From positions 1 through 53,701 of the forward strand of contig CAVFBU010000002.1 of NCBI GenBank assembly GCA_963620725.1: a stretch of DNA of 53,701 bases. Direction: 5' to 3'. Below are positions 1-53,701 of this stretch, piece after piece. Position 1 is the stretch's first letter; every line of letters begins with the position of its first letter. This stretch comes from Vescimonas coprocola (GTDB lineage Bacteria > Bacteroidota > Bacteroidia > Bacteroidales > Bacteroidaceae). The notes beneath the pieces were generated by a model. That model worked only from the letters and a program-made list of their open reading frames with translations, was not told the DNA's origin and ran no database searches. The position numbers and the translations under genes were made by a program.

Positions 1-2
1 TC

Positions 3-221
3 CTTCCCGCTTCGGGCTACAAAACCGGCACGAGTGTCACAGGACAAGGGGAAAATGGTGGACAAGGTCTCTATTGGTCCAGTTCGTTCGGCATGGCCAA
101 CACCTCATCTGCCTACCTCCTCAAGTTCGTTTCTAACTCCGAACTCTCCTGCCCCGTTACCGAATGTTACACCGGTTGTACCATCCGCGCCGTCGTAGAC
201 AAGCCGACAACCTTGGAATAG
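3..221 (+). CDS. 3' end of a gene running in from the left edge; C-terminal domain resembling the Fib_succ_major/DUF1566 (C-type-lectin-like) fold
   Basis: Manual translation of frame 3: LPASGYKTG...GLYWSSS...AYLLKF...CYTGCTIRAV...LE*, matching the Bacteroidales 'FLPAaG...GxYWSS...AxxLxF...GxsVRpV' pattern. Stop TAG at 219-221. Confidence 0.65.
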   Translation, partial: LPASGYKTGTSVTGQGENGGQGLYWSSSFGMANTSSAYLLKFVSNSELSCPVTECYTGCTIRAVVDKPTTLE

Positions 222-245
222 TCAGAATCGACACCCTCGTTTTTC

Positions 246-287
246 ATTTCCCTGCCCAGAGAAAAATTTTTCTCTCGGCAGGGAAAT
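246..287. terminator. Long palindrome, probable intrinsic terminator or REP-like hairpin
   Basis: ATTTCCCTGCC-C-AGAGAAAAA/TTTTTCTCT-C-GGCAGGGAAAT followed by a T-run, just after the stop at 221. Confidence 0.7.
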
Positions 288-390
288 ATTTTTTTTCAAT
301 AATCGGCCCTGGCATAAAAGAAAGAACCTTGAATCATTCTACGAAGAAAAGAAAAAACGGCTTTTTCTTTGTATTCTGCCCACTTATTCG

Positions 391-398
391 TAACTTTG
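391..398 (+). promoter_or_regulatory. Bacteroidetes -7 promoter element (TAnnTTTG) for tig
   Basis: TAACTTTG about 50 nt upstream of the tig ATG. Confidence 0.7.
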
Positions 399-445
399 CA
401 CGCTCAAAACGGTATATAATATAATTAATAAGGTATAAACGAGAG

Positions 446-1804
446 ATGAATATTTCATTTGAGGCTCCCGACAAAATCAACGGTCAGATGACCCTTGTCG
501 TGGAGAAAGAAGACTACCAGACAGAGGTAGAGAAGACGCTGAAGGACTATCGCAAGCGCGCGAACGTGCCCGGATTCCGCCCGGGACAGACTCCCATGGG
601 ATTAATCAAACGCCAGTACGGCACGGCCGTCAAGGTGGATGTGGTCAACAAGATGCTGGGAGAGAAGCTCTACGAATACGTCCGCGAGAACAAGATACAG
701 ATGCTTGGTGAGCCGCTCAACAGCGACAAACAGAAGGATCTCGACTTCGAGGGCGATGGACCGCTGGAGTTCGTGTTCGACATCGCTGTGGCTCCCGAGT
801 TCCAGGCCAACCTCACCGGGAAAGACAAGATAGACTATTACAACATCACCGTTGACGACAAGTTGATTGACCAGCAGGTGGAGATGTACCAGCAGCGTGG
901 CGGCAGCTACGAGAAGGTGGAGCAGTTTGATGCCGAACAGCGCGATATGCTGCACGGAGACCTGCGCGAGCTGGACGAAAACGGCAACGCCAAGGAAGGC
1001 GGCATTGCTGTTGACGCTGCCATGCTCATGCCCCAATACATCAAGGACGACCAGAAGAAGCTCTTCGAGGGTGCAAAGACGGGCGACGTCATTACGTGGA
1101 ATCCCCGCAAGGCATTCCCTGACAACGATACAGAGATCTCGTCGCTGCTGAAAATCAAGAAAGAGGAAGTGGCCGAACACACCGGCGACTTCACCTATCA
1201 GATTACCGAGATTTCCCGATACACCAAAGCACCGGTAGACCAGAATCTCTTCAGCCAGGTGTTCGGTGACGAGGTGAAGGACGAAAAGACGTTCCGTCAG
1301 AAGATTGCCGACCAGATCCGTGCCCAGTTCCAGCAGGATTCCGACTATAAGTTCCTGCTTGATGTGCGCAAGCACATGGAGAAGAAGGTAGGCAAGCTGG
1401 AGTTCCCGGAGGCACTGCTCAAGCGCGTGATGCTCAACAACAACAAGGACAAGGGCGAGGACTTCGTGGAGAAGAATTTCGAGGCCAGCATCAAAGAACT
1501 CGAATGGCACCTTATCAAGGAAAAACTCGTGGAGGCTCAGGGCATCAAGGTGGACGATGCCGACCTTAAGTCCGTGGCCAAGGAAGCTGCCCGCGTTCAG
1601 TTCGCCCAGTATGGAATGGCGAACATACCCGAAGAGTACCTCGACAACTACGCTGCCGAGATGCTGAAGAAGCGCGAGCACGTGGACGGACTCGTAGACC
1701 GGGCCGTCGATGTGAAGCTCACCGCAGCCCTGAAAGGTGTGGTGAAACTCAATGAAAAAGAGATTTCGATGGAGGACTTCCAGAAGATGCTGAAGGACAA
1801 ATAA
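446..1804 (+). CDS. tig: Trigger factor
   Basis: Ribosome-binding signature VPGFRPG; 452 aa; precedes clpP-clpX. Confidence 0.96.
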   Translation: MNISFEAPDKINGQMTLVVEKEDYQTEVEKTLKDYRKRANVPGFRPGQTPMGLIKRQYGTAVKVDVVNKMLGEKLYEYVRENKIQMLGEPLNSDKQKDLDFEGDGPLEFVFDIAVAPEFQANLTGKDKIDYYNITVDDKLIDQQVEMYQQRGGSYEKVEQFDAEQRDMLHGDLRELDENGNAKEGGIAVDAAMLMPQYIKDDQKKLFEGAKTGDVITWNPRKAFPDNDTEISSLLKIKKEEVAEHTGDFTYQITEISRYTKAPVDQNLFSQVFGDEVKDEKTFRQKIADQIRAQFQQDSDYKFLLDVRKHMEKKVGKLEFPEALLKRVMLNNNKDKGEDFVEKNFEASIKELEWHLIKEKLVEAQGIKVDDADLKSVAKEAARVQFAQYGMANIPEEYLDNYAAEMLKKREHVDGLVDRAVDVKLTAALKGVVKLNEKEISMEDFQKMLKDK

Positions 1805-1835
1805 GCATTTTTAAGAAAAAAACCTCATAAAACCT

Positions 1836-1903
1836 GTGGGGTTACCAACTTTTTTTCGTAATTTTGTATCTACAATTCGCGCAAAAAGGGTTGGTAACCC
1901 CAC
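1836..1903. repeat. 14-bp perfect inverted repeat enclosing the clpP promoter; terminator-like
   Basis: GTGGGGTTACCAAC (1836-1849) / GTTGGTAACCCCAC (1890-1903). TAATTTTG at 1859-1866 lies between the arms; a T-run follows. Confidence 0.8.
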
Positions 1904-1930
1904 TCTTTTTTGTGTCAAACCAATAAAACA

Positions 1931-2599
1931 ATGAACAACGATTTTAGGAAATATGCTACCAAGCATTTAGGCATCAACGGCCTTGTACTGGACGAGGTGA
2001 TGAGCACACAGGCACAGTATCTGAATCCCTACATCCTTGAGGAACGGCAGTTGAACGTGACCCAGATGGACGTGTTCTCGCGACTGATGATGGACCGCAT
2101 CATCTTTCTCGGCACGCAGATTGACGACTATACGGCAAACACGCTACAGGCGCAGCTGCTCTATCTGGACTCTGTGGACAGTGGGAAGGACATCAGCATC
2201 TACCTCAACTCGCCGGGCGGCAGTGTGACGGCAGGACTGGGCATCTACGACACCATGCAGTTCATCTCTTCCGACGTGGCCACCATCTGTACGGGAATGG
2301 CCGCCTCCATGGCCGCCGTGCTCCTCGTGGCAGGTACTGAAGGCAAGCGTTCGGCGCTGCCCCACAGCCGCGTGATGATCCACCAGCCGCTGGGCGGTGT
2401 ACAGGGACAGGCTTCCGACATTGAGATTGAAGCCAAGGAAATCATGAAATTCAAGAAAGAACTCTATACCATTATCTCCAACCACTCGCATACCCCCTAC
2501 GACAAGGTGTGGGCCGACTCCGACCGTAACTACTGGATGACGGCGGAAGAGGCCAAGGAATACGGTATGATAGACAATGTATTGGCCAGGAAAGTATGA
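1931..2599 (+). CDS. clpP: ATP-dependent Clp protease proteolytic subunit
   Basis: [17 protein letters not shown] (catalytic Ser) and RVMIHQP motifs. ATG at 1931 after an A-rich leader. Confidence 0.97.
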
Positions 2600-3810
2600 A
2601 GAAACAATGTAATTTCTGCGGACGTTCGGAGCGCGAAGTACCGATATTGATTACGGGTATTCACGGTTGCATCTGTGGCGACTGCGTGGCACAGGCCTAC
2701 CAGGTGTTGCAGGCCAACGGACTGAGTCCAGAGACGACAGAGAAGGGAACCGCGCCGCAGCTGAAGAAAGTGCCCAAGCCGAAGGACATCAAGAAATATC
2801 TCGACGAGTACATCATCGGGCAGGATGAAGCCAAGCGTTACCTCTCCGTGGCCGTCTACAACCACTACAAGCGTCTGCAGCAGCCTGTGGACAAGAATGG
2901 TGTGGAGATAGAAAAGAGCAACATCATCATGGTGGGTTCCACCGGCACCGGTAAGACGCTGCTGGCGCGAACCATTGCCAAACTCCTCGACGTGCCCTTC
3001 ACCATCGTTGACGCTACGGTGTTTACCGAGGCCGGCTATGTGGGCGAGGACGTGGAGAGCATCCTCTCGCGGCTGCTGCAGGTGGCCGACTACAATGTGG
3101 AGGCTGCCCAGCGAGGCATCGTCTTCATTGACGAGATTGACAAGATTGCGCGTAAAAGCGACAACCCCAGCATCACGCGAGACGTGAGCGGCGAGGGTGT
3201 GCAGCAAGGACTGCTCAAGCTGTTGGAGGGAACGATGGTCAACGTACCGCCCCAGGGTGGTCGCAAGCATCCGGACCAGGAGTACATCCACGTGGACACC
3301 CGTAACATCCTGTTTATCTGTGGCGGAGCCTTCGACGGCATTGAGCGCAAAATCGCCCAGCGGCTCAACACGCACGTGGTGGGCTACAACTCGGTGCAGA
3401 ACGTGCGCAAGATTGACAAGGGCGACTTGATGAAATACGTGTTGCCACAAGACCTAAAGTCGTTCGGTCTGATTCCTGAAATCATCGGACGACTGCCCGT
3501 GCTGACCTACCTCAATCCCCTTGACCGGGAGGCCCTGGAGAAGATACTGGTAGAACCCAAGAACTCGATTATCAAGCAATATGAAAAGCTGTTCGAGATG
3601 GACGGCATCACACTGACCTTCTCGCCCGAAGCCTTGAAACTCATCGTGGACAAAGCCATGGAGTACAAGCTCGGTGCCCGCGGTCTGCGCTCCATCGTAG
3701 AGTCCATCATGATGGATGCTATGTTTGAAATCCCATCGAAACGGACGAAATCCTTTGAGGTGACCGAAGCATACGCCCAACAGCAGCTTGACAAGTCACA
3801 TTTACAGTAA
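2596..3810 (+). CDS. clpX: ATP-dependent Clp protease ATP-binding subunit
   Basis: N-terminal C4 zinc finger (CNFC...CGDC), Walker [25 protein letters not shown]. Confidence 0.97.
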
Positions 3811-3824
3811 CTAAGCCTATCGCA

Positions 3825-5999
3825 ATGGATGTCAACCTTACCCAAGCACTCAGAAAGTATTTTGGCTTCAACCAATTCAAAGGTGACCAGGAGCGCATCA
3901 TCCGCAACCTGTTGGACGGCAACGACACCTTCGTGCTGATGCCTACCGGTGGCGGCAAGTCGCTGTGTTACCAACTGCCATCGTTGCTGATGGACGGGAC
4001 GGCCATCGTCATCTCGCCCCTCATCGCATTGATGAAGAACCAGGTGGACGCCATCAGCATGATGAGTGAGGAGGGTACGGCACATTACCTTAATTCATCG
4101 CTTAACAAGACGGCCACCGACCTTGTGAAGGCTGACATCCGTGCAGGAAAGACCAAGTTGCTCTATGTCGCCCCGGAATCGCTCACCAAGGAGGAAAACG
4201 TGAATTTCCTCCGGCAGACGAAGATTTCCTTTTATGCGATAGACGAAGCCCATTGTATCTCGGAATGGGGACACGACTTCCGTCCCGAATATCGACGCAT
4301 CCGACCCATCATCAACCAGATTGGCGAGGCTCCCATCATCGCACTCACCGCTACGGCGACCGACAAGGTGCGGACGGACATTAAGAAGAACCTCGGCATC
4401 AGTGATGCTATGGAGTTCAAAAGCTCGTTCAACCGCCCCAACCTCTACTATGAAATACGCAACAAAACCAAGGATGTGGACAAGGACATCATCAAGTTCA
4501 TCAAACAACATCCGGGAAAGAGCGGCATCATCTATTGCCTGTCGCGCAAGAAGGTGGAGGAACTGGCGGAAATCCTGCGTGCCAACGACATCAAGGCCAT
4601 GGCCTATCATGCTGGACTGGAGTCGGCGCTGCGCTCCCAGACGCAGGACGATTTCCTGATGGAGAAGACCGACGTCATCGTGGCCACCATCGCCTTCGGT
4701 ATGGGTATCGACAAGCCGGACGTGCGTTTTGTCATCCATTACGACATTCCCAAATCGCTGGAAGGCTACTACCAGGAAACCGGACGAGCCGGACGCGACG
4801 GCGGCGAAGGGCTGTGCATCGCCTTCTACTCCCGGAAGGATCTGCAGAAGTTGGATAAGTTTATGGAGGGAAAGCCCGTGGCGGAACAGGACATCGGGCG
4901 GCAGCTACTGCGGGAAACGGCAGCCTATGCCGAGACCTCGGTGTGCCGCCGTAAGATGCTGCTCCACTATTTCGGCGAGACCTATCCGGAAGCCAATTGT
5001 CACAACTGCGACAACTGTCTGCATCCGAAAGAAAAGATTGAAGCACAGGAGCAACTGGCCGTGCTGCTGCGCACGCTGATAGCCGTTAAGGAGAACTTCC
5101 GTGCTGACTATGTCATCGACTTCATCACGGGACGGGAAACGGAAGAGATACTGGCGCACAAGCACCAGGAACACGAATTGTTCGGGGCTGGTGAGGATAT
5201 GAACAGCAAGCGGTGGAACCCGATTATCCGACAGGCACTTCTCGCGGGGTACATCCAGAAAGACGTAGAAAACTATGGTCTGCTGAAGGTGACGGCTGCC
5301 GGAAAGAGGTTCTTGAAGAAGCCCGAGCCGTTTATGATCGTTGAGGACAAGGACTTTGACGAAGACTATGAGAACGCATCGGAACATGACGGGATGATGT
5401 CTGCGCTGGACCCAACGCTCAGTGCGATGTTGAAGGAGCTGCGCAAGAAGGTGGCTCAGAAAATGGAGCGTCCACCCTATGTAATATTCCAGGATGTGAG
5501 CATCGAACAGATGGCCACGGACTATCCCGTCACGCTGGAAGAACTCAAGAACATACAAGGTGTGGGCGAGGGGAAGGTCAAACAACCCTATGCCAAAGAG
5601 TTTGTAGACTTGATTGCCAAATACTGCACGGAAAACGAAATCACGCGGCAAACCGACCTTCGCGTCCGCACCGTGGCCAAGAAGTCCATGCTGAAGGTGA
5701 AGATCATACAGGCCATTGACAGACAGGTGGCACTGGACGATATCGCCAATGCCCAGGGACTGGAGTTCGGAGAACTGCTGGACGAGGTGGAGGCTATTGT
5801 CTACAGTGGGACGCGGCTGAACATCGACTATTTCCTCGACGAGGTAATGGACGAAGACCATCTCGACGACATCTACGACTATTTCTCCGACAGCGAGACG
5901 GACTCCTTAGAGGCCGCCATCCAGGAACTGGGTGCAGAATGTACGGAGGATGAAATCCGCCTGGTGCGCATCAAGTTTATCAGTGAGATGGCAAACTGA
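3825..5999 (+). CDS. recQ: ATP-dependent DNA helicase RecQ
   Basis: MPTGGGKSLCYQLP, DEAHCISEWGHDFRP, QETGRAGRDG, zinc-binding cysteines, HRDC-like region. Confidence 0.96.
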   Translation: MDVNLTQALRKYFGFNQFKGDQERIIRNLLDGNDTFVLMPTGGGKSLCYQLPSLLMDGTAIVISPLIALMKNQVDAISMMSEEGTAHYLNSSLNKTATDLVKADIRAGKTKLLYVAPESLTKEENVNFLRQTKISFYAIDEAHCISEWGHDFRPEYRRIRPIINQIGEAPIIALTATATDKVRTDIKKNLGISDAMEFKSSFNRPNLYYEIRNKTKDVDKDIIKFIKQHPGKSGIIYCLSRKKVEELAEILRANDIKAMAYHAGLESALRSQTQDDFLMEKTDVIVATIAFGMGIDKPDVRFVIHYDIPKSLEGYYQETGRAGRDGGEGLCIAFYSRKDLQKLDKFMEGKPVAEQDIGRQLLRETAAYAETSVCRRKMLLHYFGETYPEANCHNCDNCLHPKEKIEAQEQLAVLLRTLIAVKENFRADYVIDFITGRETEEILAHKHQEHELFGAGEDMNSKRWNPIIRQALLAGYIQKDVENYGLLKVTAAGKRFLKKPEPFMIVEDKDFDEDYENASEHDGMMSALDPTLSAMLKELRKKVAQKMERPPYVIFQDVSIEQMATDYPVTLEELKNIQGVGEGKVKQPYAKEFVDLIAKYCTENEITRQTDLRVRTVAKKSMLKVKIIQAIDRQVALDDIANAQGLEFGELLDEVEAIVYSGTRLNIDYFLDEVMDEDHLDDIYDYFSDSETDSLEAAIQELGAECTEDEIRLVRIKFISEMAN

Positions 6000-6070
6000 C
6001 CCCACTGACCCCACTGCGTTAAATCGTATTAATAATCGGTGAAACCCTTGTCGGTGTGGGAAAAAATAAG

Positions 6071-6078
6071 TAATTTTG
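6071..6078 (+). promoter_or_regulatory. -7 promoter element for the guaB operon
   Basis: TAATTTTG upstream of ATG 6107. Confidence 0.7.
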
Positions 6079-6088
6079 CACGCAATAA

Positions 6089-7588
<1,500 letters not shown>

Positions 7589-7589
7589 G

Positions 7590-8744
7590 ATGGTACAGCG
7601 GCTGTTGCTTGCACTCCTGATGATGCCTGTCACCGCGATGGTGCAGGCACAGACTGACCCGACGCTGCTGACGATTGGCGACACGGCTGTGAAGCGTTCC
7701 GAGTTTGTGCAGGCATACCGCGCATACTGCAGCGCAACCGTCGATGAGCCTTGTGGTACGGATGAATTTCTGGAGATGTATGTCAACAACCGATTAAAGG
7801 TGATGGCCGCCAAGGCCTTACGGATTGACACCACGTCAGCGTTTAGGAGTCTTCTCGCCTCCGAGGTGTGTCACCACCAGACAGCGCAGCATGAAAGTGA
7901 CCGTGACCGTGTCCAAGGCGAGCCGTCCGATGCGGATTTTCGCCGGATAGCGCAATGCAATGGCGCGGACGAAGAGGTGGTGAACCTGTCCCAGATTTTC
8001 CTGAAGGTGCGTCAACGGGGGTATCGCCACGAACTGCAACAGGCAGGTCTGCGTGCCGACTCCGTCTATCGCGTCCTGCAGCAAGGCGGCGATTTCGCAT
8101 CACTGGCCAGCAAGGTGTCGCAGGACGAGGCCTCTGCCGCACGCGGCGGACAGATGGGATGGTATGGACATCACCAACTATTAAAGGAGATGGAAGACGA
8201 GGCCTTTAGCCTGCAATGCGGAAGGTACAGCCGACCAATCCTCGCCGCTGACGGCTACCACATCCTGTTGCTGAACGACAGGAAAATGGTGGGCACATTC
8301 CCGGGACTGGAGCAGTGGCAGGCCTCCGAACGGACGAGACAACAGCTGGTGCGCAGCGTTTCTGTCCCGTCCCGTGAGATCAGTGCGACAACTGCCAGAC
8401 GGAGACTGGGTGAAAAAAAAGACTTGTCCCGGACGGCAGCCTTGCCATCGCTGGTTGACAAGGAGGTCTATGAAGCGTTGCTGCTCCGTGTCCTGTCCGA
8501 GCAGTCGCCAGCCAGACAAGCTGCTGCCGACGAAACGGCTATGGCTCGGTATTTCAAGAAACACAAGAAGAAGTATCGCCGGAAGGGGTTCAAGCCCAAG
8601 CGTTACACGGAGGTGGAAGAGCAGGTGGCCCACGACCTGTATGTAGAAATGGAAAAACACTGGATAGACGACCTCAAGGAGCAATATCCAGTGACCATCA
8701 ATAAAAAAGTATTCAAAACCATCAAACAAAAATCATTGAAATGA
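7590..8744 (+). CDS. Periplasmic parvulin-type peptidyl-prolyl isomerase (divergent)
   Basis: ATG one base after the guaB stop; signal peptide; DFASLASKVSQD..SAARGGQMG and GYHILLL rotamase motifs. Confidence 0.8.
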   Translation: MVQRLLLALLMMPVTAMVQAQTDPTLLTIGDTAVKRSEFVQAYRAYCSATVDEPCGTDEFLEMYVNNRLKVMAAKALRIDTTSAFRSLLASEVCHHQTAQHESDRDRVQGEPSDADFRRIAQCNGADEEVVNLSQIFLKVRQRGYRHELQQAGLRADSVYRVLQQGGDFASLASKVSQDEASAARGGQMGWYGHHQLLKEMEDEAFSLQCGRYSRPILAADGYHILLLNDRKMVGTFPGLEQWQASERTRQQLVRSVSVPSREISATTARRRLGEKKDLSRTAALPSLVDKEVYEALLLRVLSEQSPARQAAADETAMARYFKKHKKKYRRKGFKPKRYTEVEEQVAHDLYVEMEKHWIDDLKEQYPVTINKKVFKTIKQKSLK

Positions 8745-10114
8745 ACATTCGCAGTATATTATTTACCGCATTGGCATTGGGATGCACGACTTTACAGGCA
8801 ACAACCGCCAACGACAGCATTCCTGCACAGAGCACCGTGGATGAGGTGATATGGGTTGTTGGCGACGAAGCCATCCTCAAGTCGGACGTAGAGGCTACGC
8901 GTTTGCAGGCAGAGCAGCAGGGCACGCGTTGGGAAGGCAACCCCGACTGCGCCATTCCCGAGCAGTTGGCCGTGCAGAAGCTGTTTCTTCATCAGGCTGC
9001 GATTGACAGTATCGAGGTGACGGAGGCACAGATTAGTGCCGGCATTGACCGCCAGATAGAGTATATGATTTCCGTGGTCGGCTCGCGAGAGAAACTGGAG
9101 GAGTACCACAAGAAGAGCATGACGCAGATTCGCAACGAGTTGCGCGACTCCTATCGTGAGAACCAGATGGTGGAGGAGATGAAGAACTCGCTGGTGAAGG
9201 ATATCGCGGTGACCCCCGCCGAGGTGCGCCGCTATTTCAAGGAACTGCCCACAGACAGCATTCCCTTTGTGCCTACCGAGGTGGAGGTGCAGATCATCAC
9301 ACAGACTCCTCGCGTGTCGCAGGACGAAATCAACCGCGTGAAGGGTGAGCTGCGTGAGTACACCGACCGCATCAACAAGGGCGATGCCTCGTTCCAGACC
9401 CTTGCCCGCCTCTATTCCGAAGACCCGGGCAGTGCCCGTCGGGGCGGTGAATTGGGGTTTATGTCGCGCATGGAACTCGACCCGGCCTTTGCTGCCGTGG
9501 CTTTCAATCTGACAGACCCGAAGAAGGTTTCGAAAATCGTGGAGTCTGAATTCGGCTTCCATATCATCCAGTTGGTGGAGAAACGCGGCGAGAAGGCCAA
9601 CGTGCGCCACATCCTGCGCCGTCCGGTGGTTAGTGAAGAAGCCATCACGAAATCGTTGGAACGACTCGACTCCCTGCGCAATGACATCAACGACAATAAG
9701 TTCACCTTCGACCAGGCCGCTTCGGTGCTCTCGGACGACAAGGATACGCGCAACAACAAGGGTGTGATGTTCCACGACGAGATGGGTGTCCGCACCTCAC
9801 GGTTCCAGTTACAGGCCCTGCCCTCGGAGGTTGCCCTTGCCGTGGACGGACTGAAGGACGGCGAGATTTCCAAACCGTTCCAGATGATGAAGAATGGTCG
9901 TACGGTTTGCGCCATCGTTAAGTTGAAACACCGCACCGAAGGCCACAAGGCCACCATCACCGAGGATTTCCAAGTGATGAAGAACGTGGTGCTGGCCAAG
10001 ATGCGCAAGGAGAAGATTCACCAGTGGGTGGTGGAGAAAATCAAGAACACCTACGTCCGCATCAACACCCGCTACCGCGATTGTGATTTTGAATATCAAG
10101 GTTGGATACGATGA
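8741..10114 (+). CDS. surA: SurA-like periplasmic chaperone/PPIase
   Basis: Signal peptide, N-terminal VDEVIWVVGDEAILKSDVE, two rotamase domains (LARLYSEDPGSARRGGELG; ESEFGFHIIQL). Confidence 0.88.
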   Translation: MNIRSILFTALALGCTTLQATTANDSIPAQSTVDEVIWVVGDEAILKSDVEATRLQAEQQGTRWEGNPDCAIPEQLAVQKLFLHQAAIDSIEVTEAQISAGIDRQIEYMISVVGSREKLEEYHKKSMTQIRNELRDSYRENQMVEEMKNSLVKDIAVTPAEVRRYFKELPTDSIPFVPTEVEVQIITQTPRVSQDEINRVKGELREYTDRINKGDASFQTLARLYSEDPGSARRGGELGFMSRMELDPAFAAVAFNLTDPKKVSKIVESEFGFHIIQLVEKRGEKANVRHILRRPVVSEEAITKSLERLDSLRNDINDNKFTFDQAASVLSDDKDTRNNKGVMFHDEMGVRTSRFQLQALPSEVALAVDGLKDGEISKPFQMMKNGRTVCAIVKLKHRTEGHKATITEDFQVMKNVVLAKMRKEKIHQWVVEKIKNTYVRINTRYRDCDFEYQGWIR

Positions 10115-11772
10115 GACTCCGTGCCGTTGCCGTCCTGTTGCTCTGCGTGCTGGGGGTAGGGCTGATTGGTGCTATGCAACCTGCGCGCAAGCGTACGGTG
10201 AGAAGCCGAAAGCCCGCCACCGATACCAAGCGCATCTATTTGGTGCATGCTGACGAGCTGCGTTACAACCAGTATGAGAACGGTGATGCTCAGATTCTGA
10301 CCGGTCATGTCCACTTCCGCCATGCCGGGGCGAACCTCTATTGCGACAGTGCTAACTTCTTCCAGCAGAGCAACTCGTTCGAAGCCTTCGGCCACGTGCG
10401 TATGGTGCAGGGCGACACCCTGCGCCTGAACAGCGACTACGCCTACTACGATGGCAACGAGCAGATTGCACAGGCGCGGTATAATGTGGTGTTGAAACAT
10501 CGCAAGACGACACTGTACACGGACAGTCTGGACTACGACAGGATGTATAGCTTCGGCAATTTCTTCGAGGGCGGAAAACTCGTGGACAACGGCTCTACGC
10601 TGACCAGCGACTGGGGCGAGTACCATACCGACTCAAAGATGGCTATGTTTTATTATGATGTGCGCCTGCGGAACAAGAAATTCTTCCTGACCACCGACTC
10701 CCTTTACTACGACACGCGCCTGTCGCGTGCCCACATCGTAGGGCCGTCGAACATCACCTCGGGAGCCAGCCATATCTACAGCGAGAATGGCTATTACAAT
10801 ACCAAAACGGAGCAGTCGGAACTGTTTGACCGCTCCGTCATGCGCAACCAAGGACGCATGATGGTGGGCGACAGCGTCTACCACGACAGCAAGAACGGAC
10901 TCAGTCATGCCTACAGCAATGTGGTCTATGTTGACTCGGTCAACAAGAACAAGATGACGGGCGACTACTGTGAATACAACGATGAGACGGGCTATGCTAT
11001 GACGACCAAGCGCGCCGTGGCCATCGACTATTCCCAGCGCGACTCCCTGTTTATGCACGCCGACACGTTTAAGGTGTTTACCTTTAACATCAACACCGAC
11101 TCCGTCTACCGTAAGATTCACGCCTACCACAAGGTGCGTGCCTACCGCATTGACGTGCAGGCCGTGTGCGATTCGCTGGTGTATAACTCGCAGGACTCGT
11201 GTATGACCATGTACCATGACCCGATTGTGTGGAACAACAATCAGCAACTCTTCGGTGAGGAAATCCGTGTCTATATGAAGGACTCCACCGTTGACCGTGC
11301 TCATGTGACGGGACAGGCCTTCTCCATTGAGCAGATGCCCGATACCGTCCATTTCAACCAGGTGTCGTCGAAAGAGATGACGGCACTCTTCCGCAACGGT
11401 GAGGTCTATGAAACCGATGCCACGGGCAATGTCTTGATTGTCTATTATCCGATGGACGACTCCGACAGCACGCTCATCGGTCTCAACTATACCGAGACTC
11501 CCAAGCTGCGTATGTTTCTGGAGAACCGCAAGATGAAGAAAATCTGGATGGAAAAGCCAACGGGTGTGCTCTATCCCATGACGCAGATTCCGCCGGCGAA
11601 GTATTTCCTGCCCGGCTATGCTTGGTTTGACTATATACGGCCACTCAACCGCGATGACATCTTTGTGTGGCGCGGCAAGAAAGAAGGACAGCAGCTGAAA
11701 GAGCAGACCCACTACGATGCTCCAAAGCAAGCCCGAAAACCGGAAGGAATACCGAAAGGAGGGCCGCAATGA
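10111..11772 (+). CDS. OstA/LptA-like beta-jellyroll LPS transport protein
   Basis: Repeated LYCDSA/LYTDSLDY/LTTDSLYY beta-jellyroll repeats; conserved position between surA and mutL in Bacteroidales. Confidence 0.82.
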   Translation: MRLRAVAVLLLCVLGVGLIGAMQPARKRTVRSRKPATDTKRIYLVHADELRYNQYENGDAQILTGHVHFRHAGANLYCDSANFFQQSNSFEAFGHVRMVQGDTLRLNSDYAYYDGNEQIAQARYNVVLKHRKTTLYTDSLDYDRMYSFGNFFEGGKLVDNGSTLTSDWGEYHTDSKMAMFYYDVRLRNKKFFLTTDSLYYDTRLSRAHIVGPSNITSGASHIYSENGYYNTKTEQSELFDRSVMRNQGRMMVGDSVYHDSKNGLSHAYSNVVYVDSVNKNKMTGDYCEYNDETGYAMTTKRAVAIDYSQRDSLFMHADTFKVFTFNINTDSVYRKIHAYHKVRAYRIDVQAVCDSLVYNSQDSCMTMYHDPIVWNNNQQLFGEEIRVYMKDSTVDRAHVTGQAFSIEQMPDTVHFNQVSSKEMTALFRNGEVYETDATGNVLIVYYPMDDSDSTLIGLNYTETPKLRMFLENRKMKKIWMEKPTGVLYPMTQIPPAKYFLPGYAWFDYIRPLNRDDIFVWRGKKEGQQLKEQTHYDAPKQARKPEGIPKGGPQ

Positions 11773-13631
11773 GTGATGTGATACAGCTGTTGCCCGACTC
11801 CGTAGCCAACCAGATAGCTGCCGGCGAGGTCATCCAACGGCCGGCCTCCGTCATCAAGGAACTCGTGGAGAATGCTGTCGATGCGGGGGCAAAGACCATC
11901 CGCGTGCTGGTGGTTGATGCCGGGCGCACGTCCATACAGGTGATTGACGACGGGAAGGGTATGTCAGAGACCGATGCCCGTCTGGCCTTCGAGCGCCATG
12001 CCACGTCGAAGATCCGCAAGGCGGACGACCTCTTTGCCTTGACCACTATGGGATTCCGGGGGGAAGCACTTCCTTCGATAGCCGCCGTGGCGCAGGTGGA
12101 GCTGCGCACGCGCACTGCCGACGACGAGTTGGGTACCTGTCTCACCATCTATGGCTCTAAGGTGGAGGGACAGGAATCTGTCAGTTGTCCCGTGGGCAGC
12201 AATTTCAAGGTGGACAACCTATTCTACAACGTGCCTGCACGCCGCAAATTCCTGAAGACCAATGCCACCGAGCTGAGCAATATCCTGACGGCCTTTGAGC
12301 GCATCGTACTGGTATATCCAGCTATCACCTTCACCCTCCACAGCAACGGACAGGAACTGATGAACCTCCGCGCAGGCTCTTGCCGCCAGCGTATCAGTGA
12401 GGTCTTCGGTAAACGCTACGGGCAGGAACTGCTGCCCTTGGAGGTGGACACGGCCCTGTGCAAACTGACTGGCTTTGTCGGCAAGCCTGAGTCCGCCCGC
12501 AAGAAGGGAGTGCACAGCTACTTCTTCGTCAACGGGCGTTTCATGAAACACCCCTATTTCCACAAGGCTGTCATGCAGGCCTATGAGCGTCTGGTTCCCG
12601 TAGGGATGCAGGTGCCCTATTTCATCTATTTCGAGGTCAACCCTGCCGACATCGACGTGAATATCCATCCGACGAAAACCGAGATTAAGTTCGACAACGA
12701 GCAGGCCATCTGGCAGATTCTTACCGTGGCGGTGAAGGATGCCATTGGGAAGTTCTGTGAGGTGTCTCAGATAGATTTCGATACCGAGGGTCGCCCGGAC
12801 ATCCCCGTCTTCGACCCCTCGGGACGGGTCGTTCCGCCACGCCCCTCCTATGACCCTGACTATAACCCGTTCCACCAGCATACTGAGAAACCCAGGCAGA
12901 TGGAGGGCTGGCAACAGCTCTACGACAGCCTTCCTGTCCGTAAGGCGGATGCAGAAGACCTCTTTACAGCACCGCAGGATGACGGCGACGACATCCTGGC
13001 CTCCCGACAGATTACGCACGACACAGACGGCATAGGGGGACAGCCGGGTCACATGGTCCTGGAGGACAAGTCGCCCATACACTATCAGTACAAGGGCCGC
13101 TACATCATGACGGCCGTTAAGTCCGGTCTGATGATTATCGACCAACATCGTGCCGATGTGCGCATCCGCTACGAACGCTATATGGAACAGTTGCGCAACC
13201 GCCAGTCTTCCAGTCAACGGGTGCTCTTCCCCGAGGTGGTTCGTTTCTCCCCGTCCGATGCCGTCATGCTGCAGAAGATACTCCCGGAGCTGGAGTCCAT
13301 AGGCTTCGAGCTCACCGACCTCGGACAGTACGCTTATGCTGTCAATGCCATTCCGGCCGGTCTGGAGGGACTGAACAGTGTGCAGCTGCTCTGCGACATG
13401 GTGGGCGATGCTGTCGAGAAGGGTGTCACCCAGACCGACACCATCCATACCACGCTGGCCTTGAGTATGGCGTGCCACGCCGCCATCCCACAGGGACAGG
13501 TGCTTGACAACGACGAGATGGAGACCATTGTCAACCAGCTCTTCGCCTGCTCCAATGTCAACCACACGCCCGACGGCAAGTCCATCCTATGCATCCTTCC
13601 TCAGCGCGACATCGACCAACTTTTGGGGTGA
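11769..13631 (+). CDS. mutL: DNA mismatch repair protein MutL
   Basis: NQIAAGEVIQRPASVIKELVEN, GFRGEAL, DVNIHPTK, endonuclease motif DQHRA. ATG at 11769 overlaps the upstream stop. Confidence 0.96.
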   Translation: MSDVIQLLPDSVANQIAAGEVIQRPASVIKELVENAVDAGAKTIRVLVVDAGRTSIQVIDDGKGMSETDARLAFERHATSKIRKADDLFALTTMGFRGEALPSIAAVAQVELRTRTADDELGTCLTIYGSKVEGQESVSCPVGSNFKVDNLFYNVPARRKFLKTNATELSNILTAFERIVLVYPAITFTLHSNGQELMNLRAGSCRQRISEVFGKRYGQELLPLEVDTALCKLTGFVGKPESARKKGVHSYFFVNGRFMKHPYFHKAVMQAYERLVPVGMQVPYFIYFEVNPADIDVNIHPTKTEIKFDNEQAIWQILTVAVKDAIGKFCEVSQIDFDTEGRPDIPVFDPSGRVVPPRPSYDPDYNPFHQHTEKPRQMEGWQQLYDSLPVRKADAEDLFTAPQDDGDDILASRQITHDTDGIGGQPGHMVLEDKSPIHYQYKGRYIMTAVKSGLMIIDQHRADVRIRYERYMEQLRNRQSSSQRVLFPEVVRFSPSDAVMLQKILPELESIGFELTDLGQYAYAVNAIPAGLEGLNSVQLLCDMVGDAVEKGVTQTDTIHTTLALSMACHAAIPQGQVLDNDEMETIVNQLFACSNVNHTPDGKSILCILPQRDIDQLLG

Positions 13632-13653
13632 GCACTTCCGTGGTGTTGCACGT

Positions 13654-14538
13654 CTATGGTAGAGCAGCGTAATAGAGGAGTTTGTAGGCGTTGAACAACG
13701 CGCAGACGGGGCGTGAACCGCAGAGGTTTCGCCTCAGTTTTCCGCCCAGGCAGCGATGCAGAACGCGTAGGAGAGGAAGCAGGCCCAGGCGTTTCATTCG
13801 TGCAACCTGTTTTAATAGGCGGGAGTGGGAGTGGAGTTCCGAACGGAAGTCATAGAGCGTGTGCATTGCTTCTTCCGTTTTTGCCAGAAAGGTGGCGTTC
13901 GGTTCATACTGTGTCATCCACACGGCATTGTCGATGTGAGAGACGGGGATGCCAGTCTGTTGCAGGGTCTTCCCGAACCGCACGTCTTCGTAGCCGTAGC
14001 GGCGAAACCGCCCATCAAACCGACAGGTGTCCATGACCCAGTGGGCGATGAGGACGTTGGCCGTGTGGAAGTCCATGCCCGTGTGGTCTACGTAGCAGCG
14101 GACAGGGTGCCGCTGCTCAAACGCCCGCTCGTAGCGGTAGCGCAGGTTGTGGCGCAGTCGGTGTGCGTCGCCGCCGATGCGTATGCCGCCACAGACCACG
14201 GGGGCTTTCTCCCTCAGATAGCATTGGAGGAAGTCGGGCTTCCGCACCTCCATGTCGCAGTCCAGATAGAGCAGCGTGTCATATCGCGCCTCGTCGGCCA
14301 GACTGTTGCGGATGGCTGCACGTCCCCGGTTTTCCGGGTGGGCGATGTGGCGAACCCCTTCCAGCTGTGCCAGCGTATGGTTCTGTTCAACAGATGCCCG
14401 GTCGGTAGAGCCGTCCTCCATGACAATAATCTCAAAGGTCGTGCCGGTGGTCATGGCCTGCGCGTGCAACTGCCGCACCAAGGTGCCGCATGGGCGGTTG
14501 AACACGGGAATCAGTATGGAGAGTCCTTCTTCGTACAT
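13654..14538 (-). CDS. Glycosyltransferase family 2
   Basis: SILIPVFN, EIIVMEDGS, NRGRAAIRN, LYLDCD (DxD), YGYED. Start set at MYEE because a TAAATTTG box lies on the minus strand at 14544-14551. Confidence 0.88.
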   Translation of the reverse strand: MYEEGLSILIPVFNRPCGTLVRQLHAQAMTTGTTFEIIVMEDGSTDRASVEQNHTLAQLEGVRHIAHPENRGRAAIRNSLADEARYDTLLYLDCDMEVRKPDFLQCYLREKAPVVCGGIRIGGDAHRLRHNLRYRYERAFEQRHPVRCYVDHTGMDFHTANVLIAHWVMDTCRFDGRFRRYGYEDVRFGKTLQQTGIPVSHIDNAVWMTQYEPNATFLAKTEEAMHTLYDFRSELHSHSRLLKQVARMKRLGLLPLLRVLHRCLGGKLRRNLCGSRPVCALFNAYKLLYYAALP

Positions 14539-14613
14539 CGCTACAAATTTAGGCATAATTTTCCAAATAGAAGCCTGAGAACCTGAGAAACGCGCAGTTT
14601 TTGGTCTTGTTTG

Positions 14614-14677
14614 TGTTAAAGAAATGTTAAAACGCAGTTTCCACTATTGAGTTTGCCGCCTTTTTACGTTATTAGTA
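14614..14677 (+). promoter_or_regulatory. Candidate regulator direct repeat plus ECF-type promoter upstream of the GIN gene
   Basis: TGTTAAA at 14614 and 14625 (11-bp period); TGAG (14648)...CGTTA (14667). No plus-strand TAnnTTTG box in this leader. Confidence 0.4.
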
Positions 14678-14730
14678 CAGCAGGCAAGGAAAAATCCCGA
14701 GTCCAAAAAGAAACAATAAAAACTACGACA

Positions 14731-15486
14731 ATGACGATGCAGAAGAAAAGTATGATGGCAGCCTTGGCGTTGCTGCTGGGTGTGCTGACCGCCACCGCAG
14801 GAACGAAGACCATGGTGAGCAAGACGTTCGAGCCTTTCACGGTCTTGAATGTCTTAGGCAGTGCGAACGTCGTCTATACGCAGGGCGATGGCTACAGCGT
14901 GCGTATGGAGGGCGACCAGAAAGAGATTGATAAACTCAATATCTACCAGACGGGCAAACAACTCCATGTCGGTTACAAGACCACCAAGATAGGCGGCATC
15001 TATTACAGCAGTTCGGAGGGTGACGATGTCATCATCTATGTCACATCGCCCTCCGTTGAGGTCATCAATCTGACGGGCAGTGCCTCGGTGAAGATGGATC
15101 GGCTGGAGCAGTCGTCCATCGAGCTGAATGTGGCCGGCTCCGGTGGGATGCGACTGGGGAAGGCGAAGCTCACCACCGCCAGTATCAATGTGGCCGGTTC
15201 CGGGGGGATTACCGCTGACCACCTTACCGCCGTCACCGCCAGCCTTTCGGTGGCTGGTTCCGGTGAGGTGCAGGCTCAGGTGGACTGTGACGCACAGCTG
15301 ACGTGCAGCGTGGCCGGCTCCGGCAGTGTCCGCGTCTCGGGCAAGGCCGGCCACTATTCCAAGAGCGTCTTCGGCTCGGGCAGTGTGGACGATGACGGGC
15401 TGACCGCCACCACCACACAGAGCGATGACGGCTGGCAGCAGACGGGAAAGAGAAATAACCCGCAAGGCGTGGTGGCCAAGCCCTGA
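14731..15486 (+). CDS. Secreted head-GIN (DUF2807) beta-helix protein
   Basis: Signal peptide; repeated (I/L)xVAGSGxV units. Confidence 0.85.
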   Translation: MTMQKKSMMAALALLLGVLTATAGTKTMVSKTFEPFTVLNVLGSANVVYTQGDGYSVRMEGDQKEIDKLNIYQTGKQLHVGYKTTKIGGIYYSSSEGDDVIIYVTSPSVEVINLTGSASVKMDRLEQSSIELNVAGSGGMRLGKAKLTTASINVAGSGGITADHLTAVTASLSVAGSGEVQAQVDCDAQLTCSVAGSGSVRVSGKAGHYSKSVFGSGSVDDDGLTATTTQSDDGWQQTGKRNNPQGVVAKP

Positions 15487-15523
15487 CGCAACGACCCACA
15501 AGACCCCGAAAGGAAACAATAAG

Positions 15524-16036
15524 GTGAACCAGCAACAGTTTGAACACGCGGCGCGGCAGTTGCGCCAGCAGGCTTGGCAGACCGCTAACCGGATGCTGTC
15601 CGACAGTGCCGATGCCGACGATGCGGCCAGTGAGACGATGCTGCGCCTCTGGGCGGTACACGACACGCTCCGCGATGCCACCCACGCCGTCCGCCTGGCC
15701 GTTGTCGTGGCACGCCACGTGGCCATCGACCAGCAGCGGCGACGGCGACCCTCCGTCCGTCTCGACGGCGGTGCGACGGCGATCCCCGTCAACATCCCCG
15801 TCACGGACACGCCAGACTGCCAACTGCAATGGCACGAAGACGAGCAATGGCTCCGCCGCCGCATCGAACAGCTGCCACCCAGAGAGATACAGGTGCTCCA
15901 GCTCCGCCAGACCGAGCGACGCAGCAATGCCGAGATAGCAGCACTTCTCGGAATCGGCGAAGCCTCTGTGGCTACCTTGCTCTCCGCCGCCCGCCGAAAA
16001 CTATTCAACGATATCAAAGAAAGGAACCGACAATGA
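15524..16036 (+). CDS. ECF RNA polymerase sigma factor
   Basis: DADDAASETMLRLW (region 2) and IEQLPPRE...SNAEIAALLG...LSAARRKL (region 4). GTG start. Confidence 0.9.
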   Translation: MNQQQFEHAARQLRQQAWQTANRMLSDSADADDAASETMLRLWAVHDTLRDATHAVRLAVVVARHVAIDQQRRRRPSVRLDGGATAIPVNIPVTDTPDCQLQWHEDEQWLRRRIEQLPPREIQVLQLRQTERRSNAEIAALLGIGEASVATLLSAARRKLFNDIKERNRQ

Positions 16037-16716
16037 CAAAACCACAACTCATCGAACTGCTCGCACGCTTCATGGACGGTGCGACGACCGTGGCGGAAGA
16101 GACTCGCCTGGCCGACTTCTTCCGCAGTGCCACGGAGGCCGACCGCCCCGAGGAGATTTCAGCTGCCGACTGGCAGGCTTACGGCGAGCTGTTCCGTATG
16201 TTTGACGTAGAGCAAACCGCCACCGAGACGCGAAAGCCCCGACGGATGGCGTTGCGCTGGACGGCTGTTGCCGCCGCGTCGGCTGCCGTGCTACTGCTGG
16301 GTGCGCTGACGCTCTGGCGCCATCCCTCCGAGGATGTCGCACCTCTGACACAGGTGCAGCAACCTGTCATTGACACCGCCAGCGACAGCGTGGCCGTGGA
16401 TCGGAAAGTCCCTGCCGACAGCATAGTCGTCCCTGCTGTGAAGCCCCGGAAACGGAAGAGGCATCGCCTGCAAAGTATGCCGCCCATTCCGAAAACCTAC
16501 CTTGCCGAGGCTCCTGCAGACAAGGCATCGGAGGGGACGGAAACCTCCACCTTTAACATCAGCCAGGAAGACCTTGAAGCGGCCATGCGTCAGGCTGACC
16601 GTCTGCTCCAGGCTATGCAGATGCAGCAGGAGGCGGCTTTCGGTGATGCCCAGTCGGAGTTCCTCCAGGCCATGGATGCCCTCGACACTGACGATGAAGA
16701 ATATATCGAACAATAA
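16033..16716 (+). CDS. Putative single-pass anti-sigma factor
   Basis: ATGA overlap with the sigma gene; LLARFMDGATTVAEE motif; one transmembrane segment (WTAVAAASAAVLLLGALTLW). Confidence 0.75.
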   Translation: MTKPQLIELLARFMDGATTVAEETRLADFFRSATEADRPEEISAADWQAYGELFRMFDVEQTATETRKPRRMALRWTAVAAASAAVLLLGALTLWRHPSEDVAPLTQVQQPVIDTASDSVAVDRKVPADSIVVPAVKPRKRKRHRLQSMPPIPKTYLAEAPADKASEGTETSTFNISQEDLEAAMRQADRLLQAMQMQQEAAFGDAQSEFLQAMDALDTDDEEYIEQ

Positions 16717-16734
16717 CGCAATAACAATACTATA

Positions 16735-17667
16735 ATGAAACAGATGATTATAACCACGGTAGCCTTGCTGGCCACCACTAATCTTCAGGCACAGGAAACG
16801 TTCCAGAAGACGTACCAGGAGGTTCTGAAAAACTCGGCTGTCACCCTGCTGTCCCATTCCGACTATCAAGATCGCCCCGATTACCCCACGACCTACTGCA
16901 AGTTCACGGAGTTCCAAGTACCCGTCCGCAACGAGTCCCTCGTCAGTCAGTTGGAGCAGGCTATCCTCAGTGAACAGGACAGTGCCTATTCCTTCTACGT
17001 CAAGAAACCCGATGGCGGCAGGCTGACTCTCAGCAGCTCGACGCGGTATGTCTACGGACCGAACAACGAGTATGCCGTATTGTTGGGTGCGCAGAAGTCC
17101 CACTACTACTACGGTGCCTGCTTCAAGGAGCCGACCGACTCCCTCCGCCGCCATGCCTACCTGTTTGTGTGGTTCAAGGAAGGGAAGCACTTCCACTGCT
17201 ACTATTACCATATCTACGGCAAGAACCCCAACTTCCTCAAGAGCCTGCGACCGCTCGACCGGACTTCAGAGAAGCGTATCGGCAGCCGCCGCGCCACCAT
17301 CTCGGGCAACACCCTGGTGGTGGAGGAATATGACGGCCAAGGAAAATTGAAGAGCCTCAAGTCGGAACCACTGTCCGACGGGGAACAGAAGATCAACAAC
17401 GATGTGGAGTTCATGACGCAGTTTGGACTGCTCCGCGCCGCCTTCCTCGATGCCATCAAGGATGCCGACCAGAAGATGATGCAGGTGGGTATTGCCGGCA
17501 AGATGGTGACACTCTGCAAGAGCCATGGTAACCTGCTGACCGCCGTGGAGCGGCAGACCTGTAAGAAGGCCCTCGCTGACCTTCGTGCCACCGTCGGCAA
17601 GACCCTGCCCGACACCTTCCTCGACGGCATGCTCCTGCAGGCCGCCACCTATCTCGGTGAAGACTAA
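16735..17667 (+). CDS. Secreted hypothetical protein
   Basis: Sec signal ending NLQA|Q; 310-aa ORF with host-like codon usage. Confidence 0.75.
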   Translation: MKQMIITTVALLATTNLQAQETFQKTYQEVLKNSAVTLLSHSDYQDRPDYPTTYCKFTEFQVPVRNESLVSQLEQAILSEQDSAYSFYVKKPDGGRLTLSSSTRYVYGPNNEYAVLLGAQKSHYYYGACFKEPTDSLRRHAYLFVWFKEGKHFHCYYYHIYGKNPNFLKSLRPLDRTSEKRIGSRRATISGNTLVVEEYDGQGKLKSLKSEPLSDGEQKINNDVEFMTQFGLLRAAFLDAIKDADQKMMQVGIAGKMVTLCKSHGNLLTAVERQTCKKALADLRATVGKTLPDTFLDGMLLQAATYLGED

Positions 17668-17726
17668 CCACACTGGAAGACAATGATAAAAACACTCTTA
17701 TATATATAAAAATGTATCTTAGGATA

Positions 17727-19904
17727 ATGAAGAAAAACACCTTGGCAGCCCTGCTGCTCCTCCTGTGCCCGACCATGAAGGCACAGACCGACTCTACCGC
17801 CGTTGCCGGCGACTCCGCCGACATCTACAAGAATATCGGACTGGGCGAACTGACCGTCAGTGCCCAGCGCCAACTGGTGAAGACCCAGGACGACCGCGTC
17901 AGCTACGATGTGACCGCCGACCCCGAGGCCAAGACCAATCCCCTGACGGAGATGCTCAAGAAGGTGCCGTTCGTCACCGTCGAGGCCGACGGCACCATCA
18001 AGGTCAAGGGGTCTACCGACTTCAAGATTTTCCGCAACGGCCGTCCCGACCGTTCCTTCACGAACAACGCCAAGGAGCTGTTCAAGGGCATCCCGGCCAG
18101 TATGGTGAAGCGCATCGAGGTCATCACGGAGCCTGGTGCGAAGTATGATGCCGAGGGACTGGTGGGCATCCTCAACATCGTGATGGATCGGCAGAGCCAG
18201 CTGTCCGGACTGACGGGAACGCTCAGCTCCGCTGCCGGTCTCGGTCGCGCCTCCAATCCCTATAACGGCACGCTCTACCTGACGGGACAGAGTGGTAAGC
18301 TGACCGTTGCCCCATACGTCGGCTGTGCCTTCCAGAAGTGGCGGCAGACCGAGAATGTAGACTATACCTACACGGAAGGCGGCAACCGCTATCAGGCCAC
18401 CAGCCTCACCCGGAACCCCGGCCGTAATGTGTGGTACGGCATTGATGCCAGTCTGGAGCTGGACTCCTGCAACCTCCTCACGCTCGCTGCCAGCGGCTTT
18501 GCCTATAACGTGGGGAGCAAGGGCAACAGCTACAGCCGGCTGGACGATGCTGCCGGCAACGCCATCTATGCCGTGCGCATGAGCGACCGCGACATGGACT
18601 ACCGCTATTTCGACATCGACCTGCAGCTCTCGTACCAGCACAGCTTCCGCAGGAAGGGCGAGACCCTTGCCGTGGACTACCTCTACTCCACCACGCGCTC
18701 CCACAACGACGGCTTCATCGACCTGTCCGACTGCATCAACTACAGCGACTACGACAGCCAGTGGAAGGACAACCGCACCAAGTTCAACGAACACACCCTG
18801 CAGATTGACTACGAGCGACCCTTCGACAGCCACCACTCACTCGATGTGGGCGGTAAGTATGTGTTGCGTCTGAACAACAGCGACAACCTGCGCCGCGAGT
18901 ACCTCGCCGATGCACTGCTGCGCTCGCCTGCCACGAAGTTCGACCACACCACCGACGTGGGAGCCGCCTATGCTGAGTATAAGTACCGCCTTGGCGGACT
19001 GACCGCCGCCGCCGGACTGCGCTACGAGACCTCGCGCATGAAAGGCTCGTGGCCCGACGGCTCGCAGGACGACTTCAGCCGCCGCTTCAACGACCTCGTG
19101 CCCTCTGTGCGTGCCACGTGGCGCATCGGCGACCACCACGCACTGAAGTTAGCCTATAACATGCGGCTCTCCCGTCCTGGCATCAGCTACCTCAACCCGT
19201 TCCGCAGCGAGACACCCACCTCGCTCAGCTACGGCAATCCGCAGTTGGGTACGTCGAAGGCCCACAACATCACGTTAGGCTATAACCTCATGACCGCCAA
19301 GGTGACCTTCAGCCTCAATGCGGCCTACAGCCGCTGCGACGATGCCATCGCCGCCGTGAAATGGGTGGAGGACGGCCGCTTCGTCTCGACATACGACAAC
19401 TTAGGACGGAACAACTACTTCCAACTCGCGCCCTACATCCAGTGGGAAATCACGCCTACCACCAAGTTTACGAACAACAGCACCTTCCGCTGGATGGACA
19501 AGGCCAACGCATCGCAGGGACTCTCCATGTACCGCTGGCAGTTCAATACCTACAACCAGCTGACGCAGAAACTGCCTGCCAAGTTGACGCTCTCCCTGTC
19601 CGCCTATCTCGACTTTTCCACGCCGACCACGCTCTATAGCTACGAACGCACGTGGCAGCAGTACACCGTCTCGCTGCAACGCTCTTTCCTCAAGGACGAC
19701 CGCCTCACCGCCTATCTGCGCGGCCATTACCGCAACGACGAAAGCACCCATTATGTCAAGGGCGACTATGTGGGCATCGGTCGTCAGGATGTGCCCAACT
19801 GGTCTGCCCAGATTGGCTTCTCCTTCCGCTTCGGCAATCTGAAGGCTTCAGTCAAGAAGACCAACAAACAGGTGTCGAATGATGACCTCATGGGGCGGAA
19901 GTGA
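17727..19904 (+). CDS. Outer-membrane beta-barrel / TonB-dependent-receptor-like protein
   Basis: Signal peptide; plug-like MLKKVPFV...RIEVITEPGAKYDAEG..GILNIV; GLRYE; GNPQL; terminal FSFRFG strand. Confidence 0.88.
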   Translation: MKKNTLAALLLLLCPTMKAQTDSTAVAGDSADIYKNIGLGELTVSAQRQLVKTQDDRVSYDVTADPEAKTNPLTEMLKKVPFVTVEADGTIKVKGSTDFKIFRNGRPDRSFTNNAKELFKGIPASMVKRIEVITEPGAKYDAEGLVGILNIVMDRQSQLSGLTGTLSSAAGLGRASNPYNGTLYLTGQSGKLTVAPYVGCAFQKWRQTENVDYTYTEGGNRYQATSLTRNPGRNVWYGIDASLELDSCNLLTLAASGFAYNVGSKGNSYSRLDDAAGNAIYAVRMSDRDMDYRYFDIDLQLSYQHSFRRKGETLAVDYLYSTTRSHNDGFIDLSDCINYSDYDSQWKDNRTKFNEHTLQIDYERPFDSHHSLDVGGKYVLRLNNSDNLRREYLADALLRSPATKFDHTTDVGAAYAEYKYRLGGLTAAAGLRYETSRMKGSWPDGSQDDFSRRFNDLVPSVRATWRIGDHHALKLAYNMRLSRPGISYLNPFRSETPTSLSYGNPQLGTSKAHNITLGYNLMTAKVTFSLNAAYSRCDDAIAAVKWVEDGRFVSTYDNLGRNNYFQLAPYIQWEITPTTKFTNNSTFRWMDKANASQGLSMYRWQFNTYNQLTQKLPAKLTLSLSAYLDFSTPTTLYSYERTWQQYTVSLQRSFLKDDRLTAYLRGHYRNDESTHYVKGDYVGIGRQDVPNWSAQIGFSFRFGNLKASVKKTNKQVSNDDLMGRK

Positions 19905-19907
19905 GGG

Positions 19908-19950
19908 CTTTCTTTTAATGGGAATGGATGGGAGTTGATGGGAGTTGATG
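19908..19950 (+). repeat. Array A: ATGGGA units with 10-bp period; left arm of a 27-bp inverted repeat
   Basis: CTTTCTTTTA ATGGGAATGG ATGGGAGTTG ATGGGAGTTG ATG. Confidence 0.9.
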
Positions 19951-20000
19951 TTTTTTCTGCATTCGCTGCTCCAAAATTTGCTGGTTAGCTCATTTTGTTG

Positions 20001-20008
20001 TATCTTTG
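20001..20008 (+). promoter_or_regulatory. -7 promoter element of the four-helix-bundle gene, inside the inverted repeat
   Basis: TATCTTTG, with TTTG at 19977-19980 (20-nt spacer). Confidence 0.8.
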
Positions 20009-20020
20009 CAGTCGCATAGT

Positions 20021-20066
20021 TCCCATAATTCCCATCCCCCTCCCATCCATTCCCATCAAAAGAAAG
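20021..20066 (-). repeat. Array B: four TCCCAT units in the 5' UTR; right arm of the 27-bp inverted repeat
   Basis: TCCCAT at 20021, 20030, 20041 and 20051. 20040-20066 is the reverse complement of 19908-19934 at 26/27 positions. Confidence 0.9.
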
Positions 20067-20071
20067 AAAAA

Positions 20072-20698
20072 ATGCCTTCCCCCAGCAATTTCCTCGTTCA
20101 AAAGGGCGACTACAAACGCCTCATCGCCTTTCGGAAGTCGGAGTGCATCTATGACATCACCGCCTACTTCATCGAGCACTACCTGCCGAAGATTGGCGAC
20201 CGTACTGTAGATCAGATGAAACAGGCGGCGCGTTCGGGCAAGCAGAACATCGCCGAGGGCAACGAGACTGGCACGACCTCTATGGAGGCCTGCATCAAAC
20301 TGGTGAACGTGGCGAAGGCGAGTCTCAAGGAGTTGCAGGAGGACTACGAGGACTATCTGCGCAACCACGGCCAGCAGATATGGGGCGTGGACAGCCCACA
20401 GTGCCGGAATGCTCGCCTCTGGTGTAAGGAACACTCGAATCCCTCCGACTATATCCGTGTCTGCCATTTGCGTGACGACATCACCGTGGCCAATATTGCA
20501 CTGGTGCTCATCCACCAGACCGACTACCTGTTGCGTCGGTTGCTGGAGAAATTCAAGGCCGAATTCTTGGAGCATGGCGGCATCAAGGAACAGATGTCGC
20601 AGGCTCGGCGCAGCTGGCGGGAAGAGCATGGGATGGGGTATCTTAATGGGAAGAGTGGGAATAATGGGAGGAATGGGAATGATGGGATTTTGCGCTGA
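20072..20698 (+). CDS. Four-helix-bundle protein (23S rRNA IVP / bAvd-like) with suffix domain
   Basis: YKRLIAFRKS..IYDIT..F, DRTVDQMKQAARSGKQNIAEG, KLVNVAKASLKELQEDYEDYLR, FLEHGGIKEQM. Confidence 0.88.
   Translation: MPSPSNFLVQKGDYKRLIAFRKSECIYDITAYFIEHYLPKIGDRTVDQMKQAARSGKQNIAEGNETGTTSMEACIKLVNVAKASLKELQEDYEDYLRNHGQQIWGVDSPQCRNARLWCKEHSNPSDYIRVCHLRDDITVANIALVLIHQTDYLLRRLLEKFKAEFLEHGGIKEQMSQARRSWREEHGMGYLNGKSGNNGRNGNDGILR
20628..20689 (+). repeat. Array C: ATGGGA units with 9-bp period in the last codons of the four-helix-bundle gene
   Basis: (A/G)TGGGA at 20628, 20646, 20655, 20664, 20673 and 20682; encodes NGK-SGN-NGR-NGN-DGI. Confidence 0.88.
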
Positions 20699-20729
20699 CC
20701 GCACCATTCTTAAGACAGCCTATTGCAAG

Positions 20730-20760
20730 GAGGAGTGCCAAGCGTTGCTCGGCACTCCTC
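20730..20760. terminator. GC-rich hairpin between convergent genes
   Basis: GAGGAGTGCC/GGCACTCCTC 10-bp stem. Confidence 0.6.
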
Positions 20761-20816
20761 GCGCAATTAGTAACTAACCAATTTTACTAACTGATTTGCT
20801 TTTAGGCAATGAGATG

Positions 20817-22481
20817 TTACTTCTTGATCTTGATGACTGGCGCTATGTTGTTGAGGCGTTGGGTCGGGAGGGTGACGACGAGGCCGTCGGCCGTGCGGTG
20901 GAACGGAATCTTGCCGTAGCCGAGCAGTTCCACGCGCGAAATTTTCTTGGGATAGAGCGTGCTGTTCAAGGCCAGTGCCTTGACCGTCACCTGAGTCTCT
21001 TTGGGCCATGCCAACAGCGTGACATAGAGAGCCTTATTGGTCTGTGTGAAGCGTTTCTCCTCCGCTGTGGCATTGGTGTATGCCCCCTCGTTGAATCCCT
21101 GTGCGTTGATTTTGATGTCTGAGTCAGCTATCGGCCCCTCGCCGAAGATTTTCCAGGGGCGCGTGTCGTAGATGGCTTCCTTGTTGATGGCCATCCAGTC
21201 GCCGAACTCGTTGAGAATCTTCTCCTCCTTCTCGTCGAAGGTGCCGTCGGCGCGCAGGGGTACACTCAGCAGCAGGTTGCCGTTCTTGCTGACGATGTCC
21301 ACCAACAGTTTGGCGACCGATGCCGCCGACTTATAGCGGTTGTTCTCATAGACGGACGTGTTGTAGTGCCAGTCGCCCAAACACGAGCACGACTGCCAAG
21401 GCTCCGGCAGAATCTGGTTGGGTGCTCCGCGCTCCACGTCCCATACCAACGCCTTGCGCTGGTTCTCATCGAGAATCTTGCAGAGCATGACAGCCTCCAA
21501 CTTCCCTTTGTGGACGGCCATATTGTGGTTGTAGAAGTGGGCCGCAATCTTGAGACCCGCATCGCTGATGGGGTAGAACGGGGCTACCGTCACGTCGAAG
21601 TAGATGAGGTCGGGGTTATATCGGTTGATGGCATCCACCGTGCGGTTGTAGAAATTGGTGACATACTGCTGTGTCGGCATGGCCACCCCGTTGCCCCATG
21701 CCCACTGGCGGTGGATCATGCCATCGGCCCAGCTGCCCTCGCTCATCGGGTGGTTCTGTGCATAGAGGTCCTGCGGGTCGTAGCCCTCCCACCACTTGCC
21801 TTTGCCGTCCGCTTTGGTCAGTGTGCCATCGTAGCGGATGCCCATCTTGTCGCCGTTGCGGTCATACCGCTGTGACGGCTCGTACCATGTCCACGCGTGG
21901 TCGGCATGGAAGCTGATGCCGAAGGGCAGTCCCTGCTTCTTGGCCGCTGCAGCCCATCCGGCAAGGATGTCGCGCTTGGGTCCGATGTTCCGGGAGTTCC
22001 ACGGCTGGTATTTCGAGTCCCAGAGGTCGAAGTTGTCGTGGTGGTTGCCCAGGGCGAAGAAATACTGCGCCCCGATCTTCTTGTAGAACGCCACTAACTT
22101 GTCGGGGTTCCAGTGCTCCGCCTTGAACAGCGGCAGGATGTCTTTGAAGCCCACCTCTGAGGGATGACCATAGTGTGCCACATGGTATTTGTACTTGCCG
22201 TTGCCCTCCATGTACATCTCTCGTGCCATCCAGTCGCCCGAGCCTTCCACGCACTGCGGTCCCCAGTGTGCCCAGATGCCGAACTTGGCATTTCTGAACC
22301 ATTCGGGAGTCTGGTAGTCCGTCTCCAGTGATTCCCAAGTAGGTTTGAACTTTCCGGTTTGCATCGGTTCGTCCGCTTCGGACACCGGCACTTGGTAGTC
22401 CTGTGCCTGAAGTCCGTTCGACACGGCGAAGAGCAGTCCTGCAGCCAATGCCGTTTTCTTCATGAATAAACAGGTTTTCAT
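20817..22481 (-). CDS. GH29 alpha-L-fucosidase-family glycosidase (possibly alpha-L-galactosidase)
   Basis: PEWFRNAKFGIWAHWG, HHDNFDLWDS, LIYFD, LVDIVSKNGNLLLSV; signal peptide. Start may be 22481 or 22463; promoter box on the minus strand at 22515-22522. Confidence 0.92.
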   Translation of the reverse strand: MKTCLFMKKTALAAGLLFAVSNGLQAQDYQVPVSEADEPMQTGKFKPTWESLETDYQTPEWFRNAKFGIWAHWGPQCVEGSGDWMAREMYMEGNGKYKYHVAHYGHPSEVGFKDILPLFKAEHWNPDKLVAFYKKIGAQYFFALGNHHDNFDLWDSKYQPWNSRNIGPKRDILAGWAAAAKKQGLPFGISFHADHAWTWYEPSQRYDRNGDKMGIRYDGTLTKADGKGKWWEGYDPQDLYAQNHPMSEGSWADGMIHRQWAWGNGVAMPTQQYVTNFYNRTVDAINRYNPDLIYFDVTVAPFYPISDAGLKIAAHFYNHNMAVHKGKLEAVMLCKILDENQRKALVWDVERGAPNQILPEPWQSCSCLGDWHYNTSVYENNRYKSAASVAKLLVDIVSKNGNLLLSVPLRADGTFDEKEEKILNEFGDWMAINKEAIYDTRPWKIFGEGPIADSDIKINAQGFNEGAYTNATAEEKRFTQTNKALYVTLLAWPKETQVTVKALALNSTLYPKKISRVELLGYGKIPFHRTADGLVVTLPTQRLNNIAPVIKIKK

Positions 22482-22562
22482 AATTATAGTATATGTTTTT
22501 GTTAAATTCTGCTGCAAAGGTACAGCATTTTCCTCTACAAAGGTTGGATAATCTTTGTTAAG

Positions 22563-22577
22563 AATAGTACAAAATTG
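22563..22577 (+). promoter_or_regulatory. Candidate AraC-family operator, copy 1
   Basis: AATAGTACAAAATTG; 14/15 identical to 23505-23519. Confidence 0.5.
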
Positions 22578-22648
22578 ATTTTTTAAGGAAAATGACGGGT
22601 GTTTCTGAAAAATAATGCTTACTTTTGCCCCAGAAACCTAAAACGGAT

Positions 22649-23506
22649 ATGGACATACCTATAGAATCGCTGAATTTTCAAATGCTTAACGTGGGCTTCG
22701 CCAGGCATGACGGTGACTGGAACTGGAAAAATGTCGTGTCGCCGTTCACGCGGGTGTATCTCGTGACGGAAGGGGAAGCCCGGCTCTGTCTGCCCGATCA
22801 GGTTGTCTGTCTGAGGCCGAATCACCTGTACATCATCCCCGCCCATACCATGCACAGCTATGAGTGTTCGGGTCGGTTCAGCCATTATTACCTGCACTTC
22901 TTCGAAGGCTACAAGAAGGAAACCGACGTGTTCGACTTCTATGAATTTCCCGTGGAGGTGGATGCCGAACCGATGGACGAGTCCCTATTATATAATATGT
23001 GTAGCCGCCATCCCGAGGCCGAGCTGCCGGCCAGCGACCCCACGTCGTACGACTATATGAGCAAGTTCATTGGCTATGTGCGCCGTTACAACGAGCTGAC
23101 GCTCGATGCCAAGCTGGAGCTACGCGGAAGCATCCTGCTGCTCTTCTCTCGTTTCGTGAAAAAGGCAACGCCACGGGTGTGGACGAAAGACAAACGGCTA
23201 TCCAAGGTTCTCACCTATATACACAACCATATTTATGATACCATCTGTCTGGACACCCTGGCTTCGTTGGCCTGCGTGACCAAGTCGCATTTCGTGCGCC
23301 TCTTTGTCAAGACCATCGGGATGCCCCCGTTGCAATATATCAACAGGAAGAAGATCGATAAGGCCGAGCTTCTGCTGATTACGGAAGAATCTCCCATCAA
23401 GGAAATCGCTTACGCCTTGGGCTATAGCGACCAGTCTTACTTTATCCGCCTTTTCAAGAAGACCACGGGTATGACTCCGATGGCCTATCGGAAGAATATG
23501 CGATAA
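22649..23506 (+). CDS. AraC-family transcriptional regulator
   Basis: N-terminal cupin; C-terminal double HTH (IKEIAYALGYSDQSYFIRLFKKTTGMTP). Confidence 0.95.
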   Translation: MDIPIESLNFQMLNVGFARHDGDWNWKNVVSPFTRVYLVTEGEARLCLPDQVVCLRPNHLYIIPAHTMHSYECSGRFSHYYLHFFEGYKKETDVFDFYEFPVEVDAEPMDESLLYNMCSRHPEAELPASDPTSYDYMSKFIGYVRRYNELTLDAKLELRGSILLLFSRFVKKATPRVWTKDKRLSKVLTYIHNHIYDTICLDTLASLACVTKSHFVRLFVKTIGMPPLQYINRKKIDKAELLLITEESPIKEIAYALGYSDQSYFIRLFKKTTGMTPMAYRKNMR

Positions 23507-23519
23507 TAGTACAATATTG
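23505..23519 (+). promoter_or_regulatory. Candidate AraC-family operator, copy 2
   Basis: AATAGTACAATATTG upstream of a non-consensus -7 box, TACCTTCG (23567-23574). Confidence 0.5.
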
Positions 23520-23600
23520 TCCTATACTCCGACAACAAAATGCTACCAAATCCGGCATTTTGTGCGTACCTTCGCCGCGTCATTCTAAAACTATAGCGAA

Positions 23601-23978
23601 ATGGACGGATACAAACAGAGGAAATACGATGTTGCAGTCAAGCGATATGTGCAGCAACTGGATTTGCATGCAGACGAGGAAGCCATACAGGCGTACCGCA
23701 AACTGCACAGTGCGCAATGCCACTGGAAGGAAATCCGGGACGGCATCCGGGCGGTGGGCATCCTGGAAATGGAAATCTACATCTCCGGCAACAGACTGGT
23801 GATGGTGGTGGATGCCCCAGAGGACTTCGACTGGCAGACGGCGATGAATCGACTGGCCACGCTGCCTCGGCAGGCGGAATGGGAAGAGCTGGTAGGCCGC
23901 TTCCAACGGTGCGGCCAGGCGGCTGCGAGCGATGAGAAATGGCACATGATGGAACGGATGTTCTATCTCTACGACTGA
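23601..23978 (+). CDS. L-rhamnose/L-fucose mutarotase family protein
   Basis: LDL...IQAYRKLH...W.EI..GIRAVGILEMEIY..GNRLVM pattern. Confidence 0.85.
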   Translation: MDGYKQRKYDVAVKRYVQQLDLHADEEAIQAYRKLHSAQCHWKEIRDGIRAVGILEMEIYISGNRLVMVVDAPEDFDWQTAMNRLATLPRQAEWEELVGRFQRCGQAAASDEKWHMMERMFYLYD

Positions 23979-24013
23979 AAACAAATCACAACCTACAACA
24001 TAAGACAACAGCT

Positions 24014-24961
24014 ATGGAATACAGAAAATTAGGAAATACGGGACTGGAGATCTCCAGTCTGAGTTTTGGAGCATCGTCGCTGGGCAGTGTCTTCCATGAG
24101 ACGAAGGAAGCCGAGAGCATCGTGGCAGTGGAAACGGCCATTGAGGGCGGTATCAACTTCATTGACGTGAGTCCGTACTACGGCCACTACAAGGCCGAGA
24201 CGGTGTTGGGAAAAGCCTTGAAGGTCATCCCCCGCGACAAATACTACCTGTCCACCAAGGTGGGACGCTACGGCAAGGACGGTGTGAACACCTGGGACTA
24301 CAGTGCCCGGCGTGCCACGGAGAGCGTCTACGAGAGCATGGAACGCCTGAACGTGGACTACATCGACCTCATCAACGTCCACGACATCGAGTTCCAGGCT
24401 GCCCTGCCGGGCGGTCTGCAGAAGGTCTGCGAAGAGACGCTGCCTGCCCTCGTGGAACTGAAGGCGAAGGGTGTGGTGGGTCATGTGGGCATCACGGACC
24501 TGCAGTTGAAGAACATCAAGTGGGTAATCGACCACACGCCGCAGGGCACCGTGGAGAGTGTGCTCAACTTCTGCCACTACTGTCTGAACGACGACGAGCT
24601 GCTGGACTATCTGGACTATTTCGAGGAGCGCGGCATTGGTGTAATCAACGCTTCGCCACTCTCCATGGGACTGCTCACCATGCGCGGCGTGCCCGACTGG
24701 CATCCGGCTCCCAAGCCGCTGGTGGAGGCCTGTGCGAAGGCCGCGCTTCACTGCCAGGAGAAGGGCTGCCCGATAGAACAGCTGGCCATCCAATACAGTG
24801 TGGGTAACCCGCGCATCGCCAGTACCCTCTTCTCATCGGCTAATCCGCAGAACGTGAAGCGCAACATGGAATGGGCCGGCCAGCAGGCCGATGCACAGCT
24901 CGTGGCGGAGGTGAGAGCCATCATCGGAGACCAGCTCCGCGTGAGCTGGGCCAATTCTTAA
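24014..24961 (+). CDS. Aldo/keto reductase, L-galactose (L-fucose) dehydrogenase-like
   Basis: MEYRKLGNTG...FGASSLG, INFIDVSPYYG, LSTKVGRY, INVHDIEF, NASPLSMGLL. Confidence 0.88.
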   Translation: MEYRKLGNTGLEISSLSFGASSLGSVFHETKEAESIVAVETAIEGGINFIDVSPYYGHYKAETVLGKALKVIPRDKYYLSTKVGRYGKDGVNTWDYSARRATESVYESMERLNVDYIDLINVHDIEFQAALPGGLQKVCEETLPALVELKAKGVVGHVGITDLQLKNIKWVIDHTPQGTVESVLNFCHYCLNDDELLDYLDYFEERGIGVINASPLSMGLLTMRGVPDWHPAPKPLVEACAKAALHCQEKGCPIEQLAIQYSVGNPRIASTLFSSANPQNVKRNMEWAGQQADAQLVAEVRAIIGDQLRVSWANS

Positions 24962-24975
24962 ACACGGCATAAGGT

Positions 24976-25719
24976 ATGATTATCGATGCACACAGCCACC
25001 TTTGGCTGAAACAAAACACCATGGTGGACGGACAGCCCATCCGCACGCTGTCGCCCAACGCTTCGCGCTCGCTGTTCTTCGGTGAGGAGGTGCAGATGCT
25101 GCCACCATTCATGACCGACGGCAGGAACACCGCCGAGGTGTTCCTCTCCAACATGGACTATGCGCAGGTGGGGGGAGCGGTCGTGGTACAAGAAATCATT
25201 GACGGCAACCAGAACGCCTATCTTGCCGAGGTGCAGCACGCCTATCCCGACCGCTTCTGTTGTTTGGGTATGGCCACTGACGTGGAGTCGGCGCGGCAGG
25301 CCATCCGCATGGGACTGCGCGGCTTGGCGCTTCCTGCGCACCGGCTTCTGAAACAGTCGCTGCTGGACATGCTGCCTGTGTTCAAGTTGTTGGAGGTACA
25401 GAATCTCGTCCTTTCCGTCTGTCTGGCCGACGACGAGCGGCAGATTGGCGAGATGGCCGAGGTCATCGCGGAGTGTCCGAAGCTGCGAGTGGCTGTTGGC
25501 CATTTCGGTATGCCCACCACGGCCTCGTTCCGACAGCAGGTGATGCTGGCCGACAGGAGCGACCGAGTGCGCATAGAGTCTGGCGGTATCACGTGGCTCT
25601 ACAACGCCGAGTTCTATCCCTTCCCTACCGCCGTTCGGCGCATCCGCGAGGCGGCAGACTGGGTCGGCGAGGACAAACTGATGTGGGGCAGCGACTATCC
25701 GCGCACCATCACAGCCATC
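24976..25719 (+). pseudogene. Amidohydrolase-family sugar lactonase, C-terminally truncated
   Basis: IIDAHSH, VGHFG and LMWGSDYP motifs. Similarity stops right after SDYPRTITAI and the frame runs on into unrelated sequence to 26133. Confidence 0.75.
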
Positions 25720-26120
25720 TCCACAATCAGGAACTCCGGGTCATCGACATCGAAGACCCGAAACCGCTCGCAGCAGGCGAGGTGCTGCTCCAACTGCAAT
25801 ACGTTGGCTTCTGCGGCTCAGACCTCAACACGTTCCGGGGACGCAACACCATGGCACTCAACCCCATCATCCCTGGCCATGAGGTCGAGGTGGCGTTCCA
25901 GACGAAGCTCTTCGTGCAGAAGGAACTCGACATCCGGGGCTCGCGCAATGCCACGCCACAGGACTTCCGTGCCGTCATCCGCTATCTGGAAAGAGGCACT
26001 TGTCCGACGGACCAGCTCATCACGAAGGTCATCGCTCCTGATGAGGCTATGGACACTATGCAGTGGTGGGACAAGCATCCCGGCAAGGTGTTCCGCATCC
26101 TCGTGGAGTGGGGCAGGTGA
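25719..26120 (+). pseudogene. Remnant of a Zn-dependent MDR dehydrogenase (L-galactonate dehydrogenase-like): no start codon, large in-frame internal deletion
   Basis: GEVLL..YVGFCGSDL..F...IPGHEV joined directly to the C-terminal KELDIRGSRNA..DF..VI..L. 133 codons; structural-Zn and Rossmann regions absent. Confidence 0.82.
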
Positions 26121-26128
26121 ATATGTCA

Positions 26129-26165
26129 TTTAGCCACCGTAAGCAAGTCACTTACGGTGGCTAAA
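26129..26165. terminator. 15-bp perfect hairpin ending the sugar operon
   Basis: TTTAGCCACCGTAAG-7 nt-CTTACGGTGGCTAAA. Confidence 0.75.
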
Positions 26166-26364
26166 CATATCACTTACGACTCCTCTTCTATAAGGTTGAG
26201 CTGTAACATACAAATCCGTATGTTTCGTGGCATAGGGTGCTCCTTTATCGAAAAAAATACTACCTTTGCAAAAAAAAATGTGGTTTCCCCAGACAAGAAA
26301 TGGGGAGTCGGCGCATTTAATGGATAGAAACCAAATCTTTTGGTAACATAAAAATGGAACAACA

Positions 26365-27180
26365 ATGAAACGGAAGGCTTATTACTTGATGATGCTTTGT
26401 GCCTTGACGATGGTGGGGTGCAGCGACGATGACAATGGTATGTATTTCACGAAAGACGAAGTCGTGGAGGGCGACATCCTGACGGGCAAGCAGACTGGAA
26501 TCGAAGACAATACGGTCGATGTCTATACCACGGAGCAGACCTCCGTGAACGTTCAGGGGGCTTCGGGCTATATCTCTGCCGTCTCTGAGAATGAGGGCAT
26601 CGCGAAAGTCATTACTTGCGACAACTCCGTGCCGAAGAAGGTCATTTTCATGGGAGTGGCCGAGGGCAAGACCGGGATTGTCGTGACCGATGAACGTGGA
26701 AATACCGCCAGGTTTGTCGCCAACGTGGTGGACGTGAAGAAAGCTTGGATAACAAGGGCGATATATGAGCTTGACGAGAAAAAATGTGTCGTGGAAGGTG
26801 TCAGCAAGGCCGACTCGGCGGAAATTGCCTCCTCGGTCCTTGCCAACGACAAGAAGCACCTGATGTATATCCTTTCCCGCGCGTATTATCCTTTTGAAAT
26901 GTTACGTGTAATCATAAAGGACAAGGAAGACCATTCCCTGCTTGAAGGTATTTTGTACCGCGCGGATGACGGGCAAAACGTGCGTTGTTGGGTTACACCG
27001 TATGGGAGCTACGAGGCCGTGGTGCTGGATCAGTTTTGTCAGATGCAGGACAAAGAAACGAAGCAACCATATTTCGTTTGGGATTTGACCAGCAGCTACC
27101 AAGGTAAATACCCTACCGTTACATCTGTCAAGCTGTATATTCAAGGAACACCAATCTCTTCCTATTTTATGAAGGAGTGA
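26365..27180 (+). CDS. Hypothetical lipoprotein with an Ig-like segment
   Basis: Lipobox LTMVG|C followed by acidic SDDD; AVSENEGIAKV...GVAEGKTGIVVTD; own promoter TACCTTTG at 26261-26268. Confidence 0.78.
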   Translation: MKRKAYYLMMLCALTMVGCSDDDNGMYFTKDEVVEGDILTGKQTGIEDNTVDVYTTEQTSVNVQGASGYISAVSENEGIAKVITCDNSVPKKVIFMGVAEGKTGIVVTDERGNTARFVANVVDVKKAWITRAIYELDEKKCVVEGVSKADSAEIASSVLANDKKHLMYILSRAYYPFEMLRVIIKDKEDHSLLEGILYRADDGQNVRCWVTPYGSYEAVVLDQFCQMQDKETKQPYFVWDLTSSYQGKYPTVTSVKLYIQGTPISSYFMKE

Positions 27181-27200
27181 CCACACCCACTCCAACAAAC

Positions 27201-27232
27201 ATCGGGACGACACGGAATAGTGTCGCCCCGAT
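27201..27232 (+). terminator. Hairpin downstream of the lipoprotein gene
   Basis: ATCGGGACGACAC-GGAATA-GTGTCGCCCCGAT. Confidence 0.6.
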
Positions 27233-27262
27233 TTCATAGCTTTCGTGACATTTCTTTCTGGT

Positions 27263-27440
27263 GTACCTCGGCGGCATAGTTGCCTCTGGCACTGCGTGCC
27301 GAAGGTACTTTCGTTAACCTGCGGTTTTCTTCCTCCTCGCAAGACATAGCCGGAGCACGCTCCGCTCTGCGCTTACTTCGTTCGTCAGTTCGGAAAAACT
27401 CAAATAAATTTGGTTTTTCTCTTACTTAATCGTACCTTTG
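27263..27440 (+). repeat. Cluster of intergenic hairpins, possibly a dispersed REP-like element, ending in the dxs promoter
   Basis: GTACCTCGGC/GCCGAAGGTAC; GGAGC/GCTCC; GAAAAACTCAAAT-AA-ATTTGGTTTTTC; TACCTTTG at 27433-27440. Confidence 0.45.
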
Positions 27441-27460
27441 TGTCCAAATAGAATGAAAAT

Positions 27461-29323
27461 ATGGATTTGCTCAATCATATTTCCTATCCGAACGACCTGC
27501 GCAAACTGAAGGTGGAACAGCTGCCACGACTCTGCCAGGAACTGCGCGAGGATATTGTCAAAGAGCTGTCGGTCAACCCCGGACACTTGGCTTCGAGCCT
27601 CGGTGTGGTGGAGTTGACCGTGGCACTCCACTATGTTTTCGACACACCGGAAGACCGCATCGTGTGGGACGTAGGGCATCAGGCTTATGGACACAAGATT
27701 CTGACCGGGCGGCGCGAGCAGTTCTGCACCAACCGCAAATTAGGAGGTATCCGCCCCTTCCCGTCGCCATTGGAGAGTCCCTACGATACCTTTGCCTGCG
27801 GCCACGCCAGCAACTCTATCTCGGCAGCACTCGGTATGGCCGTGGCCGCCAAGAAGACGGGCAACGACAACCGTCATGTGGTGGCCGTTATCGGTGACGG
27901 TGCACTGAGTGGCGGTTTGGCCTTTGAGGGACTCAACAACGTGAGTTCGTCGCCCAACGACCTGCTCATCGTGCTCAACGACAACAATATGTCGATAGAC
28001 CAGTCGGTGGGCGGCATGAAGCAATACCTGCTCAACCTCAACACCAATGAGACGTACAACACGCTGCGCTTCAAGATTGCCAACCAACTCAACAGGTGGG
28101 GACTGCTGTCGGAAGACCGCAAGAAAGGACTCATCCGTCTGTCGAATGCCGTGAAGTCGGCCATCAGCCACCAGCAGAACATCTTCGATGGTATGAACAT
28201 CCGCTACTTCGGACCGTTCGACGGACACAACGTTGGGGAACTGGTGCGCATCCTGCGGCAGATGAAGGCGATGAAAGGGCCGAAGCTGCTGCATCTGCAC
28301 ACGCAGAAGGGGCACGGCTACGCGCCAGCAGAGCAGGACGTGACGACCTGGCATGCGCCCGGGAAATTTGACCCCACCACGGGCGAACGCCTCGTCAGTC
28401 CGTCGTCCGACCGGCCGCAACGCTATCAGGATGTCTTCGGGCACACCCTCCTGGAACTGGCGGAACAGAACCCGAAGATTGTGGGTGTGACGCCCGCTAT
28501 GCCGACGGGCTGCTCCATGAACATCATGATGCAGGCGATGCCGGACAGGGTCTTTGACGTGGGCATCGCTGAGGGACACGCTGTGACCTTCTCGGGTGGT
28601 ATGGCGAAGGACGGACTCGTTCCCTTCTGCAACATCTATAGTGCCTTTGCACAAAGAGCATTCGACCATATCATCCACGACGTGGCACTGCTCAACCTCC
28701 ACGTGGTGATCTGCCTGGACCGTGCTGGCATCGTTGGTGAAGACGGGCCTACCCACCACGGGGCATTCGACTTGGCCGCACTGCGCCCTATTCCCAATCT
28801 GACCATCTGCTCGCCCATGGACGAGCACGAGCTGCGCCGGCTGATGTACACCGCGCAACTGCCCAACCAGGGTGCCTTCGTCATCCGCTATCCCCGTGGG
28901 GGCGGCGTGCTGACGGACTGGCGCTGCCCGCTGGAGGAAATCAAGGTGGGAACGGGACGGAAACTGAAGGACGGCCACCATACCGCGGTGCTCACCATCG
29001 GTCCGATAGGCAACAACGCAGCGAAGGCGGTGGAGGGACTGGACGTGGCCCATTACGACATGCGGTTCCTCAAACCCCTTGATGAGGCTATCCTAACGGA
29101 GGTGGGCGAACGCTTTGCGCGCATCGTCACCGTGGAGAACGGCGTGAGGGACGGCGGGCTGGGTTCTGCCGTACTGGAATGGATGGCCGACCACCACTAC
29201 TACCCCGAGGTCATCCGGTTGGGAATGCCCACCGACCGCTTCGTGGAGCATGGCACCGTGGAGCAACTCGAACAACTTGTAGGACTGGATGCCGAAAGCA
29301 TCCGTAACGCTATCATGTCATGA
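27461..29323 (+). CDS. dxs: 1-deoxy-D-xylulose-5-phosphate synthase
   Basis: [24 protein letters not shown]...NDN (TPP binding), [15 protein letters not shown]. Confidence 0.97.
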
Positions 29324-30678
29324 AGATTATCATAGCCGGAGCAGGTGCCGTGGGTGTACACCTGGCGAAACTGTTGTCGCGCGACCGTCAGGACTGCGTG
29401 CTCATTGACGACGATGCCGAGCGGCTGGCCGGCCTCGACAGTAAGTTTGACATCATGACCGTGGCCGGTGCACCCACCAGTATCCGTACCCTGCGCCAGG
29501 CCAATGTCGACCAGGCCGACCTCTTTGTGGGTGTGACGCCCGACGAGAGTCAGAATATGAATGCCTGCATCATCGCCCATGCCATGGGAGCCGCGAAGAC
29601 CGTGGCACGCATTGACAACTACGAATACCTGGCACCCAGCTTAGAGTCGTTCTTCGGGCAGATGGGCATCAACTCACTTATCTACCCAGAGGTGTTGGCC
29701 GCCCTCGACATCACCAACGGACTCAAGATGTCGTGGGTGAGACAGCGGTGGGATGTCCACGACGGCGCACTCGTCATGCTTGGTGTCAAACTGCGCAACA
29801 CCTGTGAAATCCTCAACAGACCGCTCCGCGAGTTGTGCGGCCCGGAAGAGCCTTATCATGTGGTGGCCGTCAAACGCAACGGCGAGACCGTTATTCCCGG
29901 TGGCAACGATGAGTTGTGTGCCGGTGACCTCTGCTATTTCATGACCACCGGGGAATACATCCCCTATATCCGCAAGCTCGCCGGGAAGGAACACTATGCC
30001 GACGTGAAGAACGTCATCATCATGGGCGGCAGCAAGACGGCCGTGCGCGTCGGACTGACCGTGCCCGACTATATGAACCTGAAAATCATAGAAAGGGATG
30101 AGCAACGCTGCGAACGCCTCAACGAACTGCTGGCAGACACCGATGCCATGGTCATCCACGGCGATGGTCGCGACCTCGGACTGCTCCAGGAGGAGGGCAT
30201 ACAGAATACGCAGGCCTTCGTGGCACTGACTGGCAATGCCGAGACCAATATTCTGGCCTGCCTCACTGCCAAACGACTGGGCGTGCGGAAGACCATCGCC
30301 ATGGTGGAGAACCTCGACTATGTGGAGATGGCGGAGGGACTCGACATCGGTACCATCATCAACAAGAAGACCATCGCCGCCAGCCACATCTACCAGATGA
30401 TGTTGGATGCCGATGTGAGCAATGTACGGTCGCTGATGATGGTTGACTCGGACGTGGCGGAGTTCGTGGCGGCTGAAGGGTCGAAGGTTACGCAAAAGGC
30501 CGTCAAGGATTTGGGACTGCCCAGCGGCATCACCATCGGTGGTCTGGTGCGCCGCAACCAGGGCATCCTCGTCAACGGCTTCACGCGGATAGAACCCGGC
30601 GACTCGGTGATGGTGTTCTGTCACGAGCATAACCTAAAGAAACTCGAAAAATACTTCAAGTCCTCAACACTATGGTAG
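29320..30678 (+). CDS. trkA: Trk potassium uptake NAD-binding subunit
   Basis: [12 protein letters not shown]; tandem RCK N/C domains. Confidence 0.95.
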
Positions 30679-32129
30679 ACTTCCGGCTACAGTACAAGAT
30701 TATCGGGTCGCTGCTCATCCTGTTAGGACTGCTGATGGGTGGGTGTGCTGTGCTGTCGGTATGCTACCGGGAGGACGACATCATGGCGTTTCTCGTCTCT
30801 GCCCTCTTCACCGTATGTTGTGGCTTCGTTCTCAAATACCTGGGACGCAATGCGGCCAACAATATGGGTAGGCGCGATGCTTATCTCGTCGTCACCCTGT
30901 CCTGGCTCTTGTATAGCCTGTTCGGTATGCTGCCCTTCCTCACGGGAGGATACATCAACGATGTGACCGATGCCTACTTCGAGACGATGTCGGGATTTAC
31001 TACCACGGGGGCTACCGTCATTGACGATGTGGAGCGGTTGCCCCACGCGCTGCTCTTCTGGCGGTCGCTGTCGCAATGGATTGGTGGCCTGGGCATCGTG
31101 TTCTTCACCATCGCCATCCTGCCATCGCTGGTCGGTGGCAGTGTCAAGGTGTTCTCCGCTGAGGCCACCGGCCCGGTACGCACCAAGATGCACCCTCGGC
31201 TGAGCACCAATGCCCAATGGATATGCAGCATCTACCTCGTCCTGACCGTGGCCTGCACCCTGTCCTATTACGCGGCAGGGATGGGATGGTTTGACAGTGT
31301 GAACTATGCGATGACTACCACGGCAACGGGCGGCTTCGCCACCCACAACGACAGCGTGGGCTTCTACCACAGTGCCGCTGTCGAGTATGTGTCGCTGACG
31401 TTTCAGTTCCTGTCGGGCATCAATTTTACCTTATTATATATCGTGGTGTTCAAACGGCAGCTGCGCCAGCTGTTCCGCAACTCGGAGTTCAAACTGTATT
31501 TGGCCGTGGTGACCCTCTCGACGGCGGCGGTTATGGTGATACTGATGTACAGCAACGGCTATGTCGGTGAGCGTGCCTTCCGCAGTGCCCTGTTTCAGGT
31601 GGTGTCGTTCATTACCACCACCGGACTCTTCAACGACGATGCGGGGGCATGGCCGCACCTGACGTGGGTGATACTCGGCGGTTGCATGTTCCTCGGTGCC
31701 TGTGCGGGCAGTACCAGTGGAGGCTTCAAGTGCATCCGGGGCGTCATGGTGCTGAAGGCCATGCGTAACGAGTTCCGCCAGATTCTCCATCCCAACGCCA
31801 TCCTTCCCGTCAAGGTGAACGGCCAGAACATTCCTTCCTCCAAGGTGGCTACGCTGCTCACCTTCTTTGCCCTTTACGTGTCGATGTGTCTCGTGGCCGC
31901 CGTCGTCATGATTGCTGCCGGGATAGACAGCACCAACGCCGTCACCATCGCCTTGAGTTGCATGAGCAACGTAGGACCGACCTTGGGCACGGAAATCGGT
32001 CCCGTCATGTCGTGGGCTGGTCTGCCCGATGCCGTCAAGTGGATCTGTGCCTTCCTGATGCTTGTCGGCCGTCTGGAGATTATGTCTGTCATGGTGCTGT
32101 TCACACGGGGATTCTGGACGGACAACTGA
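30672..32129 (+). CDS. trkH: Trk potassium uptake membrane subunit
   Basis: FETMSGFTTTGA, QWIGGLG, GSTSGGFK, LVGRLEI. Confidence 0.95.
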   Translation: MVDFRLQYKIIGSLLILLGLLMGGCAVLSVCYREDDIMAFLVSALFTVCCGFVLKYLGRNAANNMGRRDAYLVVTLSWLLYSLFGMLPFLTGGYINDVTDAYFETMSGFTTTGATVIDDVERLPHALLFWRSLSQWIGGLGIVFFTIAILPSLVGGSVKVFSAEATGPVRTKMHPRLSTNAQWICSIYLVLTVACTLSYYAAGMGWFDSVNYAMTTTATGGFATHNDSVGFYHSAAVEYVSLTFQFLSGINFTLLYIVVFKRQLRQLFRNSEFKLYLAVVTLSTAAVMVILMYSNGYVGERAFRSALFQVVSFITTTGLFNDDAGAWPHLTWVILGGCMFLGACAGSTSGGFKCIRGVMVLKAMRNEFRQILHPNAILPVKVNGQNIPSSKVATLLTFFALYVSMCLVAAVVMIAAGIDSTNAVTIALSCMSNVGPTLGTEIGPVMSWAGLPDAVKWICAFLMLVGRLEIMSVMVLFTRGFWTDN

Positions 32130-32178
32130 CATCGGACACGAAAAACAGTAAAGCATTACTATAAACGAAAGAAAAGAT

Positions 32179-33135
32179 ATGAAAGCATTCAAGTTTCAGC
32201 CACTGCTCAAGCAGACGCTGTGGGGCGGCGAGCGCATCATCCCGTTCAAGCACCTGGACTCCCAGATGGATCACGTGGGCGAGAGTTGGGAGATCTCGGG
32301 CGTGAAAGACAACGAAACGGTGGCCGTCGGCGACGGACGCTCGCTCAACCAACTGGTGAACGACATGAAAGAGGCTCTCGTGGGGAAGGCCAACTATGCG
32401 CGTTTCGGCACGGAGTTCCCGTTGCTCATCAAGTTCATCGACGCACGCCAGGACCTCTCCATTCAGGTGCATCCCACCGACGAGATTGCCCGTCGGCAGG
32501 GGAAGCGTCGGGGAAAGACCGAGATGTGGTTTGTAATGGACTCCGCTCCCGATGCTAAGCTGTATAATGGACTGAAAAAGCAAATCACCCCGGAGCAGTA
32601 CAAGGCCATGGTAGCTGACGACACCATCTGCGAGGCACTGGCACAGTACCCTGTCAAGGAAGGCGACTGCTTCTTCATTCCCGCTGGTCGCATCCACGCC
32701 ATCGGCGCAGGATGCTTCCTGGCCGAGATCCAGCAGACCAGCGACGTGACCTACCGCATCTACGACTTCAAGCGCAAGGACAAGGACGGCAACTACCGCC
32801 AGCTCCACACCCAAGAAGCATCGGAGAGCATTGACTATACCGTATTGCCCGACTACCGCACCCGTTACGAGGCACGCAAGAACGAGGGGGAACTGTTGGT
32901 GGAGTGTCCGTATTTCAACACGGCCGTCTACGATCTGGACGAGCCGATGGATATCGACTACAGCGAACTGGACTCGTTCGTCATCCTGATAGGCATGAAG
33001 GGCGAAGGCACGCTGACGGTTGACGGAGAGCGGATGCCGTTCCGCGAGGGTGAGACGGTGTTGCTGCCGGCCACCGTGAGCGAGGTGCGTTGCGAGGGGA
33101 CGGTGAAGTTCTTAGAGACCTACGTGTTGTCCTGA
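32179..33135 (+). CDS. manA: Type I phosphomannose isomerase
   Basis: WGG, GESWEIS, FPLLIKFIDA..DLSIQVHP, KTEMW, EIQQTSDVTYR. Confidence 0.93.
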   Translation: MKAFKFQPLLKQTLWGGERIIPFKHLDSQMDHVGESWEISGVKDNETVAVGDGRSLNQLVNDMKEALVGKANYARFGTEFPLLIKFIDARQDLSIQVHPTDEIARRQGKRRGKTEMWFVMDSAPDAKLYNGLKKQITPEQYKAMVADDTICEALAQYPVKEGDCFFIPAGRIHAIGAGCFLAEIQQTSDVTYRIYDFKRKDKDGNYRQLHTQEASESIDYTVLPDYRTRYEARKNEGELLVECPYFNTAVYDLDEPMDIDYSELDSFVILIGMKGEGTLTVDGERMPFREGETVLLPATVSEVRCEGTVKFLETYVLS

Positions 33136-34143
33136 TCCTTGCGGAGAAATGGGCGTATCCAGGTAGGTGGCCAAGTCGGCCTGCAACCGCTGGAAGGGCT
33201 CCGAAGCCTTGTAGCCCGTGTTCTTCTTCAACATCTGACGGATGTCCTGCAGCGAGTGCTCGTAGCAGGACATCTCGTTTTTCCGCTGCGTATAATGGCG
33301 CGAGGTGTATCGTATCTCGTCCTGGCGTTCCTGTCGAAGTCGGTTGCACACCTTGGTGAGGATGGGCACGACGACATTGTCACATAGCGAGTGTCCCTGA
33401 ATGTAGAGGTAGGTGGTGTCGGGGGTCACACCCAACGCTCGCAGGTCGTTCTTGGTTTGCAGATACTGCTCCTTGTTGTCAGGAAACAAGGACTGTAACA
33501 GGCGGAGCCGTGTACTGACCTTGTGTCGCAGATGGTCGATGGACGGCTGGGGCTTCTCCACGTTGAATCCTCCGGGGGCTACCACCCGTGAGAAGTCGGA
33601 GAGCGAGAACTGGTCGTGGTGCCCCGTGCGGTAGGCCCATATCGACCATACGAACAGTGGAAAGATGGCTTGGCTGTATTGCCGGAAATAGTCGTCAAAG
33701 TCGAAGATACGGCGGTCGTTGAGGGTCACGGCCACGCACACCTCATGGAGTGCGGGCACGTAGCACTGCATATTCTCAATGGCGTAGGCATAGGTATGGA
33801 ACACAAAGGGACTCTCCACCACCTTCTTCGACTGGGCGGTGCGCCCTTGCAGCAGGTAGTCATAGTCCGCATCAACACAGGCTATCATGTCCTTGCCCAC
33901 CCGTCCGTCGGCAAAGTTCATCAGCACCGACTTCTTGCCGCGCTCCAGCTTGCGGTGCGACGGCAGCATCACCTCAAAGTAGCGCGTCTCGTCCTCGAAG
34001 CGTCCGAGCACCGTGCGCCAGAAATAGATGTCGTCGTAGCTCTCCACATAGGCCACGATGCGCCTGCGTGCCTGCTTCGAAGCCAGTCTGTTGGCGGCCT
34101 CGAAATAGCGGCTGTTGACATGATCGGTCAGTCTGCTGCTCAT
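33112..34143 (-). CDS. DUF4435 / TOPRIM-like protein (AriB-like)
   Basis: YVESYDD..FW, ACVDADYD, TYAYAIEN motifs. The ATG overlaps the ATPase stop (ATGA). Confidence 0.8.
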   Translation of the reverse strand: MSSRLTDHVNSRYFEAANRLASKQARRRIVAYVESYDDIYFWRTVLGRFEDETRYFEVMLPSHRKLERGKKSVLMNFADGRVGKDMIACVDADYDYLLQGRTAQSKKVVESPFVFHTYAYAIENMQCYVPALHEVCVAVTLNDRRIFDFDDYFRQYSQAIFPLFVWSIWAYRTGHHDQFSLSDFSRVVAPGGFNVEKPQPSIDHLRHKVSTRLRLLQSLFPDNKEQYLQTKNDLRALGVTPDTTYLYIQGHSLCDNVVVPILTKVCNRLRQERQDEIRYTSRHYTQRKNEMSCYEHSLQDIRQMLKKNTGYKASEPFQRLQADLATYLDTPISPQGSGQHVGL

Positions 34144-34976
34144 ATCGTGATGTCGCTGACCTCCGTCACCTTGTCCATCCATCCGCTCATGATGACGGCC
34201 GGTGAGTGGGTGGTGAGTATAATCTGCACGTTCGGGTTCAGCTCCGTGATCAGCTCGATGAGGCGTTTCTGCCATTCGATATGTAGCGACACCTCCGGCT
34301 CGTCCATGAAGAGCACGTAGGGCAGTCCGTCTTCCACCAGTACGGTGAGCAGGATGATGAGCATCTGCTTCTCGCCGCTTGAGAGCTGGTAGGGCAGCAG
34401 GGTCTCGCCAATCTGCGTGAAGCGTATCTCGTTCTCCGTGCGCACCATCTTCTTCCCTGTCTCGGCGAAGAGTTCGTCAACGATGTCCTGAAAGTGTTTC
34501 TTGGAGGCCGAGAGCTGTTGCGCCGCCTTGGTGTCGCCCCGTTGCAGTGCCTCAATGATGCGGTTGCCGATGTTCACCTGATAGTCCAAATACTTGCGCT
34601 GCAGGCGGTAGAGCTGCAGGTCGAGCAGGGAACCGCCTCCCGCACCAGCCAGCACCGAGAGGGCCTGGTGTACGAAGCCATCGCCCTCCGAGAGCGTCTT
34701 CGAAAGGTTGCTGTCGAGGGAACGTATCACATCGAAGCGCACGTGGGTGGCATCCTCGGGAATGGTGGATAGGTGTACCCCTTTCAATAGGTGGTTCACG
34801 ATGTCGCCGTTGGTTTCCACGCTCCTCACCACTTTGTTAAGGATGGTCGATTTGCCGACACCATTGATGCCGCTGAGCACGTTCACCTTCGGGTCGAGGT
34901 TCCACACGATGTGCTTCTTGCCGCTCCAGAGCGCGTCGATTTCTATTTTCTGGATATAGTCCGCATATTTCTGCAT
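34140..34976 (-). CDS. ABC-type ATPase (AAA_21/AAA_15-like, AriA-like)
   Basis: Walker A GINGVGKST, signature LSSGEKQ, Walker B LFMDEPE, H-loop TTHS; promoter TACCTTTG on the minus strand at 35000-35007. Confidence 0.88.
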   Translation of the reverse strand: MQKYADYIQKIEIDALWSGKKHIVWNLDPKVNVLSGINGVGKSTILNKVVRSVETNGDIVNHLLKGVHLSTIPEDATHVRFDVIRSLDSNLSKTLSEGDGFVHQALSVLAGAGGGSLLDLQLYRLQRKYLDYQVNIGNRIIEALQRGDTKAAQQLSASKKHFQDIVDELFAETGKKMVRTENEIRFTQIGETLLPYQLSSGEKQMLIILLTVLVEDGLPYVLFMDEPEVSLHIEWQKRLIELITELNPNVQIILTTHSPAVIMSGWMDKVTEVSDITI

Positions 34977-35125
34977 GGCTCTTGCTGTTAGTATATGGGC
35001 AAAGGTAGTGCAAACCAAGCGAAATACAAAATAAAAAACTTGATGTCTGCAAGAAAAAACACCGATTTTAGCTTATTTTATCTTTTCCGTTTCGTTTTTC
35101 CCGAGGATTGTACTATTTTTGCCGC

Positions 35126-36061
35126 ATGAAAACGAATAGAGCACTCATAGCCCATCTCGCCATGTTTGGAGCCTGCGCTGGATGGGGACTGATGTCGCCC
35201 GTGGGCAAGGATGCCATGCTCCACGGGTTTGACGGTATTTCCATGGTTACGTTTCGTGTGGCAGGCGCGTGTCTGCTGTTTTGGATCGCCTCGCTGTTCG
35301 CGCCGAAGGAGCATGTGCCCTGGCGCGACCGCCTCATGTTCATTGGCGCAGCACTGACGGGACTGGTCTTTAACCAGTGCTGTTTCACCATCGGACTGAG
35401 CATCACCACCCCCATCAATGCCAGCATCGTCACCACGTCGATGCCCATCTTCGCTATGATACTGGCGGCAGTCATCCTGCACGAACCCATCACGGGAAAG
35501 AAAGCCATAGGGGTGTTGATGGGATGCAGCGGTGCCTTGATTCTGATCCTGAGTTCGGCAGCTCATGCCGATGCGAGGGTGGGGGACATCCGTGGCGACC
35601 TGCTGTGTCTCTTTGCACAGTTCTCGTTCGCGCTCTATCTGTCGCTCTTCAATCCGCTCATCAAACGCTACAACGTGTTTACGGTCAATAAATATATGTT
35701 CACGTGGGCCTTGCTGCTCCTATTGCCGTTCGTCTCGACACACGTCTACGGGGTGGTCAGCCAACCGATTCCGCCCGTGACGTGGTTTGAGGTGTTCTAC
35801 GTGGTGGTCATCGGCACGTTCCTCTGTTATATCCTCACCATGATTGGTCAGCGCACCCTGCGCCCCACGGTCGTGTCGGTCTACAACTACGTGCAACCCA
35901 TCGTGGCGGTGGCTGCCTCGCTGGTCATGGGACTCAGCACCATGAAGATGACCCACGTGCTGGCCGTGGCGTTGGTGTTCAGCGGCGTGTGGCTTGTCGT
36001 CAAGTCGAAGTCGCGCCGCGACATGGAACAAGAACAGAAAAAGTCCGCGCAAGGTCATTAG
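35126..36061 (+). CDS. EamA/DMT family transporter
   Basis: About 10 hydrophobic segments in two EamA repeats; VSVYNYVQP. Confidence 0.9.
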   Translation: MKTNRALIAHLAMFGACAGWGLMSPVGKDAMLHGFDGISMVTFRVAGACLLFWIASLFAPKEHVPWRDRLMFIGAALTGLVFNQCCFTIGLSITTPINASIVTTSMPIFAMILAAVILHEPITGKKAIGVLMGCSGALILILSSAAHADARVGDIRGDLLCLFAQFSFALYLSLFNPLIKRYNVFTVNKYMFTWALLLLLPFVSTHVYGVVSQPIPPVTWFEVFYVVVIGTFLCYILTMIGQRTLRPTVVSVYNYVQPIVAVAASLVMGLSTMKMTHVLAVALVFSGVWLVVKSKSRRDMEQEQKKSAQGH

Positions 36062-36100
36062 AGACCCGGCACGGACTTCCTGTAATATCAATTTGCGCTG

Positions 36101-38914
36101 TCACTCCGATAGCATCGTCACCTCAATGCGGTGGTCTTGCCGGAGCAGTTCCCGAGCCATCTGTTGGATGTCCTCGGCGGTGATGTCGTCCACCATCTTC
36201 TTGTAGTCCTTGTCGAAGTCGGCCTCGTCGTCCAGCTGGTGCCAGATGACGTAGCTCCAATAGTCGTTGGTGATGGCCATCTGGTCGTACTGCTTGCGCA
36301 GGTATTTCTTCACCTTGTCCATACTGCTTGCAGCAGGGCCGTGGTCGGCGATATTTTGCAGCTGCTGGTACACAACGGGGTTCAGCTCTCCGTAGCGGGT
36401 GGGGTCACACTTGTAGGAGATGCGCACCACCGTGTTGGGGCGGTCTTCCTTCTCCAGTGAGAAGCTGACCCCTACGCCGTAGGTGCCGCCCTTCTCCTCG
36501 CGCACGGAGTCGGTATAGGCAATCTGGAGCACGCGTGTCAGTATGTCGAGGGTCAGGTCGTTCTTGGGCGAGAACGGCACATCGGCGGCATAGAACACGC
36601 TCACGTTGGCCAGCGGTGTGGCCTGTTTGTGGGCGAACGTCACCACCTCGTTCTTCTTGACAATGTTGGCCACATTGGCCTTGTTGCTCTTCTCCTGCTT
36701 GTGGGTGGCAGGCAGGGTGGCCAGGTACTGGCAGAGCAGTGGGCGCAGCACGTCCATGTCGATCTTTCCGATGAACACGGTCTTGAAGTTACTGGCATCG
36801 CTGAACCGCTCGCGGTAGATTTGCAGGATGCGGTTGTAGTCCGCCTGCTCGGCCACCTCCTTTGTCACCGGAGCCACGCGCGGATGGTGGCCGTAGACGG
36901 TGGCGGTGATGGAGTCGTTGTAGACCACCTTCGAACTGGCGTTGCGGTTCTTCAACATCGAGAGGTTACGGCTCATCATGCTCTGGAAGGCGATGCTGTC
37001 CGTGCGCGGTGCGGTGAAGTAGAGGTGGGTCAGCTGGAGCATCGTCTCCAGATCCTTGACCGACGAGGTGCCTGTGATGCGCTGGCCCTCGCTGCTGATG
37101 GAAGGTGCAACCTTCAGCGACTTTCCTGCCAACGCCTTGCGGAGTCGTGTGGCTGGGAAATCGCCCACGCCACCCTCAACGACAGCACTGGTGAGGAAGG
37201 CGAAATTGGGGATGTCTTCGTTGCCATAGAGCGATGTACCGCCCTCGCCTCGCATACTCATCGTAATTTGGTCGGCCTGGTAGTCGGTCGACTTGACATA
37301 GACCTTCATGCCGTTGCTCAGTGTGATCTCCGTCACGCCGAACTTGCCGAATGGTTTTTCAGATACAATCTTGCCGGGTGTGGGGAGGACGGGCATCAGC
37401 GTCTTGGGCACTTCCTCCTCTTGGTAGGCATCATAACGCTGCTGCTGGGCTTCCAACACCGTGCGCTCAATCTCCGCCTCCGAGGGAATCGTGAAACCCT
37501 CCTTGTCGGGACCGTACATCACAAACACCTGATTGCGGTCGGTGATGATGTCGCTTACCTTGCCGTTCACCTCGCTGAGGGTCACCTCGCCATCAAACTG
37601 CTTTACTAACTGCAGGCTGTATGCCGGGGTGAGGATGGGCTCGCTCTCAAGGAAATTTTCCACGCACTGGCTCACGTAGTGGGCGTTCCGATAGTCCTTC
37701 TCCATCTTCAGCTGCCGCTCGGCCGCATTGAGGTACAGCCGCTTGGCGCGCTCCAGCTCGCTCTCGGTGAAGCCGTGCTGGCGAGCACGCTCCACCTCGC
37801 CCACGGCCACGGCGATGCCGCCCAACACGTTGTCCTGCTTGCAGCTGATGCTGAGGCTGAAGGCTTCTTTTGTGCGCGAGACGAAGAAACCACCGTTCTT
37901 CACCGTCGCACTCATAAAGGGTGGTTCTGCCGCCTGCTTCTTCTCCGTGAGGCGACCGTTGAGCATATAGGTGATGAGTCCGCTCACATAGTCGTCGCGC
38001 TGGTACTTCACCGTGTTCTTCTCACTATCGGGTGTGGCCTCGCTCTTCATATAGAGGTGGGCGAGGATGATGGGCTGCTCCTTGTCTTTCTCAATGGCAA
38101 TGATCATCTTGTCGTTGTCGCCCACGGGATAATAGACGCGCTCGGCCGGGTTCTTGTGTGCCTTAATCTTGCCGAAGAGTTTCTGGACTTTCCGCTCCAT
38201 CTGGTCTACGTCGAAGTCACCCACGACGACAATGGCCTGCAGGTCGGGGCGATACCATTTCTCGTAGTAGTCGCGCAGATCCTTGTAGGGGAAGTGGTCC
38301 ACCACATCCATATTACCGATAGGCAGGCAGTCCTCGTACTTGCTGCCCTTGTAGATTTTGGGGATGACATTTTCTATCATGCGCTGCAGAGCCATGCCCG
38401 TGCGGCGGCTGCGCCATTCCTCGTGGATGACACCACGTTCCTTGTCAATCTCCTTATCCTCCAGCAGGATGTACTGGCTCCAGTCGTTGAGTACCAACAG
38501 ACAGGAGTCCACGATGCCCTCGCGTTTGATGGGCACTGCACCGATGTGGTAGACGGTCTGGTCTACGGAGGTATAGGCGTTGAGGTTGGCCCCGAACTTC
38601 ACGCCGATGGTCTCGCACCAGGGTACGATGCCGAGGCGTTTGCCCTTGCCGGGGAAGTGCTTCGTGCCGTTGAAGGCCATGTGCTCCAGGAAGTGGGCGA
38701 GACCGCGTTGGCGCGGCTCCTCCAGGATGGAACCCACCCGCTGTGCGATGTAGAAGTCGGCCAGACCGGCCTCTTTGCCGTTGTGGCGGATGTAATAGGT
38801 CAGTCCGTTCTTCAGCTTACCCTGCCTTACGGCAGCGTCCTGCTCCACCATCTGTGCCGAAAGGAAGGCGGGGAGCAGGGCGAGCAGGAACAGACACAAA
38901 GTTTGTTTTTTCAT
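36101..38914 (-). CDS. Periplasmic M16 zinc peptidase (PqqL/FusC-like)
   Basis: Signal peptide, GLAHFLEHMAFNG (HxxEH), NAYTS, ERGVIHEE, REEKGGTY; 937 aa. Confidence 0.93.
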   Translation of the reverse strand: MKKQTLCLFLLALLPAFLSAQMVEQDAAVRQGKLKNGLTYYIRHNGKEAGLADFYIAQRVGSILEEPRQRGLAHFLEHMAFNGTKHFPGKGKRLGIVPWCETIGVKFGANLNAYTSVDQTVYHIGAVPIKREGIVDSCLLVLNDWSQYILLEDKEIDKERGVIHEEWRSRRTGMALQRMIENVIPKIYKGSKYEDCLPIGNMDVVDHFPYKDLRDYYEKWYRPDLQAIVVVGDFDVDQMERKVQKLFGKIKAHKNPAERVYYPVGDNDKMIIAIEKDKEQPIILAHLYMKSEATPDSEKNTVKYQRDDYVSGLITYMLNGRLTEKKQAAEPPFMSATVKNGGFFVSRTKEAFSLSISCKQDNVLGGIAVAVGEVERARQHGFTESELERAKRLYLNAAERQLKMEKDYRNAHYVSQCVENFLESEPILTPAYSLQLVKQFDGEVTLSEVNGKVSDIITDRNQVFVMYGPDKEGFTIPSEAEIERTVLEAQQQRYDAYQEEEVPKTLMPVLPTPGKIVSEKPFGKFGVTEITLSNGMKVYVKSTDYQADQITMSMRGEGGTSLYGNEDIPNFAFLTSAVVEGGVGDFPATRLRKALAGKSLKVAPSISSEGQRITGTSSVKDLETMLQLTHLYFTAPRTDSIAFQSMMSRNLSMLKNRNASSKVVYNDSITATVYGHHPRVAPVTKEVAEQADYNRILQIYRERFSDASNFKTVFIGKIDMDVLRPLLCQYLATLPATHKQEKSNKANVANIVKKNEVVTFAHKQATPLANVSVFYAADVPFSPKNDLTLDILTRVLQIAYTDSVREEKGGTYGVGVSFSLEKEDRPNTVVRISYKCDPTRYGELNPVVYQQLQNIADHGPAASSMDKVKKYLRKQYDQMAITNDYWSYVIWHQLDDEADFDKDYKKMVDDITAEDIQQMARELLRQDHRIEVTMLSE

Positions 38915-38960
38915 GTGGTCTGTCGTTTGATGTTTATGTTACGTATGTTCAGAAAGTGCA

Positions 38961-40169
38961 TCATTTCTGCAGGTAGCTGGGCGTGACACCCATCTCGAAG
39001 TCTTCGCTGGAGTTGTTGGTGTCCACCCACTTTCCGTCGACCTTCTTGCGGATGACGGCCTTGCCGAAGCGCGCCTTGTCGGAACCTGTTGCGGCCACGT
39101 AGGCGTAGCCGGCATCGAGGGCGGCCGACACGGAGTTCCACTGCCATGTGCTGCTCGGGGCGAGGTTGACGGCATCGAGAATCCAGTCGTTGGCCACCTT
39201 GTAGTACATGGCCGACATCTCCTTGCCGTTCACGGCGGTGTACTTGGCCTCATATTTGTTGTCGGCCAGGTAGCTGTCCATGTCCTGGCGCATCTTGGCG
39301 ATGGCGTAGGTCTTGTTGCCCTGGTTGTTTAGGATGAAGATGGTGAGCGTGTAGCAATACCATCTATCGAGGTTGGGCACGTCGGGATTGTCCGTGTCCA
39401 GGATGGAGGTACTGCTGCTCTCATCGTAGAACTCATAGTCTGCATTGCTAAGGTCGAAGGAGTTGGCGTTGGCCTCGGTGTGGTTCATGGCATTGAGGGC
39501 GAGCACCAGTGACTTGCCGGGTTCTACGGGAACGCTCGTGCCCGTACCCGGAATCATGTAGATGGCATCCACCGACATGGCCTCCGCCATGATGTCGGGC
39601 GTGTACTCGCGTTTGGTCGTGTTGAGGAATGCCGCCTCCACGAAGGCGATGCTGTCGGCATAGAGTGTCACATCGGAGTTATTGGAGATGACGACATACT
39701 GATCCTTGGTGTACTGCTTCGCTTCGGGGGTCTGTGTGCCGGGGAAGAATATTTCGGAGATGACGAAGCCACCCTTTGCATCGAAGGTGTTGACGGCGAG
39801 CTTCACGGCTGCACTGCTTTCACTCACTGCCACGTTGTCGCTCTGCTGGTCGACCTTGGCGGTACCTGCCACACCGTCCTTGGTGAAGGTCAGCGTGCCC
39901 TTGATGGCTACGTTGTAGGTGCCTTCGGGAATCGGTTCCATCGTGGCTGTGAACGTGCCGTTGTTGTCGGTGAACTGCGTCGTGGTGTACGCGGTGTTGC
40001 TGTTCACGTTGGTGAAGGTGGCCTCCGCATCGCTGAACTGGACGTTGTCCAAGCCCAGCGGCATCTCTACGCTAAGCGTAGCAGGCACATAGGTTTCATC
40101 GGTCGAGTCACAGGCTGTGAACGCCAAAGTCAGGAGCATCATGATGCCCAATAACATTCTCTTTTCCAT
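38961..40169 (-). CDS. DUF4876-like surface lipoprotein
   Basis: Lipobox LAFTA|C + DSTDE; FVISEIFF, DLSNADYEF, DTDNPDVPNL, DTNNSSEDF. Confidence 0.82.
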   Translation of the reverse strand: MEKRMLLGIMMLLTLAFTACDSTDETYVPATLSVEMPLGLDNVQFSDAEATFTNVNSNTAYTTTQFTDNNGTFTATMEPIPEGTYNVAIKGTLTFTKDGVAGTAKVDQQSDNVAVSESSAAVKLAVNTFDAKGGFVISEIFFPGTQTPEAKQYTKDQYVVISNNSDVTLYADSIAFVEAAFLNTTKREYTPDIMAEAMSVDAIYMIPGTGTSVPVEPGKSLVLALNAMNHTEANANSFDLSNADYEFYDESSSTSILDTDNPDVPNLDRWYCYTLTIFILNNQGNKTYAIAKMRQDMDSYLADNKYEAKYTAVNGKEMSAMYYKVANDWILDAVNLAPSSTWQWNSVSAALDAGYAYVAATGSDKARFGKAVIRKKVDGKWVDTNNSSEDFEMGVTPSYLQK

Positions 40170-40226
40170 TGTTTTCTTTCCTTTTTTTATGATTACTATT
40201 TTATGCTTGTCTTTCTGTTTTTTCCT

Positions 40227-41753
40227 TCAGAAGGTCACCCCGGCCGTCAGCAGCACATCCGTCTGCCACTCGCCTTCGGAGCAGCGCACCACGCCACCCT
40301 TCACCAAGGCAAAGAGACCGAGCGGCGAGTCCTTCAGACTGTAGTCGCCCCTCACCATCACGTTCGTCGCCGTATAGCTGGCCTTGGCGAAGCGGTAGGT
40401 ATGGTTGATCATATCCGCAAATGTGGCGGTCATATTGGCGTAGGGCATCACGATGCCATCGCTCACTCGCATGAAGTGGCTCGCGCCAACGTTCAGGGTG
40501 AGTGCGGTCCGGCGCGCCACCTCCCTGCTCCACTCCCCTTGCAGCGTGGCATAGGCGTGGGCGCGGTTGAGTTTACGTTCTGGGTAGACATAACGCTCGC
40601 GGCGACTGCGGAATCCCGTCCGCAGGCTGACCGTCCACGCGCGGCTGCCGTCTGCCACACCATACAATGCACCGAGTGACGCGTCCGTCTGCCACTCCTT
40701 GTACAGGGTCAGCGTGCCGATGACCGGGTAATACTGCGAGTCCGCCTTTCCCGTGATGTTCTCGTCGCCACTGCGGCGCGTCAGGTCGAGGTCGGCATGG
40801 AGTGCCCAGCGGTGCCGTCCCTCCTGCTTCCATCCGAGGGTTGCTTCCACCTTATTATATATAAGGCGCGAGAGGGGTACCCCGTTTGCACTGGTCAGCT
40901 GGCGTTCGTAGCTGCTGCTACCTACGGCCACGTGAGCATAGGTACCACGCCCCTGCAACGGCTGGGCATCCAGTGCCAAGCCGATGCCGCCGCCCCGGTA
41001 GGCCAGCTCGGTCTGCTCGCCGGCGAAGCGGCTGTATTCCGTCCCAAGTCCCGTCATGTGGTATTCGGGAGTCTTTCCCAACTCATTATAGAAATCAACA
41101 CTGTTGGTCTGCTTATAGACACTGCCGCTGACAGCTGCGCCCCACTGATAGCCGGAAACCTCGATGGCTGCCCCGGCTCGCAGGGTCAGCTCCGTCACGA
41201 TGCCTCGCATACGGGGGTCGCGGTCGCGGTATTCGTGGTCGGCGCGGAGTGTCATCTCTCCACCCACGAGGACGCGGTCCAGCCGGGTGGCGTATCCGCC
41301 GGAAAAGGCATACCGCTCGCGATGGGTGTCGCCGCCCAGCGTATCGGCCATGACGTAAGGAGCCAAGAGTGCGTAGTCAGAGGTGGAGTTCCAACGGATG
41401 TCGCGCTGCTGCCCTGTCGTATAGGAGGCCGAGCCCCACGCTGCCGTCTTGTCGCTCATGCGGAGGAAGCTGTTTACGGCGAGTGCACCCAGCGTATGGC
41501 CACTGCCCTGCTGCTGCACGAAGGCCTGCGACTGGCTGCTGTAGTCGCAGGAGAGAGCCATCTCGGAGTAGGAGCGGCTGAAGGCCACACCGTGGAGTGC
41601 CGGGTTGCGGCGCATAGAGACCGAGATGTCGTTCCACAGGGACTGGTGCTCCACGCGTGCCGTGTCGCGAGGTGCGGCGGCCAGCGTGGTGGCAAGGCTC
41701 AAGAGCATCATTGCCAGCCAGAATACTTTTCCGTGTGTGTGTGCTACAGCCAT
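40227..41753 (-). CDS. Outer-membrane beta-barrel protein (DUF6850-like)
   Basis: Signal peptide, amphipathic strands, PYVMADTLGG..RERY.F.G, YRDRDPR, C-terminal F. Confidence 0.78.
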   Translation of the reverse strand: MAVAHTHGKVFWLAMMLLSLATTLAAAPRDTARVEHQSLWNDISVSMRRNPALHGVAFSRSYSEMALSCDYSSQSQAFVQQQGSGHTLGALAVNSFLRMSDKTAAWGSASYTTGQQRDIRWNSTSDYALLAPYVMADTLGGDTHRERYAFSGGYATRLDRVLVGGEMTLRADHEYRDRDPRMRGIVTELTLRAGAAIEVSGYQWGAAVSGSVYKQTNSVDFYNELGKTPEYHMTGLGTEYSRFAGEQTELAYRGGGIGLALDAQPLQGRGTYAHVAVGSSSYERQLTSANGVPLSRLIYNKVEATLGWKQEGRHRWALHADLDLTRRSGDENITGKADSQYYPVIGTLTLYKEWQTDASLGALYGVADGSRAWTVSLRTGFRSRRERYVYPERKLNRAHAYATLQGEWSREVARRTALTLNVGASHFMRVSDGIVMPYANMTATFADMINHTYRFAKASYTATNVMVRGDYSLKDSPLGLFALVKGGVVRCSEGEWQTDVLLTAGVTF

Positions 41754-42121
41754 ATCATGCTCAGTGTTGCGGTGTTTGTATTTTCCTTTTCCAAAGCCAG
41801 ATAGTCGGCCGAACAGCGGAACTTGCGCACGCTGGTCGCGCCACTGGTGTCGCGGCATTGTGCAGAGCCTTCCACCAGTATGGTGTAAGCCCCACGCAGT
41901 ACCTGTATCTGTGCCACGTTGCCGCTGAAGTCAGCCGCAGTGACCACCTGCCGCGTGTTGAGGTTGGTGAGGGTCACCGTGCCCTGCACCCGTTCCACGG
42001 TGATGCCGTCGCCAGCCTCCAGCGTGAGGACGGCGGTGGTGAAGAGGTCGTCTTCCTCCTGATGGCAGGCACTGAGGAGCAGTGTCGTTGCTGCCAGACC
42101 TATCATCAATAGCTTCTTCAT
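41744..42121 (-). CDS. Small lipoprotein
   Basis: Lipobox LLLSA|C + HQEEDD; overlaps the TBDR stop. Confidence 0.8.
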   Translation of the reverse strand: MKKLLMIGLAATTLLLSACHQEEDDLFTTAVLTLEAGDGITVERVQGTVTLTNLNTRQVVTAADFSGNVAQIQVLRGAYTILVEGSAQCRDTSGATSVRKFRCSADYLALEKENTNTATLSMIWL

Positions 42122-44847
42122 ATCTTTACGTTCATTTCCAGTCCGAAATACGGGGTGACATTGCGGCGCACCGTCATACCATTACTCTCGTAGTCGGGAC
42201 TGTAGTCCAGGAGTTTGTTGCAGAACAGGGCGATGGTCACGCCATCGTCGAAGAGACGCTTGGTCACCTTGAAGTTGACATTCATGGAGAACGGCACCCG
42301 GTAGATGGCAAAGTTGCTGGCCGTATAGTTGCGCACGAGGTAGCGCAGGTACGTGTCGCCAGCATCCTCAGTCTTCCAGGCGTGCATCGTGCCACTGCCG
42401 TCCATATAGCTCACGGGGTAGTTGCTGGTCTCGGCGGTCTGCCGCAGTGTGAACCACAGACACTGCGCGGAGACGGAGAAGCCGAGGCGCAGCTTGGGGA
42501 TGTCGGTGTCGGCGGTGAAATTGGTGTTCAGCATCTGGTTCTTGCTGCCACCATTCTCGTCGTAATAGCCCACATACTGAATCTGCTTGCCAGCCATCAC
42601 CGCACTCGGGCGGAAGGCTTCCATCAAGGAGTTGCGGTATATGGTGTAGAACCACGCCCCGTTGATGGTCAAGCGGGTCATGATGCGCGGAAAGCGACGG
42701 GTGGAGAGTGTGTATTCCACACCCTGCTTCAGGGTCTGGCTACCATTGGTGTACTGACTGTAGCCGCGCAGGTCGGTGGTCAACTCGTAGGGCATAGTGT
42801 CCAGCGACGGCGGAGCGATGAGTGTGGCGGCATCCACCGCCGAGGCATCGTATTTCTTGTAGCTATAGGGCGCGTAGCTCGTCTGGCTACGGAAGCCGGA
42901 GGTCATGTTCTCGCGGAAATAGGTCACGGCGAGGCGGTTGCCACCGATGCTGAGGTCGGCACTCACCTCCCACTTGAGGTTGCGCGCTGGCTGGAGCATC
43001 AGGTTGGTGGGGTCGATGACGTAGGTCTGCACGTTGATGCGGCGGCAGTTGGCATTGGCGTGGTAGTAGTTGAGCTGGACGAGATCCATGTAGACGGGGT
43101 CGGGGAAGAGCTGGCTCATGGTGGGCATCTTGGTATGCTCGCCCACGCCGCCCGAGAGGCGCACGAATCCTGTCTGGCCTGCCACGCGGAACTTGGGAAA
43201 CGTCCATCCGAGGTTGACCCTCGGGTCAAGGTACACCCTGCCGTGCATCCGGTAGGCACTGGGCAGGCCGGCCATCTGCACGGCACGCACGCCGGCCACT
43301 GCCTCCACCTTGTTGCCGCCCACTTGGAAGGCCACACTCTCCTCGGCGAAGAGTCCCCACTGACGGTTGGCCGGGATGTCAGAGAGCCGCCGCTGGCGTA
43401 GGGTGGCCGACGTGGTGTAGAGCGGCCGCGTGGGGTCAAACACCTGTCCCTTGCCGTAGTTTTTGTCCATGTTCCAGTCGGTGCCCACCAACAGGGTGTT
43501 GGAGACGTACTGTGAGGGAATCTGGAACTTGGCCGTCAGCTTGGCAAAGAGGTTGAAGGGACGGCCGTCCACGTTCTGTGAGGCCACATACGTATAGGGC
43601 AGAATGATGCCATCGCTCTCTCCGGGCGTAGTAGCGGTGACGGCAGCCGTGAGCTGCGAGAGCTGCACGAGTTTGGTGCGCTCCACGAGGTCGTATTCAT
43701 AGGAGGTGGAGAGCATGGCGTCGAGTGAACGGAACCACTGCTCGCGGCTCTTGGCCGCCACGCTCACCTTGGCGTTGAGCGCATAGCGGTTGTACTGCGA
43801 CTTGTAGGCATCCACGGCCTGGCTGTTGAGGTCGGGGTCGGTCTTGTCGTTGTCGAACGAGCCGGTATAGTCGAGGTTTGTCTTGAGGTTTACGTCGTAC
43901 CGCCCGAGCGTCCACGCCTTGGAGAAACGCGCCGAGAGACTGAGCCGCTTGTAGTTCTCCAGTCTGTTGCGTGGGTCGGCCTTAGCATCAAGCCAGTCGG
44001 CACTGAGATTGAGGGTCATGCGCTGCGGTTTCCACTCGAAGCCCTTGGCCAGATAGAAGAGCTTGCTGCCCATGTCGGCCTTGAGGCGTGCAGTCCATTG
44101 GTTTCCGCCGCGCTTGCGCTCGATTTTGACCAGTCCGCTCGTCAGGTCGCCATACTCCACCGACGGAATGCCGCGCACCACCTCAACGCGCTCAATGTCG
44201 TCGGTGGAGATGGAGCGCATATCAACGCCAGCGTTGACAAAGCTCCGCCCTTCGGTGGAGGTTTCCCATGCACCCTTCACCTCTTGGAGGTTGCCGTTGG
44301 TGCTGACGGGTGCGCCATCAATCATGAACGACGTGCCCAGCGCTGTGGTATTGTAGGTACTGGCCGTGCCGGTCTCGCGGATGCGGATGGTGTTGGGGGT
44401 GTTGAGCGTGGGGTCTTGCGAGCGGCCACCAGGCAGCAGTTCGAGGAGGTCGGAGAAACTGGATGGCTGGAGGTGCTCCATGGCCTGCTTCCCGATGACG
44501 GAAGCCGACGACAGTCCCTTGGACTCCTGTGCCGTCACTACCACCTCGCCGAGCGTGGCTACGTCCGGCAACAGACGGTAGACGGCACCATCGGTCAGCG
44601 TGGCTACCAGGGGCTTATACCCAATATAGGTGATGCGTATCTGTCGCGACTTGCCAGCTGGCGCGATGATGCGGAACAGACCATCGGCATCGGTCACGAC
44701 CGCTGTCTCCCGTTGGTCGGCCAGACTCACCGTAGCACCGACAATGGGTTCATGCGTCGTACCGTCGGTCACCTTCCCCTTAAACGTTTGGGAAAAGGCA
44801 ACGACAGCCAGAAGTAAGGCCATAAGAGTCATTTGCAGTCGTTTCAT
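42118..44847 (-). CDS. TonB-dependent receptor with an N-terminal carboxypeptidase-regulatory-like domain
   Basis: GKVTD..EPIVGATV, LGEVVVTA, DLLELLPG, IERVEVVRGIPSVEYGDLTSG, terminal YFGLEMNVKI. Confidence 0.93.
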   Translation of the reverse strand: MKRLQMTLMALLLAVVAFSQTFKGKVTDGTTHEPIVGATVSLADQRETAVVTDADGLFRIIAPAGKSRQIRITYIGYKPLVATLTDGAVYRLLPDVATLGEVVVTAQESKGLSSASVIGKQAMEHLQPSSFSDLLELLPGGRSQDPTLNTPNTIRIRETGTASTYNTTALGTSFMIDGAPVSTNGNLQEVKGAWETSTEGRSFVNAGVDMRSISTDDIERVEVVRGIPSVEYGDLTSGLVKIERKRGGNQWTARLKADMGSKLFYLAKGFEWKPQRMTLNLSADWLDAKADPRNRLENYKRLSLSARFSKAWTLGRYDVNLKTNLDYTGSFDNDKTDPDLNSQAVDAYKSQYNRYALNAKVSVAAKSREQWFRSLDAMLSTSYEYDLVERTKLVQLSQLTAAVTATTPGESDGIILPYTYVASQNVDGRPFNLFAKLTAKFQIPSQYVSNTLLVGTDWNMDKNYGKGQVFDPTRPLYTTSATLRQRRLSDIPANRQWGLFAEESVAFQVGGNKVEAVAGVRAVQMAGLPSAYRMHGRVYLDPRVNLGWTFPKFRVAGQTGFVRLSGGVGEHTKMPTMSQLFPDPVYMDLVQLNYYHANANCRRINVQTYVIDPTNLMLQPARNLKWEVSADLSIGGNRLAVTYFRENMTSGFRSQTSYAPYSYKKYDASAVDAATLIAPPSLDTMPYELTTDLRGYSQYTNGSQTLKQGVEYTLSTRRFPRIMTRLTINGAWFYTIYRNSLMEAFRPSAVMAGKQIQYVGYYDENGGSKNQMLNTNFTADTDIPKLRLGFSVSAQCLWFTLRQTAETSNYPVSYMDGSGTMHAWKTEDAGDTYLRYLVRNYTASNFAIYRVPFSMNVNFKVTKRLFDDGVTIALFCNKLLDYSPDYESNGMTVRRNVTPYFGLEMNVKI

Positions 44848-44921
44848 CGTAGCCTCGCTAACACCTCTTTTATATAGTTATCCGTTGATGGTGCAAAGGT
44901 AGGGCGTTTCAGGGGCTTGGG

Positions 44922-44943
44922 CAATACCTAAAAATAGGTATTG
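44922..44943. promoter_or_regulatory. Palindromic operator candidate upstream of the TBDR operon promoter
   Basis: CAATACCTA-AAAA-TAGGTATTG; minus-strand TACCTTTG at 44894-44901. Confidence 0.6.
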
Positions 44944-45056
44944 TTTTGTTCCTGTACCCACATAAGAGACAGAAAAACAATGATTTTAACGGGAAAGATG
45001 CGTCTTTTCCACTAATTTTTCGTACTTTTGTCCCAAATAAACAAAAACCAACGACG

Positions 45057-46028
45057 ATGAAAAAGACACTTATGACAATCGCTGTCCTGCTGTGTGCCAT
45101 TGGTGCATCGGCAGGGGATGCCTACCTCTTCTCCTACTTCCGGGGAGAGAAGGATGGACTGCATCTGGCCTATAGCTACGATGGCAAGACATGGACGGCA
45201 CTGAACGGCAACCAGACGCTGTTGCGCCCTACGGTGGGCAAAGACCGGCTGATGCGCGACCCGAGCATCGTGCAGGGACCGGACGGCACGTTCCACATGG
45301 TATGGACCTCCAGCTGGCACGACCGAATCATCGGCTATGCCTCGTCGAAAGACCTGATACACTGGAGCGAACAGCAGGCCATCCCCGTGATGGCCGATGA
45401 GCCGGAGGCTCAGAACTGCTGGGCGCCGGAGCTGTTCTACGACGAGCCTACGCAGACCTTTTATATCTACTGGGCAACGACCATTCCCGGGCGGCACTCG
45501 CCAGTGGCTTCGACGGAAAAGGAGAAACAATGGAACCACCGCATCTATTGTACGACGACCAAGGATTTCAAGACCTTCACCAAGACACGGATGTTCTTCA
45601 ATCCCGATTTCAACGTGATTGATGCTGCCATCGTGAAGGACGGACGGGACTATATCATGGTGGTGAAGAACGAGAACTCTGCCCCGGCGGAAAAGAACCT
45701 CCGCATCACACGAACCCAAGACCTCCGCAAAGGCTTCCCCACCGTGGTGTCGCCTTCCATCTCCGGCGACTTCTGGGCTGAAGGCCCGGCACCGCTCTTC
45801 GTGGGCGACACACTCTATGTCTATTTCGACAAATACCGCAACGGATGCTATGGTGCCGTGCGCAGCATAGACCACGGACAGACGTGGACGGATGTCTCCG
45901 ATGAGATGACCTTCCCGAAGGGTATCCGCCACGGCACGGCCTTCAAGGTCAGCGAGTGCGTGATCGACAACCTGAAACGGGTCTTGGGGGACGTACCCAC
46001 CATGACGCAGGACGGCTCTATGCCATAG
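45057..46028 (+). CDS. GH43-like five-bladed beta-propeller glycosidase
   Basis: Signal peptide, MRDPSI, CWAPE, VIDAAI, AEGP; promoter TACTTTTG at 45023-45030. Confidence 0.85.
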   Translation: MKKTLMTIAVLLCAIGASAGDAYLFSYFRGEKDGLHLAYSYDGKTWTALNGNQTLLRPTVGKDRLMRDPSIVQGPDGTFHMVWTSSWHDRIIGYASSKDLIHWSEQQAIPVMADEPEAQNCWAPELFYDEPTQTFYIYWATTIPGRHSPVASTEKEKQWNHRIYCTTTKDFKTFTKTRMFFNPDFNVIDAAIVKDGRDYIMVVKNENSAPAEKNLRITRTQDLRKGFPTVVSPSISGDFWAEGPAPLFVGDTLYVYFDKYRNGCYGAVRSIDHGQTWTDVSDEMTFPKGIRHGTAFKVSECVIDNLKRVLGDVPTMTQDGSMP

Positions 46029-46164
46029 AAAACATCAAAAAAGTCCGCCTGCGTGAAAATATTGCGTCTGCGTGTGCTTGGTTTGGCGCATTTTTTCGTA
46101 CCTTTGCACGCGCACAGATTAAACCGGTGTAACGAACAAGACCACAAGCGCAACAGACAGAATC

Positions 46165-47511
46165 ATGGAATTAGACACACTGACCGCCATCTCGCCAATC
46201 GATGGGCGATACCGGAACAAGACCGGGCAGTTGGCAGAATATTTCTCGGAGTATGCCCTCATCCGTTATCGGGTGCGCGTGGAGATTGAATACTTCATCG
46301 CACTCTGCGAGCTGCCGCTGCCGCAGCTGGAGGACTTCGACCACAGCCGCTTCGACGCGCTCCGCGACATCTACCGCAACTTTACGGAAGCACATGCCGC
46401 ACGCGTCAAGGAAATTGAGCAGACCACCAACCACGACGTAAAGGCTGTGGAATATTTCATCAAGGAGGAACTTGACCGGCTTGGCGGCTTCGACCAATAC
46501 AAGGAGTTCATCCATTTCGGACTAACCTCGCAGGACATCAACAACACCAGCGTGCCCCTCTCTATCAAGGAGGCCTTGGAACAGGTCTACTGTCCCATGG
46601 TCGAGGAACTCATTGAGCAGCTCAACGACTATGCGGAGCAGTGGAAGAACGTGCCGATGCTGGCCAAGACACACGGTCAGCCAGCCTCGCCCACGCGCCT
46701 GGGCAAGGAAATCATGGTGTTCGTCTACCGTCTGGAGGAACAGTTGCGCGGACTGAAGGACACCCCCATCACCGCCAAGTTCGGTGGAGCCACCGGCAAC
46801 TACAACGCCCACCACGTGGCCTATCCGCAGTATGACTGGCGCGAGTTCGGCAACCGCTTCGTGTCGGAGAAGCTCGGGCTGGAGCGCGAACAGTGGACCA
46901 CGCAGATTTCCAACTACGACTGGATGGGAGCCATCTTCGACGCTATGCGCCGCATCAACACCATCATCATTGACCTGGATCGCGACTTCTGGATGTATAT
47001 CTCTATGGAGTATTTCAAACAGAAGATCAAGGCTGGAGAGGTGGGTTCCAGTGCCATGCCGCACAAAGTGAACCCCATCGACTACGAGAACTCGGAGGGC
47101 AACCTCGGCATCGCCAATGCCATCCTGCAGTTCTTGGCACAGAAGCTGCCCATCAGCCGATTGCAGCGCGACTTGACCGACTCCACCGTGCTCCGCAACG
47201 TCGGGGTGCCCATGGGGCACGCCGTCATCGCCATACAGAGCACACTGAAGGGACTGCGCAAGCTCATCCTCAACGAGGAGAAGATTGCGGAAGACCTTGG
47301 CAATACGTGGGCCGTGGTGGCAGAGGCCATACAGACCATCCTGCGGCGCGAAGCCTATCCGCACCCCTACGAAGCCCTAAAGGCACTGACACGAACCAAC
47401 CAAAAGATGACACCCGAGCTGATTCACGACTTCATCGCAGGACTGGCCGTCAGCGACGAGGTGAAAGAGGAACTGATGGCCATCACCCCCATGAACTACA
47501 CAGGAATTTGA
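46165..47511 (+). CDS. purB: Adenylosuccinate lyase
   Basis: ISPIDGRY, TNHDVKAVEY, THGQPASPT, GSSAMPHKVNP. Confidence 0.97.
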   Translation: MELDTLTAISPIDGRYRNKTGQLAEYFSEYALIRYRVRVEIEYFIALCELPLPQLEDFDHSRFDALRDIYRNFTEAHAARVKEIEQTTNHDVKAVEYFIKEELDRLGGFDQYKEFIHFGLTSQDINNTSVPLSIKEALEQVYCPMVEELIEQLNDYAEQWKNVPMLAKTHGQPASPTRLGKEIMVFVYRLEEQLRGLKDTPITAKFGGATGNYNAHHVAYPQYDWREFGNRFVSEKLGLEREQWTTQISNYDWMGAIFDAMRRINTIIIDLDRDFWMYISMEYFKQKIKAGEVGSSAMPHKVNPIDYENSEGNLGIANAILQFLAQKLPISRLQRDLTDSTVLRNVGVPMGHAVIAIQSTLKGLRKLILNEEKIAEDLGNTWAVVAEAIQTILRREAYPHPYEALKALTRTNQKMTPELIHDFIAGLAVSDEVKEELMAITPMNYTGI

Positions 47512-47576
47512 ATTCAAATCATTAATAACACAAGGGAAACCGTGAGGTTTCTATTAAAAACAACACACAAAAAATT

Positions 47577-49019
47577 ATGGAACTCGAAAACGAAAAGAAG
47601 ACAGAAGAACAGGCTGTCAACCAGCAAGGCGGAAGCAACCGCGAGGGTTACACCGACCAACAGAACGGCTACCAAGGCTATCGCCCGGGACGTTCACCGC
47701 GCCCGCGCATCAACCAACAGACACGTCCCTACAATCAAGGGGGCTACAATCGTAATCAGGAGGACAACGAGGGCGGTTTCCGGCCGGAAGGTTTCGGCAG
47801 CGGACTGCAAAACAACAACTCGCGCCCCTATCGTCCGCGCTACAACAACCCACAGGACGGAGAACAGGGCGGCTACCAGCCCCACCAGCAGGGTGGTTAC
47901 CAACAGGGTGGCTACCAACAGCGCGGCGGCTACAACAATCGTGGCGGTTACAACAATCGCGGCGGCTATCAGCAGCAGGGCGGTTACAACAACCGTGGTG
48001 GCTACCAGCAGCGTCCTTACAACAACCGCTACAACAACCCGCAGCAGGACGGCGAGCAGGGCGACTTCCAGCCCCGTCAGCAGGGCGGCTATCAGCAGCG
48101 TCCTTATAACAATCGCGGCGGCTACCAGCAGCGTCCTTACAATAATCGTGGCGGCTATAACAACAACCGTGGCGGCTACCAGCAGCGCGGTGGTTACAAC
48201 AACCGTGGCGGCTACCGTCAGCACTCGGCGGACTACGACCCCAATGCAAAATACAGCTTCAAGAAGCGCATAGAATATAAGGAGGAACACTACGATCCCA
48301 ATGAGCCTATCCGTCTGAACAAATTCCTCGCCAACGCTGGCATGTGCAGCCGTCGCGAGGCTGATGACTTCATCCAGGCTGGCGTGGTGACCGTCAACGG
48401 AACGGTAGTGACCGAACTGGGCACCAAGGTGCTGCGCACCGACGAGGTGAAGTTCCACGACACGCTCGTCACGCCCGAGAAGAAGGTCTACGTGCTCTTG
48501 AACAAGCCTAAGGACTATGTGACCACCAGTGACGACCCCCAGCAGCGCAAGACGGTGATGGATCTCGTCAAGGATGCCTGTCCCGAGCGCATCTACCCGG
48601 TGGGACGGCTGGACCGCAACACCACCGGTGTGCTCCTGCTGACCAACGACGGTGACCTCGCCTCGAAGTTGACCCACCCGAAGTTCCTCAAGAAGAAGAT
48701 CTATCACGTCTACCTTGACAAGAACTTGACCGCCCACGATTTGCAGCAGATCGCTGAAGGACTCACGCTCAACGACGGCGAGATTAAGGCTGACGACATC
48801 CAGTATGCCGACCCCGTTGACAAGAAGCAGGTGGGCATTGAGATTCACTCGGGTAAGAACCGCATCGTGCGCCGCATCTTCGAGCACCTTGGCTACAAGG
48901 TGTCCAAGCTCGACCGCGTGCAGTTTGCTGGACTGACCAAGAAGAACCTGCGCCGCGGTGACTGGCGTTACCTGACGGAGGAAGAGGTGGATCGCCTGCG
49001 CATGGGTGCTTACGAATAA
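47577..49019 (+). CDS. rRNA pseudouridine synthase (RsuA/RluB family) with a long low-complexity N-terminus
   Basis: S4 domain [22 protein letters not shown]; catalytic [12 protein letters not shown]. Confidence 0.93.
47868..48220 (+). repeat. Coding repeats GGY(NN/QQ)R and [11 protein letters not shown]
   Basis: Many GGCGGCTAC/GGTGGTTAC units; G/Y/Q/N/R-rich peptide. Confidence 0.9.
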
Positions 49020-49053
49020 CGACAGTAACGACTTTCTGAAAGGACAACAAGCG

Positions 49054-50457
49054 ATGAAAAGAACGAAGATAGTGGACGTGCTGAAAAGCACGGATTTCGG
49101 AAACGACGTGTGTGTGAAGGGATGGGTACGCACCCACCGCAACTCAAAGTCTGTCGACTTTGTCGCACTCAACGACGGCAGCACCATCAACAACGTGCAG
49201 ATCGTGGTCAACCTCTCGCAGTTTGACGATGAGATGCTCAAACAGATAACCACTGGCGCGTGCATCTGCGCCACGGGAACACTGGTGGAGAGCCAGGGCA
49301 GCGGACAACGCTGCGAGATACAGGCCAAGACGCTGGAGATATACGGTCTCTGCGACAACACCTACCCCATGCAGAAGAAGGGACAGTCGTTTGAGGTGAT
49401 GCGCAAGAACGCGCACCTTCGCCTGCGCACCAATACCTTCGGGGCCGTGATGCGCATCCGCCACAATATGGCCATGGCCATCCATACCTACTTCCACGAG
49501 CACGGCTTCTTCTATTTCCACACACCGCTGATTACGGCCAGCGACTGTGAGGGAGCCGGACAGATGTTCCAGGTGACCACCAAGAACCTCTACGACCTGA
49601 AGAAGGACGAGAACGGAAGCATCATCTACGACGATGACTTCTTCGGCAAGCAGACCTCGCTGACCGTCAGCGGTCAGTTGGAGGGCGAGTTAGGAGCTAC
49701 GGCACTGGGTGCCATCTACACCTTCGGCCCGACCTTCCGTGCCGAGAACTCCAATACGCCGCGCCACTTGGCCGAGTTCTGGATGATTGAGCCGGAGGTG
49801 GCCTTCATCGATCTGGACGACCTGATGGATCTCGAAGAGGACTTCATCAAGTACTGCGTCCGCTGGGCACTGGACCACTGCAAGGACGACCTGGACTTCC
49901 TCAACCAGATGATTGACAAGACGCTGATAGCGCGTCTGGAGGGTGTGGTGAAGGATAGCTTCGTGCGCCTGCCGTACACCAAGGGTATCGAGATCTTGGA
50001 AGAGGCCGTGAAGAACGGACGGAAATTCGAGTTTCCCGTTGAGTGGGGCATGGACCTGGCTTCCGAGCACGAGCGTTTCCTTGTGGAGGAGCATTTCCAG
50101 AAGCCCGTCATCATGACCGACTATCCGCGCGACATCAAGGCGTTCTACATGAAGCAGAACGACGACAGCGAGGAGCGCCGCACCGTGCAGGGCACGGACG
50201 TGCTGTTCCCGCAGATTGGTGAGATTATCGGTGGCTCAGTCCGCGAGGAGAGCTACGACAAACTGATGGCGGAGATTGACCGCCGCCAGATTCCGATGAA
50301 GGATATGTGGTGGTACCTGGACACGCGCCGCTACGGCAGTTGTCCGCATGGTGGCTTCGGACTCGGCTTCGAACGCCTCATCCTCTTCGTTACGGGTATG
50401 CAGAACATCCGCGACGTGATTCCCTTCCCGCGCACACCGAAGACAGCCGACTTCTAA
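49054..50457 (+). CDS. asnS: Asparagine-tRNA ligase
   Basis: OB fold (GWVRT..LNDGS), [28 protein letters not shown]. Confidence 0.97.
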
Positions 50458-51416
50458 GTCGTCTGTATGCACCGCATATTGGTGGCCAGCTGTTCCACAC
50501 TGCTGGCTCCCACCAACACACTGGTGACACCGCGTTGTCGGAGTATCCATGCCAGTGCAGCCTCAGCCAGCGACTCGCCCCGGTCGCTGGCTTCTTTGTT
50601 CCACTGGCGTAGCTGCTCCAGCAGCTCCGGGGTCAGCGCCGAGTGTTTCAAGAAGTGCTCCTTGGCCATGCGGCTGTCGGCAGGTATGCCGTTGAGGTAG
50701 CGGTTGGTGAGCAGTCCCTGTGCCAGCGGCGAGAACGACACGAAACCGACTCCCTCGGCGATGCAGAGGTCAAGCGTGCCGTTCTGTTGTGGCGCACGTT
50801 GCAGCATATTGAGCTTGTCCTGGAAAACCAGCAACGGTGTGTCGTGCGCCTTCAGATAGGCCACGGCCGTCTGCAGTGCCTCCAGCGGCCAGCGGCTGAT
50901 GCCCAGGTAAAGAGCCTTCCCCTGTCTCACGATGTCCACCATGGCCTGCAGCGTCTCTTCGAGTGGCGTGTTGGGGTCGTAGCGGTGGCTGTAGAACAGG
51001 TCGACATAGTCGAGGTGCATCCGTGAGAGGCTTTGGTCAATGCTCGCTATGAGGTATTTGCGCGAGCCCCAGTTGCCGTAGGGTCCCGACCACATATCAT
51101 AGCCGGCCTTGGTGGAGATGAACAGCTCGTCGCGGTAGCGTTTGAAGTCATCGTCCATCAGTCGTCCCAACGTCTCCTCCGCCGAACCATAGGTCGGTCC
51201 GTAGTTGTTGGCAAGGTCGAAATGCGTAATGCCGTGGTCGAAGGCATAGTGCGTGATGGCGCGGCTGCGCTCGTAGGGGTCAACGCTCCCGAAGTTGTGC
51301 CAGAAGCCTAAGCTAATCTTCGGCAGCAACACGCCACTGCGTCCGCAGCGGCGGTACATCTTTTCCGCGTCGTCATAGCGTGCGTCATCGGCGGTATAGA
51401 TTTCTTTCAGTTCCAT
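50454..51416 (-). CDS. Aldo/keto reductase (YghZ/Gpr-like)
   Basis: [52 protein letters not shown]. Confidence 0.92.
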
Positions 51417-51534
51417 ATCATTTTTTAGTGATGTTTGTCAGAGCCATGTTTCGTATCTGCAAAAATACAACAATTATACGAGACCGCCATCATTTCATCC
51501 GCCTTTTTTCCACCTTAAAAATACTGGCTGCAGT

Positions 51535-51618
51535 ATTGCCTTGACTTTTGGAAGATTCAACAGCATCATTGCCTTGACTTTTGGAAGATTTAACAGTGTT
51601 ATTGCCTTGACTTTTGGA
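51535..51618 (+). repeat. Three copies of an 18-bp core at 33-bp period, overlapping the promoter of the AAA_14/DUF4143 gene
   Basis: ATTGCCTTGACTTTTGGA at 51535, 51568 and 51601; TACCTTTG at 51628-51635. Confidence 0.93.
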
Positions 51619-51662
51619 TAAAATACGTACCTTTGCACTGTTTTTCAGACAATTATGTAAAT

Positions 51663-53018
51663 ATGACCTACTACAAGAGAAATATTGACAAGAAACTGCT
51701 GGAATGGAAGGATGCTCCCAGACGAAAACCGCTGCTGGTTCGAGGTGCAAGGCAAGTGGGGAAGTCTACTGCCGTGAGAGAGTTTGGCAAATGTTTCAAA
51801 TACTTCGTGGAAGTGAATCTGGAACGTCAACCGTCAGTCCGGCAGTTGTTCACAAAGGATATCAACGTGTTCCGTACTTGCGAGGGCATCAGCGCAATGA
51901 CGGGCATACCCGTCGTTGCCGGCGAGACGTTGCTCTTCATTGACGAGATTCAAGCCAGTCAGGAGGCAATAATGTCCCTGCGCTATTTCAAGGAAGACTA
52001 TCCCGACCTGCACGTTATTGCGGCCGGTTCACTGTTGGAGTTCGCCCTGGAAGAACTGCCGTCCTTTGGAGTCGGCAGAATACGCTCCCTCTATATGTAC
52101 CCGTTCTCGTTTGACGAATTCCTTTCGGCTCAGGGACTGGACGTTACCGTGGACTACAAGCAACGGGCATCGGCCTGCTCACCCCTGCCGGAAGCGGTAC
52201 ACAACGAACTGGTGGCGCAGTTGAAGACCTTCTACCTCGTGGGCGGCATGCCCGCTGCCGTTGCCGAATGGGCGGCCTCCAGAAGCTATATTGAATGTGC
52301 TCATGTGCATCATGATATTCTGGACACCTACCAGGATGACTTTGCCAAATACAAGGCGAGGGTGTCTCCAGTGTTGTTGAGAAAAGTCTTGCGATCGGTC
52401 GCCCTGCAGGCTGGGGACAAATTCGTGTTCAGACAGGTGGATGGCGACGTGCACTCCTCTGCCGTCAGGGAAGCACTCCACCTGTTGACATTGGCCGGTC
52501 TGGTAATGCCTGTCACGCACAGCGACGGAAACGGCACGCCATTGGGGGCCGAAGAAAACTGTCGCTACACCAAATATCTGTTCCTGGATTTGGGCTTGAT
52601 GCAGACGATGCTTGGCACGCCTTCTGCCGAGGTACTGCTCGCCTCAGATGTTGATTTCGTCAACAAAGGGGCAGCCTCGGAGATGTTTGCCGGGCTGGAA
52701 ATGACGAAGTACCGGGATTGCTTTCAGAAGGCAGAACTATTCTATTGGCAGAATGGGGCCCGCGGAACGAATGCCGAGATAGACTATCTGGAGGCCAGAG
52801 ACGGCAGGGTGGTGCCGATAGAGGTGAAGGCAAATACGCGGGGCAGTATGCAAAGCCTGTGGCTGTTCATGAGAAAAAAGGGGATATCCGATGCCGTTCG
52901 AACTTCTTTGGAGAACTTCGGCACATTGGAGTATATCGACAAGGAAGCCGACAATGCCCATCGCCATGTCAGCATCATTCCGCTCTATGCGTTGAGCAAC
53001 TTAACGCTATCTCGTTGA
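51663..53018 (+). CDS. AAA_14 + DUF4143 ATPase with a C-terminal PD-(D/E)XK-like motif
   Basis: GARQVGKS, LFIDEIQ, AAGS, YPFSFDEF, VGGMP, KYLFLDLGL, EIDYL...PIEVK. Confidence 0.9.
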   Translation: MTYYKRNIDKKLLEWKDAPRRKPLLVRGARQVGKSTAVREFGKCFKYFVEVNLERQPSVRQLFTKDINVFRTCEGISAMTGIPVVAGETLLFIDEIQASQEAIMSLRYFKEDYPDLHVIAAGSLLEFALEELPSFGVGRIRSLYMYPFSFDEFLSAQGLDVTVDYKQRASACSPLPEAVHNELVAQLKTFYLVGGMPAAVAEWAASRSYIECAHVHHDILDTYQDDFAKYKARVSPVLLRKVLRSVALQAGDKFVFRQVDGDVHSSAVREALHLLTLAGLVMPVTHSDGNGTPLGAEENCRYTKYLFLDLGLMQTMLGTPSAEVLLASDVDFVNKGAASEMFAGLEMTKYRDCFQKAELFYWQNGARGTNAEIDYLEARDGRVVPIEVKANTRGSMQSLWLFMRKKGISDAVRTSLENFGTLEYIDKEADNAHRHVSIIPLYALSNLTLSR

Positions 53019-53043
53019 CACCTGAGGTAGCACCTTTTGACGA

Positions 53044-53700
53044 CTATTCCCGGATGATCCAGTCGCTGATGGTGCGCTGCTGGCTGTCATAGTTGACACC
53101 GACCTTCACCAGTCGTTTGCCGTCTGCGGAGTAGGGGATGAGGTAGCCCTTGTCGTCAATCTGGCGGAGTGCCTCCTCAGCGGAGCCGTCGTATTTCAGT
53201 TCGAAGACGTAGACGGTGTCGGGCATGTGGAGCACGGCATCGGCACGCCCCACGGCACTGTCTTCCTCCACCTTGATGTAGGCTCCCATGAGGTTGAAGA
53301 TGAGGTAGAACATGGTCTGGAAGTCGCGTTCGTTCTTGTTTGACAGACGGTTGGAGATGCCGGCAAGATAGGCTTTCAGACGGGTCATCGCCCCTTCCAA
53401 GTTGTTGTCATAGAGATGCTCCACGAACTGGATGACGAGGCTGTTGTTGTCGACGGACACCGGCGAGAGGTAGTTGGGGGCGAGACTCTTCAGCATGCCT
53501 ATCTTCACCTCCGTGTTGGGATAGCCCAGTATGTAGCTCTTGGTGAGCGGACTGTATTTCTTGATGGTCAGGTAGCCGCTTTGGTAGAGCAGCGGCAGGG
53601 CGGAGGTCATCTGTTCCGGGGAAACATCGAAATCGTCGATGCTGATGCCCTTCTGCTCGATGTCCGTCACGTTGACGTGGTATTTTTGCAGGCTCTTGAT
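53044..53700 (-). CDS. C-terminal part of an AAA-ATPase-like / PD-(D/E)XK nuclease protein, truncated by the window edge
   Basis: [26 protein letters not shown]...YVFELK...AL.QI..KGY; frame open to the window end. Confidence 0.88.
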
Positions 53701-53701
53701 G

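Follow-up and report, generated by a model that had tools for sequence, protein, structure and literature searches.

A four-helix-bundle protein gene and its enclosing complementary nonamer arrays are conserved as a unit outside rRNA

The question raised by this locus is why a gene of the S23p/IVP family should lie, with protein genes on both sides, among three arrays of one short word and its complement, and whether gene and arrays belong together. The window, meaning the whole stretch of 53,701 nt that was analysed (GCA_963620725.1, contig CAVFBU010000002.1, forward strand; the genome is labelled G000), contains 35 matches to ATGGGA or TCCCAT where shuffling predicts 26.6, and 12 of these fall within the 770 nt from 19918 to 20687.

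Organization of the locus and its protein

The upstream neighbour is an outer-membrane beta-barrel gene (17712–19904, forward strand; PF14905, 220 bits), a host gene outside the cassette described below, and no terminator was seen between its stop codon and the first array. Array A (19908–19950, forward), the left arm of the A:B hairpin and a local feature, is purine-rich and built of ATGGGA words with a 10-nt period, starting at 19918, 19928 and 19938. It is followed by a piece of a dispersed repeat (19951–19983, forward), a predicted Bacteroidetes primary-sigma promoter (19977–20008, forward; −33 TTTG and −7 TATCTTTG, with a predicted start near 20013), and array B with an A-rich leader (20021–20066, forward), in which TCCCAT words start at 20021, 20030, 20041 and 20051 with spacings of 9, 11 and 10. 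The ORF for the 208-residue four-helix-bundle suffix-domain protein extends from its ATG at 20072 to 20698 (forward), and overlaps array C (20628–20689, forward; ATGGGA words at 20628, 20646, 20664, 20673 and 20682, 9-nt period). Arrays B and C are the left and right ends of the conserved cassette. A repeat search confirmed the positions that a first-pass annotation had given for the three arrays, and the complementarity of B to both A and C. To the right, a GC-rich hairpin (20724–20768, no strand assigned), recognized as an inverted repeat and by folding, lies between the ORF and a convergent alpha-L-fucosidase (GH29) gene (20817–22517, reverse strand; PF01120, 281 bits), also a host gene; the hairpin is probably a two-way terminator, and is retained with changed bases in the homologous locus L052 despite different downstream DNA there. 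Elsewhere in the window, at 24976–26130, an amidohydrolase match within the fucose-use cluster stops at residue 244, and another frame apparently contains two joined pieces of a zinc dehydrogenase; this looks like a deletion or misassembly in the cluster.

The protein scores above the curated cut-offs of TIGR04258 (73 bits, cut-off 40) and TIGR02436 (25.8 bits, cut-off 24), and matches PF05635 (23S_rRNA_IVP) with 27.7 bits and an E-value of 3.4e-6, below the gathering score of 33.8. It contains the R-S-x-x-Q-N-I-x-E-G motif described in PMC3936711, which also places family genes inside cas operons; PF05635 and Avd are homologous (PMC10053308), and the available text of PMC8700078 and PMC5524665 merely lists the gene. 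A structure model built from a 37-row alignment (pLDDT 83.6) resembles solved structures of PF05635 family members, and is closer to Xcc0516 (2GSC; Z 15.8, rmsd 1.6, 111 aligned) and BT_0352 (2RLD; Z 13.1) than to Avd (8UB7, Z 12.1; 4DWL, Z 11.7; 10% identity), with unrelated helix bundles scoring Z 11.9 and below. A PDB sequence search with the single protein gave no match, a profile search found 2GSC at an E-value of 0.006, and Foldseek ranked 2GSC first, although with no E-value below 0.001. The initial assignment to an Avd/IVP-like four-helix-bundle family is thus upheld by both TIGR models and by the fold. The model is an all-helical bundle, and neither HMM nor structure comparison gave a transposase-like fold or family match.

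The ORF is the sole TIGR02436 match in G000, and the family is present in 95 of 201 genomes of the genus. It is under purifying selection, with a median dN/dS of 0.077 against 72 close homologues (dS is saturated in 33 of the pairs). Residues 194–208, the last 15 or so, are encoded by read-through of array C; because this tail is predicted to be disordered and the stop position varies, we rejected the notion that it is a functional peptide.

Conservation and movement of the B–ORF–C unit

The comparison covers 189 loci, the present one among them, which clustering at 93% nucleotide identity reduces to 130; the close homologues number 73 (at least 65% protein identity), 70 of them with enough flank. 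We scored TC[CTA]CA in the 70 nt before the ATG (two or more words) and TG[GAT]GA at the 3′ end. TCCCAT-type words precede the ATG in 61 of the 70, ATGGGA-type words lie at the 3′ end in 67, and 60 carry both; the reverse orientation is seen in 0/70 before the ATG and 4/70 at the 3′ end, and none of 1131 mechanically called long ORFs of G000 bears both word sets. The period is mostly 9 nt with a median of four units per array, and array C is wholly inside the ORF in 48 of 65 loci, partly inside in 8, and after the stop in 9. In contrast, an A-type array is present in just 7 of 63 close homologues. The conserved unit is therefore B–ORF–C, and the arrangement of three arrays that the first-pass annotation had taken for an RNA-switch module is not a conserved module of the family.

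The same annotation had proposed to look in homologues for complementary flanking arrays with compensatory changes; the arrays themselves are present in most close homologues. Pairing of B with C beats shuffles (z < −3) at 39/69 close and 10/56 distant loci and pairing of A with B at 7/62 close and 15/55 distant loci, the latter being the stronger in 5 of 62 close loci. The mean energy of B:C own pairs is −46.1 compared to −44.5 for pairs drawn across loci (p 0.01, in a sample whose related members are not independent), and at 9 of 69 close loci the own arm partner ranks within the top tenth, so that compensation specific to the arms is weak among the close homologues. A G-U wobble test was mixed: C-to-T changes are in excess in B (odds 1.7), T positions show no such excess, and mismatching A accounts for 10%. 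The unit composition of B and of reverse-complemented C is nearly identical.

The distant homologues use other words (CTAGT, CTATA, TCCGG and GCCT), with an array in 50 of 56 and an inverted pair in 26 of 56, compared to 311 and 13 of 1092 in the control. Their hairpins lie wholly upstream (14/56), wholly downstream (14/56), or bracket the gene (12/56), a variation more easily reconciled with binding sites than with a stem of fixed position, and many lineages have near-palindromic words and arrays on one side of the gene only. The general layout is a purine array, a pyrimidine array, the gene, a purine array and a pyrimidine array, with subsets retained; the present locus keeps the first three arrays. 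At L141 an identical hairpin is found on both sides of the gene, and at L072 the stretch formed by array A and its 3′ flank duplicates the one formed by array C and its flank, as the integration of a circle would produce.

The surroundings of the cassette are diverse, with about 47 downstream-neighbour clusters among 62 close loci with a neighbour (a rough call from the longest nearby ORF). The beta-barrel orthologue at 92% possesses the A-to-C stretch, and those at 79% and 70% have neither the three arrays nor the ORF behind their stop codons, and other genes lie downstream of them; a search for a strictly empty spacer flanked by the beta-barrel and GH29 genes found none, and 400 genus genomes yielded only 34–44% paralogues of the beta-barrel gene. 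At the argG–argC site (the genes being identified from their sequences) B–ORF–C occupies 3 of 14 loci, 10 contain another small gene, presumably PspC-like, and one is empty, with a 25-nt spacer; arrays are present only in the filled loci. A second site with 17 loci has 3 filled, 6 unfilled and 8 with one flank only, and three short unfilled spacers are devoid of array words. No target-site duplication was seen by eye at these two sites. The gene and both arrays are gained or lost together, in keeping with the mobile unit first suspected at this locus; they are inherited as one unit, landing in many unrelated spacers. Salinivirgaceae-labelled copies and Prevotellaceae copies share one clade (98/96, in a midpoint-rooted tree without a one-clade test), and the gene and its enclosing arrays travel between gut and rumen bacteria. 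The protein had no match in a phage collection, and one 43% match in a plasmid search.

At a number of loci (L003, L139, L057, L145, L160 and L137; L147, L152, L191 and L078) the cassette follows a truncated methylase-like start and is itself followed by a nuclease. In some subclades it lies behind a dam-like gene of which about the first 50 codons are left and is followed by DpnI (PF06044); in others it lies behind a cut cytosine-methylase-like start and is followed by an HNH_2 gene. The junctions read TTCAT/TTCCC, resembling the B unit by eye, with several different break points, as if the methylase had been replaced by the nuclease.

Pairing, solo arrays and competing explanations

Arrays A and B contain a 27-nt, 96% inverted repeat (19908–19934 and 20040–20066), whose predicted hairpin (−72.7 kcal/mol, z −7.65) leaves exactly 5 unpaired A ahead of the ATG, precisely the burial of the leader described in the first-pass annotation. 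In silico, a read-through transcript (19860–20775) has 39 expected A:B pairs and 0.3 B:C pairs, and the gene's own RNA, folded from 20014, has 37 expected B:C pairs, reproducing the two folds proposed earlier; folded from the predicted promoter start, B:C encloses the ORF (z −3.72). The loop between A and B holds two features absent from that earlier account. One is the promoter, which matches the Bacteroidetes consensus of PMC6847099; TTTG and TATCTTTGCAGTCGC are kept at the orthologous locus L226, and forward boxes are also found in L175, L072 and L085 (reverse boxes were sought in G000 only). The other, in the 5′ part of the loop, is the dispersed repeat, which matches 16 other places in G000 (on contigs C5, C12, C20, C29, C32, C35, C39, C48, C69, C75, C80, C91, C93, C97, C108 and C114). 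Most copies end in a TAnnTTTG-like box just 5′ of a gene; the repeat is a candidate mobile promoter element, and the loop promoter is derived from it. An Rfam scan of 17000–23500 gave no rRNA, no family at the gathering level, and a single weak miRNA-model match far below threshold.

Arrays are also found apart from the gene. Of 200 genus genomes, 28 show the ATGGGA triplet pattern, and 22 of these 28 have the gene; two other nonamer patterns are accompanied by the gene in 21/27 and 14/15 of the genomes bearing them. The reversed-pattern control was not blank (15 genomes matched, 14 with the gene), and was therefore counted as a third word family. Each of the three patterns is enriched among genomes with the gene; for the three together, 44 of 55 array-bearing genomes carry the gene compared to 50 of 145 without arrays, kin not being independent and many genomes being incomplete; in the other 11 of the 55 no gene was detected with this query. 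The first-pass annotation held that scattered arrays unlinked to the family would count against it: scattered they are, but not unlinked. Six genomes have ten or more RGSCYWAT words at the gene, and five of these show that pattern and none the ATGGGA pattern; in G105 arrays of another word outnumber those of its gene's word.

Locally, 25 of 30 listed array loci are without a profile match within their 1.6–3 kb, and none of 40 further dispersed sites, picked among those listed first for 7 array-rich genomes, had a family gene within 1.6–3 kb, with the caveat that short, distant members could escape the profile. Among 65 solo sites, 28 have a pyrimidine-type array before an ATG, 2 a purine-type array and 3 both, 12 are inside an open frame, 5 are A:B-type hairpins, and 15 are other. 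Array B alone could, by analogy with the Xanthomonas heptamers, follow a general pyrimidine-before-start rule; array C runs against the general bias, because 28 of 29 cassettes with a close co-oriented next gene keep the purine array after the ORF. The solo TCCCA arrays of G000 are at C39:10326–10366, C7:29880–29929, C31:1972–2057 and C72:11395–11417; judged by eye, that on C39 translates as the hydrophobic part of an apparent lipoprotein signal peptide and that on C7 sits within an infB-like gene. Nonamer arrays often adjoin 7-nt arrays (AGTGAAG, AGATGGT), as at L250, L268, L279, L282, L261 and L267.

Several explanations of the arrays have to be weighed. That A:B and B:C pairing constitute a selected, conserved device setting expression by transcript origin accords with the two exclusive folded states, with the promoter between A and B, and with the private variants shared by A and B of G000, both of which differ together from L226, which keeps its own A:B hairpin (z −7.1). 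We nonetheless consider it distinctly improbable, given the rarity of A and of loci in which A:B is the stronger pairing, the lack of an Rfam family at the gathering level, the similar hairpins that occur without the gene, and the fact that matching arms can also come from conversion between inverted repeats. Alternatively, A and B could flank an invertible promoter that drives the gene in a phase-variable manner, and as inverted repeats they do enclose a consensus promoter; but the orientation is the same in L226, the boxes are forward in L175, L072 and L085, there is no recombinase among the 36 window ORFs scanned, and the arms are built of the family-wide repeat word, all of which make this very unlikely.

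If the arrays were DNA binding sites (operators, or nucleoid or recombination sites), their inversion would reflect binding geometry and RNA pairing would be a by-product. The near-palindromic words and one-sided arrays of many lineages, a genome-wide word that follows the resident gene, and the similar composition of B and reverse-complemented C could be so explained, and we regard this as unlikely rather than negligible: the solo arrays are of pyrimidine type on the message (28 versus 2), which points to RNA, as do the RNase III result in Coxiella (PMC4990558) and the RNA templates on which the closest characterised relative works (PMC6182149). A further proposal is that the nonamers are independent simple repeats, arising by slippage and possibly forming G-quadruplexes, that pile up beside recently inserted dispensable genes, the protein being unrelated. 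Dispersed heptamers of a similar kind are published as G4 formers (PMC4692102), solo arrays are common and gene-free, four other arrays of G000 lie away from the gene, and the median is four units. This is nevertheless improbable, since empty sites are without arrays, 60 of 70 homologues but no control ORF carry both word sets, a four-tract G4 motif (four G3 tracts, loops of 1–7 nt) is present in only 28 of 70 C arrays, and the association with the gene holds for three different words. Finally, the protein has an Avd-like fold and no other TIGR02436 match accompanies it in G000, so that it might serve as an orphan Avd, in trans, for the genome's one reverse transcriptase, a 415-aa protein giving the only RVT_1 match (C76:9508–10197, L299). 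A 210-aa ORF beside that gene resembles, we presume, a DGR target, and contig C76 has no TIGR02436 match. The closer relationship to Xcc0516 and BT_0352, the 10% identity to Avd, the absence (by eye) of reverse transcriptases among the listed nearest neighbours of close homologues, and the arrays, which are left unexplained, render this role the least credible.

Known systems and a proposed cassette

We found no description of a gene-plus-array cassette outside rRNA in open-licence papers or bioRxiv main texts. In RAYT/REP systems a single gene lies between copies of its own repeat, and carrier genomes also contain many scattered solo copies; the cassette differs in being without an HUH nuclease fold and in using tandem words rather than one conserved palindrome. 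An IS, MITE or RAYT transposable element was rejected, with no transposase domain and no target-site duplication seen at two sites. In the IVS of Coxiella burnetii, heptamer repeats precede the S23p ORF inside a stem, and RNase III cuts there (PMC4990558). That element and the cassette share a protein superfamily, a terminal stem enclosing the ORF, short tandem repeats of varying number just 5′ of the start codon, and a sporadic, horizontally spread distribution. The cassette differs in being outside rRNA, in its 9-nt rather than 7-nt units, in having its own predicted promoter here, and in its longer protein with a TIGR04258 suffix; its ORF is under strong purifying selection, whereas that of Coxiella is reported to be decaying (PMC4990558). 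The cassette thus has the terminal inverted repeats around an S23p-type ORF expected of an rRNA IVS (a predicted B:C stem, with both word types in 60/70 homologues), but protein genes lie on both sides, and an rRNA intervening sequence proper was rejected for want of rRNA in 17000–23500.

A DGR was also rejected. Avd is a positively charged pentameric barrel needed with the reverse transcriptase on RNA (PMC6182149), and has the same fold; however, there is no adjacent reverse transcriptase among the 36 window ORFs scanned, and no long repeat was seen in 19500–21200, where a TR/VR pair was looked for. The remark in the first-pass annotation that neither rRNA nor reverse transcriptase is present here therefore stands. 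Xcc0516 and BT_0352 provide the best fold matches, and the protein has the motif of the TIGR04258/TIGR02436 family; what was retrieved on this family does not mention flanking nonamer arrays. The dispersed G-rich heptamers of Xanthomonas and Nostoc are similarly intergenic, of about four units and often in inverted pairs, with C-rich arrays before starts and G-rich ones after stops. They have 7-nt units and are explained as G-quadruplexes, and the available text of PMC4692102, which reports 6–9-nt bacterial tandem repeats to be little studied, invokes no such gene and no link to a four-helix-bundle gene.

Our preferred reading, held tentatively at a probability of about 0.45, is that B–ORF–C is a small mobile cassette, an mRNA-level counterpart of the ORF-bearing 23S rRNA IVS. 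The protein, which probably recognises the repeat word of its own cassette, would form a ring of the Avd/Xcc0516 type and bind the nonamer of its lineage (six conserved plus three variable positions), of which each array has about four. Whenever the ORF is not being translated, the B:C stem of its RNA would close over it and offer a double-strand substrate to host RNase III, limiting the cassette's own expression, and the arrays would supply micro-homology for recombination into new sites, solo arrays being its footprints. We infer the ring binding, the action of RNase III on B:C, and the array-mediated recombination. Here a third array and a promoter-bearing repeat would have been added or kept, so that transcripts running on from the beta-barrel gene would form the A:B hairpin and mask the A-rich leader; leader structure reduces initiation in Bacteroidetes according to the literature, and such masking is plausible at this locus, although not conserved in the family.

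In the way it would work the cassette resembles an ORF-bearing intervening sequence, but it is neither an rRNA IVS nor a DGR. A wider and rather doubtful possibility is that these four-helix-bundle proteins act in trans for selfish elements of an undescribed class: each protein lineage would read its own 7–9-nt word, move the bracketed cassette (sometimes with DpnI or HNH cargo in place of a methylase) with no known transposase, and seed orphan arrays in spacers and inside genes of many bacteria, and the rRNA IVS would be the special case in which rRNA was the landing site. Outside this locus the three-array switch is of little consequence. The family, by contrast, is very common and has solved structures, with no function assigned outside DGRs; the link between gene and repeats offers a named ligand, swappable pairs of word and protein, and filled and empty sites, and therefore opens to direct test both what the S23p/IVP family does and where rRNA intervening sequences come from.
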